A stretch of 64,000 nucleotides of DNA from Candidatus Binataceae bacterium (GCA_035504735.1 DATJRJ010000129.1:4771-68770); one strand, 5' to 3'. Positions 1 to 64,000 are shown, numbered from the stretch's first letter. The notes: generated by a model from the letters alone, not told the origin. Numbers and translations: made by a program.

Positions 1-524
1 GCGCGCCGGAACAGCCGCTCGCGATACATCGTGCTCCAGACGTAGACGTCGACCGACGGCTCCTCGCCGAGCGTTACGTCGATCATCCAGTCTTCGAGCT
101 GCGGACCGCATACCAGCAGCCGCACCAGCCGCCCATGGTCGAGCAGTACGCCGCGCGCCTCGCGCGGAAGGCGGAACTCGTCTTTGATACGTTGCACCAG
201 CTTGGGCGAGTAGTGCTCCGGCGTCATCGGAACGTGAACCCAGCATCCGGGCTCGGGATTGGCCTCGCGCGCGATACGCAGATTGTTGTCGGTGAGATCG
301 TCCTTGGCGCGTTCCTGATCGTAATCGCGGGCCGATTCGTAGAAACCCATCGCAACCGGCAATTGAGGAAGCTCGGCTTCGGGCTTTTCGCCGGCATTGC
401 TCGTCGCATCCCCCGACGGCTCGGCCTTCTGCAGAGCCGGCTTCTTGCGCTTGACGGTGGTCTCAACCCACCATCGATTTTCGACGTTTGGTTTGCGGGG
501 CTCCGGTACTCCTCGGGTCGCCAT
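1..524 (-). CDS. hypothetical protein (N-terminal part; gene runs off the left window edge)
   Basis: Manual minus-strand translation from ATG (524-522): MATRGVPEPRKPNVENRWWVETTVKRKKPALQKAEPSGDATSNAGEKPEAELPQLPVAMGFYESARDYDQERAKDD...VYVWSTMYRERLFRR, open to base 1. It is missing from the ORF track because no stop lies in the window. In-frame sequence upstream of 524 is Pro/Arg junk ending in a stop. No family recognised. Confidence 0.5.
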   Translation of the reverse strand, partial: MATRGVPEPRKPNVENRWWVETTVKRKKPALQKAEPSGDATSNAGEKPEAELPQLPVAMGFYESARDYDQERAKDDLTDNNLRIAREANPEPGCWVHVPMTPEHYSPKLVQRIKDEFRLPREARGVLLDHGRLVRLLVCGPQLEDWMIDVTLGEEPSVDVYVWSTMYRERLFRR

Positions 525-547
525 TGCGCCTATTATATCGAGGATCG

Positions 548-1066
548 TTACGAGGCGCGCGCGACCCGGCGGCGGGTGCGGACCGTGGACGGAGTCGCGC
601 GGCGGCGGCGCGCCACACCGATTCGGGAGCGCGGGGAGGTCGCGGCAGCGCGGCGGGCAGCCCGGCGCAAACCGTTGACCATCCGGCGCATGAAAGCATC
701 GGCCTTGCGCTCGGCATCGGTCCACAGCAGATAGTGGCCCATCTCATGGTAGACCATCTGGATCCACATCCGTTCCTTGTTATAGATCCGGCCGCGCTTC
801 CAATTTTCAGGGTGGACCAGGTGGATACGGCCATCCTCGTAAGTTTTGCCTGCGGTTTTGCCCCAATCGATGTACTCGAACCATTCGATACGCGGTCCAC
901 GGACGCCGTAGAAGCGGCATAAATCGGCAACCGCGCGTTTGAAGGCGGAGGGGCGATGCTGACGAAAGAAAAGCGAAAAATTGCGGTCGATTTCGCGTCG
1001 GCAGGCGACGGGAGGGACGATCATGCGCATGGGAGCAGCCTTTTTGCGTGAAATATTGCGGGGCAA
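548..1066 (-). CDS. hypothetical protein with HExxH (HEMGH) zinc-metallopeptidase-like motif
   Basis: 172-aa ORF with a balanced composition in its core (...EWFEYIDWGKTAGKTYEDGRIHLVHPENWKRGRIYNKERMWIQMVYHEMGHYLLW...). The C-terminal ~45 aa are Arg-rich and low complexity. The start is uncertain (ATG 1066 or the internal MRM at ~1030). The stop lies 23 nt upstream of the next minus-strand gene. Confidence 0.5.
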   Translation of the reverse strand: MPRNISRKKAAPMRMIVPPVACRREIDRNFSLFFRQHRPSAFKRAVADLCRFYGVRGPRIEWFEYIDWGKTAGKTYEDGRIHLVHPENWKRGRIYNKERMWIQMVYHEMGHYLLWTDAERKADAFMRRMVNGLRRAARRAAATSPRSRIGVARRRRATPSTVRTRRRVARAS

Positions 1067-1107
1067 TCTTACGAAGGCTCGGCAAAGATAGTCAATGAAG
1101 ATTGCGT

Positions 1108-1136
1108 TTGGCTTAAAAATAACCGCTAAGTATTTA
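1108..1136 (+). promoter_or_regulatory. candidate sigma70-type promoter for the AhpD-like/ispG unit
   Basis: TTGGCT (1108-1113), a 17-nt spacer, then TATTTA (1131-1136), in an AT-rich spacer ~120 nt upstream of the 1254 start. Pattern match only. Confidence 0.3.
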
Positions 1137-1253
1137 GAAATAAACGAAAACCCAGGCGAGAGCCTCTAAATGGTCGCAGCCGGCCGGTTTCTGCTATCAT
1201 GCAAACCTATTCCGAATCGCGAGTGCCCGGCGCTCCGCGCCAAGGAGGCGACG

Positions 1254-1598
1254 ATGGACAACTTCTACGATCGTGGCAATCTGAAAAACGTCCGCAAGCT
1301 GCGCGAGCTCAAGCCCGAGGCCTACAACAAATTTATCGAGTTCAGCCAGTCGATTTTCAAGGACGATGCGCTGCCCAACAAAATCAAGCAACTGATTGCG
1401 ATTGGCGTTGCGCATACCACGCAATGTCCATGGTGTATCGACGTGCACGTCAACGCCGCCAAAGATCTCGGCGCGACCGATGAAGAGATCGCCGAGGCGG
1501 TGCTGGTCGCGATGGAAATCCGCGCCGGCGGCGCGTTCGCACATTCGGGAATCGCCTTCGGTCTCACCGCCGAGCATGCGCAAGGTCACAAGCATTAG
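1254..1598 (+). CDS. carboxymuconolactone decarboxylase / AhpD-like family protein
   Basis: The ORF 1170..1598 contains the AhpD-type CxxC motif (HTTQCPWCIDVH). The ATG at 1254 (MDNFYDRG...) is preceded by AAGGAGG at 1242-1248, so the shorter start is preferred. Confidence 0.85.
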   Translation: MDNFYDRGNLKNVRKLRELKPEAYNKFIEFSQSIFKDDALPNKIKQLIAIGVAHTTQCPWCIDVHVNAAKDLGATDEEIAEAVLVAMEIRAGGAFAHSGIAFGLTAEHAQGHKH

Positions 1599-1610
1599 AC
1601 GGATCGCGAA

Positions 1611-2762
1611 ATGACTCAGAGCGATACAGTGGTTCACAAGACGCGGGCAGTCAGGGTCGGCAGCACGACGGTCGGCGGCGGCGCGCCGGTGGTGGTGCAA
1701 TCGATGTGTGCCACCAAGACGACGGATATCGAGGCGACCGTCGCCCAGGTCCATCAACTGGCCCGCGCCGGCGCCGGCATTGTGCGGATCGCGCTCGACA
1801 ACGAAAAGGAAGTGAGCGCGCTCAAGGAGATTCGCGCGCAGACCCGCGGCGTGAACCTGTCAGTCGATTTGCAGGAGAACTATCGGATCGCCGGCAAGGT
1901 GGCGCCCCACGTCGACAAGCTTCGCTACAACCCCGGTCATCTTCACCATATCGAGAAATCCAAGTCGATTCCCGACAAGGTACGATGGCTCGCGACGGTT
2001 GCCCGCGACCATGACCTCGCGATTCGTATCGGCGTCAACTGCGGTTCGGTGGCGCCCGCGTTCCTCGAGAAATATGCCGGCGATCAGATGGCCGCGATGG
2101 TGGAATCGGCCGTCTGGCACTGCGAAATGATGGACTCGTGCGGCTTCGACCGCTACATCGTATCGCTCAAGGATTCCGATCCGGCCCGCGTGCTGGAAGG
2201 CAACCGGCGCTTTGCCGCGCGCCGGCCTGATGTGCCGCTGCATCTCGGCGTCACCGAAGCGGGCCTGCCGCCCGACGGGATTATCAAGACCCGCCTCGCT
2301 TTCGAGAAGCTATTGGCGCAGGGCACCGGCGCGACGATTCGGGTCTCGCTCACGTTACCGAATGAGCGCAAGCACGAGGAGGTTGAGGTCGGCTTTCAGA
2401 TCCTGCGCGACGTTGCCGCCGGCCGCTTTATCTCGGTGCCTGATTTCGGCCAGGGGATGAATATCATCTCGTGCCCCTCGTGCTCGCGGGTCGAGAACGA
2501 GAAATTCGTCGAGCTCGCCCAGGCGGTAAAGCAGATGAGCATTTACGCGGCGGCCCATCGGATAACGATCGCGGTGATGGGATGCCGGGTGAATGGACCG
2601 GGCGAGACCGACGATGCCGACCTGGGGCTGTGGTGCGGTCCGACCACGGTCAATCTCAAGAAGAAGGACACCAAGCTCGGCAACTTTCCTTACGACAAAG
2701 TGCTCGCCCGGCTCCGCATCGAACTCGACAAACTGATTTCCGAGCGCGCCGCCTCGAACTAA
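1611..2762 (+). CDS. ispG: 4-hydroxy-3-methylbut-2-en-1-yl diphosphate synthase (IspG/GcpE)
   Basis: 383 aa with typical GcpE sequence ([26 protein letters not shown]...IISCPSCSR...[12 protein letters not shown]). Starts 12 nt after the previous stop. Confidence 0.95.
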
Positions 2763-2884
2763 CCGTGCCGCCGATGGCGGCCGCTCCAGGAGCGGTGCAA
2801 TTCAACGTGTGGACGACGGAGCCAAGCGGACTCGAGGGCGGTTTGCAAACGCGCGCTACCTGGTGACGGGTGTCGGGAAAGAAT

Positions 2885-3454
2885 TCAGCGCGTGACGGCT
2901 TCGCGCCGAGCGGCTGGCGGGCGCAACAACTCCGCCCGCATCAGGGTGACCCGTCCCGGAGCCTTGAGCGCCGCCAGCAGCTCCGAGATCGAATGGTTGA
3001 GCTTGGGATGCATCAGGGCCGGCGCCAGCTCGCTTATCGGCACCAGCACGAAACGCCGCTCCTGGAGCCGTGGATGCGGCACCTGCAGATGGCGTGAATC
3101 GATCACTTCGTTATCGAAGAACAACAGATCGAGATCGATAATCCGCGGCCGGTAGGGGCCGCGCGCCTTGGGTTTGCGGCCACGCACGCGCTTGCGCCCC
3201 ATGAGGCGTTCGATCGCCTGCAGGCGGGTAAGCAGCGCGGGCGCTTCGAGCTCGGTTTCGATCTCGATCACGCCGTTCAGAAAAGGACCGCTGCCGCGCT
3301 CCGAGTCGATAGGTTCAGTCTCGTAGATGGATGATTGTCGGACGATTCGGGTTTCGGCCAGACCCTGCAGCCGCGCTATCGCCTCCCGGTAATTACCGGC
3401 TCTATCTCCCAGATTACTTCCAATCCCGATGAAAACCCGATGGGGCATCCCCAC
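2885..3454 (-). CDS. folK: 2-amino-4-hydroxy-6-hydroxymethyldihydropteridine diphosphokinase (HPPK)
   Basis: HPPK hallmarks are present: VFIGIGSNLGDR, IDLDLLFF, LQVPHPRLQERRFVLVPISELAP. The start is either GTG 3454 or ATG 3448. Confidence 0.9.
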   Translation of the reverse strand: MGMPHRVFIGIGSNLGDRAGNYREAIARLQGLAETRIVRQSSIYETEPIDSERGSGPFLNGVIEIETELEAPALLTRLQAIERLMGRKRVRGRKPKARGPYRPRIIDLDLLFFDNEVIDSRHLQVPHPRLQERRFVLVPISELAPALMHPKLNHSISELLAALKAPGRVTLMRAELLRPPAARREAVTR

Positions 3455-3457
3455 CCG

Positions 3458-4636
3458 TCACAGTCGAAGTGCTGTTAGTCGACCAACCGCCTCTTTCAGC
3501 CGTTCGCTCCCCACCGTCATCGAGAAGCGAACGAACCCCTCACCACCCTTGCCGAATCCCGAGCCCGGTGTAATCGCCACGCCGGCCTCCTGAAGCACAC
3601 GTTCGGTGAATGAAACCGAGGTATAGCCCTGCGGGACCTGCGCCCACAGATAGAACGTCGCGCGCGGCACCTCGCACGGCAGGCCGAGCTTGCGCAGCAG
3701 CCCGACCATCATATCGCGACGCTCGCGGTAGATAGCGCAGTACTCGCGGACCGCCGCATCGCCCGACTCCAGGGCGGTGATCGCCGCTTCCTGCACGGCC
3801 TGGAAGACGCCCGAATCCATGTTGGTCTTGACCAGGCCCAGCGCCTTGATCAACTGGGCGTTGCCGACCGCGAAGCCGACGCGCCATCCGGTCATCGAGT
3901 AGGTTTTCGATAGCGAATGGAACTCGATTGCGCAGTCCATCCCGCCCGGGACTTCGAGCACGCTCGGTGCGCGATAACCGTCATAAGCGATTTCCGAATA
4001 AGCGACGTCGTGGGCGAGGATTATATTGTGCTTGAGGCAGTAGGCGACCGCGTCTTCGAAGAACGAGCGATCGACGGTGGCGGCGGTGGGGTTATTCGGG
4101 TAGTTGAGCCACATCAGCTTGGCGCGCCGCGCGATCTCGGGCGGAATCGCTGCGAAATCAGGCCGAAAGCCGTGCTCGCGCTGGAGCTTCATGTAGTAGG
4201 GCTCGCCGCCGTTGAAGACGCATCCCGAGAAATAGACCGGATAACCCGGATCGGGAATCAGCACGATGTCGCCCGGATCGACTACTGCGGTCGAAAAATT
4301 TGCGATCCCTTCCTTGGAGCCGATCAGCGCGAAGACCTCGCGAATCGGGTCGAGCTTGACCCCGAAGCGGCGTTGATACCAGCCGCTCGCCGCCTGCCGG
4401 AAGCGCTCCAGCCCTTCGTAATCGGGATAGCGATGGTTGGGCGGATTCTCGGCCGCGCGCTGTAAACTTTCGATGATGAAGCGCGGCGTCGGCAGGTCGG
4501 GATCGCCGATGCCGAGGCTGATTACATCCACACCCTTCTGCTGAATCTCCCGCTTCAGCCGATCGAGCTCGGCGAACAGGTAGGGCGGCAGCAGGCTCAA
4601 TCGCGCAGCAGGCTTGATTTGCACAGTGTGCGGCAA
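3458..4636 (-). CDS. class I/II PLP-dependent aminotransferase (LL-diaminopimelate / PatA-like aminotransferase family)
   Basis: 392 aa. The N-terminus LPPYLFAELDRLK...GVDVISLGIGDPDLPTP and the SLSKTYSMTGWRVG Lys motif are typical of this family. It uses a TTG start. Substrate is not determinable from sequence alone. Confidence 0.85.
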   Translation of the reverse strand: MPHTVQIKPAARLSLLPPYLFAELDRLKREIQQKGVDVISLGIGDPDLPTPRFIIESLQRAAENPPNHRYPDYEGLERFRQAASGWYQRRFGVKLDPIREVFALIGSKEGIANFSTAVVDPGDIVLIPDPGYPVYFSGCVFNGGEPYYMKLQREHGFRPDFAAIPPEIARRAKLMWLNYPNNPTAATVDRSFFEDAVAYCLKHNIILAHDVAYSEIAYDGYRAPSVLEVPGGMDCAIEFHSLSKTYSMTGWRVGFAVGNAQLIKALGLVKTNMDSGVFQAVQEAAITALESGDAAVREYCAIYRERRDMMVGLLRKLGLPCEVPRATFYLWAQVPQGYTSVSFTERVLQEAGVAITPGSGFGKGGEGFVRFSMTVGSERLKEAVGRLTALRL

Positions 4637-4661
4637 CGCTCCGGACGAAACTTAATTGACA

Positions 4662-4841
4662 CTAGTTAGCATAGCTCGGCGGCAGATTAAACGGGGTTTG
4701 AATTGATGTCCGCATAATCGCGAGATTCGCCCGCAATCCGACCGGTCGCTCGGCCTGGCGCGCCGCACCGGCGATGATTTGCCCAGCATCGACGCCGGCC
4801 AGAGGCTTTCCGATTAGCTCGACAAATTTCGCGCGGTCCAT
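4662..4841 (-). CDS. possible small protein (59 aa), unknown function
   Basis: Manual translation gives MDRAKFVELIGKPLAGVDAGQIIAGAARQAERPVGLRANLAIMRTSIQTPFNLPPSYAN*. It apparently falls below the length shown in the ORF track (its shortest entries are 60 aa). Composition is protein-like. The stop is 25 nt upstream of the aminotransferase start on the same strand. The RBS is weak. Confidence 0.25.
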   Translation of the reverse strand: MDRAKFVELIGKPLAGVDAGQIIAGAARQAERPVGLRANLAIMRTSIQTPFNLPPSYAN

Positions 4842-5069
4842 TATTTTCTCTTGCCCAACGGCTAGCGCAATGTTAGTTGTTTTTGCGTTTTACGATTTGA
4901 AGGCAGTGGGGGTAGGACTTTTCCGACGGCGAATTACCGCTCTGCCGAAAGATTGTGTGGATGGCGTAGTCGTTTGAAGCTCCCGTTCTGCGCCGTCGGG
5001 AATGAGAGTGGGGGAACTGCGTGCGATTGCTAACCGGAGTTCGCTTGTAAACCGGATCTGAATGACACG

Positions 5070-5582
5070 ATGAACCGGATATTGATTCCTCTCGCCCTGG
5101 CTACATTCGTAGGCGGTCTGATGGTGCTCGCCTTTTCGCAGCGACCATGGGCTCCGCGCGAGGACGTCCAGCAGCCGATCCCCTTTAGCCATCGGATCCA
5201 TGCCGGCGTGAACCAGATTCCCTGCCAGTACTGCCATGAGTACGCGCGCCGCTCGGAGACCTCGGGCGTGCCGCCGGTGCAGCGCTGTGTGGGATGCCAC
5301 GGCGACGCCTTGTTCGGCGGGTTGAAGCCGGTGACGCGGCCATGGACCGATCACACGCAGCCGCCCTTCGAAATTCGTTGGAACCGGGTCTATACGTTGC
5401 CCGACTTCGTGCGCTTCACCCATCAACCGCATATCTGGGCGGGCGTTGCGTGCCAGGACTGTCACGGTCCGGTCCAGGACATGGACCGCATCGAGCCGGT
5501 GCACGAAATCAACATGGGCTTCTGCCTCAGTTGTCATGAAAAACGTGGCGCCACTCAGGACTGCTTTATCTGCCACCATTAA
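5070..5582 (+). CDS. actA: Alternative Complex III pentahaem cytochrome c subunit ActA
   Basis: 170 aa with an N-terminal TM/signal segment and five CXXCH motifs (CQYCH, CVGCH, CQDCH, CLSCH, CFICH). It sits directly upstream of actB. Confidence 0.85.
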   Translation: MNRILIPLALATFVGGLMVLAFSQRPWAPREDVQQPIPFSHRIHAGVNQIPCQYCHEYARRSETSGVPPVQRCVGCHGDALFGGLKPVTRPWTDHTQPPFEIRWNRVYTLPDFVRFTHQPHIWAGVACQDCHGPVQDMDRIEPVHEINMGFCLSCHEKRGATQDCFICHH

Positions 5583-5594
5583 GCGAGGGGTCTG

Positions 5595-8519
5595 ATGTCA
5601 GAAGGGTTGAGCAGACGGTCGTTTCTCAAAATCGCCAGTGCGGCGGGCGCGGCCGCGGCGATTCCCGGATGCGAACCGGCCGGGCGGGAGCTTATTCCCT
5701 ACGTCGTGCCTGACGAAAATGTGATCCCCGGCGTCCCCTCATTCTATGCGACGACCTGTACCGAATGCGGGGCTGGATGCGGAGTGGTGGCGCGGGTGCG
5801 CGAGGGGCGGGTAGTCAAGCTCGAGGGTAATCCCAAGGACCCCATCAGCCAGGGCACGCTCTGCGCCCGCGGCCAGGCCGCACTGCAAGGTCTCTACAAT
5901 CCCGACCGACTGGCACATCCGTTCGTGCGCGGCGATGACGGCCGGCTGCGCAGGGTCTCGTGGGATATAGCTACGCGCGCGCTGCTCGGCCATCTGACGA
6001 CAGCCGCTAAGGCGGGCAAGGATCGGGTTGCCTACCTGGGGAATCCGCAGGGTCCGACGCTCGACAAGATCGCAGGTGTGTGGCTCACAGCCTGGAACTC
6101 GAGCAAGGCGGTTTTTTACGAGCCGCTGGCGAATCCGGTCGCGCAACAGGCGGCGCAGGATTGTTTCGGACGCAGCGATCGGCCGGTTTACCATCTCGAT
6201 CAGGCCGAGGCGCTGATTTCATTCGGCGCGGATTTTATCGATACCTGGGACTCGCCGGTCGAGTTGATGCGTCAGTATGCGGCATTCCGTGCGCCGCGGG
6301 ATCGGCGCGGCAAGGTCAGCATCGGGCGCGCCGCCTATGTCGGCCCGCGGATGAATCTGACCGCTGCCAAGAGCGACGAATGGATCGCGGTCAAGCCCGG
6401 CCATGAAGCTGCCATCGCGATGAGCGTGCTGTATGTGCTCGTGCGCCAGGGGTGGATCTCGCCCAACTCGGGTTTCGACATTGCAACCCTGAAGAGCTTC
6501 GCCGAAGGCTACGATCCCGACTCGGTGAGCCAGCAGACCGGTATCCCCGCCGAGACCATCACGCGGCTGGGACAGATGTTCGGGCAGGCCGAGGGTGCGG
6601 TCGCGCTGGCCGGCAGCCAGGATAAGGAAACCCACGTCGCAGCCTTTGTATTGAACGCCGTGACCGGCAATCTGGGCAAGACGGTCGCCTTCCTCGATGG
6701 CGCGCCGACCTCGCCGGTGAGTTCCCAGGCCGAACTCGACGGCCTCATCACGGCGATGAATCAGAAGGATATCGAGGTACTGGTAATCGGTGCCGGAGCG
6801 AACCCGGTTTACGCGATGTCGCCGGCGGCCAAGTTCAACGACGCGCTGCGCCAGGTGCCGTTCGTCGTCTGGTGCGGGCTGGTGCCTGACGAGACCGCCG
6901 AAAAGGCCCATCTGTTGCTCCCGATTCATCATCCGCTCGAGAGCTGGCGCGACATCGCGCCGCAGGCGGGCATCAAGGGACTCGGACAGCCGGTGATGCA
7001 GCCGGTGTTTGAGAGCCGCGACCTCGGCGGCGTGATGTTGGAGTCGGCCCGCGCGTCGGGCGCCGACAGCAAGACGGTGCCGTGGCAAACCAGCGCGGAT
7101 GCCGTCAAGGCCAGCTTCCAGGACCTTCAGACGCAACTTGGCGACAAGAGCAAGCCCGAGGACTTCTTCGCCCAGGCGCTGCGCGATGGCGGCGTCTTTG
7201 TCGAGGCCAAGGTCACCGAAGTCAAGCTCAATCCGGCGGTCTTCCAGAACAAGCCCAAGCCGCCGGGCGCGGGGGCCGATCTGGTGCTGGCCGCTTACCC
7301 GCATATTTTTCTCTACGATGGGCGCGGGGCAAATAAGCCCTGGCTGCAGGAAATTCCGGAGCCGGTCGATCAAATCGTCTGGGATAGCTGGGTCGAGATT
7401 CATCCCGAAACGGCCAAGGGGCTCGGGATCGTGGGTGACGAAGTCGTCGAGCTGACGACCGACCAGGGCACCATCGCAGCCCCGGCGCTGATCTCGGAGC
7501 ATGTCCGGCCGGGAGTGATCGCGATGCCGCTGGGGCAGGGCCATAGCGCCTACGGCCGCTATGCGAAAGGGCGCGGCGTCAATGCCTTTACGATCCTGGC
7601 GCCCGGCGCACTAAGTGCCGCGGTCAAGGCCCGCGGGACCGGCCGCAAGGACCCGGTGGTGTCGCCGCTCTTCTCGGACAATATGATGGGCCGCAAAATC
7701 GTCGAGGCGATGAGCATCGAGGAACTGGCTAGCGGCGTCGCCCCCAAGGAGGAAAAGGAGCCCGTTCCTTACGAGATGTACGGGGCGTTCCAGTACCCGG
7801 TCCATCAATGGGGTATGACGATCGACACCAATGCCTGTGTCGGGTGCAGCGCCTGCGTCGCGGCCTGCTACGCCGAGAACAACCTGGAACTGGTCGGCAA
7901 GGAGGGGGTCGCCCACGGCCGCATCATGTCCTGGATGCGGATCGAGCGCTACGTGCCGCCCAAGGAAGAGGCCGACAAGGCGCCGCTCTTGTACATCACG
8001 CCGATGCTTTGCCAGCAGTGCCATCACGCGCCGTGCGAGCCGGTCTGCCCGGTGTTCGCCGCCTACCATACGCAGGAAGGAATCAACGGCCAGAACTACA
8101 ACCGCTGTATCGGCACGCGCTATTGCGAGAACAACTGTCCCTACAAGGTACGGCGCTTCAACTGGTACAAGGCCGAATGGCCGCCGCCGCTCCATCTGCA
8201 GCTCAACCCTGACGTGACGGTGCGGGGCGCAGGGGTAATGGAGAAGTGCACCTTCTGCATCCAGCGGATCGTGTACGCCGAGATCAACGCCATGACCAGC
8301 GAGCGGCCGGTGCGCGATGGTGAGATCCTTCCGGCCTGTGCCCAGACTTGTCCGACCCACGCCATTAGCTTCGGCGATATGAATGACAAGCAAGGCGAGA
8401 TGATGCGGCGGCGCAAGGATAATGAACACCGCACCTATCGGGTCCTGAATGCCGAGTTCAACACGCTGCCGGCGATCACCTATCTGCGCGAAATCTACCA
8501 CGAGAAAGGGAGAGCTTAA
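5595..8519 (+). CDS. actB: Alternative Complex III subunit ActB (molybdopterin-oxidoreductase-like domain fused to a 4Fe-4S ferredoxin domain)
   Basis: 974 aa with a Tat signal (SRRSFLKIASAAGAAAA). The N-terminal domain is CISM-like. The C-terminal part carries Cys clusters (CVGCSACVAACYAENN, CQQCHHAPCEPVCP, CIGTRYCENNCPYKVRRF, CTFC). Confidence 0.9.
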   Translation: MSEGLSRRSFLKIASAAGAAAAIPGCEPAGRELIPYVVPDENVIPGVPSFYATTCTECGAGCGVVARVREGRVVKLEGNPKDPISQGTLCARGQAALQGLYNPDRLAHPFVRGDDGRLRRVSWDIATRALLGHLTTAAKAGKDRVAYLGNPQGPTLDKIAGVWLTAWNSSKAVFYEPLANPVAQQAAQDCFGRSDRPVYHLDQAEALISFGADFIDTWDSPVELMRQYAAFRAPRDRRGKVSIGRAAYVGPRMNLTAAKSDEWIAVKPGHEAAIAMSVLYVLVRQGWISPNSGFDIATLKSFAEGYDPDSVSQQTGIPAETITRLGQMFGQAEGAVALAGSQDKETHVAAFVLNAVTGNLGKTVAFLDGAPTSPVSSQAELDGLITAMNQKDIEVLVIGAGANPVYAMSPAAKFNDALRQVPFVVWCGLVPDETAEKAHLLLPIHHPLESWRDIAPQAGIKGLGQPVMQPVFESRDLGGVMLESARASGADSKTVPWQTSADAVKASFQDLQTQLGDKSKPEDFFAQALRDGGVFVEAKVTEVKLNPAVFQNKPKPPGAGADLVLAAYPHIFLYDGRGANKPWLQEIPEPVDQIVWDSWVEIHPETAKGLGIVGDEVVELTTDQGTIAAPALISEHVRPGVIAMPLGQGHSAYGRYAKGRGVNAFTILAPGALSAAVKARGTGRKDPVVSPLFSDNMMGRKIVEAMSIEELASGVAPKEEKEPVPYEMYGAFQYPVHQWGMTIDTNACVGCSACVAACYAENNLELVGKEGVAHGRIMSWMRIERYVPPKEEADKAPLLYITPMLCQQCHHAPCEPVCPVFAAYHTQEGINGQNYNRCIGTRYCENNCPYKVRRFNWYKAEWPPPLHLQLNPDVTVRGAGVMEKCTFCIQRIVYAEINAMTSERPVRDGEILPACAQTCPTHAISFGDMNDKQGEMMRRRKDNEHRTYRVLNAEFNTLPAITYLREIYHEKGRA

Positions 8520-9878
8520 GTGGCAGCCGCGGCACCTACCGCCATAGCCCCGACCTATACCGATATCGATCGTCAGGTGCGCAGCGTGCTGGCGCCCGGC
8601 GGACTCCAGTATTGGGCATGGATCTGCTTCTGCGCGTTTTTCGTCTGTATCGGAGCCTCGCTCTGGGCCAACCAGATTTACCGCGGCCTGGGCGTTAGCG
8701 GCCTGAAGCAGCCCACGATGTGGGCCGTGTATATCACCAACTTCGTTTTCTGGGTCGGAATTGCGCACTCCGGCACGCTCATCTCCGCGATCCTCTTCCT
8801 GTTCCGCACCCGCTGGCGCACCGCGGTTTACCGGTTGGCGGAAACGATGACGGTGTTCGCGGTGCTGACCGCCGGGCTGTTCCCGGTCATCCATCTCGGC
8901 CGCCCCTGGTTCTTCTACTGGCTGTTGCCCTATCCGAATGAACGCTCGTTGCAGCCCGATTTTCGCTCGCCGCTGGTGTGGGACGCTTTTGCGGTCTCGA
9001 CCTACCTGACCATCAGCACCCTGTTCCTGTTCATGGGACTGATTCCCGACGTCGCCAACGCGCGCGACGCGGCCAAGGGCTGGCGCAAGACCTTCTACTC
9101 GATCGTATCGATGGGATGGCAGGGAACCGACCGCCAATGGCGCCATTTCTCGATGGCCTATCTGCTGCTGGCCGGCTTCGCCACGCCGCTGGTGATCTCG
9201 GTGCACAGCGTGGTGTCCTGGGACTTCGCGATGGCGCAGTTGCCGGGCTGGCACAGCACGATCTTCGCCCCCTATTTTGTCGCCGGTGCGATTTTCTCGG
9301 GGGTCGCGATGGTGCTGACGCTGCTTATCCCGATCCGCAAGATCATGGGGCTCGAGGATCTCATCACGCCCTGGCATCTCGACAATCTGGCCAAGGTCAT
9401 CCTGTTGACCTCGCTGGTCATCACGTACTCTTACACCTGCGAATCCTTCATGGTCTGGTACACCCATGATCCGTTCGAGGTCGTGACCTTCAATCAGCGC
9501 TACTTCGGGCCGCAAGGCTATCTTTTCTGGGTGATGGTGCTGTGCAACTGCCTGATCCCGTTGCTGCTGTTCTCGCCGCGGGTCCGGATCAATCCGGTCT
9601 GGCTATTCATCATCTCGCTGTTCGTCAACGTCGGGATGTGGACCGAGCGGTTCGTGATTATCGCCGGCTCGCTGGCGACCAATACCGAGCCGTCGCAGTG
9701 GCACTTCTTCACGCCCTCTATCACTGAGATTTTCATAACGGTGGGAAGCTTCGCCTGGTTCCTGATGCTGTTCTCGCTGTTTGCACGCTTCCTGCCGATC
9801 ATCTCGATGACCGAGTTGAAGGAAGGCATCCGCTACCTGCGCGAAGCGCTGCGCGACAACTACCGGAGGGCGGCATGA
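8520..9878 (+). CDS. actC: Alternative Complex III membrane subunit ActC (NrfD/PsrC-like)
   Basis: 452-aa polytopic membrane protein. Its GTG start follows the actB TAA immediately. NrfD-like sequence and operon position support the call. Confidence 0.9.
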   Translation: MAAAAPTAIAPTYTDIDRQVRSVLAPGGLQYWAWICFCAFFVCIGASLWANQIYRGLGVSGLKQPTMWAVYITNFVFWVGIAHSGTLISAILFLFRTRWRTAVYRLAETMTVFAVLTAGLFPVIHLGRPWFFYWLLPYPNERSLQPDFRSPLVWDAFAVSTYLTISTLFLFMGLIPDVANARDAAKGWRKTFYSIVSMGWQGTDRQWRHFSMAYLLLAGFATPLVISVHSVVSWDFAMAQLPGWHSTIFAPYFVAGAIFSGVAMVLTLLIPIRKIMGLEDLITPWHLDNLAKVILLTSLVITYSYTCESFMVWYTHDPFEVVTFNQRYFGPQGYLFWVMVLCNCLIPLLLFSPRVRINPVWLFIISLFVNVGMWTERFVIIAGSLATNTEPSQWHFFTPSITEIFITVGSFAWFLMLFSLFARFLPIISMTELKEGIRYLREALRDNYRRAA

Positions 9879-10417
9879 GCGAGGTACGGGTGGTCGCCTC
9901 GTTTACCGACGAGGAGCAGTGCGTGCATGCGCTCGAGCGTCTGCTCGCGGACGGCGTCCGCCCGCGGGTCTTCTCGCCGATTCCGAGCGAAAAGATTAAC
10001 CACGCTCTATACGTGAAGCGCAGTCACGTGCGGGGCTGGGTGCTGACCGGCGGTATCTTCGGCGCTCTCTCCGGTTTTGCAATCACGCTCGGGACTTCCT
10101 ATGAATGGGGCCTTAACGCTGGCGGCAAGCCGATCGCCTCGATACCGCCATACCTGATTATCGTCTTCGAGCTCATGATCCTGTGCGGCGGTATCGCCGG
10201 TGTGCTTGGCTTCTTCTCCAACGCGCGAGTGCCGGCGCTGGACCCGATCGAGGGCTATAGCAATCATTTCAGCGGCGATCGGTTCGGGATCATGGTGATT
10301 TGCGATGAGGCTGAGGGCGGCAAAATGGAGACCCTGCTCAAGGAGAGCGGCGCCGCCGAGGTTACCAGCGAGACGCTTTACTCTGCGGAGCTATCGCCAG
10401 GGCATGCGGCCCATTAG
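9875..10417 (+). CDS. actD: Alternative Complex III subunit ActD (DUF3341-like)
   Basis: 180 aa with two central TM helices. Its start overlaps the actC stop in ATGA. The position between actC and actF matches ACIII clusters. Confidence 0.8.
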   Translation: MSEVRVVASFTDEEQCVHALERLLADGVRPRVFSPIPSEKINHALYVKRSHVRGWVLTGGIFGALSGFAITLGTSYEWGLNAGGKPIASIPPYLIIVFELMILCGGIAGVLGFFSNARVPALDPIEGYSNHFSGDRFGIMVICDEAEGGKMETLLKESGAAEVTSETLYSAELSPGHAAH

Positions 10418-10512
10418 GGCCGGCCGCCGGGGTTTCGACGCCCTGACCGGTGATAGACCGATGATCGAAAATGACGACTGAGATGACTCAGACGAGATAA
10501 GGCCGGGCAAAA

Positions 10513-11727
10513 ATGAGTTCCAACTCAGAATCTACATCGCGGGCCACCGCGCCGCAGGCGCACGAACCGATTCAGCTCTCGCTCGGCTTCTGGACGGTGC
10601 TGGCGGCCGTGCTGGTGGTGATCGGACTGGCGGGATTTTTCCTGGCGCTATGGATGGGCCTGGCCGCACGGGCCTGGCAGGCCTACCTGGTAAATCTGCT
10701 GTTCTGGACCAGTATCGCGCAGGGCGGGGTGATAGTCTCCACCGCCTTCTACCTGAGTCAGGGCCGCTGGGCGGGACCGGCGCAGTACCGGCTCGCGGAG
10801 ATGTTCGTCGGCTTCATTCCGCTGGGCTTCCTGCTGTTCTGGGGGATGTGGGCGGGACGCGCCGCGATCTTTCCCTGGGTGCTGCATCCGGTGGCACTGA
10901 AGGCGTCATGGCTGAATGCGCCGTTTCTATTTGCCCGCGATGGGGCTGGACTGTTGCTCCTGACGCTGCTCAGCCTGTGGTTTGTGTCGGCTTCGCGACG
11001 CGAGGTGGTGCGGGAGTGGGCCAGGACGCCCCATAATATCGAGCTGCCGCCCAATATCATGCGGCGGCTATCGCCGGCCGTCGCCCTATGCTTTGCGTTC
11101 GTCTACTCGCTGTTGGCTTTCGACCTGATCATGTCGCTCTCTCCCCGATGGCATAGCACGCTGTTCGGCGCCTGGTTCTTCGCCACCGCGTTCTGGAGCG
11201 GGATCGTGGCGATGGCGCTGACCGCGATAATCCTGCAGGCCGTGTTCGGCGACCGCATCGTGTTTTTCAACCGGCGCGTGCAGCATGACCTCGGCAAGAT
11301 GGTATTCGCCTTCTCGATCTTCTGGGTATACCTGCTTTTCTCCCAATACCTGGTGATCTGGTATGGCGATCTGCCGGCGGAAACCTTCTTCATCGTGCGG
11401 CGCTCGATAATGCCATGGGTGCCGTTCTCAATCGCGATGATCACGCTGGTTTGGGGGCTGCCGTTTTTCGTCCTGCTGGGCGTCCGGCCCAAGCGCACGC
11501 CGAAGATCCTCGGCACCATCGCGCTGCTCGGACTGGTCGGAATCTACCTCGAAGACTATGTGTTAACCATCCCATCGCTTTCGCCCACCGTGGTGCCTTA
11601 TGGATGGGTCGAAGCGGTGGTGACGATCGGGTTCCTCGGCGCCTTCGCACTCTGCGCCTTTCCGGGGCTGCGGCGCGTTATAGAGGCGGGTTCAGGGCCG
11701 TTTGCCCCCACTGGAGAGCTGGAATGA
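10513..11727 (+). CDS. actF: Alternative Complex III membrane subunit ActF (second NrfD-like subunit)
   Basis: 404-aa polytopic membrane protein, a paralogue-like counterpart of ActC. Its stop overlaps the coxB start in ATGA. Confidence 0.8.
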   Translation: MSSNSESTSRATAPQAHEPIQLSLGFWTVLAAVLVVIGLAGFFLALWMGLAARAWQAYLVNLLFWTSIAQGGVIVSTAFYLSQGRWAGPAQYRLAEMFVGFIPLGFLLFWGMWAGRAAIFPWVLHPVALKASWLNAPFLFARDGAGLLLLTLLSLWFVSASRREVVREWARTPHNIELPPNIMRRLSPAVALCFAFVYSLLAFDLIMSLSPRWHSTLFGAWFFATAFWSGIVAMALTAIILQAVFGDRIVFFNRRVQHDLGKMVFAFSIFWVYLLFSQYLVIWYGDLPAETFFIVRRSIMPWVPFSIAMITLVWGLPFFVLLGVRPKRTPKILGTIALLGLVGIYLEDYVLTIPSLSPTVVPYGWVEAVVTIGFLGAFALCAFPGLRRVIEAGSGPFAPTGELE

Positions 11728-12770
11728 GACCCGCCTACGGATTAAAAAGCATCGCCGGCCGGCTCGCCCTGGCGATTGCGGCGGCCGGCACGCTGGCTGC
11801 CTGCCAGCCGTTCAACGCGCCGATGGATACGCTGTCCACCAATTCCGATCTCGGGAAGTGGATCTACTCGCTGTTCCTGCAGATAACGATCTGGGATTCG
11901 ATCGTGATGGTGATCGTGATCGTCGCCCTGTTACTTGCGATCTTCGTCTTTTCCACTCGCGAGGGTGAGCCGGGCGAGCCATCGGAGCACGAATCGGACT
12001 TGATGCTCGAGCTGGCCTGGACGGTCGGCCCGGCGTTGATCCTGATGTTCATCACGATTCCGACCATCCACACCATCATCAAGACCCAGCCCTCGAAATG
12101 GCCGGCCGACACGCTTACCGTCCAGGTCCGGGCTCATCAGTGGTGGTGGGAATTCGACTACCCGGGCTTCAAAATCCAGACCGCAGACGAACTCCACCTT
12201 CCTGAGTACCAGGTAGTTCATCTGGAGCTTCTTTCGGAGGACATCATCCATAGCTTCTGGGTGCCGGCGCTCGGCGGCAAGCGCGACGTGATTCCGGGAC
12301 AGATTAATCAGATTACGCTCATACCCAACACCACCGGCGAATTCTATGGACAATGCGCCGAATTCTGCGGGCTTTCCCACGCCAACATGCGGTTCCGGGT
12401 AGTCGTCGATACGCCCGATGGCTTCAAGCGATGGGTTGCAGCCCAGCAGGCTCCGCCGGCCGAGCCGACCTCACCGGCGGCGATCGCGGGCGAGAAGATC
12501 TTCAAGGACGCGCCCTGCGCGATTTGTCATCAAATCCGCGGGATTTCCGGGTTTTCCCTCCAATACAAATACGGCTTTCGCGGCCCCGATTTGACTCACT
12601 TCGCGAGCCGGGGAACGCTCGCTGGTTCGATCTTTCCCAACACACCGGAGAACGTTGCGCTCTGGATTCAGGATCCGGATAAAGTCAAACCCGGGGCGGA
12701 GATGCCGACCTTGGGACTGCGCGGCACAGATTTGCAGGATCTGGTGGCCTATCTCGAGAGCCTGAAATAG
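11724..12770 (+). CDS. coxB: caa3-type cytochrome c oxidase subunit II with C-terminal cytochrome c domain
   Basis: CuA motif (CAEFCGLSHANM) and a C-terminal CAICH haem c site. A lipoprotein-like signal is present (MRPAYGLKSIAGRLALAIAAAGTLAAC). The track ORF begins at 11415 inside actF. The ATG at 11724 overlaps the actF stop and is preferred. Confidence 0.9.
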   Translation: MRPAYGLKSIAGRLALAIAAAGTLAACQPFNAPMDTLSTNSDLGKWIYSLFLQITIWDSIVMVIVIVALLLAIFVFSTREGEPGEPSEHESDLMLELAWTVGPALILMFITIPTIHTIIKTQPSKWPADTLTVQVRAHQWWWEFDYPGFKIQTADELHLPEYQVVHLELLSEDIIHSFWVPALGGKRDVIPGQINQITLIPNTTGEFYGQCAEFCGLSHANMRFRVVVDTPDGFKRWVAAQQAPPAEPTSPAAIAGEKIFKDAPCAICHQIRGISGFSLQYKYGFRGPDLTHFASRGTLAGSIFPNTPENVALWIQDPDKVKPGAEMPTLGLRGTDLQDLVAYLESLK

Positions 12771-12779
12771 GAAGTTGCG

Positions 12780-15257
12780 ATGGCTGCTCAACCAAAAACG
12801 CTAGGATTCGAGTACCCCAACTATCTTCAGGAGCCGCGAGGCATCTGGAGCTGGCTAACCACCGTCGATCATAAGCGCGTCGCCGTCCTCTACGCCGTCA
12901 GCGCGCTCTTTTTTATGGGAGTGGGCGGCCTCGAGGCGATGTTGATGCGGGGCCAGTTGATGGTGCCCAACAACCATTTTCTGTCGGCCGGCATCTATAA
13001 CGAGCTGTTCACGATGCATGGCACCACGATGATTTTCCTGGTCGTGATGCCGATCGAGCTGGGCTTTTTCGCCAACTTCTTCATCCCGCTGCAGATTGGC
13101 GCGCGCGACGTCGCCTTCCCGCGACTCAACGCGCTCTCCTACTGGGTCTTCCTCGCCGGTGCCATCTTCATGCACCTCGGCCTGTTCTACAGCATCGCCG
13201 GGCTGCCCGACGCAGGATGGTTCGGCTACGCCAACCTGACCGAGCGCATGTACTCGCCCGGCATCAACATCGATACTTGGGATATCGGACTTCTGATCCT
13301 CGGCGTTTCGACCTTGCTGAGCGGCCTCAATTTCTTCGTCACTATCGTCAACATGCGCGCGCCCGGCATGACCTTCATGCGCATGCCGTTGTTCATGTGG
13401 GCGATGCTGGTAACGACGATTCTGATCCTGCTGGCCTTTCCGGCGCTGACCGTCGGGCTGATCTTCCTGTTCGCAGACCGCTTCCTGGATACGCATTTCT
13501 TCCAGGTCTCGGCCGGCGCGACCCCGATTCTGTGGCAGCACCTGTTCTGGATCTTCGGCCATCCCGAGGTCTACATCATGGCGCTGCCGGCCTTCGGCAT
13601 CATCTCGGAGGTCATCCCGCCGTTCGCGCGCAAGCCCCTGTTCGGCTACCCGATGATGGCCTACTCGCTGGTGCTGATCGGGTTCCTGTCCTACGGCGTC
13701 TGGGGCCATCACATGTTTGCGACCGGGATGGGTCCGATTGCCGACAGCACCTTCGCGATTACGACGATGCTGATCGCGATTCCGACCGGCATCAAGATTT
13801 TCAGTTGGATAGCAACCGTCTGGGGCGGGCGTCTGCGCTTCACCACCGCGATGCTCTTCGCGCTCGGCTTTCTGATCGAGTTCACGGCCGGGGGCCTAAG
13901 CGGTGTTATGCACGCGAGCCCGCCGGTCGACCTGCAGCAGACCGATTCTTACATCGTGGTTGCGCATTTCCACTACGTATTGTTCGGCGGCATGATGATG
14001 GGAATCCTGGCGGGCTTTTACTACTGGTGGCCGAAGATCACCGGACGCCTGCTCAATGAAACAATCGGCAAGTGGCAGTTCTGGATCACCGCCTGGGCGT
14101 TTAACGCCACTTTCTTCCCGATGCACTTTCTCGGCACGCTCGGGATGCCGCGGCGTATCTACACCTACGCGCCGCACATGGGCTGGGATTTCTGGAACTA
14201 CTTCGAGAGTATCAACGCCTTCATCCTGGGCTTTTCCTTCCTGCTCTTCTTCATCAACCTCATCTGGAGCACGCTGCGCGGCGAGCACGCTTCCTCAGAT
14301 CCATGGGACGCGCGCACGCTGGAATGGTCGGTGCCGTCGCCGCCGCCGGCGTTCAATTATGTAACCGTGCCGATCGTTACCGCGCGCGACGCCTTCTGGG
14401 TGCGCAAGTACGGCGGCGTGGCCGCGCATGGCGTCGCAGCACCGATCGCTGGTGGCGCGGCGGCCGTACCGGTCGGGGCCCCGGCCGAAGTGCATGAGCA
14501 AATTCACATGCCGGCGCCGTCGCTCTATCCGCTGATCTTCGCGCTCGGCGTCTTCATGATGGGGCTCGGATGCCTGATCTGGACGCGGCTCATCCTGATC
14601 GGCGGAACGATCACCCTGATGAGCATCATTGGAATGCTCTTCGAGTATCCGGCTTGGGGCCGGTTCAATCCGGAAATGCTCGCCGAGAGCACGCTGGGCC
14701 TGGACAATCGCAAACTCGGTATCTGGGCCTTCCTGGGTTCAGAATGCGTCTTCTTCGCATCTTTGATCTCGACCTACATGGTCTACAAGGACCGCAACAT
14801 GGGCGGTCACGACGCGATGATTCTCAACATCCCGCTGACCTCGTTCAGCACCTTTGTCCTGCTGACTTCGAGCTTGCTGATGGTGTTGGCGCTGGCCGCG
14901 GTGCAACGCGATGATCGCAAATGGGGCGCCTTCTGGCTCTTCGGCACCGCCTTCTTCGGCCTGATCTTCCTGGGCGGCCAGGCCTTTGAGTTCACCGACT
15001 TCGTGCTGCAGGGCCTCAAGATTCAGACCAACCTGTTCGGCCAGTGTTTCTATACGCTGGTCGGCTTCCACGGTATTCACGTTCTGATCGGGGTGTGCTG
15101 GCTGCTGGTGCTGGCGTTCGCAACCGCCGGCGGCAAGATTGGCAAGGACCGCAGCCTCGCGGTCGAGATCGGCGGCCTTTACTGGCACTTCGTCGATATC
15201 GTATGGGTGGTTATCTTCACACTGGTATACCTGATGCGGACGGTGAAACACGCATGA
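12780..15257 (+). CDS. coxA: cytochrome c oxidase subunit I fused to subunit III
   Basis: 825 aa. The N-terminal ~540 aa are typical haem-copper oxidase subunit I (WFFGHPEVY-type region: LFWIFGHPEVYIMALPAFG; HHMF). The C-terminal ~200 aa are subunit III-like (FHGIHVLIG, YWHFVDIVW). Confidence 0.9.
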   Translation: MAAQPKTLGFEYPNYLQEPRGIWSWLTTVDHKRVAVLYAVSALFFMGVGGLEAMLMRGQLMVPNNHFLSAGIYNELFTMHGTTMIFLVVMPIELGFFANFFIPLQIGARDVAFPRLNALSYWVFLAGAIFMHLGLFYSIAGLPDAGWFGYANLTERMYSPGINIDTWDIGLLILGVSTLLSGLNFFVTIVNMRAPGMTFMRMPLFMWAMLVTTILILLAFPALTVGLIFLFADRFLDTHFFQVSAGATPILWQHLFWIFGHPEVYIMALPAFGIISEVIPPFARKPLFGYPMMAYSLVLIGFLSYGVWGHHMFATGMGPIADSTFAITTMLIAIPTGIKIFSWIATVWGGRLRFTTAMLFALGFLIEFTAGGLSGVMHASPPVDLQQTDSYIVVAHFHYVLFGGMMMGILAGFYYWWPKITGRLLNETIGKWQFWITAWAFNATFFPMHFLGTLGMPRRIYTYAPHMGWDFWNYFESINAFILGFSFLLFFINLIWSTLRGEHASSDPWDARTLEWSVPSPPPAFNYVTVPIVTARDAFWVRKYGGVAAHGVAAPIAGGAAAVPVGAPAEVHEQIHMPAPSLYPLIFALGVFMMGLGCLIWTRLILIGGTITLMSIIGMLFEYPAWGRFNPEMLAESTLGLDNRKLGIWAFLGSECVFFASLISTYMVYKDRNMGGHDAMILNIPLTSFSTFVLLTSSLLMVLALAAVQRDDRKWGAFWLFGTAFFGLIFLGGQAFEFTDFVLQGLKIQTNLFGQCFYTLVGFHGIHVLIGVCWLLVLAFATAGGKIGKDRSLAVEIGGLYWHFVDIVWVVIFTLVYLMRTVKHA

Positions 15258-15607
15258 GCGACTACGCAATCGAACATGGCCAGCCGGCTTTGAGAGAGGA
15301 TCCGCACGACGCGCATCCGGGACCCGCCGTTTACCTCGTAATCGCCGGCATTCTCACGGTGCTGACGGCGGCCGAGATTACGGTCTTTTATGTGTCGGCG
15401 CTGCAACCGGTGCTGGTGCCGATTCTGCTGGTGCTGGCGGCGGTAAAATTTGCTTTCGTCGGAGGGTTCTACATGCACCTCTATTACGACAGCAAAGTTT
15501 TTACGATTTTCTTCGGCGGTCCGCTGATGCTGGCGTTCCTGATCGTATTGAGCCTGCTGCTCCTGTTCTGGCATCTCTCGGGTGTCCTCTCGTTCACGGT
15601 GCCATGA
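15254..15607 (+). CDS. cytochrome c oxidase subunit IV-like small membrane protein
   Basis: The ATG at 15254 overlaps the coxA stop (ATGA). It encodes 117 aa with three predicted TM helices (MSDYAIEHGQ...VYLVIAGILTVLTAAEITVFYV...). The track ORF from 15044 overlaps coxA and is rejected. Confidence 0.7.
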   Translation: MSDYAIEHGQPALREDPHDAHPGPAVYLVIAGILTVLTAAEITVFYVSALQPVLVPILLVLAAVKFAFVGGFYMHLYYDSKVFTIFFGGPLMLAFLIVLSLLLLFWHLSGVLSFTVP

Positions 15608-15630
15608 GATAAGCGGCGCGCGGTTCCCCG

Positions 15631-16449
15631 ATGCACGAATATAGCCCTGACGTAATGATTGGGATTATCGCGCTCGCAGCGATCTATGCGGGCGCGGCGA
15701 AGCTGCTCGGGCGGCGCTTCACGGCGCGCCAGCTCTTCGCGTTGGGGCTTGGCCTGACCGTGATGTTCTTCGCGCTGACCGGACCGATCGACCAATACGT
15801 CCGCGAGCGCTCCTTCTCGCTCTATATCTTCCAGCAGATGCTGCTGGTGTTCGTGATTCCGCCGCTGTTGCTGCTCGGCACACCCGACTGGATGGCACGC
15901 CCGATCTTTACGCGGCGCTGGATCGAACGGCCGTGGCGGTTTGCGACCCGGCCGGTGGTGGCGTTTCTGACCTTCTCTTCCACTTTCACCCTGATCCACT
16001 ATCCGCTGCTGTGCGACCAGGTCTGCCACGTCCGCCCACAGTACGGCGATATCCGCGAGGTGCTGCTGATCGTCGGGATTCTGCTCTGGTGGCCGCTGCT
16101 GAGCCCGCTGCCGGAGTTTCCGCGGCTCTCGTACCCGATTCAGATCATGTATCTGTTTTTGCTTATGATTCCGATGACCGCGGTGGCCGCGCCGATCACG
16201 ATGGCTGAGACGGTGCTCTACATGTTCTACCGCATCGAGCCGCATCCATTCGGTTTGACGGCGCACGCCGATCAGGTCCTCGGCGGCCTCATCATGTGGG
16301 TCGGGCAGGGCGTCTATTTGATGTGTATTTTCACTGCGATTTTCTTTCGCTGGTCGCGGCGCGATGATCGCGAGGTTCCGGCGATCAACCTGCGCACACC
16401 CGAGCTGCGCACGCCCGAACTTCGCGTCGTCCGGCGCCCGACCGCCTGA
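15631..16449 (+). CDS. ctaG: cytochrome c oxidase assembly factor CtaG (caa3-type, membrane)
   Basis: 272-aa polytopic membrane protein immediately after the oxidase genes. The sequence style matches the Caa3_CtaG family. The C-terminus contains the tandem LRTPE-LRTPE. Confidence 0.7.
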   Translation: MHEYSPDVMIGIIALAAIYAGAAKLLGRRFTARQLFALGLGLTVMFFALTGPIDQYVRERSFSLYIFQQMLLVFVIPPLLLLGTPDWMARPIFTRRWIERPWRFATRPVVAFLTFSSTFTLIHYPLLCDQVCHVRPQYGDIREVLLIVGILLWWPLLSPLPEFPRLSYPIQIMYLFLLMIPMTAVAAPITMAETVLYMFYRIEPHPFGLTAHADQVLGGLIMWVGQGVYLMCIFTAIFFRWSRRDDREVPAINLRTPELRTPELRVVRRPTA

Positions 16450-16568
16450 ATCTTCGGTTTTTAATCGAAAAATCCGCTCACGCCGCATATATCGATCGGG
16501 AGAGTTGCCTGGCGATCCCCCGATGGCTAGCCTTTAATTATCTAGTGAAAAGAAGTAAGACTTAAGTA

Positions 16569-16591
16569 TCGATTAAGATATTCTTAATCGA
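16569..16591. repeat. perfect 9-bp inverted repeat TCGATTAAG-ATATT-CTTAATCGA in an AT-rich spacer (possible operator)
   Basis: Read directly from the sequence. A third copy of TTAATCGA lies at 16461-16468. The spacer 16450-16679 is much more AT-rich than its surroundings. Confidence 0.3.
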
Positions 16592-16679
16592 CAGCCGGTT
16601 ACTCAGGTGCGTTGTTCCGGATCGTAGCGGAACATGCCGCCGCATCCGGGATCGCGCGGGCTCCGCAAGGAGGTCAGTC

Positions 16680-17693
16680 ATGAAACACTCTCGAGCGCGA
16701 ATCATCCTCGATGGCATCATCTCAGGTGTGGCTGGGGCGGCGGTAATCGCAATCTGGTTCCTGTTGCTTGACGCGGCCCGCGGAGCGCCACTTCAGACCC
16801 CGGCGCTGCTCGCCGCCAGCTTGATACCCGGGTTGCACAACGCTGCGGTCGCCGGAACGATTCCCTGGACGCTAGCGGCTGAATACACTGCGCTGCACTT
16901 CCTGACCTTCATCGGGATCGGTATCGCCGGCGCATTTTTGATCGAGGCTGCGGCCCGCGATCGCACGCTGTTTCCCTCGCTGCTGCTTTTCGTCTTCGCA
17001 TTCGAGGTCTTCTTTATCGCGGTGGTGATGATGCTCGGGCCGTCGGCGGTCGCAGTGATGCCGTGGTGGAAAGTAATGATCGGCAATGGTCTTGCGACTG
17101 CGGCGATGCTCGCGGTTTTTCTATGGCGGCAGCCGCTGCTACTCGACAGCCTGCTCGGTCCGTGGGTCGGGGTGATGAGCGAAGGGGTCGTGGCCGGAAT
17201 TGTTGGTGCGGTAATTCTCTCCGTCTGGTTCCTGATTATCGACTCTGCGGCGGGAGAGCCATTTCGCACCCCGTCGATTCTCGGCACCGTGATTCTCGGC
17301 GGCGCGGCCGGGGCGGGAATCTCGTGGCCGATGGTTATCGGCTATACGGTGCTTCACTTCATCGCATTTATCGTATTCGGCATCGCCGCCTCGATCCTGG
17401 TCTTTGGCTCCGAGCGCGAACCGCTGCTGGCACTGGGCGTGCTGGTCCTGTTTCTATGGTTTGAGGTCTCGTTCCTGGGATGCATAACGGTTTTGAATGC
17501 GGCGGCGCTCGAGCAGCTCGGATGGTGGCAGATTATCGCCGGTAACCTGCTCGCGTTAGCCGGAATAATCGGCTACTTCGAGTACGGCCATCGACGGATC
17601 ATCCCGCGCATCGCGCAGCGATGGGGCGAGATCGAGACCGAGGGTACCGTGAAGGGCCGGCCGATGGGCGGCCCGCCGCAGACGGCGCACTAG
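16680..17693 (+). CDS. integral membrane protein with internal 2 x 4-TM duplication, unknown family
   Basis: 337 aa with a strong RBS (AAGGAGG 7 nt upstream). The two halves align: ILDGIISGVAGAAVIAIWFLLLDAARGAPLQTPALL.../MSEGVVAGIVGAVILSVWFLIIDSAAGEPFRTPSIL..., and YTALHFLTFIGIGIAG / YTVLHFIAFIVFGIAA. Confidence 0.7.
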   Translation: MKHSRARIILDGIISGVAGAAVIAIWFLLLDAARGAPLQTPALLAASLIPGLHNAAVAGTIPWTLAAEYTALHFLTFIGIGIAGAFLIEAAARDRTLFPSLLLFVFAFEVFFIAVVMMLGPSAVAVMPWWKVMIGNGLATAAMLAVFLWRQPLLLDSLLGPWVGVMSEGVVAGIVGAVILSVWFLIIDSAAGEPFRTPSILGTVILGGAAGAGISWPMVIGYTVLHFIAFIVFGIAASILVFGSEREPLLALGVLVLFLWFEVSFLGCITVLNAAALEQLGWWQIIAGNLLALAGIIGYFEYGHRRIIPRIAQRWGEIETEGTVKGRPMGGPPQTAH

Positions 17694-18487
17694 AGACCCA
17701 GGACGTCGCGCATCGAGTAGAGGCCCGGCGGCTGGCGCTCGATCCAAGCCGCCGCGCGTAGCGCCCCGCGTGCCAGCGAGTCGCGGCTTTGCGCGCGATG
17801 CGTCAATTCGAGACGCTCGCCCTGGCCGCCGAAAATCACGGTATGGTCGCCCACCGCGTCGCCGGCGCGGAGCGCGAGCACCGTGATACGGTTGGGCTCA
17901 CGGACCCCGGTGATTCCCTCGCGGCCGAAAACGGCGTTGCCGGCGAAATCAATTCCGCGTGCTTCGGCGATCGTGCGTCCGAGCGCGAGCGCGGTGCCGC
18001 TCGGCGCGTCGACTTTCGTGCGGTGGTGAATCTCGAGCACCTCCGCATCGAAGTCCGGCAGGATCTTCGCCACCTCGGCGACGATGCGCATCAGCACGTT
18101 GACGCCGATACTCATGTTGGGCGCGATGAGGGTGCGCGTTCGCGGCGCGATCGCGCGCGCCCTGGCGTCCAGCTCGGGAGTGAAGCCGGTCGAGCCGATT
18201 ACGATCGCCGCCCCTTTCGCGGCAGCGATTTCGAGATGAGCCAGCGAAGCGGCGACGCTCGTGAAATCCAGTGTGACGGTATCGGGCCGCACGATCGCGG
18301 CATAGTCCTCGGTGATCGCGACGTCCAGCCGGCCGATTCCAGCCGTCTCGCCCGCATCGCGGCTCAATGCCCCGGCGCCGGGCGCTTCCAGAGCGCCGAT
18401 GATCCGATGAGCCGGATCCGCCGCGGCCAGCGCGATAAGCAGCCGGCCCATGCGCCCGGCTGCTCCCGCGATGATCAGATTAGCCAT
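17690..18487 (-). CDS. dapB: 4-hydroxy-tetrahydrodipicolinate reductase
   Basis: 265 aa with N-terminal AGAAGRMG Rossmann motif, HHRTKVDAPSGTA and other typical DapB sequence. Its stop overlaps the convergent gene's stop (CTAG). Confidence 0.9.
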   Translation of the reverse strand: MANLIIAGAAGRMGRLLIALAAADPAHRIIGALEAPGAGALSRDAGETAGIGRLDVAITEDYAAIVRPDTVTLDFTSVAASLAHLEIAAAKGAAIVIGSTGFTPELDARARAIAPRTRTLIAPNMSIGVNVLMRIVAEVAKILPDFDAEVLEIHHRTKVDAPSGTALALGRTIAEARGIDFAGNAVFGREGITGVREPNRITVLALRAGDAVGDHTVIFGGQGERLELTHRAQSRDSLARGALRAAAWIERQPPGLYSMRDVLGL

Positions 18488-18536
18488 CGCCGATTCCCCT
18501 TGCCGGCAGTAAGGCGTCCAGCCATGCGGGCGGCCA

Positions 18537-19601
18537 TCACATCCCGCGCAAAATCTCGACGGCTTGCAGGTGGTTTCGCTGAATCTGCGGCAGCCGCGCG
18601 ACCGGCTCGCGGCCGAAGCCGCACGGCGCGGCGATGCCGAACTGCGGCAGGTATTTGCGCGACAGCCTCAGACGAGTCCTGAAACCTTCGAGATCATCCA
18701 TATCGTGAATCACGCCCAGGTAAATCGGCGTGCGCCCGATTTTCAGATCGCCGAGTGGGCGAAAAAATTCGTCGGCCGTGCGCTTGAGGGTTGGAATGTG
18801 AACAAAGTCGACTCGCCGACGCGCAGCCGCGACGATCGCATTGGTGAAGCGCACCGGCATACTGAGATCTTCTGGCTCGAAGCAGGGCCATCCGCCGAGC
18901 GTTCCGTAGCAGAGATGGAACCCGAGCATCACCGTTTCCGGAATTCCCGCCACCAGCCGGCCGACCTGCGCGACGTTGCGTTCAAACGCTCCTTCCCTCG
19001 GCAGATACGGCAGTTGTCCGGCGAGATCACCCATTTCAAGCGCCGCGTCCCATTGAATCGCGAGGTCGTGGGGCGGAATTTTCTCGACCAGTTTGGCGAC
19101 CTCGGCGCGCATCGCAGCCTCGAAGCCCGGAATAATCCGCGGGTACTCCGAGTAATCGTGGAAGTAGGGCGTGATGACGCTATAGGTGAGCGGCAGCGAG
19201 ACCTGAAATCGAACGTTCCCGGGAATGACGCCCTCTTCCTTCAGCTTCCTGAAGATGAAGTAGGAGTTGACCGCGTCTTTGGTGAAGCCGAGCCGCCATC
19301 CGGGATCGCCAAATTTAACTTCCTTGACCCCGGGTTTGATGCGGAAGCCCCACTCGTCACGAAGGCTGCGCGGCCGCCATCGCTCGACGCCATCATCGGG
19401 CGCCGGGCGGCTCAGTGTTTCGAGCTGCGGATGGCCGTTGAAGACGCGGTAGGCGACGCCGTCGACCCAATACTGCCGATCGCCGACTTCGCCGTCGGGG
19501 ATACACGGAAGCATCGGCGCGAGCGGCGCGGCGAAATTCCGAAAGACTTCTTCGACTGTTTCGAGTGGAACACTTCCGACCATCAGCAATTCGTTCGCCA
19601 T
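18537..19601 (-). CDS. MetE C-terminal-domain-like (cobalamin-independent methionine synthase / UROD superfamily) protein
   Basis: 354 aa with balanced composition. It has His-x-Cys (FHLCYGT) and a late Cys (AAPCGFGR) placed like the MetE zinc ligands. The mirror ORF 18564..19625(+) is Arg-rich and rejected. Family assignment is tentative. Confidence 0.55.
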   Translation of the reverse strand: MANELLMVGSVPLETVEEVFRNFAAPLAPMLPCIPDGEVGDRQYWVDGVAYRVFNGHPQLETLSRPAPDDGVERWRPRSLRDEWGFRIKPGVKEVKFGDPGWRLGFTKDAVNSYFIFRKLKEEGVIPGNVRFQVSLPLTYSVITPYFHDYSEYPRIIPGFEAAMRAEVAKLVEKIPPHDLAIQWDAALEMGDLAGQLPYLPREGAFERNVAQVGRLVAGIPETVMLGFHLCYGTLGGWPCFEPEDLSMPVRFTNAIVAAARRRVDFVHIPTLKRTADEFFRPLGDLKIGRTPIYLGVIHDMDDLEGFRTRLRLSRKYLPQFGIAAPCGFGREPVARLPQIQRNHLQAVEILRGM

Positions 19602-19806
19602 GGCAGTCCTATAGCGTTCCGCTGAAGAATCTCAAAACGGATCTATCTCGATATACCGTAGGCAAGGCGCATGACTTACAGAAGTGCCGAGGCGATCCCA
19701 GGATTTCAGGTGCGGCTCAGCACTAGATGAAGAACCGATGCGACAGAGTGACGGGGCTTCGCTCAGGTCTCCTGATGCGGGCAGGATACCCGGAAAATCA
19801 CCGAGC

Positions 19807-20085
19807 TTACGAGCCGGTCGCAGCCCCACCGCCAGCCGCCGCAGGCGGTGCCGCGGCCGATGCGGCCGCGCCCTCCGCGGGCTTGGCGCCCCGCGAGGCC
19901 TGGTAATGCTGCTCGCAGAGGCTGCCCTTGAAGCGGGGCTTGCGGCATTTTTCTTCGGTGCAGATTTTGTAGCGCGCCTTGGGCATCTCGCCGCGCCGCC
20001 ATAGCCGATAATGCTGGCGGCAATAATTCTTGGCGAACGCCTCGCGCTTGCAATCCGTGGCCTTGCAATTCCCTTTGGTTGCCAT
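19807..20085 (-). CDS. small tandem CCCH zinc-knuckle protein with Ala/Gly/Pro tail
   Basis: From the ATG at 20085: MATKGNCKATDCKREAFAKNYCRQHY...YKICTEEKCRKPRFKGSLCEQHY. This gives two exact C-x4-C-x9-C-x2-H units. It lies 19 nt downstream of gpsA. The longer track ORF (to 20172) would overlap gpsA. Confidence 0.6.
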   Translation of the reverse strand: MATKGNCKATDCKREAFAKNYCRQHYRLWRRGEMPKARYKICTEEKCRKPRFKGSLCEQHYQASRGAKPAEGAAASAAAPPAAAGGGAATGS

Positions 20086-20104
20086 GCTTCCCTTCGACTT
20101 TCGA

Positions 20105-21112
20105 TCAGAACTCAGCCTTGAGTTCGCGGCTGAGCAGATCCTCAACAATATCGCGCGGCGCCTCAGCTTCATAGAGGGCGCGATTGACCGCCTCGACGAT
20201 TGGCATCTCGACGCCGGTCGCGCGCGCCAGCTCGATTATCGAGCGGGCATTGGCATAACCTTCAGCGACCGGTTTGCCTTCGCCATGGCGAAGCGCCTCG
20301 GTAACCTTCTCGCCACGGCCCAGCCGGACGCCGAGCGCGCGATTACGCGACAGCTCGCCGGTGCATGTCAGGACCAGGTCGCCCAGCCCGGCGAGCCCAC
20401 CGATCGTTTCGCGCCGCGCTCCCAGAGCCGTGGCGAGCCGGGTGACCTCGGCAAGGCCGCGCGTGATCACGGCGGCGCGGGCGCCTGAGCCGAGCCCGAG
20501 ACCGTCGCCGATTCCGGTCGCGATCGCGATTACGTTCTTGACCGCGCCCGCCAGCTCGACCCCGCGGACATCGATGCTGCGGTAAACCCGTAGCGCGCTG
20601 CCCGAAAAGATTGCCTGGACCTCGCGCGCCGTCTCCTCGTCCGGCGCGGCTGCGACCAGCGCCGCGGGCTTGCCGGCCGCCACCTCTGCGGCGAAACCTG
20701 GTCCCGAAAGGACGGCCAGCTTCACGCCCGGCGCAACCAACGCCGTGAGCATCGCGCTCATCGTCAGCAGCGTGCGCTCTTCGATGCCCTTGGTGGTACT
20801 CACGACGACCGTGCCAGGACGGATCGCGCCGGCGACCTCGGAAATCGTCGCGCGGGCGAAACTCGACGGTATCGCCATCACGACGATCCCGGCCTCGCGG
20901 ACCGCCTCAGCCCACCGATCTGCAATCTTGAGTGCGGATGGGAAGACGATTCCAGGTAGATAGGTCGAATTTTCGCGCCGTTCGACAAATGAATCGAGCT
21001 GGGCGTGACGACGCACGCAAAGCGTCGTCGGCCGGCCGGCACGCGCGAGCATCACGGCAATCGTGGTGCCCCAGGCTCCCGCCCCGAGAATCGCTGCTGG
21101 CGCCGATTTCAA
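20105..21112 (-). CDS. gpsA: NAD(P)H-dependent glycerol-3-phosphate dehydrogenase
   Basis: 335 aa with ILGAGAWGTTIAVML Rossmann motif and typical GpsA C-terminal domain sequence. Uses a TTG start. Confidence 0.9.
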   Translation of the reverse strand: MKSAPAAILGAGAWGTTIAVMLARAGRPTTLCVRRHAQLDSFVERRENSTYLPGIVFPSALKIADRWAEAVREAGIVVMAIPSSFARATISEVAGAIRPGTVVVSTTKGIEERTLLTMSAMLTALVAPGVKLAVLSGPGFAAEVAAGKPAALVAAAPDEETAREVQAIFSGSALRVYRSIDVRGVELAGAVKNVIAIATGIGDGLGLGSGARAAVITRGLAEVTRLATALGARRETIGGLAGLGDLVLTCTGELSRNRALGVRLGRGEKVTEALRHGEGKPVAEGYANARSIIELARATGVEMPIVEAVNRALYEAEAPRDIVEDLLSRELKAEF

Positions 21113-21167
21113 TCCTGACTTTCCGCCGGAGGTCGATGCCGTGGCCGGCTATCCCGAAGGCCGTCCG

Positions 21168-21788
21168 TCAATTGACGGCGCGCAACACCCGGTAGAGCGG
21201 TTCGAGTTCGCGAAACGCATCGAGCAGTTCGGCCCGATCGAGGCGGAGTGCCTCGCCGCGCGGCCATCCGAAGCCGATATCGAGCTCGCCGGTTTTTCTG
21301 GCGAGATTTTCGCCGAGCTCATCGAAGAATTCCTTGCCGGCAGCTACGGTGGCCGGAAGCTGCTGGAAATCCCATTTGTCGTAGCGGGCGATTTTCGTAC
21401 CGTCGAGAGTCCTGGCGAGTTCGGCCCCGCGGCGTCTGAGTCCGCCCGCCATCTCGGGCCGCTGGTCGGCCTCCGATTTTACCACCGCACGAGCATGGAG
21501 TCCCACGCCGGAGATGCAGAGCGCCAGGTAGCCGTAGCGCTTGTAGCCTTTGGGCGACGGGCCGAACGCGGCCCAGGTCTCGGGCGGAGGATTCACCGTG
21601 CGGCGCGCGTGCTTGGCGACATGCGGAAAGAATTCCAGGTGCAGCAGACGGGCGAGCTCCGGCGCCAGATCGTCGCCGAGCCGCATCAGCCGGGGACGGA
21701 CGTGAGCATAGATTTGCTGCATGCGCTCGTTGAAGCCCTCGGTGTCGAAGACCCTGAAACTGGCCGCCGTAAATCCGAGAGTCGCCAC
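21168..21788 (-). CDS. DUF1054 (YktB/UPF0637-like) family protein
   Basis: 206 aa. The FDTEGFNERMQQIYAHVRPRLMRLGDDL...HVAKHARRTVNPPPETWAAF pattern is typical of YktB-like proteins. Confidence 0.75.
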   Translation of the reverse strand: MATLGFTAASFRVFDTEGFNERMQQIYAHVRPRLMRLGDDLAPELARLLHLEFFPHVAKHARRTVNPPPETWAAFGPSPKGYKRYGYLALCISGVGLHARAVVKSEADQRPEMAGGLRRRGAELARTLDGTKIARYDKWDFQQLPATVAAGKEFFDELGENLARKTGELDIGFGWPRGEALRLDRAELLDAFRELEPLYRVLRAVN

Positions 21789-21820
21789 GCTCGCCTCGTC
21801 TTCAGGTTCCCGGAAATCGA

Positions 21821-22219
21821 TTAACTCTGCTTTACGCGCGGACGTTCGTAGCTGACGCCCTCGCGATGGGCCGCTTCCCAGTTACGCCCGTCGAAATAGC
21901 CGGGCTTGAGCTGTGCGATATCAACGCCGTCGAGGCAGCGGATGTTGACATCGATCGCTTCAGGCGCCGCACGCGGTATGTAATAGGGAGCGCATCCGCA
22001 AATCGCGCAGAAGTAATGTTTTGCCACCCCGGTATTGAAGCTGTAGGTCACGATGCCATCGTCGGAAGAGAGCAGCCGGAATTGATCGCGTGGCACGATC
22101 CAATGCAGGTAGCCCTTCTTGGCGCAGATCGAGCAGTTGCATTCGATCGCCTCGACGAGTTCCCCGTCGACCTCGAAAACGATCTCGCCGCAGTGACATC
22201 CACCTCGATAAGTAGCCAT
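21821..22219 (-). CDS. GFA (glutathione-dependent formaldehyde-activating / CENP-V) family protein
   Basis: MATYRGGCHCGEIVFEV...CNCSICAKKG...HYFCAICG carries the canonical GFA Cys motifs. The ATG at 22219 is preferred to the 22312 track start. Confidence 0.85.
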   Translation of the reverse strand: MATYRGGCHCGEIVFEVDGELVEAIECNCSICAKKGYLHWIVPRDQFRLLSSDDGIVTYSFNTGVAKHYFCAICGCAPYYIPRAAPEAIDVNIRCLDGVDIAQLKPGYFDGRNWEAAHREGVSYERPRVKQS

Positions 22220-22372
22220 ATCCGCCAGCCGTTTCGGGCGCCGAGAATTTCTGAGAGCGGGCGCCGTATCGCGCGCCAAGTGTAACGCTTTTCGTATCGG
22301 ACGGGAAAGCAAACGGTTGCGGGCGCGCTGGCCAAGTGTTTAGGTGGCGTCGACGGGGACCGCTGACGCACG

Positions 22373-23962
22373 ATGCCCCGCGAAATCATGCGGATTAACG
22401 CGGCGGAAGAGATTCTGCGACCGGCCCGGGAACGCGGCTTCGATGCGCAGCCGGCGCTGATCGCTGGCACTCGAACGATTTTGTATCGCGAGCTCGCCGC
22501 GATGGTGAACCGGGCTGGCAACGCGCTGCGCGCCCTCGGCGTCGAGCGCGAGCATCGGGTGTTGCTGATGCTCAACGACAGCCCGGAATTGATCTACGCC
22601 TATCTCGGCGCGATACGGATCGGGGCGGTCGCGATCGCGTTCAACACCCGTTCGTCACCGGCCGAACTCAAATTTGCGATCGAAGACAGCGGCGCACGGG
22701 TCCTATTGATCGGCGGAGAATATCTCGAGGGCTACCGCGCCATCGCGGGGCACCTGCGAGACCGCGTGTGCGTGGCAGTGGCCGGAGGATCCCATCCCGA
22801 CTTCGCGAACCTCGATGAGCTAATCGCGGCCGCGCCGGATGAACTCGCTTTCGAGCCGATGCGGCCCGATGATATGGCGTTCTGGATCTACACTTCAGGC
22901 ACCACCGGCACGCCCAAAGCCGCAGTGCATCTGCATCGCGACGCGCTTGGCGCCGGACCGTATCTCGAGCAATGCCTCGGCGTACGCGCGGGCGACCGGC
23001 TGTTCTCGACCTCGAAATTGTTCTTTGCCTATGCGCTCGGTAATTGCCTGTTCGGGTCGTTACGGCTGGGCGCGGTCAGCGTGCTGTATCCCGGCTGGCC
23101 CGATGCGGCGAGCGTTGCGGATATTATCGGGACGGTGCGGCCCGAGGTGGTCTTCAGCGTGCCCACGCTCTATCGCAACCTGATTGCGTCGGGGCGTGCG
23201 TGCGAGCCCGGATTCGCGGCGGTGCGCGCTTACGCGTCTGCCGGTGAGCGATTGCCGCCGGCGCTGGCCGAGAGCTGGCATCGTACGACCGGCGTCAGGA
23301 TTTTCGAGGGGATGGGAACCTCGGAGACCATCTACATGGCCTTTTCGAATTCGGCGGCAGCCTATCGGCCCGGCTCGTCGGGAAGAGTGGCGCCTGGCGC
23401 GGAGGTGAAGCTGGTCGACGAGCACGGCGAGCCGGTAAGCGAACCGGGAAAGATCGGCACGCTGTGGATTCGGATGGCTTCGGCCAGCGAGCGTTACTGG
23501 AATCAGCCGGAAATCACGCAGCGCGCCTTTGCCCGAGCCTGGTTTCGGACCGGCGATCTTTATTCGTTCGATGCCGAGGGCTTCTGGTATCACCACGGGC
23601 GGGCCGACGAGATGCTCAAGATCTCGGGGCAATGGGTCAGCCCGGCTGAAATCGAGGAATGCGCGGCGACGATCCCGGAAATCGCGGAGGCGGCTGCCGT
23701 CGGGATTCCCAACCCCGACGGCCTGATACGGCTCGCACTGGCGGTGGTGGTTCGCTCGGATGAGGCTGACCGCGAACAGGTGGCCGCCAAGCTGCGTACG
23801 ACGCTCACCAGGCATCTCTCAATCTACAAATGTCCGCGTGATATTCGCTTTGTCGATCGGCTGCCGCGTACCGCGACCGGCAAGCTCCAGCGCTTCCGTC
23901 TCTGCCAGGAACTCAGCGGCGGCGCGACCGCGGGTGGCGGGCGTGACGGCGCTGATCAATAA
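22373..23962 (+). CDS. AMP-dependent synthetase/ligase, aryl (benzoate-type)-CoA ligase family
   Basis: 529 aa with AMP-binding motif YTSGTTGTPKAAVHLHRD, GERLP, and the C-terminal PRTATGKLQRF motif. Confidence 0.85.
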   Translation: MPREIMRINAAEEILRPARERGFDAQPALIAGTRTILYRELAAMVNRAGNALRALGVEREHRVLLMLNDSPELIYAYLGAIRIGAVAIAFNTRSSPAELKFAIEDSGARVLLIGGEYLEGYRAIAGHLRDRVCVAVAGGSHPDFANLDELIAAAPDELAFEPMRPDDMAFWIYTSGTTGTPKAAVHLHRDALGAGPYLEQCLGVRAGDRLFSTSKLFFAYALGNCLFGSLRLGAVSVLYPGWPDAASVADIIGTVRPEVVFSVPTLYRNLIASGRACEPGFAAVRAYASAGERLPPALAESWHRTTGVRIFEGMGTSETIYMAFSNSAAAYRPGSSGRVAPGAEVKLVDEHGEPVSEPGKIGTLWIRMASASERYWNQPEITQRAFARAWFRTGDLYSFDAEGFWYHHGRADEMLKISGQWVSPAEIEECAATIPEIAEAAAVGIPNPDGLIRLALAVVVRSDEADREQVAAKLRTTLTRHLSIYKCPRDIRFVDRLPRTATGKLQRFRLCQELSGGATAGGGRDGADQ

Positions 23963-23980
23963 TTGCGGGAGGAAGGAGCC

Positions 23981-24385
23981 GTGCCCAAGCAGATCATCAC
24001 ATCGCAGAGCGCACCGACCACCGGCTTCACCGATCGTCAGACGCCCGCGCCAATCGCCCAGGCTATTCGCTTCGGCAACCTGTTATTCGTTTCGGGCCAG
24101 GGACCGCTCAATCCCGAAACGCGCGAAGTGGCGCCGGGCGATATCGCCGTGCAGGCGCGCCAGACGCTCGACAATCTGATTGCGGTGCTGGGCGCCGCCG
24201 GCGCGACGCTCAAGAACGTGGTTAACATGCGCGTGATCCTGCGGGATGTCGCGGATTTCCCGCAATTCAACGCGGTCTTCCGCGAGTACATGGGCGGCGA
24301 GAAGGTGACGCGCACCTGCGTCGGCGCGACGCCACATCGCGCTGGTGTCAACGTCGAGATCGACTGCGTTGCGATGTTCGATTGA
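23981..24385 (+). CDS. RidA/YjgF/TdcF family protein
   Basis: LLFVSGQGPLNP...ARQTLDNLIAVLGAAGATLKNVVNMRVIL...VEIDCVAMF. The GTG at 23981 has GGAGGAAGGAG just upstream. The track start is a TTG at 23963. Confidence 0.85.
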   Translation: MPKQIITSQSAPTTGFTDRQTPAPIAQAIRFGNLLFVSGQGPLNPETREVAPGDIAVQARQTLDNLIAVLGAAGATLKNVVNMRVILRDVADFPQFNAVFREYMGGEKVTRTCVGATPHRAGVNVEIDCVAMFD

Positions 24386-24403
24386 ACGGCGGAGGACAGC
24401 ACC

Positions 24404-25231
24404 ATGGACAGCGGCATTATCTGTTCGGGAGTCACGCCCCATACCCCGCGAATGGGAGTTGAGTCGAGGGCGCCTGATTTCGCACGCCCGGTGATCGCGG
24501 GGTCATACCAGATGGGCGAGGCGCTGCACGCGATGAAGCCCGACGTCTTCGTAGTGAACTCGGCCCACTGGATCTCGACCTTCAACTGGTACGCCACCTG
24601 CCAGCCCGAGCATCGCGGGATGTGCGTAGCCGACGAGGCCCCCGACCTGATTCCCGGCGTACCGTACCGGCGACCCGGGATGCCGCAGTTTGCCGGCGCC
24701 ATCGTCGACGAGGTCAAGGCGATCGGCTGCCCGATCTATCGCAACGAGACCGAGCACTTCACCTGGGATTACGGATCGTACGTGCCGCTGCATTACCTCG
24801 ATCCCGACCAGAGTGTGCCCGCAGTGCTGGTCCCGACCTGCATCTCGGCCGATCTCGATGAATGTATGAAAGTCGGCGCCGCGATCGATCGTGCGGCGCG
24901 CAAAGTCGGCGTGCGCGCGATCTTTCTCGCCAGTTGCAGCCTTTCGCACAAGCTGGTGCGCGGCCCCGATCAATGGCCGTCGCCCGAGCGCCTGGAAATC
25001 GACCGTGCGTTCATCCGGATGCTGTGCGACGGGCGCATCGCAGAGGCCAAGCGCTGGTTCCCCGAATATTGTGAGCAGGTCGTCGCCGAAGTCGGGGGAC
25101 GCGATCTGGCCACGATGCTCGGCTGCCTCGACGAGAATGACGGGCCGTATGTCGGCCGGCAGTTCGGCGCTTACGGACAATCGTCAGGCAGCGGCAACAC
25201 CAGTGTCGCCATCTGGCGTGCGAATCAGTAG
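24404..25231 (+). CDS. class III extradiol ring-cleavage dioxygenase (LigB family)
   Basis: 275 aa with LigB-like N-terminus (GVTPHTPRM...VFVVNSAHW) and overall length and architecture. Substrate unknown. Confidence 0.7.
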   Translation: MDSGIICSGVTPHTPRMGVESRAPDFARPVIAGSYQMGEALHAMKPDVFVVNSAHWISTFNWYATCQPEHRGMCVADEAPDLIPGVPYRRPGMPQFAGAIVDEVKAIGCPIYRNETEHFTWDYGSYVPLHYLDPDQSVPAVLVPTCISADLDECMKVGAAIDRAARKVGVRAIFLASCSLSHKLVRGPDQWPSPERLEIDRAFIRMLCDGRIAEAKRWFPEYCEQVVAEVGGRDLATMLGCLDENDGPYVGRQFGAYGQSSGSGNTSVAIWRANQ

Positions 25232-25268
25232 CGAGAGCACCTCAAGTGAAGATTGGCGGCGCGGCGAA

Positions 25269-26315
25269 CTAATTATCGTAAATTGGCGCCATCCCGCGCG
25301 GCCGCGTCCGGAAGCGCCGGTGGATCCACAGGAACTGCTCAGGATACCGGCGCACCATCGCTTCCACGGCGGCAACGAAACGGCGGGTATTCTCCAGGAT
25401 ATCGGCGGCTTCGTCACCGGTAGTCTGCAGCGCGATTTCGGGCTGAATCTCGATGCGATGGCCGCGATGGTCGGGCTGCCGCACGATAAAGACCGGCACT
25501 ACCGGCGCGCCCGAGATTCGCGCCAGGCGCGCGAGGCCGCTGGCGGTGGCAGCCGGCTCGCCGAAGAAGGGTACGAACACCGCCTCGCTGCGTTTGGCGT
25601 TCTGATCGAAAGGGATGCCGACCATCTTGCCCTGCCTGAGTGTCCGCAGCACCGCGCGCGCCGCGGCATGCTTGCGGATTATCTCGACACCGGCGCGCTC
25701 GCGCACGAAAGTCATCAAAGCGTCGCCGGCCAGGAAGCGCTGGGTATGATGGACCAGGCTTATCTGGAAACCTTTGAGGGCATGGGCCGCGGGCAACAAT
25801 TCGAAGTTGCCGAAATGAGCGGTCAGGATCAGTATGCCGCGGCCCGGATATTTGGTTTTGATCCAATCCCAGTAATCGAAACGATCGTAGCTGACGCGCC
25901 TGGTGAAGCGACGATAAAAGAAACCACCGAGCCGGACGTACTCGGCGGCGCAGCGGCCTAGATTGACATAGGAGGTGCGCAGTATTCGCCGACGCTCGCG
26001 GTCGGTCTTTTCAGGAAAGGCGAGCGCCAGGTTCTTTTCTCCGATGCGGACGTGGCGCCGGTCGAGCCAATAGGCGGTCCATCCGCCGAACACGCCGAGC
26101 GGGTAAAGGATGAAATCCGGCAGCAGGCTCAGCAGGTGGATCAATGCCGCCATTGCCCAGAACACGATCCGATGCGTGATGCCGAGCCGCAGCTTGCCGC
26201 GCTCGCGGGCAGGCTTCTCGCGCGCAACCGGGATCGCCCGCGCGGCGCCGGCGGCCGGCGGATCGGTTACGGCGAGGGCGGACGGGTTGTCCTGGATAGT
26301 TGTCGACTCAGGCAC
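25269..26315 (-). CDS. lysophospholipid / lipid A biosynthesis acyltransferase (LpxL/HtrB family)
   Basis: 348 aa with one N-terminal TM and an H(x4)E-type motif (LLTAHFGNFELL) typical of HtrB-like late acyltransferases. Confidence 0.8.
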   Translation of the reverse strand: MPESTTIQDNPSALAVTDPPAAGAARAIPVAREKPARERGKLRLGITHRIVFWAMAALIHLLSLLPDFILYPLGVFGGWTAYWLDRRHVRIGEKNLALAFPEKTDRERRRILRTSYVNLGRCAAEYVRLGGFFYRRFTRRVSYDRFDYWDWIKTKYPGRGILILTAHFGNFELLPAAHALKGFQISLVHHTQRFLAGDALMTFVRERAGVEIIRKHAAARAVLRTLRQGKMVGIPFDQNAKRSEAVFVPFFGEPAATASGLARLARISGAPVVPVFIVRQPDHRGHRIEIQPEIALQTTGDEAADILENTRRFVAAVEAMVRRYPEQFLWIHRRFRTRPRGMAPIYDN

Positions 26316-26342
26316 TGTGGCAGGCGGCCGAAGCGGATCGGT

Positions 26343-27611
26343 TCAGAGCACCGGGCGCTCGCGTTTCGGGCCCTTGGGAATCACCACCAGGCCCGATTCG
26401 GTGACGAAGAAACGCTTGCGGTCGCGTTCCAGATCGTAGCCGATCTCGTCGCCTTCCGGAACGTAGACGTTCTTGTCGATAATTGCCCGCCGCACGCGCG
26501 CGTGGCGGCCGACTTCGGCATAGTCCATCAGGACCGAATCCTCGACCTGGCTGTAAGAGTGGATGAAGACCGAGCGACCGAGCACTGAGTTGCGCACCGT
26601 GCCGCCCGACACGATGCAGCCTTCGGAGACGATCGAATGCAACGCCTGGCCGCGCCGGCCGTTTTCATCGAAGACGAACTTTGCCGGCGGTTGGCCATAA
26701 TAGGAGGTGCGCAGCGGCCAATACGGATTGTAGAGGTTCAGATGCGGCCGCGCATCGCGCAGATCCATGTTGGCTTCATAGTAGGCTTCGAGCGTGCCGA
26801 CGTCGCGCCAGTAGCTCAGGTTGACCTCGGAATCGCCGCGAATCCGGTTGGTCATGAAGTTGTAGGCATAGACGGGAACTTCGTCGATCAGCTTGGGAAT
26901 CAGGTCACGGCCGAAGTCGTGCTGGCTGGTGTCGTTGTGCGCATCGTCGATCAGGGCCTCGTTCAACACACCCGGCGCGAAAATGTAGTTGCCCATCGAC
27001 GCCAGGCATCGATCGGCCCCCCCGGGCATCGGACGCGGATTGGCGGGCTTTTCCTCGAAGCCGCGCACCCGCAGGTCCGAGTCGGCCTCAAGCACGCCGA
27101 AGCTGCTGGCATCCTCGAGCGCGACCGGCAGCGTCGCGACGGTAACGGCGGCGCGATGCTCGAGATGGAAGTCGATCATCTGTTGTACGTCCATCCGGTA
27201 GATATGGTCGGCGCCGAAGACCGCGACCAGATCGGGCTTATTGTCCTCGATCAGGTTCAGATTCTGGAAAATGGCGTCGGCCGTGCCTAGGTACCAGGTC
27301 TCGCCCATCCGCATCTGGGCCGGCACCGGGGTGATGAAATGGTCGGACATCACGCTCCCGAACTGCCAGCCATCCTTGAGATGCTCGATTAGCGACTGCG
27401 AACGCCACTGCACCAGCACATAGATGGAGTAGATTCCCGAGTTCACCAGATTCGAGAGCACGAAATCGATCATCCGGTACTTGCCGCCGAACGGGACCGC
27501 CGGCTTGGCACGGTCGCGGGTCAGCGGATGGAGCCGGGTGCCCTGTCCTCCGGCCATCACCAGCCCCAGCGTTCTCATCCGAGGCCCGTAGTTAGTTCGA
27601 ATTTCGTTCAT
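26343..27611 (-). CDS. glgC: glucose-1-phosphate adenylyltransferase
   Basis: 422 aa with LVMAGGQGTRLHPLTRDRAKPAVPFGGKYRMIDFVLSN and a left-handed beta-helix C-terminus. Canonical GlgC. Confidence 0.95.
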   Translation of the reverse strand: MNEIRTNYGPRMRTLGLVMAGGQGTRLHPLTRDRAKPAVPFGGKYRMIDFVLSNLVNSGIYSIYVLVQWRSQSLIEHLKDGWQFGSVMSDHFITPVPAQMRMGETWYLGTADAIFQNLNLIEDNKPDLVAVFGADHIYRMDVQQMIDFHLEHRAAVTVATLPVALEDASSFGVLEADSDLRVRGFEEKPANPRPMPGGADRCLASMGNYIFAPGVLNEALIDDAHNDTSQHDFGRDLIPKLIDEVPVYAYNFMTNRIRGDSEVNLSYWRDVGTLEAYYEANMDLRDARPHLNLYNPYWPLRTSYYGQPPAKFVFDENGRRGQALHSIVSEGCIVSGGTVRNSVLGRSVFIHSYSQVEDSVLMDYAEVGRHARVRRAIIDKNVYVPEGDEIGYDLERDRKRFFVTESGLVVIPKGPKRERPVL

Positions 27612-27927
27612 GACCGGAAATCGCTGGGCTAGTATAAGTGTGGTCCAAATTCCACGAAAGCCCGCCCCAGGTTAACCTCAAAGATTCACGAAAAAATTCG
27701 CAAAGCCTAAAGTCGTGGAAAAACTTCAGGCGCAAACTGCTATGAGATTCTTACACCTCGCCTGAGGAGTCCTGAAAAAGAGTCCGCTTTGCGGGTATTT
27801 CATACTTACCCGCAGAAAACGCAAACCCGGCATGGGCTTTGCGTGAAGCTTTGGACAGCGCGTTCGTCTAATCCTCTCGAATGCCATAAGGGACGAACCG
27901 AAAGTAAGGGAAAAAAAGGTGAGCATC

Positions 27928-28227
27928 ATGCAGACTATCGCACCCCGCCAAGAATCGAATACCACTTCCCAGGGAGTCGTGTACCGGACCACTTGTCAGA
28001 ACCCGGGATGCGGTTTCAAATTTGACCTGCGGATCACAGCCGAAAATGCCGGCCTGCTGGGCGGCACGATGCCGTGTCCTCGATGTCGCCGTCATGGCGG
28101 CATGCTGAAGCGCGAGGGACGTCTCGGCGATCGGCTGTTTGGAGCCAAACTGGTATTTCGTGCCGTCGGTATCAGTCATGGACCCAGCGATGAAGATGGA
28201 GAACTGTTTTCCGACCGCTTGAACTGA
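27928..28227 (+). CDS. small zinc-ribbon protein (CxxxxC...CxxC), unknown function
   Basis: MQTIAPRQESNTTSQGVVYRTTCQNPGCGFKF...MPCPRCRRHGG. An SD-like AAGGTGA lies 5-7 nt upstream of the ATG at 27928 (the track start is a GTG at 27919). A strong intrinsic terminator lies 70 nt downstream. Confidence 0.6.
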   Translation: MQTIAPRQESNTTSQGVVYRTTCQNPGCGFKFDLRITAENAGLLGGTMPCPRCRRHGGMLKREGRLGDRLFGAKLVFRAVGISHGPSDEDGELFSDRLN

Positions 28228-28297
28228 TTATCCGTATTCCTGGAAGCAGCCGGAACCGCCGCCTCCCAGCCACCGACCGGTTGCCTTCTGCCCGCGC

Positions 28298-28337
28298 GCG
28301 GACGCCGCTCGATTCATGGGCGGCGTCCGCCGTTTTT
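28298..28337 (+). terminator. Rho-independent terminator of the zinc-ribbon gene
   Basis: Perfect 11-bp GC-rich stem GCGGACGCCGC (28298-28308) / GCGGCGTCCGC (28320-28330), an 11-nt loop, then CGTTTTT (T-run 28333-28337). Confidence 0.7.
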
Positions 28338-28360
28338 GGCCGGATCTCGTCCGGGCAGGA

Positions 28361-28999
28361 CTAAACGCCAGCGCGCGGCTCGATCGTGAGTCCTTCGAGT
28401 CCCTGGATACTGGGCCGCTCCAGCATCCGCTTCAGCCAGGCGTCGACGTTACTGCGATTCGCGCCCGCATCGATCTCGAGTTCCTTCAGCAGCAGGAGGC
28501 GCGGCGCGAAGCTGATATCCGCAACCGAGAACTCCGTCGCCAGGTATTGTTGACCCTGCAGCTCGTGGTTCAGGTAGTCGAGCGCCCGCTCGATCATTTG
28601 GCGCAAGCGTGTGATTCGCCCGCCATCGCGCTCAGCCTCGCCCTTGTACATCTCGGCCATTAACTGGCCGACCTGCGGCGTGAACGAATTATCGGCGAAG
28701 TCCTCGAAAAGCCGCGCACGCCCTCTCAGCGCACTGGAACCGATCGCCGGCAACACCGGCGGCTCGGGATATTCATCCTCGAGATACTCCCCAATGATGG
28801 TCGAGTCGTAGACAATCGTATCCTCATCGACCAGCACCGGCACGCGCGCAAACGGATTGAGCCGCCGGAAATCGGGTTGGCGTTGCTCGCCCAGCGTCAG
28901 GTCGACGGGAATCAGCTCGAACTCGAGGCTCTTCTCGGCCAGCACGATTCTGACCTTTTGACCGAATGGACAAGGCAGGAAGTCGTAAAGTTTTATCAT
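28361..28999 (-). CDS. glutathione S-transferase family protein
   Basis: 212 aa. MIKLYDFLPCPFGQKVRIVLAEKSLEFELIPVDL...RVPVLVDEDTIVYDSTIIGEYLED matches a thioredoxin-like GST N-domain, followed by a helical C-domain. Confidence 0.85.
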   Translation of the reverse strand: MIKLYDFLPCPFGQKVRIVLAEKSLEFELIPVDLTLGEQRQPDFRRLNPFARVPVLVDEDTIVYDSTIIGEYLEDEYPEPPVLPAIGSSALRGRARLFEDFADNSFTPQVGQLMAEMYKGEAERDGGRITRLRQMIERALDYLNHELQGQQYLATEFSVADISFAPRLLLLKELEIDAGANRSNVDAWLKRMLERPSIQGLEGLTIEPRAGV

Positions 29000-29012
29000 C
29001 GAGAAGCCAGCC

Positions 29013-29462
29013 TCATTCAGCGCTAACGGTTAACTTGAGATTAGCCTCAACCTCAGGCTCCAGCCGGACTGTGACGGTATAATCGCCGAGCTGCTTGATC
29101 GGCTCGATCAGCAGGATCTTGCGCCGATCGACTTCGAATCCACGCTCACGCAACGCCCGCTCGAGATCAAGATTGGTGACTGAACCGAACAGCTTGCCCT
29201 CCTCGCCGGCGCGCGCCGTAACCACCAAAGTGAGCGCCTCGACCTGCTCCTTGTATTTGAGAGCGGCACCCTTCTTGGCTTCGCGGCGGACGAGCGCGAT
29301 ACGCTTTTGATTCTCGAACGCGCGCAGGTTGCGGGCGTCGGCCATCACGGCCAGTTGGCGCGGGAGCAGGAAATTACGCGCAAAACCCGCGCGGACCCGA
29401 ACCACATCGCCGGTGCGGCCGAGATTGGGTACGTCTTCGTTGAGTATCACTTGCAGATTCAT
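29013..29462 (-). CDS. rplI: 50S ribosomal protein L9
   Basis: MNLQVILNEDVPNLGRTGDVVRVRAGFARNFLLPRQLA is canonical L9. Confidence 0.95.
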   Translation of the reverse strand: MNLQVILNEDVPNLGRTGDVVRVRAGFARNFLLPRQLAVMADARNLRAFENQKRIALVRREAKKGAALKYKEQVEALTLVVTARAGEEGKLFGSVTNLDLERALRERGFEVDRRKILLIEPIKQLGDYTVTVRLEPEVEANLKLTVSAE

Positions 29463-29492
29463 CGCTCAGTCCTGCCTCATTAAGAATAGTCC

Positions 29493-30449
29493 TTAGAGAA
29501 AGTCGCCAAAACTGCCGGCCTCCGGGCTTTGCGGTTTGAGGCGGCGAAAGTCGATCCAGAGGTCGAAAATTCCGGCCGCGCAGACCAATGCCGCCAGCAC
29601 CGGCTGAATCCCGGTGACGAAATAGATCAGTCCGCGCGCCAACCCAGGCATCGACAGCATCTTGAAGTAAAATGCCATGATCGCCAGTCCCTGGCAGAAA
29701 TAGATCGACGCTACGCAAACGAAGCCGTCGAGCGCGATCGTGCTGATCGCCCTGACCGGAACGAACAGCGCGAAGCCGGTGGCGAGCAGCAGCCATATCA
29801 ACCACTCCGGCGCCGACCAGCGCGCCAGGTCGGCAAACAGCCGATAGCCGAGCCGGCCGCGATCCAGCCAGCGCCAGAAAACCGTCAGATTCACCAGCAC
29901 CGCGCAAGCTGCCGAGAGCGCCACCAGTGCGGGGCTCAGCCGGATAGTTATGTCGAGCACGCTCGCCTTGGCGTCCGCGGTGAGCGGGTTGTCCATCCCC
30001 AGCAGCCGGTAGAATTCCTCGCCGCGCGCCATCCCGGCGGACAGCGAATGGCGCAACGCATCGGCCAGCGCCCCCGGCGACCCGGCGAAGGCGAAGGCGC
30101 CGAAGGTGCCCGCGATTAACATCGCGGCGCTGGCGACCAGCACCACCAGCTCGAAGGGACGCCGATTCTCCAGCATATGGCAGATAATCACGCTGGCGAG
30201 TCCGAACGTGACCAGATAGGCGACACCCGCGGCCCATCCGACGGCCAGCGTGACGACCGCGCCGGCAATGGCCACCGACCCGATCGAACGAACCAGCCAG
30301 TTCTCGTGTCCGATCGCAAAGTCCATCACAGCCAGCGGAGCGAATAACATCGCCAAAGCGCCCGCGACCGGAACCATGCACCCGGCGATAAATAACGCCG
30401 CAGTGATAAGCGCCGCCCGGGTCAAACCGATGACCGTCCTGAACGTCAT
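29493..30449 (-). CDS. DUF2232 (YybS-like) integral membrane protein
   Basis: 318-aa polytopic membrane protein between rpsR and rplI, the position occupied by yybS in Bacillus-type operons. Family call rests on architecture and synteny. Confidence 0.7.
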   Translation of the reverse strand: MTFRTVIGLTRAALITAALFIAGCMVPVAGALAMLFAPLAVMDFAIGHENWLVRSIGSVAIAGAVVTLAVGWAAGVAYLVTFGLASVIICHMLENRRPFELVVLVASAAMLIAGTFGAFAFAGSPGALADALRHSLSAGMARGEEFYRLLGMDNPLTADAKASVLDITIRLSPALVALSAACAVLVNLTVFWRWLDRGRLGYRLFADLARWSAPEWLIWLLLATGFALFVPVRAISTIALDGFVCVASIYFCQGLAIMAFYFKMLSMPGLARGLIYFVTGIQPVLAALVCAAGIFDLWIDFRRLKPQSPEAGSFGDFL

Positions 30450-30458
30450 GGCTGCCGA

Positions 30459-30803
30459 TCAAACACCCAGGGTCGAGAACGGTAGCAACGCCAAGACGCG
30501 CGCCCGCTTGATCGCGATTGCGAGGCTCCGCTGATGGCGCGCGCAGTTACCCGAGGTGCGGCTCGGCACGATCTTGCCACCCTCGGTGATGAAGCTTTGC
30601 AAGGTCCGCACATCCTTATAGTCGACTTTCAGCGTCTTATCGGCGCAGAATCGGCATACTTTGCGCCGGCCACCCGTACGCCGACGTCCACGGTCTCGCC
30701 CCTCCATCTGGAGGTCGCCGTCACCGCCGCGTGGGCCCGGACGTCCCGAGCGCTCGAAGCGCGGCCGCTCGGCGGTGGTTTCAGTCCTTTCTTCCTCTGC
30801 CAT
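30459..30803 (-). CDS. rpsR: 30S ribosomal protein S18 (with ~35-aa Arg/Gly/Glu-rich N-terminal extension)
   Basis: The C-terminal 75 aa are canonical S18 ([62 protein letters not shown]). Confidence 0.95.
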
Positions 30804-30841
30804 CTGTACACCCTATCGTCATATTCAATCGGTCGTTCGGG

Positions 30842-31153
30842 CTAATCGAGCAGCTTGACCGAATCAGCCATCACTTCGATTCCCGGCTTTCCGAATTCCG
30901 CCTTGCCACGCATCACTCTGAGTTGGCCGGCGACGCGAACCTCACGGCCGGGCTTGAGACACTGGGCCAGCTCCCGGGCGCTCTCGCCGGTCATCACGAC
31001 CGTTAGAACCAGCTCGTCGCCATCCACTCCGCAGGCCACCGCGAGACGCAAAACCGCAGTTCCCGTCGGTGTGCTGCGAAGCTCTGCAGGCCTTGCTATC
31101 CGGCCCCATAGCTCAGTGCGATTGCCCGTCACTTTCCGGTGCGGGGGGTTCAT
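30842..31153 (-). CDS. priB: primosomal replication protein N (PriB)-like OB-fold protein
   Basis: 103 aa with no acidic SSB tail. It aligns by eye with E. coli PriB (NRTELWGRIARPAELRSTPTGTAVLRLAV vs [29 protein letters not shown]; ...VMADSVKLLD vs LHAEQIELID). It sits between rpsF and rpsR. Start is ATG 31153 or GTG 31132, and either overlaps the rpsF 3' end. Confidence 0.7.
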   Translation of the reverse strand: MNPPHRKVTGNRTELWGRIARPAELRSTPTGTAVLRLAVACGVDGDELVLTVVMTGESARELAQCLKPGREVRVAGQLRVMRGKAEFGKPGIEVMADSVKLLD

Positions 31154-31616
31154 CCGGAGCCGCCTCGACCCCGGTTATCTCTTCCGGAGCATCGGGCACC
31201 GCCTCGGCCTCTGGACGCGCCGGAGTTTCACCCCGAGCCTCGGCCGCGCGCGCCTCGGCAGCGGCCTTATGCTGCGCAATCCGGCTGCGATTCGCCTCGA
31301 CTTCGGCGTGGGCTTTAGCCGCGTCGGTGTCGGCGTCGACCAGCACCGACAAGTAGCGCAGGACATTGTCGGCCAGTTTCAAGTTACGCTCGACCTCGTG
31401 GGTCGCGGCTTCCGGGGCGACATAATCGAGCCGGACATAATAACCCCGCCGTTCACCCTTGATTCGATAGGCGAGCTCGCGCCCGCCCCATTCGTCGGTG
31501 TCGATTAGCTCGCCGCCATTGCTGCCGACGACACCCTCGAAGCGCTTGATGGTCTCTTTGGTCTGAGTTTCGCCCAAATCCGGGCGCAGAATGAATATGG
31601 TTTCGTAGCGACGCAC
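31113..31616 (-). CDS. rpsF: 30S ribosomal protein S6 (with long Ala/Glu/Pro-rich C-terminal tail)
   Basis: The GTG at 31616 is preceded by AAGGAGG. VRRYETIFILRPDLGETQTKETIKRFEGVV...WGGRELAYRIKG is canonical S6. The track ORF start (31682) is upstream of the RBS and rejected. Confidence 0.95.
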   Translation of the reverse strand: MRRYETIFILRPDLGETQTKETIKRFEGVVGSNGGELIDTDEWGGRELAYRIKGERRGYYVRLDYVAPEAATHEVERNLKLADNVLRYLSVLVDADTDAAKAHAEVEANRSRIAQHKAAAEARAAEARGETPARPEAEAVPDAPEEITGVEAAPDEPPAPESDGQSH

Positions 31617-31622
31617 AGCGTC

Positions 31623-31662
31623 CTCCTTGTGGATTAAGCCCCCACGCGGCGGGAGCAAGGAG
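31623..31662 (-). promoter_or_regulatory. rpsF 5' leader hairpin sequestering the Shine-Dalgarno (candidate S6:S18 autoregulatory leader)
   Basis: On the minus-strand RNA, CUCCUUG (31662-31656) pairs with CAAGGAG (31629-31623, the SD). This encloses an inner CUCCC...GGGGG hairpin. The architecture resembles the described rpsF leader motif. No covariance model was run. Confidence 0.4.
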
Positions 31663-31824
31663 CAAACACCATAAACTAACACCTGCGCCGGTCGGCGCTC
31701 AAGGCAATCGGTCAGGGAAAACGCGCTATCCGGGCCATCTCCGATGACTTTCGACCTGACGGCCGGTTAGCGTTCGCATTCTGACAATGTTAGAGGGTCT
31801 GCTATCCGCTTTGGCGAGGGACCT

Positions 31825-32766
31825 ATGAAACTGGTGCTGTTTGAAAGCGAATCGATAGGGCGGCGTCCCGGCGTGCTTTTGACGGCCGGCGATAAGGAAT
31901 TCGTGCTCGACCTGGTGTCGGCGTTTGCTGCCGAAGGGATGCCGCCGCCGGCCTCGCTGGTCGAGGTGCTGGGGGCCGACGCGATGCTGGCCGTCGCCAG
32001 AATTGTCGAGCAGGCGCGCAATGATTGGGGCAGCGCAGCAGTCCGGAAATGTCTGATACCGGCGGCGCGTGCGCGCCTGATGGCGCCGGTGCCGGAGCGT
32101 CCCTTCGTCATATGCACGGGCGCCAATTACGGCTCCCATCTGCTCGAGATGAACGCGACCAGCCAGCCTCAACGTCCGTTCGCCTTCGTTAAATCTCCAC
32201 ATGCGGTGATCGGGCCCGGGATGCCGATCAAGCTGCCTGAGCTCTTGCCGAATATGGTCGATTTCGAGGGCGAGCTGTGCGTGGTCTTCGGACGGCGATG
32301 CCGCAACGTCGCCGCCGCCGATGCGATGAACTATGTCGCCGGCTATACCATCCTGAACGACGTCTCGGCGCGCGATGGCCTGGCCGGAATCCGAGTCCCG
32401 GGGACCGAGCCGGTGGTGACGGTCGGTATCATGCTTATGGGCAAGCATTTCCCGACGTTCTGTCCGCTCGGCCCGGTGGTAGCGACCCCGGATGAGATAC
32501 CCGATTGGCGCCGGATGCATATCGTCACGACCCTCAACGGCACCGTGATGCAGGACGGCTATACCGACGATCTGATCTTTGGGATTCCGGCGCTAATCGA
32601 GGAGTTCTCGCACGTCTACACCTTCGAGCCGGGGGATGTGATGAGCACCGGCTCGCCGCCGGGCGTCGGGATGGGACGCAAACCGCCGGTCTTCATGAAA
32701 CCGGGTGATGAAGTGGCGATTACGGTTGAGGGAATCGGCACGTTGCGCAACCCCATCACGGCCTGA
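31825..32766 (+). CDS. fumarylacetoacetate hydrolase (FAH) family protein
   Basis: 313 aa. The FEGELCVVFGRRCRNVAAADAMNYVAGYTILNDVSARD and C-terminal PGDVMSTGSPPGVG motifs are typical of the FAH fold. Confidence 0.85.
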   Translation: MKLVLFESESIGRRPGVLLTAGDKEFVLDLVSAFAAEGMPPPASLVEVLGADAMLAVARIVEQARNDWGSAAVRKCLIPAARARLMAPVPERPFVICTGANYGSHLLEMNATSQPQRPFAFVKSPHAVIGPGMPIKLPELLPNMVDFEGELCVVFGRRCRNVAAADAMNYVAGYTILNDVSARDGLAGIRVPGTEPVVTVGIMLMGKHFPTFCPLGPVVATPDEIPDWRRMHIVTTLNGTVMQDGYTDDLIFGIPALIEEFSHVYTFEPGDVMSTGSPPGVGMGRKPPVFMKPGDEVAITVEGIGTLRNPITA

Positions 32767-32811
32767 GCTCGCTGATTCCCTGAACGGCCGAGGGGAAAAG
32801 ACGATCGAATC

Positions 32812-33222
32812 GTGAAGCAGCCGGAAAACGATCAGGCGGGCAATCGGGAACTGCCGCGGATGCCGTTTGCGGAAACGCTCGGAATCCGTTACCTCAGCAC
32901 AGCGCGCGATCGCATAGTCGCCGAGATGGAGGTGCGGGATACGCTCTGCACGCTGCCGGCGGTATTGCATGGCGGGGCGATGATGGCGTTTGCTGACACG
33001 CTCGGCGCCTACGCCACCCTGCTCAATCTTGAGACGGGCAAGAGCACCACGACCATCGAATCGAAGACCAACTTCTTCGCGCCCGCGCCGGCCGGCACCA
33101 AGGTCATCGGCGAATGCCTGCCGCTCCATCGCGGCCGCCGCACGATGGTATGGCAGACCCGCGTCACCTCCCCGGAGGGCCGGCTGCTTGCAATGATCAC
33201 GCAGACCCAGATGGTCCTCTAG
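32812..33222 (+). CDS. PaaI-family hotdog-fold thioesterase
   Basis: MPFAETLGIRYL...LHGGAMMAFADTLGAYA...ESKTNFFAPA...RRTMVWQTRV is the PaaI / 4HBT class II signature. Start is GTG 32812 or the ATG at M17. Confidence 0.85.
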   Translation: MKQPENDQAGNRELPRMPFAETLGIRYLSTARDRIVAEMEVRDTLCTLPAVLHGGAMMAFADTLGAYATLLNLETGKSTTTIESKTNFFAPAPAGTKVIGECLPLHRGRRTMVWQTRVTSPEGRLLAMITQTQMVL

Positions 33223-33260
33223 CAGGGCCGCGAGTTGTCAACCGCGCGGGCGTAGTTTCG

Positions 33261-34352
33261 TTACTGAAAGTCTTTTCGGTAAGTGACGAAATTCGCGGTC
33301 ACGCGGGCGCCCAGACCTGCAGCCGTGTTGCGCGAGGCCCAGTTGTCGTCGTGCACCAGCGTGTATCCCGCGTAGCGCATCCCCTGCTGCGCCATCGTCA
33401 GAAACGACCGCGCAGCCATCGCGAGCGCAACTCCACGCCCCCGCATCCGCTCGATTACCCCGATATTGATCAGCGCGCCGCGGGTCCCTCCGCCACGTGC
33501 GGGGCTAAGTTTCACGCCGGAGCGGACGCGGGCCAGTACGAAGCTCAGGTCCGGCACCGAGAAGACCGTGCCGACCGGCTTGCCGTCGGCTATCGCCATC
33601 ATCGAGAGGTCAGCCACCGGCGAATCCCACAGCGACGCCATCATCGGCCGTACCTCTTCGCGGCTGATCGGGTTCCAGCCCCAATGCCGCGCGAACGAGG
33701 CGTTGGTGACATCGGTCCAGCTATCGACCGCGTCCATGAAACCGTACCGGCGCCAGCTCTTGATGGTGATATTCGCGGCCGCGGCCGACTCGACCATCCG
33801 CGGATAGCGTTCCAGGAGTTCGGGCGTGAGCTCGGCGGTGAAATCGCTCTGACCCTTTTCGGTCAGGAAGCCGGCGTTCTTGAAATAGCTGTGGTAGTAG
33901 TCCGGATTTCCGCGCAGCAGAAACGAGGGCAGATTTCCATAATTGTCGATCGCGTAGGGATAATCGAGAAAAGCGGCGAAGCCGCTGCGCGCAGCTTTCA
34001 TCTCGCGTTTGCGCAGCCATTCGAGCGCGCGCTCGAACATCGCGGCCACCGCCTCGTGCTGGCCGGGCAACGCCTCGAAATGGATCAATTGTCCAAGTGA
34101 TTCGTTCCAATGCTGAACGTAGCGCTGATTGATAACGGCCGTAACCCGCGCCACCAGCTGATCATTGTCGTACGCCGCCAGCGGGGCCAGCTCGAGATAA
34201 CTGGAGAGCGGGCTGCGCCCCGCCAGCAGCGCGATTTCGTTGTGGACATCGGGTGGCCACCACGCCTCGCGCTCGGCATAAATCTGGTAAGGGAAGCGCG
34301 CGAATTCCTCGCGGCCTTCGCGGCCGGTGACAGCTTGTACGCGGATGCTCAT
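33261..34352 (-). CDS. GNAT-like acyltransferase family protein (tentative)
   Basis: 363 aa. The C-terminal region ...IGVIERMRGRGVALAMAARSFLTMAQQGMRYAGYTLVHDDNWASRN resembles a GNAT acetyl-CoA-binding core (R-G-x-G-V/A). The N-terminal domain was not recognised. Confidence 0.55.
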   Translation of the reverse strand: MSIRVQAVTGREGREEFARFPYQIYAEREAWWPPDVHNEIALLAGRSPLSSYLELAPLAAYDNDQLVARVTAVINQRYVQHWNESLGQLIHFEALPGQHEAVAAMFERALEWLRKREMKAARSGFAAFLDYPYAIDNYGNLPSFLLRGNPDYYHSYFKNAGFLTEKGQSDFTAELTPELLERYPRMVESAAAANITIKSWRRYGFMDAVDSWTDVTNASFARHWGWNPISREEVRPMMASLWDSPVADLSMMAIADGKPVGTVFSVPDLSFVLARVRSGVKLSPARGGGTRGALINIGVIERMRGRGVALAMAARSFLTMAQQGMRYAGYTLVHDDNWASRNTAAGLGARVTANFVTYRKDFQ

Positions 34353-34428
34353 GCGGAGCCGTCCAAAGCGGACTTGCGGCCGTTAAGCTGCCGCCGGCGG
34401 CGCGTCGAGCTGTCGCACCCGGAGTCGG

Positions 34429-34929
34429 CTACTTGGCTCCGACGACGGTCGGCACCGAATCCATCAGCCCCGGTGAGTCCTCGGCGAAGTCCAGTTTCTC
34501 GACGCCCGCGTAAGGATTTTCCCACTTCCCGAAATCGAGCGGATCGCCGTCGACGTATAGCTCCATCTCGTTGCCATCGGGATCCTTGAAATAGACGCCG
34601 CGTGCGACGCCGTGGTTGGTGGTCGCCACCACCTTGACGCCGTGAGACTTGAGATCCCGGTAAGCGGCGCCCAGTTCTTCGTAACTCTTCATCCTAAACG
34701 CGAAATGGAGCAGTCCGACCTGTTCAAACTGGCCGCCATCGGCTTCCGGACCGACTTCGAGCAGGCCGAGCTCGTGATGGTCGCGGCGGTTGGCCGCCAG
34801 AAAGGCAATCTTGAATTGCGGCACCTCGCCCATCAGCTCAAGGCCCATCACTTCGGTATAGAACTTCTTGGAACGCTCCAGGTCGCGAACCTTGATGACC
34901 AGGTGACCGAGACGATCAGGGTGAATCAT
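34429..34929 (-). CDS. VOC (glyoxalase / bleomycin resistance / extradiol dioxygenase) family protein
   Basis: 166 aa. LGHLVIKVRDLERSKKFYTEVMGLEL...HHELGL...LLHFAF...GVYFKDPDGNEMELYVD. A strong RBS (AAGGAGG) lies 9 nt upstream. It starts 70 nt downstream of the DUF692 gene on the same strand. Confidence 0.85.
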   Translation of the reverse strand: MIHPDRLGHLVIKVRDLERSKKFYTEVMGLELMGEVPQFKIAFLAANRRDHHELGLLEVGPEADGGQFEQVGLLHFAFRMKSYEELGAAYRDLKSHGVKVVATTNHGVARGVYFKDPDGNEMELYVDGDPLDFGKWENPYAGVEKLDFAEDSPGLMDSVPTVVGAK

Positions 34930-34999
34930 CGATTAGAGCCTCCTTGGGACGCCCGGGTTCGGTTGCCCTCGGCGATGGCGTCCGTTGCTCTCTCTACAT

Positions 35000-35842
35000 C
35001 TACATCAAACCGGGAGCCGAGTCACAAGCGGCCCGCATACGTGCCTCTTCGGCCGCTTCAGCCAGCACCGCAAACTCGGGGATATGGTCATCCCATTCGA
35101 TCAGCGTCGCGATCGGTCCGAAGCGCCGAACCGCGTATTCGTACAGTCTCCAGACTGCCGCGCTCACCGGATGGTCGTGGGTATCGAGCAGGTAATCGCC
35201 GTGATCGCTATAGCCGGCCAGATGAAATTGCGCGACCCGATGGGCCGGGATCGCGTCGATGTAATCGATCGGATCGAAGCCCTGATTAAACGCCGTCACG
35301 TGAATATTGTTGAGGTCGAGCAGGATTCCGCAATCGGCCTGCTCGGCCACCGCCGCGAGAAATTCCCATTCCGTGATCGTCGAGGCGCGAAATGTCATGT
35401 AGCTCGAGATGTTCTCGAGCAGAATTCGCCGCCCGAGGATCTCCTGCACGACCCGGACACGGCCGGCGACGTGGCGGATCGCCTCCTCGGTATACGGCAG
35501 CGGAATCAGATCGTGCAGGTTGTGTCCGCCGGCTCCGGTCCAGCATAGATGGTCGGAAATCCAGGCCGGCTCGAACCGCCGCGCCAGTTCAAGCAGGCGG
35601 CCCAGGTAATCGCGATTCAACGGATCGGTCGATCCGACCGACAGCGATACGCCGTGCATCACGATCGGATAATCGCGCCGCACGGCCTCGAGCACCTCGA
35701 GCGGCCGCCCGCCGTCGACCATGAAGTTCTCGGAAATGATCTCGAACCAGTCGATATGCGGGTGATCGTCGATCACGCGCGAGTAATGAGGTCGGCGCAG
35801 CCCGACCCCATAACCCAGCGCCGGAAATTCAGAACTGTCCAT
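35000..35842 (-). CDS. bufB: DUF692 / multinuclear non-haem iron oxidative enzyme (MNIO; MbnB/TglH/BufB family)
   Basis: 280 aa. GYGVGLRRPHY...IDWFEIISENFM...PIVMHGVSLSVGSTDPL...ISDHLCW...LIPLPYTEEA...LLENISSYM...ILLDLNNIHVTAFNQGFDP...FHLAGY is a full-length match by eye to the DUF692 (UPF0276) TIM-barrel family. It lies 65 nt downstream of the Cys-rich peptide gene. Confidence 0.9.
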   Translation of the reverse strand: MDSSEFPALGYGVGLRRPHYSRVIDDHPHIDWFEIISENFMVDGGRPLEVLEAVRRDYPIVMHGVSLSVGSTDPLNRDYLGRLLELARRFEPAWISDHLCWTGAGGHNLHDLIPLPYTEEAIRHVAGRVRVVQEILGRRILLENISSYMTFRASTITEWEFLAAVAEQADCGILLDLNNIHVTAFNQGFDPIDYIDAIPAHRVAQFHLAGYSDHGDYLLDTHDHPVSAAVWRLYEYAVRRFGPIATLIEWDDHIPEFAVLAEAAEEARMRAACDSAPGLM

Positions 35843-35907
35843 CGATCCGTTACCGACCGCGGCCGCGCGCCGAAACCTGCAGCAGCGTCCGCATTTCCGG
35901 GCCGGTC

Positions 35908-36189
35908 CTACATGCTCTGCGGCTTACCGCCCTTGTCGGTGCAGTCCTTGTCAGAGGATGTGTATACGAAGCCCTCGCCCTTGCATGAGTTCTGTCCGGG
36001 GCCCGGGCTGCTGGCGGTCTTGCACGCGCTCTTTCCAGAGCAATCGTTGCCGCCCATACATTTGATCTTGGCGGCCTGCGCGGTAGTGCTCGATGAACTG
36101 CCGGAAGCCTGTGCCTGAACCTTAGTTGCGACAAACGCCATCGCGACAGCACTGGCGAGGATCGCACCTGAAATCACATTCTTGTTCAT
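35908..36189 (-). CDS. bufA: secreted Cys-rich DUF2282-like peptide (bufferin-type RiPP precursor candidate)
   Basis: 93 aa with a Sec-type signal peptide (MNKNVISGAILASAVAMAFVATKVQAQA). The core KIKCMGGNDCSGKSACKTASSPGPGQNSCKGEGFVYTSSDKDCTDKGGK resembles the DUF2282 pattern (KC.G...NDC....SC.G....Y.....C..GG). An SD (AAGAGG) lies 8 nt upstream. Confidence 0.8.
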   Translation of the reverse strand: MNKNVISGAILASAVAMAFVATKVQAQASGSSSSTTAQAAKIKCMGGNDCSGKSACKTASSPGPGQNSCKGEGFVYTSSDKDCTDKGGKPQSM

Positions 36190-36384
36190 ATTGATGCCTC
36201 TTGTCGGGAAAACTTTACAGTCTGGACGCCAGATTCGCCCAAGTGTTGTGGTTTATGCAAGACCGTTACTTTGAGAAAGTGTTTCCGTTACGCTATGGTT
36301 CCGCCGGAGCTTCTCGGACCGGGAACCTTCCGCGTCGTTGATGAGTTATCCACTCTCAGACGCTGATGGCCGCTGATCCCTCAT

Positions 36385-36975
36385 ATGGCGCAAAACCTGC
36401 CCATCGGCGCGGACCGGCGCAAACTCTTCGAGCGCGAGGCGCTGCCGCATCTCGACGCGCTCTATGCTGCCGCTTTTCGCCTGGCACGCAATGCCGACGA
36501 CGCCAACGACCTGCTCCAGGAAACCATCCTGCGGGCCTTCCGCTTCTTTCATCAATTCACTCCCGGCACCAATTGTCGCGCCTGGTTGTTGACCATCCTG
36601 TACAATGTCTTCCGTAACGTATATCGCCGCGGTACCCGCGAGCAGGTCGCCGCCTCGGCCGAGGAGTTCGAGCGCCGCGCCGATACTGACAGCATCCATC
36701 CCAGCGCCGCACCCTCGAATCCCGAGGACATCGTGCTCGAGAGCGTACTCGATCATGAAGTCGAGCAGGCGCTTGACGCGCTGCCCGAGGATTTTCGCAC
36801 AGTGCTGCTGATGGTCGATCTCGAGGAGCTCAGTTACCAGGAGGTTGCGCGGGTGATGGAGCTGCCGGTCGGCACCGTGAAATCGCGGGTCTCGCGCGGC
36901 CGTGCCTCGATGCGGCGCCAGCTCCAGGATTTTGCCGACGCGCGGTGCCTGAAAAAGCCGATGACGGGAAGTTGA
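36385..36975 (+). CDS. ECF-type RNA polymerase sigma-70 family factor
   Basis: 196 aa with region 2 (DANDLLQETILRAFRFFHQF...CRAWLLTILYNVFRNVYR) and region 4 (LPEDFRTVLLMVDLEELSYQEVARVMELPVGTVKSRVSRGR). Confidence 0.9.
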   Translation: MAQNLPIGADRRKLFEREALPHLDALYAAAFRLARNADDANDLLQETILRAFRFFHQFTPGTNCRAWLLTILYNVFRNVYRRGTREQVAASAEEFERRADTDSIHPSAAPSNPEDIVLESVLDHEVEQALDALPEDFRTVLLMVDLEELSYQEVARVMELPVGTVKSRVSRGRASMRRQLQDFADARCLKKPMTGS

Positions 36976-37799
36976 ACGGGCATCGAAACGTGGATTGCAA
37001 CCAGTGTATCGAGCTCCATCTGAGCGCCTATGCCGACGGCGAACTCGTCCCTGACGAGGCCCGCGCGGTCGAGGAACATCTGCGCGGATGCGATCGATGC
37101 CGGGCGGAGCTGGCTGCGGAGCGCGCGCTGAAGGCCCGCATCCATCGACAGTTCGGCGAACCCAGGGCACCGGCTGCACTCGCGGCGCAGATTCGCCAGG
37201 CTCTCGAGCGGGAGGCCCTTGGTTCCGTCTCCCCCGCTCCCCAAGCCAGCCGCAGAAGCGCCTGGTTCTGGATCCCGACGGCGATCGCCGCCGGGATCGC
37301 GATCGTAATCGTCTTGGGACGTGGATATCTCGTGCCTAACGGCTCGGTTCCGCTCTTCGATCAGGCGGCCGCGAAGCTGGCCGCCTTTCAGGGCGGTTTT
37401 GCTCCCAACGTCCCATCCGGCAGCGAGCAGGAGCTCGCGCAGGCTTATCGGGCGGCCCGGATGCCGTCAGGAATTTGGAACTTCAAGAACTCGGGCTTCG
37501 CGCTGATGGGCGGCCGTGTCGATCCCGCCGCCGATGGCGGCCGGGTCACCTACACTGTCTACCGCGGGCCATCGCACGAGAGCATCCTGTGTATGCGTTT
37601 ACGGGATGCAGACGCGAACGCGATCCCGAAGGATGCAATCCTCCGGACGGGCGGGCATGCATTCTATCGCTACCGCGGATTGAGCTTGTGCGTGACCGTC
37701 GACCAGAATCGGCGCTTCGTCTGTATTCTCGCCTCGCGGATGCCGATCGAACGTCTGGAGCAGGTAGTCGCGGGCGCCGCGGTCGATCAGTATTCCTGA
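36945..37799 (+). CDS. anti-sigma factor (zf-HC2 N-terminal domain, one TM, periplasmic C-terminal domain)
   Basis: CNQCIELHLSAYADGELVPDEARAVEEHLRGCDRC is the zf-HC2 motif. The TM helix is AWFWIPTAIAAGIAIVIVLG. The start is uncertain: ATG 36945 overlaps the sigma gene by 31 nt, while TTG 36972 would overlap its stop in TTGA. Confidence 0.8.
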   Translation: MPEKADDGKLNGHRNVDCNQCIELHLSAYADGELVPDEARAVEEHLRGCDRCRAELAAERALKARIHRQFGEPRAPAALAAQIRQALEREALGSVSPAPQASRRSAWFWIPTAIAAGIAIVIVLGRGYLVPNGSVPLFDQAAAKLAAFQGGFAPNVPSGSEQELAQAYRAARMPSGIWNFKNSGFALMGGRVDPAADGGRVTYTVYRGPSHESILCMRLRDADANAIPKDAILRTGGHAFYRYRGLSLCVTVDQNRRFVCILASRMPIERLEQVVAGAAVDQYS

Positions 37800-37837
37800 T
37801 CGCGCTGGGACCGGCGCGGAATGGGCATTCGCGCCAG

Positions 37838-39361
37838 TTAGCCGTGGAGCAGGCGCACCGCGCTGTCGCGGCGCCCTTCGCCATCGGCTTGCGGGCGAAT
37901 CAGTTCGACGCCGTTGTGATGAGCCGGGCTCTCGAACAGCGGTAGCTGATGCGGCTCGTGGTTCTTGGGAATCTCAATCGGGTAGCGGCCGGAGAAGCAG
38001 GCATCGCAAAAACCCTCGTGGCTCTCGCCCTGAAATGAGTAAAGGCCGTCCCAGGTCAGATAGGCGAGCGAATCGGCAGTTATCCAGCGCCGGATCTCCT
38101 CGACCGAATGGTCCGAGGCGAGCAGCTCTTCCTGGGTCGGTGTGTCGATGCCGTAAAAGCACGAATGCGTGGTGGGTGGCGCCGCGATTCGCATATGGAC
38201 TTCGCGCGCTCCCGCCTGCCGCAGCATCGGGATTACCTTGCGCAAGGTGGTGCCGCGCACCAGCGAATCCTCGACCAGCACCACCCGTTTGCCGCGCAGC
38301 AGTTCAGCGACCGGGTTGAATTTGATTTTCACGCCGAAATGGCGAATCGATTGGCGCGGTTCGATAAACGTGCGCCCGACGTAATGGCTGCGCACCAGCG
38401 CCATCTCGAACGGCAGCTTCGACTCCTCGGCATAGCCGAGCGCTGCGGCGTTGCCTGAATCAGGTACCGGCACCACCAGGTCGGCCTCCGCCGGCCATTC
38501 CCGCGCCAGCGCCCGTCCCTGCTGCTTGCGAACCTGGTAAACGTTGCGCCCGAACAGGAGGCTATCGGGCCGCGAGAAATAGACGTACTCGAAGATGCAG
38601 CGCTTGGCGGGCATCGGCGCAAACGGTCGCATCGAATGCGTCCCGTCCTCGCCGATTATCACCATCTCGCCCGGCTCGATTTCGCGGATATACTCGGCCC
38701 GTACCAGGTCCAGCGCGCAGGTCTCAGAGGCCACGATCGTCGCGCCGTTGAGCTTGCCGAGAACCAGTGGCCGGAAGCCGTAGGGATCGCGCACCGCGAT
38801 CAGCGTGTTCTCGGTCAGCAGCACCAGCGAGTAAGCGCCGCGCACCTGCGCCAGCGCTTCGGCGACCCGTTCCGGCAGCGTTGCCGCATGTGAGTTGGCA
38901 ATCAGATGAATGATAATCTCGCTGTCGGAAGAGGACTGGAAGATCGAGCCCGACTGCTCGAGGCGACGGCGCAACTCCTCGAAATTGACGAGGTTCCCAT
39001 TGTGCGCCAGGGCGAGCCCGCCGTGCGCATACTCGACCACCAGTGGCTGGCAGTTGCGAATCGAGGTCGAGCCGGTAGTGGAATAACGATTGTGGCCGAT
39101 GGCGCTGGTGCCCTCCAGGCGCGCGATCACGTCAGCATCGAAGATGTCCGCGACCAGGCCCATCCCGCGATGCGAGGTCAGCGACTTGCCGTTGGAAGAG
39201 ACGATCCCGGCCGATTCCTGTCCGCGATGCTGCAGGGCGTAGAGTCCCAGGTAGGCGAGGTTGGCAGCCTCCGGATGACCGTAAACGCCGAAGACTCCAC
39301 ACTCCTCGTGGAAGCCGTCGAGTTTCGCCTCTGCGGCCGAAAGCTCAACTTCCAGCGTCAT
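37838..39361 (-). CDS. purF: amidophosphoribosyltransferase
   Basis: 507 aa. ...[35 protein letters not shown] gives the Ntn Cys after a short propeptide, with a PRTase domain following. Confidence 0.95.
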
Positions 39362-41583
39362 CGATCGCCAATCCTTCCGGGCAGCGCCCGTTCGTAGATC
39401 TCGCGCAACTCAAGCAGGTCTTCGTCGATCACTGAACCTAGCCGGAGCCGCGTTGCTCTGGTAACCCGTCCGCCGGCGATCACCGCGAGTCCGGCGGCAT
39501 CGAAACATTCCCTCAGTCTGGCGACGTGTTCCGGCGGAGCTGAGAGCACGACCGTTGAGCGTCCCTCTCCGAAAAGCTCACTGACCGTATCGAATCCAGG
39601 TTCAAGGGCAAACTCGGCTCCGAGCGGGCCCTCAGGATTGAAGCACGCTTCGGTCACCGCGACGGCAAGACCCCCGTCGGAAACGTCGTGGCACGATCTT
39701 ATCAACCCGGCTTGCGCAACATCAACCAGCCCATCGACGAGCGCCCGCTCGCGTGCCAGGTCGATGGGACCGAGCGCGGCCTCGTCCGATCCGAACAGCG
39801 CGGCATATTCGCTGGCCGCCAGCCGCGGGGCGCTGCTCCGCACGATCAACACCACGTCGCCGGGAGAACTGAAAAACTGTGTGACCCGCTGGCGAAAATC
39901 TTCGAGTACGCCGACTACCGCGATGGTCGGTGTGGGCGGAATCGCACGCCCCTCGGTTTCATTGTAGAAACTCACGTTGCCGCTCACGACCGGTGCCTCG
40001 AAGGCCAGCGCTGCATCGCGGATTCCTTCGACCCCGCGGATAAACTGCCACATAATCTCGGGCCGCTCGGGATTTCCGTAGTTAAGGCAATTCGTAATGC
40101 CGGCCGGGCGGGCACCCGCGGCGGCGACGTTGATCGCAGCCTCGCAGACTGTGGCGACCGCTCCCAGGTACGGATCGATCGCGCAGACGCGCGGATTCGA
40201 GTCGACCTTCAGCGCGAGTCCGCGACGCGTACCGTTGATCCGCAGCACTGCCGCGTCGCTGCCCGGTCCGAGCACCGTGGCGCTTTGCACGATCGAGTCG
40301 TATTGCCGATATATCCAGCGCTTCGAGGCGACGTTGGGGCTGGCGAGCAGGGCGCGTAGCGCCTCGCGCGCACTTGGCGCCGGGACCGCCGCCCGCGCAA
40401 AGATCGTCGGCTTCGGCGGCGGCGCCGCGGGACGATCGTAGAGCGGCGCTTCGTCGGTTAACGCGGCGACCGGAATGTCGGCCACGACTTTCCCGCTCGA
40501 CCGCACCCGCCAACGGCGGTCGTCGGTAAGCTGGCCGATTTCGACCGCATGCAGATCCCATTTGGCAAAGATTCGTTCGAGCTCGCTGAACCGCCCGCGC
40601 TCGGCGACAATCAGCATCCGCTCCTGCGATTCCGACAGCAGAATTTCATAAGGCGTCAACCCTGGCTCGCGCAGCGGCACGCGATCGAGGTCGAGCTCGA
40701 TCCCGAGCTCGCCGCGCCCCGCCATCTCACTCGACGACGAGGTCAGCCCGGCGGCGCCCATGTCCTGGATCGCGACGATCGCGCCGCTGGCCGCAGCTTC
40801 CAGGCAGGCCTCGATCAGGAGCTTCTCGGCGAAAGGGTCGCCAACCTGGACGGTCGGACGTTTCGATTCGCTGCTGGCGTCGAACTCGGCTGAAGCGAGC
40901 AGGCTCGCGCCGTGAATCCCGTCGCGCCCGGTCGCCGATCCGACGTAGAGCACCGGATTGCCGACGCCGCTGGCCCGCGCGCTCAGCAATCCGCCGCGCC
41001 GCACCAGTCCCAGGCAGAAGGCATTGACCAGGATATTCCCGTTGTAGGCCGGATCGAACATGGTCTCGCCGGCCACCGTCGGCACGCCGACGCAGTTGCC
41101 ATACCCGCCGATTCCGGCGACCACGCCCGCGAGCAGATAGCGGGTGCGCGGATGGTCGAACGAACCGAACTTGAGCGAGTCCATGCTCGCGACGGGCCGC
41201 GCGCCCATCGTGAAGATGTCGCGCAGAATTCCGCCCACTCCGGTCGCCGCGCCCTGGCGGGGTTCGACGAATGACGGATGGTTGTGGCTTTCGATCTTGA
41301 AGACCGCAAGCCATCCGTCGCCGACGTCGATCGCGCCGGCGTTTTCGCCCGGTCCCTGCACCACCCGCTCGCCGCGCGCCGGCATCATCTTAAGATGGCG
41401 GCGCGAAGATTTGTACGAACAATGCTCCGACCACATCACCGAGAAGACCCCCAACTCGGTGTAAGTCGGCATCCGTCCGAGCAGGCTCTGGATCCGCTCG
41501 AACTCCTCGCGAGTGAGGCCATGCGCCGCCGCGAGATCGTGGCTGACCGGGGGCTCCCCGGGTAGCGAGACCGGCCGGGTCAT
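39358..41583 (-). CDS. purL: phosphoribosylformylglycinamidine synthase subunit PurL
   Basis: 741 aa. The [11 protein letters not shown] motif and duplicated AIR-synthase-like domains are present. It has 4-nt overlaps with purQ and purF. Confidence 0.95.
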
Positions 41584-42269
41584 CCCACGCTCTCGACGAT
41601 GGACTGGAAGATTCTGAGCCCGTCCTCACCGCCGAGCAGCGGCTCCGCGGCATGCTCCGGATGCGGCATCAGGCCGAAGACGTTGAAGCGTTGATTGGCC
41701 ACGCCGGCGATAGCGCGGGACGAGCCGTTGGGGTTCGCCGTTTCGCTCTGCGCGCCGTCCGCTCCGACATAACGGAGCAGGACCTGGCCATGCTCCTCCA
41801 TCTGGCGCAGTTCGTCCTCAGGTGCGAGGTAAAGTCCCTCACCATGTTTGATTGGCAGGCGCAACAGCTCGCCTTGGCGCGCGGCGCGGGTAAACGGAGT
41901 GTGCGGATTTTCAACCCGCAGCGTCACGCGCTCGCAGATGAACGACAGCGAACGGTTGCGGGTCAGCGCGCCGGGCAGCAGATGGGCCTCGCATAGGATC
42001 TGGAAGCCGTTGCAGATGCCCATCACCAGCCCGCCCTCGGCGGCGAAGCGGGCCACGCTGCGCATGATCGGCGAGAAGCGTGCGATCGCGCCACAGCGCA
42101 GGTAATCGCCGTAGCTGAAGCCGCCCGGCAGCACCACGCAGTGCGCGCCGCCCAGGCTCTCGTCCTTGTGCCAGAGCGAGATCGCCTCCTGGCCCATCAC
42201 TTCGCGGAGCGTATGCAGCGTGTCGCGATCGTCAAGCGAGCCGGGGAACGTAACCACGCCCCATTTCAT
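41580..42269 (-). CDS. purQ: phosphoribosylformylglycinamidine synthase glutaminase subunit PurQ
   Basis: [16 protein letters not shown]...[14 protein letters not shown]...GICNGFQIL...MPHPE. The ATG at 42269 overlaps the purS stop (ATGA). The longer track start is rejected. Confidence 0.9.
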
Positions 42270-42511
42270 CCGGGCTCGACCTCGAAGCGATAATCCTCGA
42301 TCAGCGGGTTCGCCAGCAGCTCGTCGCACATCCGGCGAGCGGCCTCGCACGCCTCATCCGCGGAAGCGGCCTGCAAATCGAGCACGATGTAGCGGCCGAC
42401 GTGCACACCGTCCACTCCGCCGAAGCCGAGGCTCTTGAGCGCGTGTTCGACCGCGCGTCCCTGCGGATCGAGAATTCCTTGCCTTGGCGTGACGAAAACT
42501 TTGACCCGCAA
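42266..42511 (-). CDS. purS: phosphoribosylformylglycinamidine synthase subunit PurS
   Basis: 81 aa. (TTG)RVKVFVTPRQGILDPQGRAVEHALKSLGF... is canonical PurS. Confidence 0.9.
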   Translation of the reverse strand: MRVKVFVTPRQGILDPQGRAVEHALKSLGFGGVDGVHVGRYIVLDLQAASADEACEAARRMCDELLANPLIEDYRFEVEPG

Positions 42512-42534
42512 AACAGTTCTCTTGCGCCGGGACT

Positions 42535-43251
42535 TTAGAGTTCGACCCGGCGCAGCATCTCCTGGTACGCCTCTTCGACGTTGCCGAGGTCACGCCGGAA
42601 GCGGTCCTTATCGAGCTTCTCGCGCGTGGCTTTGTCCCAGAAGCGGCAGGTGTCGGGACAAATCTCGTCGCCCAGCAGAATCGTGTCATGATGGCGTCCG
42701 AACTCGAGCTTGAAATCGACCAGGATAATCCCGCGCTCATCGAGGAAGCGGCGCAAGATATCGTTGACCTTGAGCGCCAGGGTATCGATCGTGCGCAACT
42801 CGGCCGGTGTCGCCCAGCCGAAGACCAGCACATGTTCGGCGTTGATCAACGGATCATCGAGCGGGTCGGACTTGTAGTAATACTCGATTACGGGACGCTT
42901 GAGCGGCTCGCCTTCTTCGCGGCCCAGCCGCTTCGCCATCGAGCCCGCCACGATATTGCGCACCACCAGCTCGACCGGGATTATATCGAGCCGCTTGCAT
43001 AGCATCTGGCGTTCGTCGAGACGGCTGACGAAATGGGTCGGCACGCCGTTGCGTTCCAGCAGCGTGAAGAACAACTCGGACATCCGGTTGTTGACGATGC
43101 CCTTGTCCTCGATCGTGCCGCGCTTCTTGGCGTTGAACGCCGTCGCGTCGTCCTTGAAATAAGCGATTACCAGGTCGGGATCCGAGGTGCGGTAAAGCTT
43201 TTTCGCCTTGCCTTCGTAAAACTCTTCGAGCTTTGACGGGACTGTATCCAT
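42535..43251 (-). CDS. purC: phosphoribosylaminoimidazole-succinocarboxamide synthase
   Basis: 238 aa. YEGKAKKLY...[18 protein letters not shown]...LVDFKLEFG are SAICAR synthetase motifs. Confidence 0.95.
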
Positions 43252-43341
43252 CCGGGCCTCACGCTGAAAGTAGTGCTAATAGTGTGGCACGCGCGCGTTA
43301 AATTTTCAGCCGCCGCAGAGCCGATTGTTTGAACAGTTTAT

Positions 43342-44763
43342 TCACACCGTCCTGGTGCCGTCCGGCGGCGCCGGGCAAAAGCGCTCGACCAGCTCTTCGG
43401 CCAGACCGATGTACCCGCGCGGCGTGAGCTTTCCCAGCGCCTCGCGCGCGGCAGGATCGAGCGGCAGCGAGGCGACGAATTCTTCGATAACCGCGCGATC
43501 GATCGTCTGGCCGCGCGTCAGCTCCTTCAACCGTTCGTAGGGATTTTCCAGCCGATGGCGGCGCATCAGGGTTTGGATCGCTTCGGCGATCACCTCGAAG
43601 GTCTGCGCGTCGTCGAGCTCGGCTGCGATTCGGCGCTGATCGAGATCGACGCGGGAAAAGCCACGCGCCATCGAATCGAGCGCGATCGTGAGATGGCCGA
43701 AAGCGCTGCCGATCGAGCGCATCGCGGTCGAATCACTCAGGTCGCGCTGCCATCGCGAGACCGGCAGCTTGGTGGCGAGATGTTGAAAGAGGGCGGTCGC
43801 CAGGCCGAGATTGCCCTCGGCATTCTCGAAATCGATCGGATTGACCTTGTGCGGCATGGTCGACGAACCAATCTCGCCCGCCAGCGCGCGCTGGCGGAAG
43901 TAGCCGAGCGCGACATAGCCCCACATATCGCGGGCGAGGCCCAGCAGGACGGTATCAATCTGGATCATCACGTGGCACAGCTCGGCGATAAAATCGTGGC
44001 TTTCGATCTGCGTCGTAAGCGGATTCCACTTGAGCCCCAGCTCTTCGACGAAGCGCCGCGAGTGCTCGATCCAATCGATTTCAGGATACGCCGCCCGATG
44101 GGCGTTGAAGTTGCCGACTGCGCCGTTAAGCTTGCCGAGATATTCCTGACGCGCCAGATGACTGAGCTGGCGCTGGAGACGCGCGGCGAAAACCGCCAGT
44201 TCCTTGCCCATCGTGGTCGGCGAGGCGGCCTGGCCGTGGGTGCGCGCGATCATCGCGACCGCCTTGAAGCGCCGCGCCATCGCGGCGATCGTCGCCAGTA
44301 GGCTTTCGAGCTGCGGGCGCAGTTCGCGTGCGACGAACTCCTTGAGCATCAGCGCCCAGGCCAGGTTGCTGATATCCTCCGAAGTGCAGGCGAAATGCAC
44401 AATCTCGGCGGGCAGCGCCGGATCGATCGCGGCGAATTTCCGTTTTAGAAAATATTCGACCGCCTTGACGTCGTGATTGGTCTCGGCCTCGAGTTTTTTT
44501 ACCGCCCGCGCATCGGCCGGCGAGAAATCTTCATAGACCCGGCGCAGCCGGGTGGCGTCGGTCGGTGCCAGCGGCACCAGCGCATCGAATTGCGGATGAG
44601 CCGCGAGCGAGAGATACCATTCGATTTCGATCCGCACCCGGTAGCGAATCAGCGCGGCTTCGCTGAAGTAGGCCGCCAGCGTCCGCGTGCGGCGCCGATA
44701 GCGGCCGTCGATCGGGCTGATCTCGTTAAGCAGCAGATCGGTATCGTCGTCCCTGGTCGTCAT
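43342..44763 (-). CDS. purB: adenylosuccinate lyase
   Basis: 473 aa. SPIDGRY..., the fumarate-lyase signature GSSTMPHKVNP, and a long PurB-type C-terminus are present. Confidence 0.95.
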   Translation of the reverse strand: MTTRDDDTDLLLNEISPIDGRYRRRTRTLAAYFSEAALIRYRVRIEIEWYLSLAAHPQFDALVPLAPTDATRLRRVYEDFSPADARAVKKLEAETNHDVKAVEYFLKRKFAAIDPALPAEIVHFACTSEDISNLAWALMLKEFVARELRPQLESLLATIAAMARRFKAVAMIARTHGQAASPTTMGKELAVFAARLQRQLSHLARQEYLGKLNGAVGNFNAHRAAYPEIDWIEHSRRFVEELGLKWNPLTTQIESHDFIAELCHVMIQIDTVLLGLARDMWGYVALGYFRQRALAGEIGSSTMPHKVNPIDFENAEGNLGLATALFQHLATKLPVSRWQRDLSDSTAMRSIGSAFGHLTIALDSMARGFSRVDLDQRRIAAELDDAQTFEVIAEAIQTLMRRHRLENPYERLKELTRGQTIDRAVIEEFVASLPLDPAAREALGKLTPRGYIGLAEELVERFCPAPPDGTRTV

Positions 44764-44789
44764 CGCCCTAAGCTCGCGCAGGCGCCGGC

Positions 44790-45248
44790 TCAGCGCCCGG
44801 TATGGCCGAAGCCGCCCGCGCCGCGCACAGTTTCCGCCAGCACCTCAACTTCTATCAGTTCGGCGCGGCTAACCGGAGCGATGATTAGCTGGGCGATACG
44901 GTCGCCGGGCTGAATCACGATCGGTTCCGCGCCGAGATTGACCACCAGGACCTGGATTTCGCCGCGATAGTCGGCGTCGATGGTGCCGGGCGAATTGATA
45001 AGCGCCAGCCCCTCGCGGATTGCGCGGCCGCTGCGCGGCCGGACCTGCCCTTCGAAGCCGAACGGTATCTCGATCGCGAGACCGGTCGGTATCGCCGCCC
45101 GCGCCAGGCTTTTCAGCGTCACTGGCGCGGCCAGATCGGCCGCCAGATCCATCCCGGCGCAATGCTCGCTATGGTAGCGCGGAATCGCGCCACCCGGTCT
45201 CAGCCGTTTGACCTTCACCTGTACCGGTTTAGAACTCATGTCCATCAA
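44790..45248 (-). CDS. dut: dUTP diphosphatase
   Basis: 152 aa. [22 protein letters not shown] and GGFGHTG are the five dUTPase motifs. Confidence 0.9.
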
Positions 45249-45354
45249 GGTTTAATATCAGGCCGGGCGTGCTCAACCGCGATTGACATCATTTATCCAC
45301 CGGACTTAGCCTCGATGGTTCGCCGGTTTTCGGCACGCTCAGAGAGGGGACCTG

Positions 45355-46095
45355 ATGGAGATCTTTGCTCGCTCGCATACCACGCAACGTTCGATACGCG
45401 TTATCGCCATCGCGGCAATCATCGCGGCCATGGCCGCCCGCCCGGCAATCTTGCGGGGGCAGGCGATCCCGATCGAGCAGGCGCCGAGCCAGGCTGCGAA
45501 CGCCGGCGCCGCCTATAGCCTGAAGTCTGGCAGCTATTACCTGTCGCGCAATATCAAGATCAGCGGCGGCCAGAAAAACGGCATCAACGTCACAGGCCCC
45601 AACGTCAGTATCAATTTTGAAGGCTACTCGATAATCGGCCAGAATTCCGCCGGTGGGATTGGTATCAACGCGCCCGGACAGACCGGCCTCACGATTCAGA
45701 ACGGCAACATCCAGGGGATGGGCGGCGGCGGCGTGACCGTGGGCGCCGGCAGCACCGTCAGCTCGATGCATATCACGGGCAACGGGCCGGGCATCGTGGG
45801 TGGCGCCTCGTGCGTGATCGAGAACAATTCGGTTACCGCCAATAGCGGCGACGGCATCAATGCCGCCGGCCTGATCCGCGGCAACGTGAGCGATGGCAAT
45901 GTCGGCAACGGCATCACCGCCGGCGCCAACTCGTCGATCATCGGCAACGAGGCGAGCGGCAACAGCGGCGCCGGGATCGCGATGCAACCGAGCGACGGGT
46001 TTTCGAACAACGTCATCAATAGCGCCGGCACCACCGTCAGCGGCGGGGTCGATGCCGGCAGCAACGTCTGCAACGGTTCGACATCCTGTCCTTAG
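45355..46095 (+). CDS. secreted right-handed beta-helix repeat protein, unknown function
   Basis: 246 aa with an N-terminal signal-like segment (IRVIAIAAIIAAMAARPA). Repeated G-x-G-I/V-x-(V/I/A) coils follow (GINVTG, GIGINAPG, GVTVGAG, GIVGGAS, DGINAAG, NGITAGAN, AGIAMQP). The C-terminus is CNGSTSCP. Confidence 0.6.
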   Translation: MEIFARSHTTQRSIRVIAIAAIIAAMAARPAILRGQAIPIEQAPSQAANAGAAYSLKSGSYYLSRNIKISGGQKNGINVTGPNVSINFEGYSIIGQNSAGGIGINAPGQTGLTIQNGNIQGMGGGGVTVGAGSTVSSMHITGNGPGIVGGASCVIENNSVTANSGDGINAAGLIRGNVSDGNVGNGITAGANSSIIGNEASGNSGAGIAMQPSDGFSNNVINSAGTTVSGGVDAGSNVCNGSTSCP

Positions 46096-46102
46096 CGCCG
46101 GC

Positions 46103-47434
46103 TTATCGATTTGCGAGCGCGATGAAATCCGCCAGATGGACCGCGCGGGTCTTCGCGCCGCGGCGGCGGAGTTCGGCCGCGATCTGAAACTCGCAGCCCG
46201 GATTTCCGAGCACCACATAATCGGCCCCGGTCGCGACGATATTGTCGACCTTGCGCCTGACCAGGTCGCGCGCCATCGCCGGCTCGGTCAGGTTGTAGCT
46301 GCCGGCCGAACCGCAGCACAGGTCCGACTCCGCCATCTCGACCAGCGTCACCCCGGGGATTGATTTCAGGAGCTGGCGCGGCGTCTCGCGCACGCCGAGT
46401 CCATGGGCCAGATGACACGAATCGTGATAGGTGACGACGCAGCGTAGCTCGCGGCCCACCGGCAGGGCGGCGCCGACCAGCAAGGTGCTCAAGTCCCTGA
46501 CCCGGGCGGAAATTTCGCGCGCATCCTCGGCGTATGCGGGCTCGTTTTTCAATAGCTCACCGTATCCGGCGATCGCCGCGGCGCATCCGGAGGCCGCCGA
46601 CAGGATTAGCTCGGCACCGCTGCGTTTGAGCGCTCGCACGTTGCGGCGCGCGAATTCCAGCGCTCGCTCGCGATTGCCGGCGTGCAGGTCGAGCGCCCCG
46701 CAGCATTCGGTCTCGGCCAGCTCGGCCACGCGAAAGCCGGCCGCGCGCAAGGCATGCTCGCTGTTGCGGTTCTCAGAATCGGCCAGCACTTGCGCGACGC
46801 ATCCGTGATGCACCACCGCCAGTGGTCCGTCGGCGCTCGCCGTCCATTGCGTCCACGAGTCCCAGGCGACGGCGTCGCCGCGCCGCGGTATCAGGTCCAT
46901 CCACGCCCCGGTCCCGCCCGGCATCAAGGCCCGCAACAGGCGGCGCAGATGCAGGCGCTCGGCGAAACGCAACGGCGCCACCAGCCATCGCAGCCGTCGC
47001 GGATAAGGAAAGATCGCGCCGATCAGGCGGCGCTTGAGCCGTTCGCGAAAGCTGCGGCGATAATGCTCCTCGACATAAGCCGAAGCCCGCTCGATCAGCC
47101 GCCCATAATGAACACCCGACGGACAGGCGGTTTCGCACCCGCGGCATCCGAGGCACAAATCCAGATGGCGCACGGCGCTGTCGTCGAGGTTGAGGCTTTC
47201 CTCCGCCAACCCTTTCATCAGGTAGATTCGCCCGCGCGGCGAGTCCATCTCGCGCCGTGTGAGCACGTAGGTCGGGCAGCATTCCAGGCACAGTCCGCAA
47301 TGCACGCAATCGAAGAGCAGTTCGTAATCGACTACGTCGCGCTTTGGTCCGGGAGCGGACTTGGCGCCGGCTGAGGTCTGCTTGGACACAGCCGCTGAAT
47401 GATTGGGATCAGGTATGGAAGCAGGCGCGGCCAT
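46103..47434 (-). CDS. glcF: glycolate oxidase iron-sulfur subunit (GlcF-type, 2x 4Fe-4S + CCG domains)
   Basis: 443 aa. CVHCGLCLECCPTY and CLGCRGCETACPSG are present, with two Cys-rich CCG domains (HDSCH...). It is adjacent to glcE and glcD. Confidence 0.85.
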   Translation of the reverse strand: MAAPASIPDPNHSAAVSKQTSAGAKSAPGPKRDVVDYELLFDCVHCGLCLECCPTYVLTRREMDSPRGRIYLMKGLAEESLNLDDSAVRHLDLCLGCRGCETACPSGVHYGRLIERASAYVEEHYRRSFRERLKRRLIGAIFPYPRRLRWLVAPLRFAERLHLRRLLRALMPGGTGAWMDLIPRRGDAVAWDSWTQWTASADGPLAVVHHGCVAQVLADSENRNSEHALRAAGFRVAELAETECCGALDLHAGNRERALEFARRNVRALKRSGAELILSAASGCAAAIAGYGELLKNEPAYAEDAREISARVRDLSTLLVGAALPVGRELRCVVTYHDSCHLAHGLGVRETPRQLLKSIPGVTLVEMAESDLCCGSAGSYNLTEPAMARDLVRRKVDNIVATGADYVVLGNPGCEFQIAAELRRRGAKTRAVHLADFIALANR

Positions 47435-47438
47435 CGAA

Positions 47439-48731
47439 TCAGATCCCTCCGATAAAGCATCCGGGATTGAAGATGCCGGCCGGATCGAACGCCGCCTTCA
47501 GCCGACGGCTCAATTTCAGAACGCCGGCGCTCGGCGCGCCGAAGAAATCGAGCTCGGCGCGAATCGAGGCCGGCGCGCCGAGCAGGCGCAGATGGCCGCG
47601 GGCGCCGGCGGCGATCTCGCGCCATCGCGCGACCAGCTTCACGGCCTCCTCGGCCGGCGGTTCGCCGGGCACGAAAAGCTCAGCGACCCCGCATCCCGCA
47701 TGGGCGCGAAACTCGACGTTGCAATCCTGCAGGCAGCGTGCGAGCGCTGCCGGAGGAGTCGCCACCTGGGCGGCGATGCCGGGGACCGGCAGCGTGTAAT
47801 CGCGCAACCGCTGATAGAGGCGCAGCGCGGTCGCGAGCTGGACGATCTCAATCCCGGCGCCATCGGCGCACGAGCGGATTTGATCGGCCTGATAATCGAT
47901 TTCCTCGCGATTGCCGCAGAGACCCGCGATCACCCCGAACTGCTCCGACGCGATGCCGAGGTTCTGCGCGATCCCGGGGCTCAGAACTTCCAGATGTACC
48001 AGCGGCAGCGTGTCGTGAATCCGGGTGGCGGCCTCGAAGGCCGCAGCAGGGCTACCGCAGGTCAGGGCGGCGAGCGTATAGCGCTCAGGCATCGGGCGCA
48101 CCTTGAAGGTCGCTTCGAACACGATTCCGAGCGTGCCGTACGACCCGGTCATCACCTTCATCAGGTCGTATCCGGCGACGTTTTTGACCACCCGTCCGCC
48201 GCCATGCACGATCCGTCCGCCGTGGCCGACGAAGCGTACGCCGATCATCAGATCGCGCACCGTGCCCTCCGAAAGCCGCAGCGGGCCGGCCTTGGCCGCG
48301 CCGATGAGCGCGCCCAGCGTAACATTGCCGGGGTTGCTGGGATCGAGCGGCAGATGCTGCCGGCGCGGCGCCATCAACTGATTCAAGGCGCCGAGCGTCA
48401 CGCCGGCCTCGGCGGTGACGGTCATATCATCGGGCTCGTAGGCGATGACCCGGGCCATGCGGGCGAGCGACAGGCCCAGCGTCACATGCTCGCGGCGCAG
48501 CTCGGAGAGCGTGCGTGCGTCACCCAACGGCGCGAGCGAAATTCCGTCGACCTCGCACTTGAAGACGATCTTGGCGATCTCGTCGGCGCTGCGCGGCTCG
48601 ACGATTACGTCGGCCGCCTGGGCCTCGCAGCCCTCAGGCGTGCGTAGCCGGTCCGCGCCGATCAGCGTGCCGAGCTCAGTGGCGACCCGCAAAGCGGGGT
48701 TGCGCGTTTCGGTCTCCTGCGCCAGTTGCAT
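47439..48731 (-). CDS. glcE: glycolate oxidase FAD-binding subunit GlcE
   Basis: 430 aa with an FAD-binding PCMH-type domain. It lies between glcD and glcF with 1-4 nt spacers. Confidence 0.8.
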   Translation of the reverse strand: MQLAQETETRNPALRVATELGTLIGADRLRTPEGCEAQAADVIVEPRSADEIAKIVFKCEVDGISLAPLGDARTLSELRREHVTLGLSLARMARVIAYEPDDMTVTAEAGVTLGALNQLMAPRRQHLPLDPSNPGNVTLGALIGAAKAGPLRLSEGTVRDLMIGVRFVGHGGRIVHGGGRVVKNVAGYDLMKVMTGSYGTLGIVFEATFKVRPMPERYTLAALTCGSPAAAFEAATRIHDTLPLVHLEVLSPGIAQNLGIASEQFGVIAGLCGNREEIDYQADQIRSCADGAGIEIVQLATALRLYQRLRDYTLPVPGIAAQVATPPAALARCLQDCNVEFRAHAGCGVAELFVPGEPPAEEAVKLVARWREIAAGARGHLRLLGAPASIRAELDFFGAPSAGVLKLSRRLKAAFDPAGIFNPGCFIGGI

Positions 48732-48732
48732 C

Positions 48733-50238
48733 TTAGAGCGCCGCTTGCCGATGCGGCGTGGTTACTTCCACGCACGCGCCGGGGGTTGGAATAATCTTGT
48801 TGGGATTCGAGCGTTCCTCGGGGTCGAAGACGCGACGCAACTCGGTCATCACCATCAGATCGTCGGGCGAGAACAGCAGCGGCATCTCGTGGATCTTCTC
48901 GGCGCCGATCCCATGCTCGCCGCTCAGGCTGCCGCCCAGTTGCACACAGGCGCGTAAAATCTCGCGCCCGGCCTCGATCGCGCGGCGCACTTCATCGGCG
49001 TCACGTTCGTCGTACAGCACGATCGGATGGATATTACCGTCGCCGGCGTGAAAGACGTTGCCGATTCGCACGCTGTAGCGCTGCGCGATAGCCGCGATCC
49101 GGCGCAGGATTTCCGGCAGCGCCGTGCGCGGCACCACGCCATCCTGAGTGGCGTAGTTCGGCGCCAGCCGTCCGACCGCGCCGAAGGCCCGCTTGCGCCC
49201 CTTCCAGATATTGGCGCGTTCGGCCTCGTCGCGCGCGATTCTGATTTCACTCGCACCGCATCCGCGTGCCAGACCGATAACGCGCTCGAGCCGCTCGGTC
49301 ATCCCGGCCGCCAACCCGTCGAGCTCGATGATCAGCACCGCCTCGGCGTCGTCGGGCAGTCCCAGATGGAAGGCGGCCTCGACTGCGCGGATTATCAGCC
49401 GGTCCATCATTTCGATCGCCCCCGGGATAATTCCGGCGGCGATCGTCGCCGAGACTGCGCGGGTCGCGCTCTCCACGTCGGCAAAGATCGCCAGCAGGGT
49501 CTGCCGCGCCTGCGGCTCGCGCATCAGCTTGAGCGTCGCTCGCGTGACGATTCCGGCGGTGCCCTCAGCGCCGACCAACGCGCCGACGAGATCGTAGCCC
49601 CATCGATCTTCGGTTGCGCCGCCCAGCTCGACGATCTCGCCGTCGGGCAGCACCAGCTCGACGCCCAGCACATGGTTGGTGGTGACGCCGTACCGAAGCG
49701 TATGCGGCCCGCCGGAGTTCTCCGCTATATTGCCGCCGATGGTGCAGGCCATCTGCGAGGACGGGTCAGGCGCATAGAAATAGCCGCCGGCTTTGACGGC
49801 GTTCGAGACGTGCAGGTTGACGACGCCGCTTTCGACCTCGACGCGGCGATTAGCCAGATCGATCGACAAAATCCGGTTCATGCGCGAGGTGCAGATCATA
49901 ACCGGGGCATGCAGCGGCAGCGCGCCGCCCGAGAGCCCCGTGCCGGCGCCGCGCGGCACGAAGGCGGTTTTGCGTTTATGCAGGGCTTTCAGGACGCCGC
50001 TGACCTCGGCGGTCGTGCGCGGCATTACCAGCAGGTCGGGCCGGCTCTTCTCGATCGTCCAGCCGTCGCATTCGTAGACCTTGAGCTCGCTCGGGCGCCA
50101 TACGATTGCGGCCTCGCCGACGATTTCGCGCAGTTCCGCAGCCAGATTCCTATTGAAGGGGGTGGCGGCGGCGCCGGTGGTCTCCATCGCGTCCGCCACT
50201 TTAGCACGATCATCAGTGGCGCGCCGTAAAGCTGCCAA
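48733..50238 (-). CDS. glcD: glycolate oxidase subunit GlcD (FAD-linked oxidase)
   Basis: 501 aa. PRGAGTGLSGGALP, an FAD-binding domain and a C-terminal FAD-oxidase domain are present (GSLSGEHGIGAEK). Start is TTG 50238 or ATG 50187. Confidence 0.9.
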   Translation of the reverse strand: MAALRRATDDRAKVADAMETTGAAATPFNRNLAAELREIVGEAAIVWRPSELKVYECDGWTIEKSRPDLLVMPRTTAEVSGVLKALHKRKTAFVPRGAGTGLSGGALPLHAPVMICTSRMNRILSIDLANRRVEVESGVVNLHVSNAVKAGGYFYAPDPSSQMACTIGGNIAENSGGPHTLRYGVTTNHVLGVELVLPDGEIVELGGATEDRWGYDLVGALVGAEGTAGIVTRATLKLMREPQARQTLLAIFADVESATRAVSATIAAGIIPGAIEMMDRLIIRAVEAAFHLGLPDDAEAVLIIELDGLAAGMTERLERVIGLARGCGASEIRIARDEAERANIWKGRKRAFGAVGRLAPNYATQDGVVPRTALPEILRRIAAIAQRYSVRIGNVFHAGDGNIHPIVLYDERDADEVRRAIEAGREILRACVQLGGSLSGEHGIGAEKIHEMPLLFSPDDLMVMTELRRVFDPEERSNPNKIIPTPGACVEVTTPHRQAAL

Positions 50239-50363
50239 GGCTTTTGCGAGGCGCGACAGATACGGTCATAATAACGCGAATAATTTCTGACGGCGTCGCG
50301 GGAGCATCGGATCTCAAGTCTAGGCGACGCCGGCGATCGATTCCGACCGGTAGGAGAATCGCT

Positions 50364-51551
50364 TTGGCAAATGCCCCGGAACTCAACCCCACCCAGCGCA
50401 CGTTGCTGGGGCCCGGCCCCTCCAACGTTCATCCGCGCGTGATGCGCGCGATGATGGCGCCGGTGGTCGGCCATCTCGACCCCGATTTCGCCCTCGTGAT
50501 GGACGAGCTGCGCAAGCTTCTGCGCGGCCTGTTCCAGACCGGTAACGAGTTGACCTTTCCGGTTTCCGGCACGGGCTCGGCCGGGATGGAAGCGGCGCTC
50601 GCCAACCTGATCGAGGACGGCGACGAAGTCGTGATCGGCGTCAACGGCGTGTTCGGCGGCCGGGCGGCCGATTGCGCGGAGCGGATGGGCGCGCGAGTCC
50701 ATCGGGTCGAATCGCCGTGGGGCCGAATCATCGAGCCCGGTGACATCGCGGCGGCGCTCAAGCAAATCAAACGGCCGAAGCTGGTCATGTTGATACATGC
50801 CGAGACCTCGACCGGGGTCTGGCAGCCGGTCGAAGAGATCTCGCATCTCACGCACGAGCACGGCGCGATGCTGGTGCTCGACACGGTGACCTCGCTCGGA
50901 TGCGTGCCGGTGGAAATCGATAGCTGGCGCGTCGACGCTTCGTATAGCTGTACGCAAAAAGGTATCAGCGCGCCGCCGGGACTTGCGCCGATTACCTTCA
51001 GCCCGGCCGCCCGCGACCTGATACGGGCTCGCAAGCAGAAGTGTCGCTCATGGTACTTCGACATTGCGATGATCGAGCAGTACTGGAGCAAGGAGCGCGT
51101 CTACCATCACACCGCGCCGATCACGATGACCTATGCGTTGTACGAGGGCTTGCGCCTCGCGCACGAGGAAGGGTTGGAGGCGCGCTTTCGGCGTCATCGC
51201 GAAAACGGCGCCGCCCTGGGCGCCGGACTCAGCGCGCTGGGACTCGCGCCCACCGCGCAGGAGGGCCATCGCTTGCCGCAGCTCGCGGTGGTCAACGTGC
51301 CGGCCGGGATCGACGAGGCCGCGGCGCGGCGCGAATTGTTGCTGAAGTACAATATCGAGATCGCCGGCGGGCTGGGCCCGTTTCGCGGCAAGGTCTGGCG
51401 TATCGGAACCCTCGGCGAATCGTCGCGGCGCCAGCACGTTGCGGCGCTGCTCGCGGCACTCGAATCGATCATCGCCGCGAGTGGTCACGACGTACGCCGC
51501 GGCGCCGCGCTCGCCGCCGCCGACAAGGTTTATGCGTCATGGCAGGACTGA
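50364..51551 (+). CDS. class V aminotransferase (alanine/serine--glyoxylate aminotransferase family)
   Basis: The TTG at 50364 is preceded by AGGAGA. (M)ANAPELNPTQRTLLGPGPSNVHPRVMRAMMAPVVGHLDPDF...SCTQKGISAPPG (Lys motif) is AGXT/SgaA-like. The upstream part of the track ORF is Arg-rich junk. Confidence 0.85.
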   Translation: MANAPELNPTQRTLLGPGPSNVHPRVMRAMMAPVVGHLDPDFALVMDELRKLLRGLFQTGNELTFPVSGTGSAGMEAALANLIEDGDEVVIGVNGVFGGRAADCAERMGARVHRVESPWGRIIEPGDIAAALKQIKRPKLVMLIHAETSTGVWQPVEEISHLTHEHGAMLVLDTVTSLGCVPVEIDSWRVDASYSCTQKGISAPPGLAPITFSPAARDLIRARKQKCRSWYFDIAMIEQYWSKERVYHHTAPITMTYALYEGLRLAHEEGLEARFRRHRENGAALGAGLSALGLAPTAQEGHRLPQLAVVNVPAGIDEAAARRELLLKYNIEIAGGLGPFRGKVWRIGTLGESSRRQHVAALLAALESIIAASGHDVRRGAALAAADKVYASWQD

Positions 51552-51708
51552 GCCCCGGCCGCATCGACGATGCACAGAGTCGGTTACTGGTGACTCGACG
51601 GTCCTGTCGCCGGGCCGTTTGACATCCTAAGGCGGCTTCGTTTCTGATAGCATCCTGAGGGGGGAACTTCCCCGAGCGGACCATCCGACTAGCGAGGAGA
51701 ATCGAGCC

Positions 51709-52767
51709 ATGCGAGAGCAGCCCAAGCGCACCCCGGAACGCGAGGCCTATTACGCCAAAATCAAAAACAAAAACCTCTCGCCGCTGTGGGAGGTGCTAAA
51801 AGGTATCCAGACCGACGAGCCCAAGCCCAAGGAGCTGCCGAGCCTGTGGCATTACGACCAGGACATCAAGCCGGCGCTGCTCGAGGCCGGCTCCGTGATC
51901 TCGGCGCGCGAGGCCGACCGCCGGGTGCTGATCCTCGCGAACCCGGGCCTCCACGACTACTTCTTCCCGTGCATCACTCACTCGTTGTTCGCCGGTATCC
52001 AGATGATCATGCCGGGTGAGATTGCCCCCAGCCATCGCCATACCCAGGGCGCGCTGCGCTTCGTGCTCGAAGGCGAGGGCGCCTACACGGGAGTCAACGG
52101 CGAGCGGACCAGCATGCGGCCGGGTGACTTCGTGATCACCCCGAGCTGGACCTGGCATGACCATGGCAATGACACCGCGCAGCCGATGGTATGGCTCGAT
52201 GGACTCGATATCCCGATCGTCGACGTGCTCAACTGCAGCTTCTTCGAGCCCTACCCGGAGGACCAGTTCCCGAGTGACCGGCCCGAGGGCGACTCGGTCG
52301 CGCGCTGGGGGAGCGGGATGGTGCCCGACGGCCATCAGCATCGCACGCTCACCAGCCCGATTCTCAACTACAGTTATCAACGCACGCGCGCGGCGCTCGA
52401 CCAGATGGCGGCGCGCGGCGACTACGACGATTGTCACGGGATCAAGATGAACTATATCAACCCGCTCACCGGCGACTGGGCGATGCCGACGATCGGGACC
52501 TCGATGCGGCTGCTGCCCAAGGGCTTTTCGGGCACGCCGTTTCGCTCGACCGACGGCACCGTGTTCGTGGTCTGCGAGGGCCACGGGCGCACGGTGGTTA
52601 ACGGGACCAGCTACGAATGGGGACCGCGCGATATCTTCGTGGTGCCGACCTGGTGCTCGCATTACCATGAGACCAATGGCAGCGAGGCGGTGCTCTTCAG
52701 TTACTCGGACCGGCCCGTGCAGGAGAAACTCGGGCTCTATCGGGAGCAGCGCGGGAAGCGGGCGTGA
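51709..52767 (+). CDS. gentisate 1,2-dioxygenase-like bicupin
   Basis: 352 aa. ...LSPLWEV...LWHY...GEIAPSHRHTQGALRFVLEGEGAYTGVNGER... gives a cupin His motif, followed by a second cupin domain. The RBS GAGGAGA lies 8 nt upstream. Confidence 0.75.
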   Translation: MREQPKRTPEREAYYAKIKNKNLSPLWEVLKGIQTDEPKPKELPSLWHYDQDIKPALLEAGSVISAREADRRVLILANPGLHDYFFPCITHSLFAGIQMIMPGEIAPSHRHTQGALRFVLEGEGAYTGVNGERTSMRPGDFVITPSWTWHDHGNDTAQPMVWLDGLDIPIVDVLNCSFFEPYPEDQFPSDRPEGDSVARWGSGMVPDGHQHRTLTSPILNYSYQRTRAALDQMAARGDYDDCHGIKMNYINPLTGDWAMPTIGTSMRLLPKGFSGTPFRSTDGTVFVVCEGHGRTVVNGTSYEWGPRDIFVVPTWCSHYHETNGSEAVLFSYSDRPVQEKLGLYREQRGKRA

Positions 52768-53198
52768 GCGAGGAGGCGGCGCGGCCGCTGGTCAGCCGGC
52801 GCACCTTCCGGGTGCAATGGGGCGAGTGCGACGCCGCCCGGATCGTGTTCTATCCCAACTATTTTATCTGGTTCGACGAGGCCACCGCCGCGCTGATCGA
52901 AAAGGCCGGGCTGTCGCAGCGCATGATGGTCGAGGCGGCGGGTGTGGGGATACCGCTGGTCGACGCGCGCGCGAGCTTTCTCATCCCGGCGAGCCATGGC
53001 GACGAGCTCGCGATCGAGAGTTTCGTCGAGCGCTGGGGAAACAAGAGCTTCACGGTGCGCCATCGGATCTATAAGGATGGCGCGTTGGCGGCGGAAGGCT
53101 ACGAGACGCGGATTTGGGGAACGCGCGATCCGGCCGACCAGCGGCTCAGGGCGATGCCGATACCAGCGGAAATCAAGGCACGATTCGGCGCTGACTAA
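52764..53198 (+). CDS. acyl-CoA thioesterase (4HBT/YbgC-like hotdog fold)
   Basis: 144 aa. FRVQWGECDAARIVFYPNYFIWFDEA matches the catalytic Asp region of 4HBT class I. The GTG start overlaps the previous stop. Confidence 0.8.
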   Translation: MSEEAARPLVSRRTFRVQWGECDAARIVFYPNYFIWFDEATAALIEKAGLSQRMMVEAAGVGIPLVDARASFLIPASHGDELAIESFVERWGNKSFTVRHRIYKDGALAAEGYETRIWGTRDPADQRLRAMPIPAEIKARFGAD

Positions 53199-53251
53199 CG
53201 GCGCCTCAGCCGAATTGTTAAGAAGGGGTCGCTGCCGAGTACGATAGACCG

Positions 53252-53440
53252 TCAGGCGCTCTTGCTGACCTTGCCGCTGCGGATACATCGGGTGCATACG
53301 AGAATCCGCTGCACACCGCCGCCAATCTTGGCGCGGACCTCCTGCAGATTCGGGTTCCAGCGCCGTTTGGTCTTGTTGTTGGCGTGGCTCACTCGATTGC
53401 CGACCGACGGCCGCTTCTGACAGATCGCACAATGTCTCAT
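53252..53440 (-). CDS. rpmB: 50S ribosomal protein L28
   Basis: 62 aa. [30 protein letters not shown] is canonical L28. Confidence 0.95.
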
Positions 53441-53542
53441 GGTTTAAACCAGCTTTCCCGAGATCGCGCTTAAGGATAGCGATATCGAGCGCGCGATCAA
53501 AGCCTCGATGACCGCAACGATTGATGGGTTCCCTTAAGAGCC

Positions 53543-54481
53543 GTGTATGATAGTCGGCGGATGCGCCGGCAAATCAAGGACGCGGCCAAACGCGCACTGC
53601 TCGGGGTTCACCGCCTGGGTTTGCGGGCCGGGTTAATCGTTACGCCCGTACATTACTACGGCGCGATGCCCAATCTGCTCGAACTCGAGCGGGGGCGTGG
53701 CCGATGGGCGCGGCGTTCCGCCTGGACCGGCGTCGAACTGGACGCCGTCGCACAGGCCAAGCGGCTCGAACAGGTCTGCGCCCGTTTCGAGCCCGAATAC
53801 CGAGGCAATGCGGTCTATCTCGAGGCCTGCCGTTCCGACTGCGGTCCCGGGTTCGGCTATATCGAAGCCCAGGCGCTTTATGGCGCGATTCGCCATTGGC
53901 GGCCGCCCCATATCGTCGAGGTCGGCTCCGGCGTCTCGACCCGCGTGGCGCTGGCGGCGATCGCCCGCAACGGCAACGGCAGCCGCATCACCTGCATCGA
54001 ACCGCATCCGCGCCCATGGCTTAGAAGCGCCGCCGTGACTCTGATCGACCGGCCGGTGCAGGAGGTGCCGGTAAGCTTGTTCCGCGAGGAACTCGGCCCG
54101 GACTGCCTGCTGTTCATCGATTCTTCGCACGCCGTCAAGACCGGCAGCGATGTCAACTACCTGATTCTGGAAGTGCTGCCCGCGCTCGCCAGCGGCGTAA
54201 TCGTGCATTTTCACGACATCTACTTTCCCTACGATTACCCGCGCGACACGCTCACCAACTTCCTCGGCAGCACCCAGGAATGTGCGATGCTGCATGCCTT
54301 TCTGATCGGCAACGCGCGCGTGCGGATTCTGTATTCGCTGAGCCTGTTACATTATGATTGCCCCGAGGTTTTGCAGCGCATATTCCCGGAATACCGGGCG
54401 CAATCGGGCCGCGATGGATTGCGCGATGAGCACAGCGGGAGCGGGCATTTTCCCTCGTCGATCTACCTGCAGATTTTGTAG
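53543..54481 (+). CDS. class I SAM-dependent methyltransferase-like protein
   Basis: 312 aa with SAM motif I-like IVEVGSGVSTRV and downstream LFIDSSHAVKTGSDVNYL...VHFHDI. Start is GTG 53543 or ATG 53561. Substrate unknown. Confidence 0.6.
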   Translation: MYDSRRMRRQIKDAAKRALLGVHRLGLRAGLIVTPVHYYGAMPNLLELERGRGRWARRSAWTGVELDAVAQAKRLEQVCARFEPEYRGNAVYLEACRSDCGPGFGYIEAQALYGAIRHWRPPHIVEVGSGVSTRVALAAIARNGNGSRITCIEPHPRPWLRSAAVTLIDRPVQEVPVSLFREELGPDCLLFIDSSHAVKTGSDVNYLILEVLPALASGVIVHFHDIYFPYDYPRDTLTNFLGSTQECAMLHAFLIGNARVRILYSLSLLHYDCPEVLQRIFPEYRAQSGRDGLRDEHSGSGHFPSSIYLQIL

Positions 54482-54600
54482 CTGCCGGCCCCGCGCTGAT
54501 GGCAGCCCCGTGCTAGATGACAGGCGCGCCGGGATGTGGATTCCCACGCTCTGCCGCCGCTTGAGTAGCTCGCTCGAAAACTCCATTCTGTAGCGAGGCC

Positions 54601-56484
54601 ATGGAGCAACGTCTGATTCATATTCTGCCCGAGCAGATCGCGAGCCAGATTGCCGCCGGCGAGGTGGTCGAACGGCCGGCCTCGGCGGTCAAGGAGCTGG
54701 TCGAGAATGCGCTCGATGCGGGCGCGCGCTCGATCAGCGTCGAGGTCGAGAGCGGCGGCCAGAAACTGATCGCGGTGAGCGACGATGGCGTCGGGATGAG
54801 CCGCGAGGATGCGATTCTCTCGCTTCGCCGCCATGCTACTTCCAAGATTCGCGACGCTGCCGACCTGAGCACGATTCGGACGCTGGGCTTTCGCGGCGAG
54901 GCGCTGGCCGCAATCGCGAGCGTCTCGCGCCTGACGCTCAAGACCCGCCGGGCCTCTGCCGCCCACGCTATCGAGTTGCAGCTAGATGGCGGCGAGCTCG
55001 GCGCCGCGGCCGAATGCGCATTGGCGCCGGGCACGCGGATCGAAGTGCGCGAGCTGTTTTTCAACACCCCGGCGCGACTCAAGTTCCTGAAGACCCAGCC
55101 GACCGAACAGGCCGCGATCACCGAGGCGATTCAGCGCCTGGCTCTGGCCAACCATGCGGTCGCCTTGCGGCTCGCCGCCGACGGCCGCGTCATCTATGAC
55201 CTGCCGCGCGCCGGCTCCCTGCTGGAGCGCTTCCGCCAGCTCTTCGGCGATCGGCTGGCGGCCGGAATGCTGCCGTTCGAGCTGGTCCGCGACGGCGCGC
55301 GCGCCCATGGCCTCGCCGCTCAGAGCCAGAGCTCGTTTCCGAGTCCGCGGATGGTCTTCAGCTTCGTGAATCTCCGCGCGGTGCGCGATCGGATGCTGCT
55401 GCGGACCGTCGCCCAGGCCTATCAGACCCTGCTGCCGCGCGGCCGTCATCCGGCGGTCGCGTTGTTCGTCGAGCTCAGGCCCGAGCAGGTTGACGTCAAT
55501 GTCCATCCGATGAAGACCGAGGTGCGGTTTCGGAACTCCGGCGCGGTCTTCGAGCTCTGCTACACGGCGCTCCGCGATCGATTGTCGGATCAGCGCGCTG
55601 CGGATATGCGCGAGAGCGCTGCCGGCGGGGTCGTGCTCGCCACGGCCGGTCATCTGGCGGCAGCCGACGCCGGCGGCTTCGCGCCCGCGCCGCTCGCCGA
55701 GCCGGGCCAATCCGCAATCGCGGCCTCGGCCCCAGACGCGCGCACTGCAACCGAGCCGCGGGCCTTGCGGCTGGTGCCTGACTCGGGGGGCGCGCGCCGG
55801 CCGCTGCAGCCGCCGCTCGGTCTCGGCTACAGCGACACCCTGCGCGAGGCCTTTGCGCGCGCGACGCCGGGTAGCGGCGCAGGCGATCGCGGCGTCGGAA
55901 TCCCGCAATATTCGAGTTTGAAAATCATCGGCCAGCTCTTCGCCGGCTATCTCGCGCTCGAAGGGCCCGAGGGTTTCATCCTGGTCGATCAACATGCCGC
56001 CCATGAGCGCGTGACCTTCGAGAAGTTGCGCGCGCAGATGCGCGCGGGCGGCGTGCGGGTGCAGGCGTTGCTGGCGCCGGCCACGCTGGAGCTCAATCCG
56101 GCACGAGCCGGATTGATCCAGGCCTCGCTCGCCGAGCTCGGCGCGCTGGGCTTCGATCTCGAAGCCTTTGGCGTGGCGACCGTGCTGCTCAAAGGGGCGC
56201 CGGCAGTGTTCGGGGCCGGCAGCGGCGTCAAACTCTTGTCCGATATGATCGAAAGCCTGGGCGATTCGGGACTCCGCGCCGGGGGCGCCGACGGGTTCGA
56301 GGATTGGCTCAAACAGCTCGCCTGCCACGGCTCGATTCGGGTCGGGCGGCTCCTGGAGCGGGCCGAGATCAGCGCGCTGCTGGCCGAGCTCGACCGCACC
56401 GAGTTCAAGAGCAACTGCCCGCACGGCCGGCCGGTTCATATCCAGTTCGGCCGCAGCCAGATCGAACGGATGTTCCGCCGCTAG
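54601..56484 (+). CDS. mutL: DNA mismatch repair protein MutL
   Basis: 627 aa. IHILPEQIASQIAAGEVVERPASAVKELVENALDAG gives the GHKL ATPase domain. The C-terminal dimerisation domain carries CPHGRP. Confidence 0.95.
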   Translation: MEQRLIHILPEQIASQIAAGEVVERPASAVKELVENALDAGARSISVEVESGGQKLIAVSDDGVGMSREDAILSLRRHATSKIRDAADLSTIRTLGFRGEALAAIASVSRLTLKTRRASAAHAIELQLDGGELGAAAECALAPGTRIEVRELFFNTPARLKFLKTQPTEQAAITEAIQRLALANHAVALRLAADGRVIYDLPRAGSLLERFRQLFGDRLAAGMLPFELVRDGARAHGLAAQSQSSFPSPRMVFSFVNLRAVRDRMLLRTVAQAYQTLLPRGRHPAVALFVELRPEQVDVNVHPMKTEVRFRNSGAVFELCYTALRDRLSDQRAADMRESAAGGVVLATAGHLAAADAGGFAPAPLAEPGQSAIAASAPDARTATEPRALRLVPDSGGARRPLQPPLGLGYSDTLREAFARATPGSGAGDRGVGIPQYSSLKIIGQLFAGYLALEGPEGFILVDQHAAHERVTFEKLRAQMRAGGVRVQALLAPATLELNPARAGLIQASLAELGALGFDLEAFGVATVLLKGAPAVFGAGSGVKLLSDMIESLGDSGLRAGGADGFEDWLKQLACHGSIRVGRLLERAEISALLAELDRTEFKSNCPHGRPVHIQFGRSQIERMFRR

Positions 56485-56503
56485 CTTGCGCCGTGTAATT
56501 CCG

Positions 56504-57484
56504 ATGAGCCAAAGAGGGAATTTTCGCGAGCGAGTCGGCTTTATCGTTGGACCGACCGGCTCGGGCAAGTCAGCGCTCGCGATTGAAATCGCCGCGCGGC
56601 TGGGCGCCGAAATCGTCAACGGTGATTCGCGGCTGTTCTATCGCGGCCTCGATATCGGCACTGCCAAGCCGGATGCCGCGGCGCGCGCCCGCGTACCGCA
56701 TCATCTGATCGACATCTGCGCTCCGGACGCGGCGATCGACGCCGCCCGTTTCGCCGCCCTCGCACGCCTCGCGATCGACGACATCGCACGGCGCGGGAAG
56801 CATGCACTGGTGGTGGGCGGCAGCGGGCTCTATCTGCGCGCGCTCCAGCATGGATTATGCGCCGGACCGGCCGCCTCGCCGGAGCTGCGTCGAAGCTTGC
56901 GCGAGCAGGCTGCCGCAGGTGGCGCGGCCGAGCTGCATCGCGAGCTCAGCCGGGTCGACGCCGCCGCGGCGGCGCGGATTGGATGCCGCGATCTGCCGCG
57001 CATCGTGCGCGCGCTCGAAGTCTTCCGGCTGAGCGGCGAGCCGCTCAGCGACCGCCAGCGCCGCCACGGCTTTTCCGAGCATCACTACGACGCGCTGATG
57101 ATCGGCCTCGCGCTCGAGCGCCCGGTGCTCTACCGGAAACTCGATGAACGGTTCGAAGCGATGATCGCGGCCGGGCTGGTCGGCGAAGTCCGCACGCTGC
57201 TCGATGGGGGTTACCGACCCGATCGGCCGCCCCTTAGCACTATCGGCTACCGCGAGATCGCGGCCCATCTGCGCGGCGAACTGACGCTGGCGGAAGCGGC
57301 GACCGCGGCCCGACGCGCGACCCGCCATCTGGCCAAGCGCCAGCTCACCTGGTTTCGCTCCGAGCCGGAGATTGTCTGGCTCGACGCCGCACGCGCTGAC
57401 CAGCAGGCGTTTGCGATGTGCGCGGAGTTTTTCGCGGGCCGCGGTCCGACGCCACACGCATCACAACATGACGCCACCACCTGA
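56504..57484 (+). CDS. miaA: tRNA dimethylallyltransferase
   Basis: GFIVGPTGSGKSALAIEIA (P-loop), DSRLFYRGLDIGTAKP, QLTWFR. The ATG at 56504 is preferred. Confidence 0.9.
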   Translation: MSQRGNFRERVGFIVGPTGSGKSALAIEIAARLGAEIVNGDSRLFYRGLDIGTAKPDAAARARVPHHLIDICAPDAAIDAARFAALARLAIDDIARRGKHALVVGGSGLYLRALQHGLCAGPAASPELRRSLREQAAAGGAAELHRELSRVDAAAAARIGCRDLPRIVRALEVFRLSGEPLSDRQRRHGFSEHHYDALMIGLALERPVLYRKLDERFEAMIAAGLVGEVRTLLDGGYRPDRPPLSTIGYREIAAHLRGELTLAEAATAARRATRHLAKRQLTWFRSEPEIVWLDAARADQQAFAMCAEFFAGRGPTPHASQHDATT

Positions 57485-57506
57485 CCACCAACCGCCCGGA
57501 GCGAGC

Positions 57507-58457
57507 ATGGAATTTCCGCAGCCCGACCTTGAAGCGCAAATCGAATTGCTCCAGGCGCGGTTCAAGGCGGCGCGTTCGGCGCGCGAACGGGCGGCGCTGA
57601 GCGCCGAGCGGCATCAAGTCGAGCGCAAATGGGCCGCGAGCCTGAGCGCTATCGATCGGGTCAGGGTGGCGCGCAATCCGGCCCGGCCGCAGACCCTCGA
57701 CTACGTGGAAGCTCTGTGCGGCGATTTTATCGAGCTTCACGGCGATCGGCGCTTTGCCGATGATGGCGCGATCGTCGCCGGGTTCGGCTATTTCCTGAAG
57801 CGCCCGGTCGCGATCGTCGGCCATCAGCGCGGCCGTTCCACCCGCGAGCGGCTGGAGCGCAACTTCGGCAAGCCGCGTCCCGAGGGTTATCGCAAGGCGG
57901 CCCGGCTCTACGAGCTCGCCGATCGCTTCAATCTGCCGCTGATCACTTTTGTCGATACCCAGGGTGCCGATCCCGGAGTCGGCGCCGAGGAGCGTGGGCA
58001 GGCCGAGGCGATCGCGCGCAACCTGGAGCTGATGGGCCGCCTGGGCGTACCGATAATCAATTGCGTGATCGGCGAAGGCGGTTCGGGCGGCGCGCTCGCG
58101 CTGGGCGTCGCCAACGCGATCCTGATGCAGGCATACGCGTCCTACTCGGTGATCACGCCCGAAGGATGTGCAGCAATTCTATGGCGGGCAGACGGACCCG
58201 AGAAGGTCGCAGTGGCGGCGGCGGCGCTCAAGCTGTCGGCGCCCGACCTGCTGGCGGCCGGGATTATCGATGAGATCGTGCCGGAGCCGGCCGGCGGCGC
58301 GCATCGCGATCCCGCGGCTGCCGCCAAGGCGCTAAGCAAAACTCTGCGCAAACATCTGGAGCGCCTGCTCAAGCTGAACGCGAGCGATTTACGCAAGCAT
58401 CGCGAGCGCAAGTTCGCCGCGATCGGCAGCGCCTTCCTCGAAAGAGCGGGGTCGTAA
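57507..58457 (+). CDS. accA: acetyl-CoA carboxylase carboxyltransferase subunit alpha
   Basis: MEFPQPDLEAQIELLQ...ARNPARPQTLDY...FVDTQGADPG...GEGGSGGALA is canonical AccA. The track start 57372 overlaps miaA. The ATG at 57507 has GGAG upstream. Confidence 0.9.
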   Translation: MEFPQPDLEAQIELLQARFKAARSARERAALSAERHQVERKWAASLSAIDRVRVARNPARPQTLDYVEALCGDFIELHGDRRFADDGAIVAGFGYFLKRPVAIVGHQRGRSTRERLERNFGKPRPEGYRKAARLYELADRFNLPLITFVDTQGADPGVGAEERGQAEAIARNLELMGRLGVPIINCVIGEGGSGGALALGVANAILMQAYASYSVITPEGCAAILWRADGPEKVAVAAAALKLSAPDLLAAGIIDEIVPEPAGGAHRDPAAAAKALSKTLRKHLERLLKLNASDLRKHRERKFAAIGSAFLERAGS

Positions 58458-58471
58458 GACCGCCATCCTGG

Positions 58472-58675
58472 TTGAGGCATCGATCCGTGAAAGCGGATGA
58501 AGCGCGCAGGATGATGGGCTGGACCAGGGTAATAGGCGCGCTTTGGTTTATCGTTGCCGCGGTCATCGCCGCAACCTTGGCGAGGATCCAGCATCGTTAT
58601 TTCCTCGCCCTGATCGCTCTCACGGCCGGCGCACCGGGCCTGATCGCCGGGCTCACGGCCCGGCCACAACGTTAG
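58472..58675 (+). CDS. possible small two-TM membrane protein
   Basis: The ORF has two hydrophobic helices (VIGALWFIVAAVIAATLA / FLALIALTAGAPGLIAGL). The start is uncertain (TTG 58472, GTG 58487 or ATG 58511). No family recognised. Confidence 0.35.
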   Translation: MRHRSVKADEARRMMGWTRVIGALWFIVAAVIAATLARIQHRYFLALIALTAGAPGLIAGLTARPQR

Positions 58676-58721
58676 ATGCGCTCGCCCCGCCGGTTGCATC
58701 GGACAGCCTGATCGAATAGCG

Positions 58722-59849
58722 ATGGGCTCCGAAATGCGCGCGGCGGCTGACAAGAAAACCTCGGCGCCTGCGGCTTCAATCGAGCATCTGAGGGCGCGAA
58801 TCGACCAGCTCAACCGGGAACTCGTGCGCCTGATTTCGGAGCGGGCTGAAGTGGCGCGCGCGATCGGTCGGCTCAAGCCGCCGGCGCCCGGCGCGGTTTA
58901 TCAACCCGCGCGCGAACGCCAGGTGCTCGACCAGGTCGTGGCGCTCAATAGCGGACCGCTTGGCAGCGCCCAGCTCAGGCGAATTTTCGTCGAGATAATC
59001 TCGGCCTGCCGCGCCCTGGAGCATCCGATTCGCGTCGCCTTTCTGGGCCCCGAGCATACCTACTCGCACGAGGCGGCCCGCGAGCATTTCGGCTCGAGCG
59101 TGGAGTTCGATCCGCAGCCCACCATCGCCGCAGTCTTCAACGCGCTCGAGACCGATCGCGCGGATTTCAGCGTGGTGCCGGTCGAGAATTCGACCGACGG
59201 CTCGGTCACGCTCACGCTCGACCTGTTGATCGACACGCCGCTGGTGATTATCGGCGAGATTCTGATTCCGATTCGGCACGCATTGATGTCGCGCGACGGC
59301 GATCGCGCCGCGATCCGCAAAATCGTCGCCCATCAACAATCGCTCGGCCAGTGCCGGGCCTATCTGGCCGCGAATTTCCCGAGCTGCGAGCTCGAGGCGA
59401 TGGTCTCGAATGCGGCAGCGGCGCAGCGCGCGGCCAGGGAGCCGGCGCTGGCCGCGATCGCTTCGAGCGCCGCCGGCGAGGCCTACGGGCTCAAGCTGAT
59501 CGCCGAAAATATCCAGGACCAGTCGCACAATACGACGCGCTTCCTGGTGATGGGTAAGAATCCGGCCGGACCGAGCGGCGCCGACAAGACCACGGTGCTG
59601 TTCGCGGTCAGCGACAAGGTCGGCGCGTTGCACGAGGTGTTGAGCCTGTTCGCACGCGCGCGGATCAATATCACCAAAATTGAATCGCGCCCGATGCGCT
59701 CGCGGCCGTGGGAGTATCTGTTCTTTATTGATCTGAGCGGCCATCGTGCCGACCCGCGCGTGCGCCGCGCGCTGAAGGCGCTGGAGCGGGTAACGCTTTT
59801 TTCCAAGGTGCTGGGATCGTATCCTGAAGGAAGGCCGGCCGGCGTCTAG
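58722..59849 (+). CDS. pheA: bifunctional chorismate mutase / prephenate dehydratase (P-protein)
   Basis: 375 aa with a CM domain (LRARIDQLNRELVRLISERAEVARAIGRLK), a PDT domain (VAFLGPEHTYSHEAA...TRF) and a C-terminal ACT domain. Confidence 0.9.
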   Translation: MGSEMRAAADKKTSAPAASIEHLRARIDQLNRELVRLISERAEVARAIGRLKPPAPGAVYQPARERQVLDQVVALNSGPLGSAQLRRIFVEIISACRALEHPIRVAFLGPEHTYSHEAAREHFGSSVEFDPQPTIAAVFNALETDRADFSVVPVENSTDGSVTLTLDLLIDTPLVIIGEILIPIRHALMSRDGDRAAIRKIVAHQQSLGQCRAYLAANFPSCELEAMVSNAAAAQRAAREPALAAIASSAAGEAYGLKLIAENIQDQSHNTTRFLVMGKNPAGPSGADKTTVLFAVSDKVGALHEVLSLFARARINITKIESRPMRSRPWEYLFFIDLSGHRADPRVRRALKALERVTLFSKVLGSYPEGRPAGV

Positions 59850-59863
59850 CCGGGACGGCCGGA

Positions 59864-60964
59864 GTGGTCTTGGTCAAAGCGGAAGATCTGGTTCTGCCCG
59901 GGGTCGCAGCTATTCATCCTTACGAGCCCGGTAAACCGATTGAAGAGGTCGAGCGCGAACTCGGAATCGGCGAGGCGGTGAAGCTCGCCTCGAACGAAAA
60001 TCCGCTTGGCCCTTCGCCCAAGGCCATAGACGCGATCATCAAGGCGCTGCCGGAGCTAAACCGTTATCCGGACGGCGGCGCCTGGGTGCTGCGTCATAAG
60101 ATCGCGGCCCGTCATCGGGTCGCGCCCGATCAGGTCTTTATCGCCTCGGGTTCGGTCGAGGTGCTGAACCTCTTGAGTTTTCTCATGTTGCGGCCGGGGC
60201 TCAATGCGATCTATCCGGAGCATTGCTTCGCGATCTATCCGCTGGCGACCGCGGCCGCGGGCGGCACGGGACGCGCGGTGCCGGTGCGCGACGGCTTCTA
60301 CTTCGATCTCGAGCGGGTCGCGGATGCAATCGACGAGCATACGCGGATCGTGTTCCTGGATAATCCGAACAATCCCAGCGGCACCATCTTCCGGCGCGCC
60401 GCATGGGAACGCTTCCTCGCGCGCGTCCCCGAGCGGGTGGTGATCGTCGCCGATGAGGCCTACTCGGAGTTCGTGCGCGATCCCGATTATCCCGATTCGC
60501 TCAAGTACCACGCGGCGGATCGGATGATCGTGACGATGCGCACCTTCTCGAAAATTTTCGGACTGGCGGGCTTGCGGGTCGGTTACGCGGTGGCGCGTCC
60601 GGATCTCGTCACGCTGCTCAACAAGGTGCGCCAGCCGTTCAACGTCACCTCGCTCGGGCAGCTCGCTGCGGCGGCCGGGATGGACGACCATGAGCATGTG
60701 CGCCGCACGCTCGAAGTCAACGCGCGTGGTATCGAGTATCTCGAGGGCGAGTTCCGCCGCCTCGGGATCGGCTACGTGCCGACCCAGGCGAATTTCATCC
60801 TGGCTGACGTCGCCGATGGACAGGCGGTGTTCGAGAAGCTGATGCGCGAGGGCGTGATCGTGCGGCCGATGGGCGGCTACAATTTTCCGCGCCACGTGAG
60901 AATCAGCGTCGGTACGGCGGAGGAGAATCGCCGTCTGGTCGAGGCGCTGGCGAAGGTGCTTTGA
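59864..60964 (+). CDS. hisC: histidinol-phosphate / aromatic aminotransferase (HisC family)
   Basis: 366 aa. YEPGKPIEEVERELG...KLASNENPLGPSP...DEAYSEF...RTFSKIFGLAGLRVGY is the HisC signature. Confidence 0.85.
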   Translation: MVLVKAEDLVLPGVAAIHPYEPGKPIEEVERELGIGEAVKLASNENPLGPSPKAIDAIIKALPELNRYPDGGAWVLRHKIAARHRVAPDQVFIASGSVEVLNLLSFLMLRPGLNAIYPEHCFAIYPLATAAAGGTGRAVPVRDGFYFDLERVADAIDEHTRIVFLDNPNNPSGTIFRRAAWERFLARVPERVVIVADEAYSEFVRDPDYPDSLKYHAADRMIVTMRTFSKIFGLAGLRVGYAVARPDLVTLLNKVRQPFNVTSLGQLAAAAGMDDHEHVRRTLEVNARGIEYLEGEFRRLGIGYVPTQANFILADVADGQAVFEKLMREGVIVRPMGGYNFPRHVRISVGTAEENRRLVEALAKVL

Positions 60965-61075
60965 AATTTCTTGTCCCGGCCGCCTTTTATCCGGCGCGCG
61001 CCGCAAATACTCTGTGTTATATCCGTGGCTGTGTAGCTCCCTTCAGCGCGAGTAGTTGATGATACGGCGCACCCG

Positions 61076-61942
61076 ATGACCGTGCTGTTCAAACAAATTA
61101 CGATCTGCGGAGTCGGCCTGATTGGCGGCTCACTCGCGCTGGTGGCGCGCCAGTCCGGACTGGCCGGGAAGATAGTCGGCTTGGGACGGAGCGTTGAAAA
61201 CCTGGAGCTGGCTCGCGTGCGCGGGATTATCGACGTCGGCACGCGCGATCCGATCGCGGCGGCGCGCGACGCGAACCTGGTGATGCTGGCGACGCCGATC
61301 CGGGCCATGCCGGCGACGCTGCGCGCGCTGCGGCCGGCGCTGCCGCCGGACGCGATCGTCACCGATGTCGGCAGCGTCAAGCAATGGGTGATTGAGCAAC
61401 TCGAGCCCGAGCTGGGTCCGCAGATGGCGCTGGTCGCGGCCCATCCGATCGCCGGCAAAGAGACTACCGGCGCCGGCGCGGCCGATGCCGCATTGTTCCG
61501 CGGGCATCGCGTGATCATTACGCCCTCGGCGCGCAGCACGCCCGCGGCGGTCGAACAGATCGAAACGCTCTGGAAGGCGACTGGTGCGCGCGTCAGCCGG
61601 ATGGCGCCCGCGATTCACGATCGGCTGCTGGCCCGCGCCAGCCATCTGCCGCAAATCGTCGCGAGTACGCTGGCGGCGGCGCTGGATGATGATGCGCGGA
61701 TCGACGGCGTGCGGGCGGCTGATTACGGCGCGGGCGGATTGCACGACACGACTCGGATCGCGGCTTCGTCGCCGGAAATCTGGATCGATATCTGCCTGAC
61801 CAATCGCGCGGCGATTATCGAGGCGCTGGCCGGCTTTCGCGGCATCCTCGAGGAGTTTGCCGGCTGCCTCGAAAAGCGCGACGAAGCCGGACTGAAAAAA
61901 ATCTTCGAGCGCGGGCGCACGATGCGCAAGGGGCTCGCCTGA
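61076..61942 (+). CDS. tyrA: prephenate (or arogenate) dehydrogenase
   Basis: 288 aa. ITICGVGLIGGSLA Rossmann motif, HPIAGKE, and SHLPQIVAS are TyrA motifs. Confidence 0.9.
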   Translation: MTVLFKQITICGVGLIGGSLALVARQSGLAGKIVGLGRSVENLELARVRGIIDVGTRDPIAAARDANLVMLATPIRAMPATLRALRPALPPDAIVTDVGSVKQWVIEQLEPELGPQMALVAAHPIAGKETTGAGAADAALFRGHRVIITPSARSTPAAVEQIETLWKATGARVSRMAPAIHDRLLARASHLPQIVASTLAAALDDDARIDGVRAADYGAGGLHDTTRIAASSPEIWIDICLTNRAAIIEALAGFRGILEEFAGCLEKRDEAGLKKIFERGRTMRKGLA

Positions 61943-62634
61943 TGCCGGCAGCGAGCAGTGCGCGGGCGCGGCCGATTGTCGCTATCGACGGGCCGGTCGG
62001 GGCCGGCAAGTCAACCGTGGCGCGCGGTCTCGCCCAGGCGCTCGGCTTCTCGTACGTGAACACCGGCGCGATGTATCGGGCGGTGGCGCTGGCGGCGCGC
62101 AATCTCGGGATCGCACCCGACGATCCGCAGCTCGCGTCGCGGCTCGCGCGGCTATTGCGCGCGATCAGGATTTCATTCGCCGGCGATCGCCTGCTGCTCG
62201 ATGGCCATGACGTGAGCGGCGAACTCAACGCCCCGGAGATCGGCGATCTCGCCTCGCAGTTCTCGACCCTGCAGGTGGTGCGCGACGCGATGCGCGACTT
62301 GCAGCGCCAGGCCGGCGCGGCGGGCGGCGTGGTGATGGAGGGGCGCGATATCGGCACCGCGATCTTTCCCGACGCCGAGTTCAAGTTCTTTCTCGATGCC
62401 GACGTCACGGTGCGCGCGCGGCGGCGTCACGCCGAGCTCGTCGCCAAAGGCGTTGAAATCGCTTTCGACGAAGTGTTGGCGCAACTTCGCGAACGCGACC
62501 ATCGCGACCGCGGACGTGAACTGGCACCGCTGCGCCAGGCGTCCGACGCGATGTCGGTCGATGCGAGCATGCTCAGCGCCGATCAGGTGGTTAAGTTGAT
62601 GAAGCAACGGATCGAGAGTGAATCGCGCCAGTAA
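61942..62634 (+). CDS. cmk: (d)CMP kinase
   Basis: 230 aa. IVAIDGPVGAGKSTVARGLAQALGFSYVNTGAMYRA. The ATG overlaps the tyrA stop by 1 nt. Confidence 0.95.
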   Translation: MPAASSARARPIVAIDGPVGAGKSTVARGLAQALGFSYVNTGAMYRAVALAARNLGIAPDDPQLASRLARLLRAIRISFAGDRLLLDGHDVSGELNAPEIGDLASQFSTLQVVRDAMRDLQRQAGAAGGVVMEGRDIGTAIFPDAEFKFFLDADVTVRARRRHAELVAKGVEIAFDEVLAQLRERDHRDRGRELAPLRQASDAMSVDASMLSADQVVKLMKQRIESESRQ

Positions 62635-62637
62635 AGG

Positions 62638-62667
62638 CCTTGCAACCCTGCTAGACTGGTTGTAAGG
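62638..62667 (+). other. 10-bp stem-loop in the cmk-rpsA spacer (attenuator or leader structure?)
   Basis: CCTTGCAACC (62638-62647) pairs with GGTTGTAAGG (62658-62667) with one G.U pair and a 10-nt loop. No clear U-run follows. Confidence 0.25.
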
Positions 62668-62708
62668 ATTCCTCATAGCCTCGAAGTTCTCGCGGAAGGT
62701 CCCACTAA

Positions 62709-64000
62709 ATGGAGAAAGCTTTGCCTGAAAAGATCAACGGAGGCGCCAATGATTTCGAGTCGTTGATGGAACAGAGCCTGCGCGCTCCCCGCACAGGCGA
62801 CGTACTGACCGGAACCGTGCTGCTGGTAACGCGCGACAACGTGATCATCGACATCAATTACAAATGCGAGGGCCAGGCGCCGCTCGCCGAATTCCTTGAC
62901 TCTGAGGGCAACCCCACGGTCAGTGAAGGCGACGAGGTCGACGTCTACTTCGAAGGTACCGAGACCGACAACGGGACGGTGATGCTCTCGCATGCCAAGG
63001 CCGAGAAGTTCAAGGTCTGGCGCGAGCTCGAACGGGCTTTTCAGAACGAGACGCCGGTGGAAGGCGTGATCCTCGGTAAGGTCAAGGGCGGGCTCAAGGT
63101 CGACATCGGAGTGCCGGCGTTTCTGCCGGGATCGCATGTCGATATCCGTCCGGCGCGTAATCTCGATCGCTACGTCGGCCAGCGCGGCCGCTTCCAGATC
63201 CTGAAGTTCAATCGCGCCCGCGCCAACGTGGTGGTCTCGCGCCGCACCGTGCTGGAGCGCGAGCGCGCCTCGCTCAAAGAGCAGACGCTGAAGGTGCTCG
63301 AAGAGGGCGTGATCCTCGAAGGCACGGTCAAGAACATCACCGACTACGGCGCCTTCATCGATCTCGGCGGACTCGACGGCTTGCTGCATATCACCGATAT
63401 GTCATGGGGCCGCCTGCAGCATCCCTCCGAGGTGCTGAAGGTCGGCGACAAGGTCAAGGTGGTGGTGCTCAAGTACGATGCCGAGCGCGAGCGGGTCTCG
63501 CTCGGGATGAAGCAGATCATGCCCGATCCATGGACCAAGGCGGCGGAAAGTTATCCGCCGGGCCTGCGAATCAAGGGCAAGATCGTGAGCGTCACCGATT
63601 ACGGCGCGTTCGTCGAGCTGGAAAAGGGCGTCGAGGGACTGGTGCACGTCTCCGAGATGAGCTGGAGCAAGCGCGCAGTCCATCCCTCGAAGGTGGTGAA
63701 CGTCGGCGACGCGGTCGAAGTCCAGGTGCTGGGCGTCGACGAAGCCAATCGCCGGATTTCACTGGGCCTCAAGCAGACCGAGCCGAATCCGTGGCAGGAG
63801 CTGGCGCAGCGCCATCCGGTCGGCAGCCAGGTTCATGGCAAGGTCAAATCGGTGACCGATTTCGGCGTGTTCGTGGAAATCGAGCCGGGTATCGACGGCC
63901 TGGTGCATATCTCCGATCTGTCGTGGACGCGCAAAATCCGTCATCCCTCGGAACTGGTCAAGAAGGGTGACGAAGTCGATGCCGTAGTGCTGGGTGTCGA
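62709..64000 (+). CDS. rpsA: 30S ribosomal protein S1 (N-terminal ~430 aa; runs off the right window edge)
   Basis: Manual translation from the ATG at 62709: MEKALPEKINGGANDFESLMEQSLRAPRTGDVLTGTVLLVTRDNVIIDINYKCEGQAPLAEF... Repeated S1 domains follow (GVILGKVKGGLKVDIG, ...ITDYGAFIDLGGLDGLLHITDMSW...). It is absent from the ORF track because no stop lies in the window. cmk-rpsA synteny supports the call. Confidence 0.9.
   Translation, partial: MEKALPEKINGGANDFESLMEQSLRAPRTGDVLTGTVLLVTRDNVIIDINYKCEGQAPLAEFLDSEGNPTVSEGDEVDVYFEGTETDNGTVMLSHAKAEKFKVWRELERAFQNETPVEGVILGKVKGGLKVDIGVPAFLPGSHVDIRPARNLDRYVGQRGRFQILKFNRARANVVVSRRTVLERERASLKEQTLKVLEEGVILEGTVKNITDYGAFIDLGGLDGLLHITDMSWGRLQHPSEVLKVGDKVKVVVLKYDAERERVSLGMKQIMPDPWTKAAESYPPGLRIKGKIVSVTDYGAFVELEKGVEGLVHVSEMSWSKRAVHPSKVVNVGDAVEVQVLGVDEANRRISLGLKQTEPNPWQELAQRHPVGSQVHGKVKSVTDFGVFVEIEPGIDGLVHISDLSWTRKIRHPSELVKKGDEVDAVVLGV

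Follow-up and report, generated by a model that had tools for sequence, protein, structure and literature searches.

A Buf2-class bufferin gene pair without bufC and divergent from an ECF sigma/anti-sigma pair in Binataceae

Introduction

How might a bufferin be matured when the gene for the partner of its maturase is missing from the gene cluster? Bufferins constitute the largest group of MNIO-modified RiPPs and, to our knowledge, every characterised thiooxazole-forming MNIO needs a PME partner for substrate recognition and for its active mixed-valent iron state. For the MNIOs MovX and ChrH, activity without a separate PME has been reported; both carry a fused extra domain, which may take the place of the partner. 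The question is raised by a locus within a 64 kb stretch of DNA, called the window in the following. The reading favoured here, on balance a probable one, is that of a functional, ECF-controlled Buf2-class locus which has lost its bufC in cis and depends on a PME partner provided in trans. New relative to the published type are the absence of bufC, the precursor core with five Cys and the pairing with an ECF sigma and a zf-HC2 anti-sigma gene. An earlier note on this DNA had recognised a deviation from the bufABC(+DoxX) layout, which is confirmed, while the main deviations, a missing bufC and a core with five Cys, were merely hinted at.

Gene layout

The features of the locus are the following:

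34429-34929, minus strand: VOC-superfamily gene (PF00903), 166 aa
35000-35842, minus strand: bufB, gene of the MNIO (DUF692) bufferin maturase, 280 aa, full length
35908-36189, minus strand: bufA2-type precursor gene, 93 aa
36190-36384: divergent spacer between bufA and the sigma gene, 195 nt
36272-36302, minus strand: ECF-type promoter-like block GGAAC-N18-CTTTCTCA, approximately 83 nt upstream of bufA, of putative function
36322-36348, plus strand: ECF-type promoter-like motif GGAAC-N18-GTTA, 37 nt upstream of the sigma gene
36385-36975, plus strand: ECF (group 4) sigma gene, 196 aa
36945-37799, plus strand: membrane zf-HC2 anti-sigma gene, 284 aa, with a 31-nt overlap with the sigma gene

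The ORF listing matches exactly the reading frames, the 65-nt gap between bufA and bufB and the 195-bp shared spacer given before; the ORF calls leave 70 nt between bufB and the VOC gene. Equally, the gene calls of the source contig (ENA ERZ27256528 k141_1889085, 71,708 bp) are identical to the ORFs of the window. The host is an uncultured, Binataceae-like soil bacterium.

Precursor and maturase

The 93-aa peptide is recognised by the NCBIfam model Cu_RiPP_BufA2 (NF050166) with 65.5 bits at a cut-off of 60 (E=3.7e-18, residues 9-89), and a Pfam profile search gave no match to DUF2282 (PF10048) even at E≤1, which places the locus in the Buf2 and not the Buf1 class. The orthologue in the related locus L167 carries the NCBI name 'BufA2 family periplasmic bufferin-type metallophore'. 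The peptide had been called DUF2282-like and the pairing of DUF2282 with DUF692 had been taken to define the locus; the first description does not hold and the second is inapplicable, the precursor belonging to the BufA2 (Buf_6/12Cys) family. Of the Pfam check proposed for both proteins, only the DUF692 half thus came out as anticipated, with the maturase matching MbnB_TglH_ChrH (PF05114) at E=5e-109 over profile positions 2-260 of 263, in agreement with the full-length protein claimed. The overall proposal of a bufferin-type RiPP locus is upheld, since BufB likewise exceeds the cut-off of NCBIfam MNIO_BufB (NF050167; 379.4 versus 310 bits), with HvfB as second-best NCBIfam match (248 bits) below its cut-off of 360. 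As judged from these family assignments, the locus is a real Buf2-class bufferin ('captophorin') gene pair of a kind already known. The basic annotation is unchanged, as current NCBIfam models would name bufA and bufB correctly.

By inspection, the precursor starts with a Sec signal peptide, MNK / NVISGAILASAVAMAFVA / TKVQA|QA, composed of the basic n-region MNK, a 17-residue hydrophobic h-region and the cleavage motif VQA|QA, in which no lipobox Cys was found. Cleavage is predicted after VQA26 and would release a 67-aa core. This core contains five Cys (C44, C50, C56, C69 and C83), so that the Sec signal and the Cys-rich core described in the earlier note are directly visible. Buf2 precursors are defined by six or twelve Cys; in the alignment of precursors the column of CysIV is occupied in the window by Gly63, which lies within the invariant motif SPGPG. 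SPGPG or SAGPG is common to 53 of the 72 homologue clusters. Conservation extends to the signal peptide and to each of the five Cys, and the signal-peptide motif GAxLAxAVAxxF is kept in bufC-less and bufC-linked precursors alike. We know of no five-Cys type among the experimentally characterised Buf2 peptides.

BufB of the window retains 70 of the 71 columns that reach at least 97% conservation in bufC-linked BufBs. No conserved H/D/E/N column is lost, and thereby all conserved columns of metal-ligand type are kept, among them the equivalents of N175, D242 and H244 of HvfB. The nearest solved structure is 3bww (E=1e-46). The protein is of ordinary length (280 aa), and no added domain was found with Pfam and NCBIfam profiles or in the alignment. 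Three replacements, V145I, H187Q and H211Y, at columns that are 95-97% conserved, are specific to the clade with the VOC gene.

Loss of bufC and selection

With ten BufCs, one BufB-BufC fusion and two DoxX proteins as tblastn queries, neither bufC nor doxX was found in the whole 64 kb (best E 0.06-0.9). Among the approximately 170 related loci whose sequence extends far enough, nearly all have bufC (Pfam DUF2063) directly 3' of bufB. The arrangement of bufA-bufB without bufC recurs in L081, L161, L164-167 and L171, with BufBs that are 71-89% identical, and in a second group (L013, L090 and L091) that forms a separate branch of the BufB neighbour-joining tree and encodes six-Cys peptides. Where the sequence covered was 64 kb of the window genome and ±10 kb of relatives, bufC was not found within ±5-8 kb in at least nine bufC-less relatives. 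This distribution over the tree indicates that bufC has been lost twice independently in Binataceae lineages.

Intact full-length bufA and bufB ORFs are present in at least ten bufC-less genomes, with BufB identity down to 67-70%, and both genes are under purifying selection. In bufC-less pairs dN/dS is 0.085-0.19 for bufB (median of bufC-linked pairs 0.133) and mostly 0.12-0.20 for bufA (0.186), with 0.15-0.20 for bufA of the window against its bufC-less relatives and 0.07-0.14 for housekeeping neighbours, all values being approximate because dS (~0.7-1.9) is close to saturation. As the ratios are on par with those of bufC-linked loci, the substitution pattern argues that the bufA-bufB pair is functional and that selection is undiminished despite the loss of bufC.

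Sigma/anti-sigma pair and promoter motifs

The divergent ECF sigma and zf-HC2 anti-sigma genes proposed before are recovered by profile searches. The sigma protein consists of regions 2 and 4 alone (Sigma70_r2 and Sigma70_r4_2 in Pfam) and reaches 87.8 bits with TIGR02937 (cut-off 42.9), with its best equivalog, TIGR02947 (SigH_actino), at 169 bits below the cut-off of 251. Many Binataceae loci share the divergent placement of the sigma gene relative to bufA. The anti-sigma protein matches zf-HC2 (E=5e-10) alone in Pfam, with no match to NrsF (PF06532). It possesses an N-terminal ZAS domain with the zinc-binding motif C18, H45-x3-C49-x2-C52 conserved in 19 homologues, one transmembrane helix at ~107-125, as deduced from hydropathy and conservation over the 19 homologues, and, at the C-terminus, an extracytoplasmic domain (~150 aa) in which two Cys, C216 and C249, are conserved.

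The motif on the sigma side has three matches in 64 kb versus 0.62 expected, and GGAAC-N18-RTTW is found just upstream of the sigma gene in nearly all related loci with the sigma/anti-sigma pair; it likely represents an autoregulated promoter. On the bufA strand, the same motif is present upstream of bufA in 11 related loci. The block of the window aligns position for position with GGAAC-N18-GTTTCACA in L161 and also with GGAAC-N18-GTTTAGAC in L002, L005, L006 and L008, the first base of the -10-like element being C in the window and G in the relatives. In L081, L164-166 and L171, bufAB is kept without an adjoining sigma/anti-sigma pair, which is therefore not obligatory. The earlier note had regarded such a linkage as an often-seen feature of bufferin operons; a survey, however, has NrsF-type sigma/anti-sigma genes in Buf1 clusters and none in Buf2 clusters (PMC12452194). 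The ECF linkage in the window therefore departs from the literature and would extend sigma-factor control to Buf2 clusters.

Proposed maturation and the missing partner

In the favoured reading, bufA2 would give rise to a Sec-exported precursor, the central Cys of which would be turned into 5-thiooxazoles by the di/tri-iron oxidase BufB before export. In Buf2 peptides the central Cys change by -4 Da each and CysI and CysVI stay unmodified (PMC11626156). With Gly at CysIV, at most three Cys, C50, C56 and C69, would be available for modification, while the outer pair C44 and C83 would form a disulphide. The populous SPGPG subfamily hence predicts three rather than four thiooxazoles and therefore a different copper stoichiometry or geometry. 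BufB1 and BufC1 install thiooxazoles, and protection against copper is provided by Buf1 and Buf2 (PMC11626156). The mature protein of ~67 aa would serve as a periplasmic buffer for Cu(I)/Cu(II). The divergent autoregulated ECF sigma would drive expression and be held by the membrane ZAS anti-sigma, the sensor of an envelope or a redox/metal signal.

As the cluster would have lost the cis-encoded bufC (PME-type 1, DUF2063+RRE), the PME partner of BufB is most probably supplied by another part of the genome, a second MNIO/bufferin cluster being one possible source. In some genomes several precursors occur together with a single MNIO-PME pair (PMC12452194). On the other hand, HvfB and HvfC, expressed apart and then mixed, are inactive (bioRxiv 10.64898/2026.07.17.739211), which argues for tight co-expression and against a partner in trans.

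A tentative and rather unlikely alternative is that BufB of this clade has become independent of a partner, recognising the precursor, reaching the mixed-valent iron state and maturing a three-thiooxazole five-Cys bufferin without PME/BufC. The two independent losses of bufC without relaxed selection on bufA and bufB and its absence from the sequence covered are consistent with such an enzyme, V145I, H187Q and H211Y could be compensatory and thus a possible adaptation, and the literature leaves open which MNIOs can do without a partner (PMC12452194). However, BufC1 is indispensable both in vivo and in vitro (PMC11626156), and HvfC is needed for substrate binding and the active Fe(II)/Fe(III) state (bioRxiv 10.64898/2026.07.17.739211). 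The exceptions MovX and ChrH carry extra domains, whereas BufB of the window is plain; none of the three replacements is present in the second bufC-less clade and H187Q is also found in the bufC-linked L084; and two independent gains of independence are less parsimonious than a pre-existing redundancy. If true, BufB would be the first natural plain-domain thiooxazole-forming MNIO shown to be partner-independent. The bufC-less Binataceae lineages constitute a natural test set for sharing of a trans partner between clusters versus a partner-independent enzyme.

Very unlikely is a role of the VOC protein as a replacement for BufC or as a tailoring enzyme, which would make bufA-bufB-VOC a new three-gene cluster. 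The gene occupies the exact position of bufC, on the same strand 70 nt past bufB, its ribosome-binding site AAGGAGG is strong, no terminator is predicted, and the order is conserved in L081, L161, L164-166 and L171; in buf1 operons, additional enzyme genes have been observed behind those of the MNIOs (PMC12452194). The protein (PF00903, E=8e-22) resembles a one-domain extradiol dioxygenase, with an intact metal-binding His-His-Glu triad (H9, H75 and E123) that is, like H51/H52, H106 and Y113, invariant in 121 homologues; as it reaches none of the NCBIfam equivalog cut-offs, it cannot be given the name of a specific enzyme. However, L168 and L169 contain purF-VOC-GNATlike with the buf genes entirely absent, which largely refutes the reading. 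Moreover, in L167 the VOC gene stands behind its own MerR regulator gene, with a doxX on the opposite strand between it and bufB, VOC is missing from the second bufC-less clade, a 59%-identical homologue is located in an aromatic-catabolism cluster, and neither a DUF2063-like domain nor RRE features were found with Pfam and NCBIfam. Since the VOC gene travels with the downstream GNAT-like gene even without buf, it is judged, from this gene-order comparison, to be a neighbour outside the bufferin system, and positions 34429-34929, included in the locus by the earlier note, would not belong to it. The purF-GNATlike interval is variable, with buf, sigma/anti-sigma, doxX and VOC genes gained or lost among relatives.

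That bufA-bufB is a decaying remnant, non-functional after the loss of bufC and heading for deletion, is scarcely credible. BufC is experimentally essential (PMC11626156), orphan precursors may according to the survey be 'no longer expressed or functional' (PMC12452194), and the variable purF-GNATlike spot has no buf gene at all in L168 and L169; yet the idea is contradicted by the selection analysis (dN/dS ~0.1-0.2, as in bufC-linked loci), and the intact ORFs, the retained BufB columns and the conserved Cys and signal peptide equally speak against it. Just as improbable is that the peptide works without modification, as a metal-binding or redox protein that is secreted and rich in disulphides/thiolates, with another substrate or role for BufB: PTM-independent activities have been proposed for orphan bufferin precursors (PMC12452194) and the loss of CysIV shows that the Cys pattern can change, but bufA and bufB are found side by side and in the same orientation without exception in the loci examined, BufB lies above the BufB equivalog cut-off, and Cys-Lys/Cys-Ser contexts are conserved as in modified Buf2 peptides.

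Comparison with known systems

The buf2 operon of Caulobacter vibrioides is bufA2-bufB2-bufC2 (CCNA_03001-02999; PMC11626156, PMC12452194). A BufA2-family precursor with Sec signal, a BufB-equivalog MNIO directly downstream, the lack of doxX and plausible ECF sigma control are common to both, whereas the window has no bufC and five instead of six Cys, with CysIV changed to Gly in SPGPG. Equally, the ECF sigma and ZAS membrane anti-sigma genes of the window adjoin a Buf2 cluster, while SigF-NrsF of Caulobacter adjoin buf1, and the host phylum is Binatota-like versus Pseudomonadota. With Buf1 (DUF2282 with four conserved Cys, bufABCD with SigF/NrsF; 'gig' operons) the overall logic of an exported Cys-rich small protein, an MNIO, copper chelation by thiooxazoles and ECF control would be shared, in contrast to the precursor without a DUF2282 match, the zf-HC2/ZAS anti-sigma in place of NrsF and the lack of bufC and doxX. 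Like MovX and ChrH, the window harbours an MNIO gene without an adjacent partner gene, unlike them for a plain 280-aa catalytic domain. As for the HvfABC oxazolin system of Haemophilus influenzae (3BWW-type MNIO and HvfC), equivalents of the ligands of Fe sites 1-3 are conserved in BufB of the window, whereas the HvfABC precursor has EGKCG repeats and HvfC, absent in the window, is strictly required there. The engineered HvfB-HvfC fusion has its natural counterpart not in the window but in the related locus L172, in which bufB and bufC are fused.

A Buf2-class bufferin locus in a conserved housekeeping frame

The locus is a genuine Buf2-class bufferin locus with the following features:

34429-34929, minus strand: VOC/glyoxalase-fold protein (Pfam profile), within the coordinates of the earlier finding
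35000-35842, minus strand: bufB, full-length MNIO (Pfam MbnB_TglH_ChrH, NCBIfam MNIO_BufB)
35908-36189, minus strand: bufA2 precursor, 93 aa (NCBIfam BufA2 equivalog, 65.5 bits vs 60)
36385-36975, plus strand: ECF sigma factor restricted to regions 2 and 4 (Pfam/NCBIfam profiles)
36945-37799, plus strand: zf-HC2 anti-sigma factor (Pfam/NCBIfam profiles)

The open reading frames, gaps and strands of the earlier note have all been exactly reproduced in the ORF listing of the window, the gene calls of which agree with those on ENA ERZ27256528 k141_1889085 (71,708 bp). Its full-length DUF692/MNIO enzyme is supported by Pfam MbnB_TglH_ChrH (E=5e-109) and by NCBIfam MNIO_BufB (379 bits vs a curated cut-off of 310), and equally profile matches bear out the ECF sigma and zf-HC2 anti-sigma genes divergent from bufA. 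The assignment of the 93-aa peptide as DUF2282-like had to be abandoned, as a Pfam search at E<=1 gives no DUF2282 match. Both names can be obtained from current NCBIfam models and the basic annotation of the bufferin locus would come out right; new are the absence of bufC, the five-Cys SPGPG core and the link to an ECF/ZAS regulator.

With a GC content of 0.60-0.62, the buf locus resembles its surroundings and, as a scan of the whole window found zero tRNAs, hallmarks of integration are missing. Scanning of 34000-38000 for sigma-70 promoters and terminators gave chance-level results, while the sole Rfam match in 33000-38500, an RcsR1 sRNA at 33967-34057 (minus strand) inside the GNATlike coding region, is sub-threshold (24.5 bits vs a gathering score of 60, E=0.085) and has been taken as noise. 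An AlphaFold2 model of the precursor (37-sequence alignment; mean pLDDT 58.8, pTM 0.35) was set aside, as scores this low allow neither a fold search nor a reading of Cys geometry.

Searched against collections of genomes and metagenomes, BufB has its closest homologues in Candidatus Binataceae/Binatia MAGs, where a housekeeping frame purL-purF-[anti-sigma, sigma]<->bufA-bufB-bufC-GNATlike ... rpsF is conserved. The usual gene after bufB encodes a protein of 270-300 aa with a Pfam DUF2063 and a weak NGO1945_C match, which is BufC/PME-type 1; of the ~170 loci that extend far enough, almost all have this gene directly 3' of bufB.

Repeated loss of bufC

In the window, neither bufC nor doxX is encoded elsewhere, as a tblastn search of the full 64 kb, with ten BufC sequences, one BufB-BufC fusion and two DoxX proteins as queries, recovered noise only (best E 0.06-0.9). 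The bufA-bufB-VOC-GNATlike layout recurs in related loci, namely L171, L161, L081 and L164-166, with BufB identities to the window of 89%, 82%, 80% and ~71-73%, respectively, of which L161 carries the same sigma/anti-sigma pair. Equally without bufC is locus L167 (BufB 75% identical), arranged as bufA-bufB / doxX(-) / merR-VOC-GNATlike. In a second bufC-less group, consisting of L013, L090 and L091, the GNATlike gene directly follows bufA-bufB, with neither bufC nor VOC. Loci without bufC belong to the bin of ENA ERZ27256528 k141_1889085, to GCA_015470965.1, GCA_027317185.1 and GCA_050736075.1, to the MAG MFD02248.bin.1.176 and to the 533-kb contig Ga0070734_10000017. These groups are not sisters in a neighbour-joining tree of BufB, in which the window clade falls with L088, a locus that has bufC, and the L013 group is nested among six-Cys Binataceae loci that contain bufC; bufC has thus been lost at least twice, for which the differing peptide type, five-Cys in the window group and six-Cys in the L013 group, provides independent support.

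Judged by its coding sequence, the remaining bufA-bufB pair is alive. Between the window and L081, dN/dS amounts to 0.17 for bufA and 0.12 for bufB compared with 0.07-0.14 for purF, purL, rpsF and the GNATlike gene, and bufB ranges over 0.085-0.19 across 15 bufC-less pairs vs a median of 0.133 (range 0.077-0.231) across 48 bufC-linked pairs, with the same pattern for bufA, all ratios being approximate because dS is ~0.7-1.9. Independently of dN/dS, the bufC-less ORFs, intact and full-length at 67-89% amino-acid identity, indicate that the pair is still maintained. Furthermore, of the 71 columns with >=97% conservation in bufC-linked BufBs, window BufB retains 70, and with them all conserved His/Asp/Glu/Asn columns; N179, D220 and H222, the equivalents of HvfB site-3 N175, D242 and H244 in the 3bww alignment, are conserved. 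On the dN/dS values and conserved-column counts, pseudogenisation was rejected.

The VOC gene as a neighbour

The VOC gene starts 70 nt after bufB, in the position of bufC, with a strong AAGGAGG ribosome-binding site. Nevertheless, it is a neighbour and not a bufferin component: purF-VOC-GNATlike occurs in L168:1-2235 and L169:1-2000 in the absence of buf and sigma genes, VOC is missing from the second bufC-less clade, and in L167 a MerR regulator of its own stands directly before it and the opposite-strand doxX parts it from bufB. The MerR gene hints that VOC and GNATlike answer their own metal or electrophile signal. In this region (L167:1232-3201), the doxX gene overlaps the end of bufB.

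VOC scores below every NCBIfam equivalog cut-off, and a homologue with 59% identity sits in an aromatic-catabolism cluster. H9, H75 and E123 as well as H51/H52, H106 and Y113 are invariant among homologues, with a spacing that we take to match the BphC-type catalytic domain (type I extradiol dioxygenases).

How BufB might be served without bufC

In experiments, BufC1 proved necessary both in vivo and in vitro (PMC11626156), and HvfC is needed for substrate recognition and for the active Fe(II)/Fe(III) state, while HvfB and HvfC expressed separately and then mixed do not complement each other (bioRxiv 10.64898/2026.07.17.739211). As two independent bufC losses have left constraint unchanged, the loss is most simply explained by a trans-encoded partner: through pre-existing redundancy, window BufB would be served by a PME from another part of the genome. 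A truly partner-independent BufB, considered less probable, would be the interesting outcome. Decay of the pair, VOC as the partner and a role for the unmodified peptide are each disfavoured.

The only clade-specific BufB changes at highly conserved columns, V145I, H187Q and H211Y, are shared throughout the VOC-associated bufC-less clade; among 156 other BufBs, these columns, none an Fe-ligand position, show 95-97% conservation. A link to the lost partner is possible. The three changes are not present in the second bufC-less clade (L013 group), and H187Q, which also occurs in the bufC-linked L084, is thereby weakened as a marker of bufC loss.

A five-Cys precursor core

Of the published Buf2 precursors, 90% possess six conserved Cys and the others twelve; CysI and CysVI stay unmodified, probably joined by a disulphide, while the central Cys lose 4 Da each (PMC12452194, PMC11626156). 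In the alignment, the CysIV column of the window peptide is Gly, within ...CKTASSPGPGQNSCKG..., and the predicted product of its core would contain <=3 thiooxazoles. The five-Cys subfamily is populous and tightly conserved, with SPGPG or SAGPG plus five Cys in 53 of the 72 recovered 90%-identity clusters. As other five-Cys members keep BufC (L001, L088, L100, L173) or a BufB-BufC fusion (L172), the five-Cys state and the loss of bufC are separate events.

An ECF sigma/ZAS anti-sigma pair

In a published survey, sigma/NrsF genes occur in Buf1 and not in Buf2 clusters (PMC12452194). In contrast to those Buf2 clusters, the window and many Binataceae loci have an ECF sigma and a membrane ZAS anti-sigma gene divergent from bufA. 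The pair is dispensable, being absent in L081, L164-166 and L171. Two motif sites have been located in the window:

36322-36348, plus strand: GGAAC-N18-RTTW motif, sig side, 37 nt before the sigma ATG
36272-36302, minus strand: bufA-side aligned block, GGAAC-N18-CTTTCTCA vs GTTTCACA in L161

GGAAC-N18-RTTW closely precedes sig in practically all loci with the pair and also stands 5' of bufA in 11 loci; it matches three times in the 64 kb of the window, the sig-side site included, vs 0.62 expected. Since the motif recurs before both genes, we infer support for an ECF sigma that would be autoregulated and also drive bufA.

The anti-sigma factor combines C18 and H45-x3-C49-x2-C52 with one transmembrane helix (~107-125) and ~150 aa of periplasmic domain in which two Cys are conserved. 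This extracytoplasmic domain (residues ~130-284 of 36945-37799, plus strand), with conserved W178-N-F, Y241/Y243, C216 and C249, has no Pfam match and is a candidate sensor domain.

Variation among related loci

Between purF and the GNATlike gene, Binataceae evidently have a variable hotspot: sig/anti, bufAB, bufC, doxX, merR and VOC are there in some loci and missing from others, in differing combinations. The GNATlike gene itself (33261-34352, minus strand; 363 aa, matched only weakly, at its C-terminus, by GNAT (Acetyltransf_1) and by nothing in NCBIfam) lies downstream of buf on the same strand in most Binataceae loci of sufficient length and is also present without buf genes.

Locus L174, a five-Cys locus from the same sample as L161, has bufB broken into two ORFs (60 and 205 aa) followed by a 135-aa BufC fragment (L174:5400-6270), which makes it a frameshifted pseudogene or else an error of the assembly. 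In L172, BufC is joined to BufB in one 606-aa protein (L172:5611-7431; MNIO plus HvfC_N/DUF2063), a naturally occurring parallel to the HvfBC fusion that was engineered and reported in 2026. This fusion is adjoined by a five-Cys BufA, an ECF sigma and a short zf-HC2 anti-sigma of 83 aa, on an island that also holds HMA-domain proteins and DoxX.
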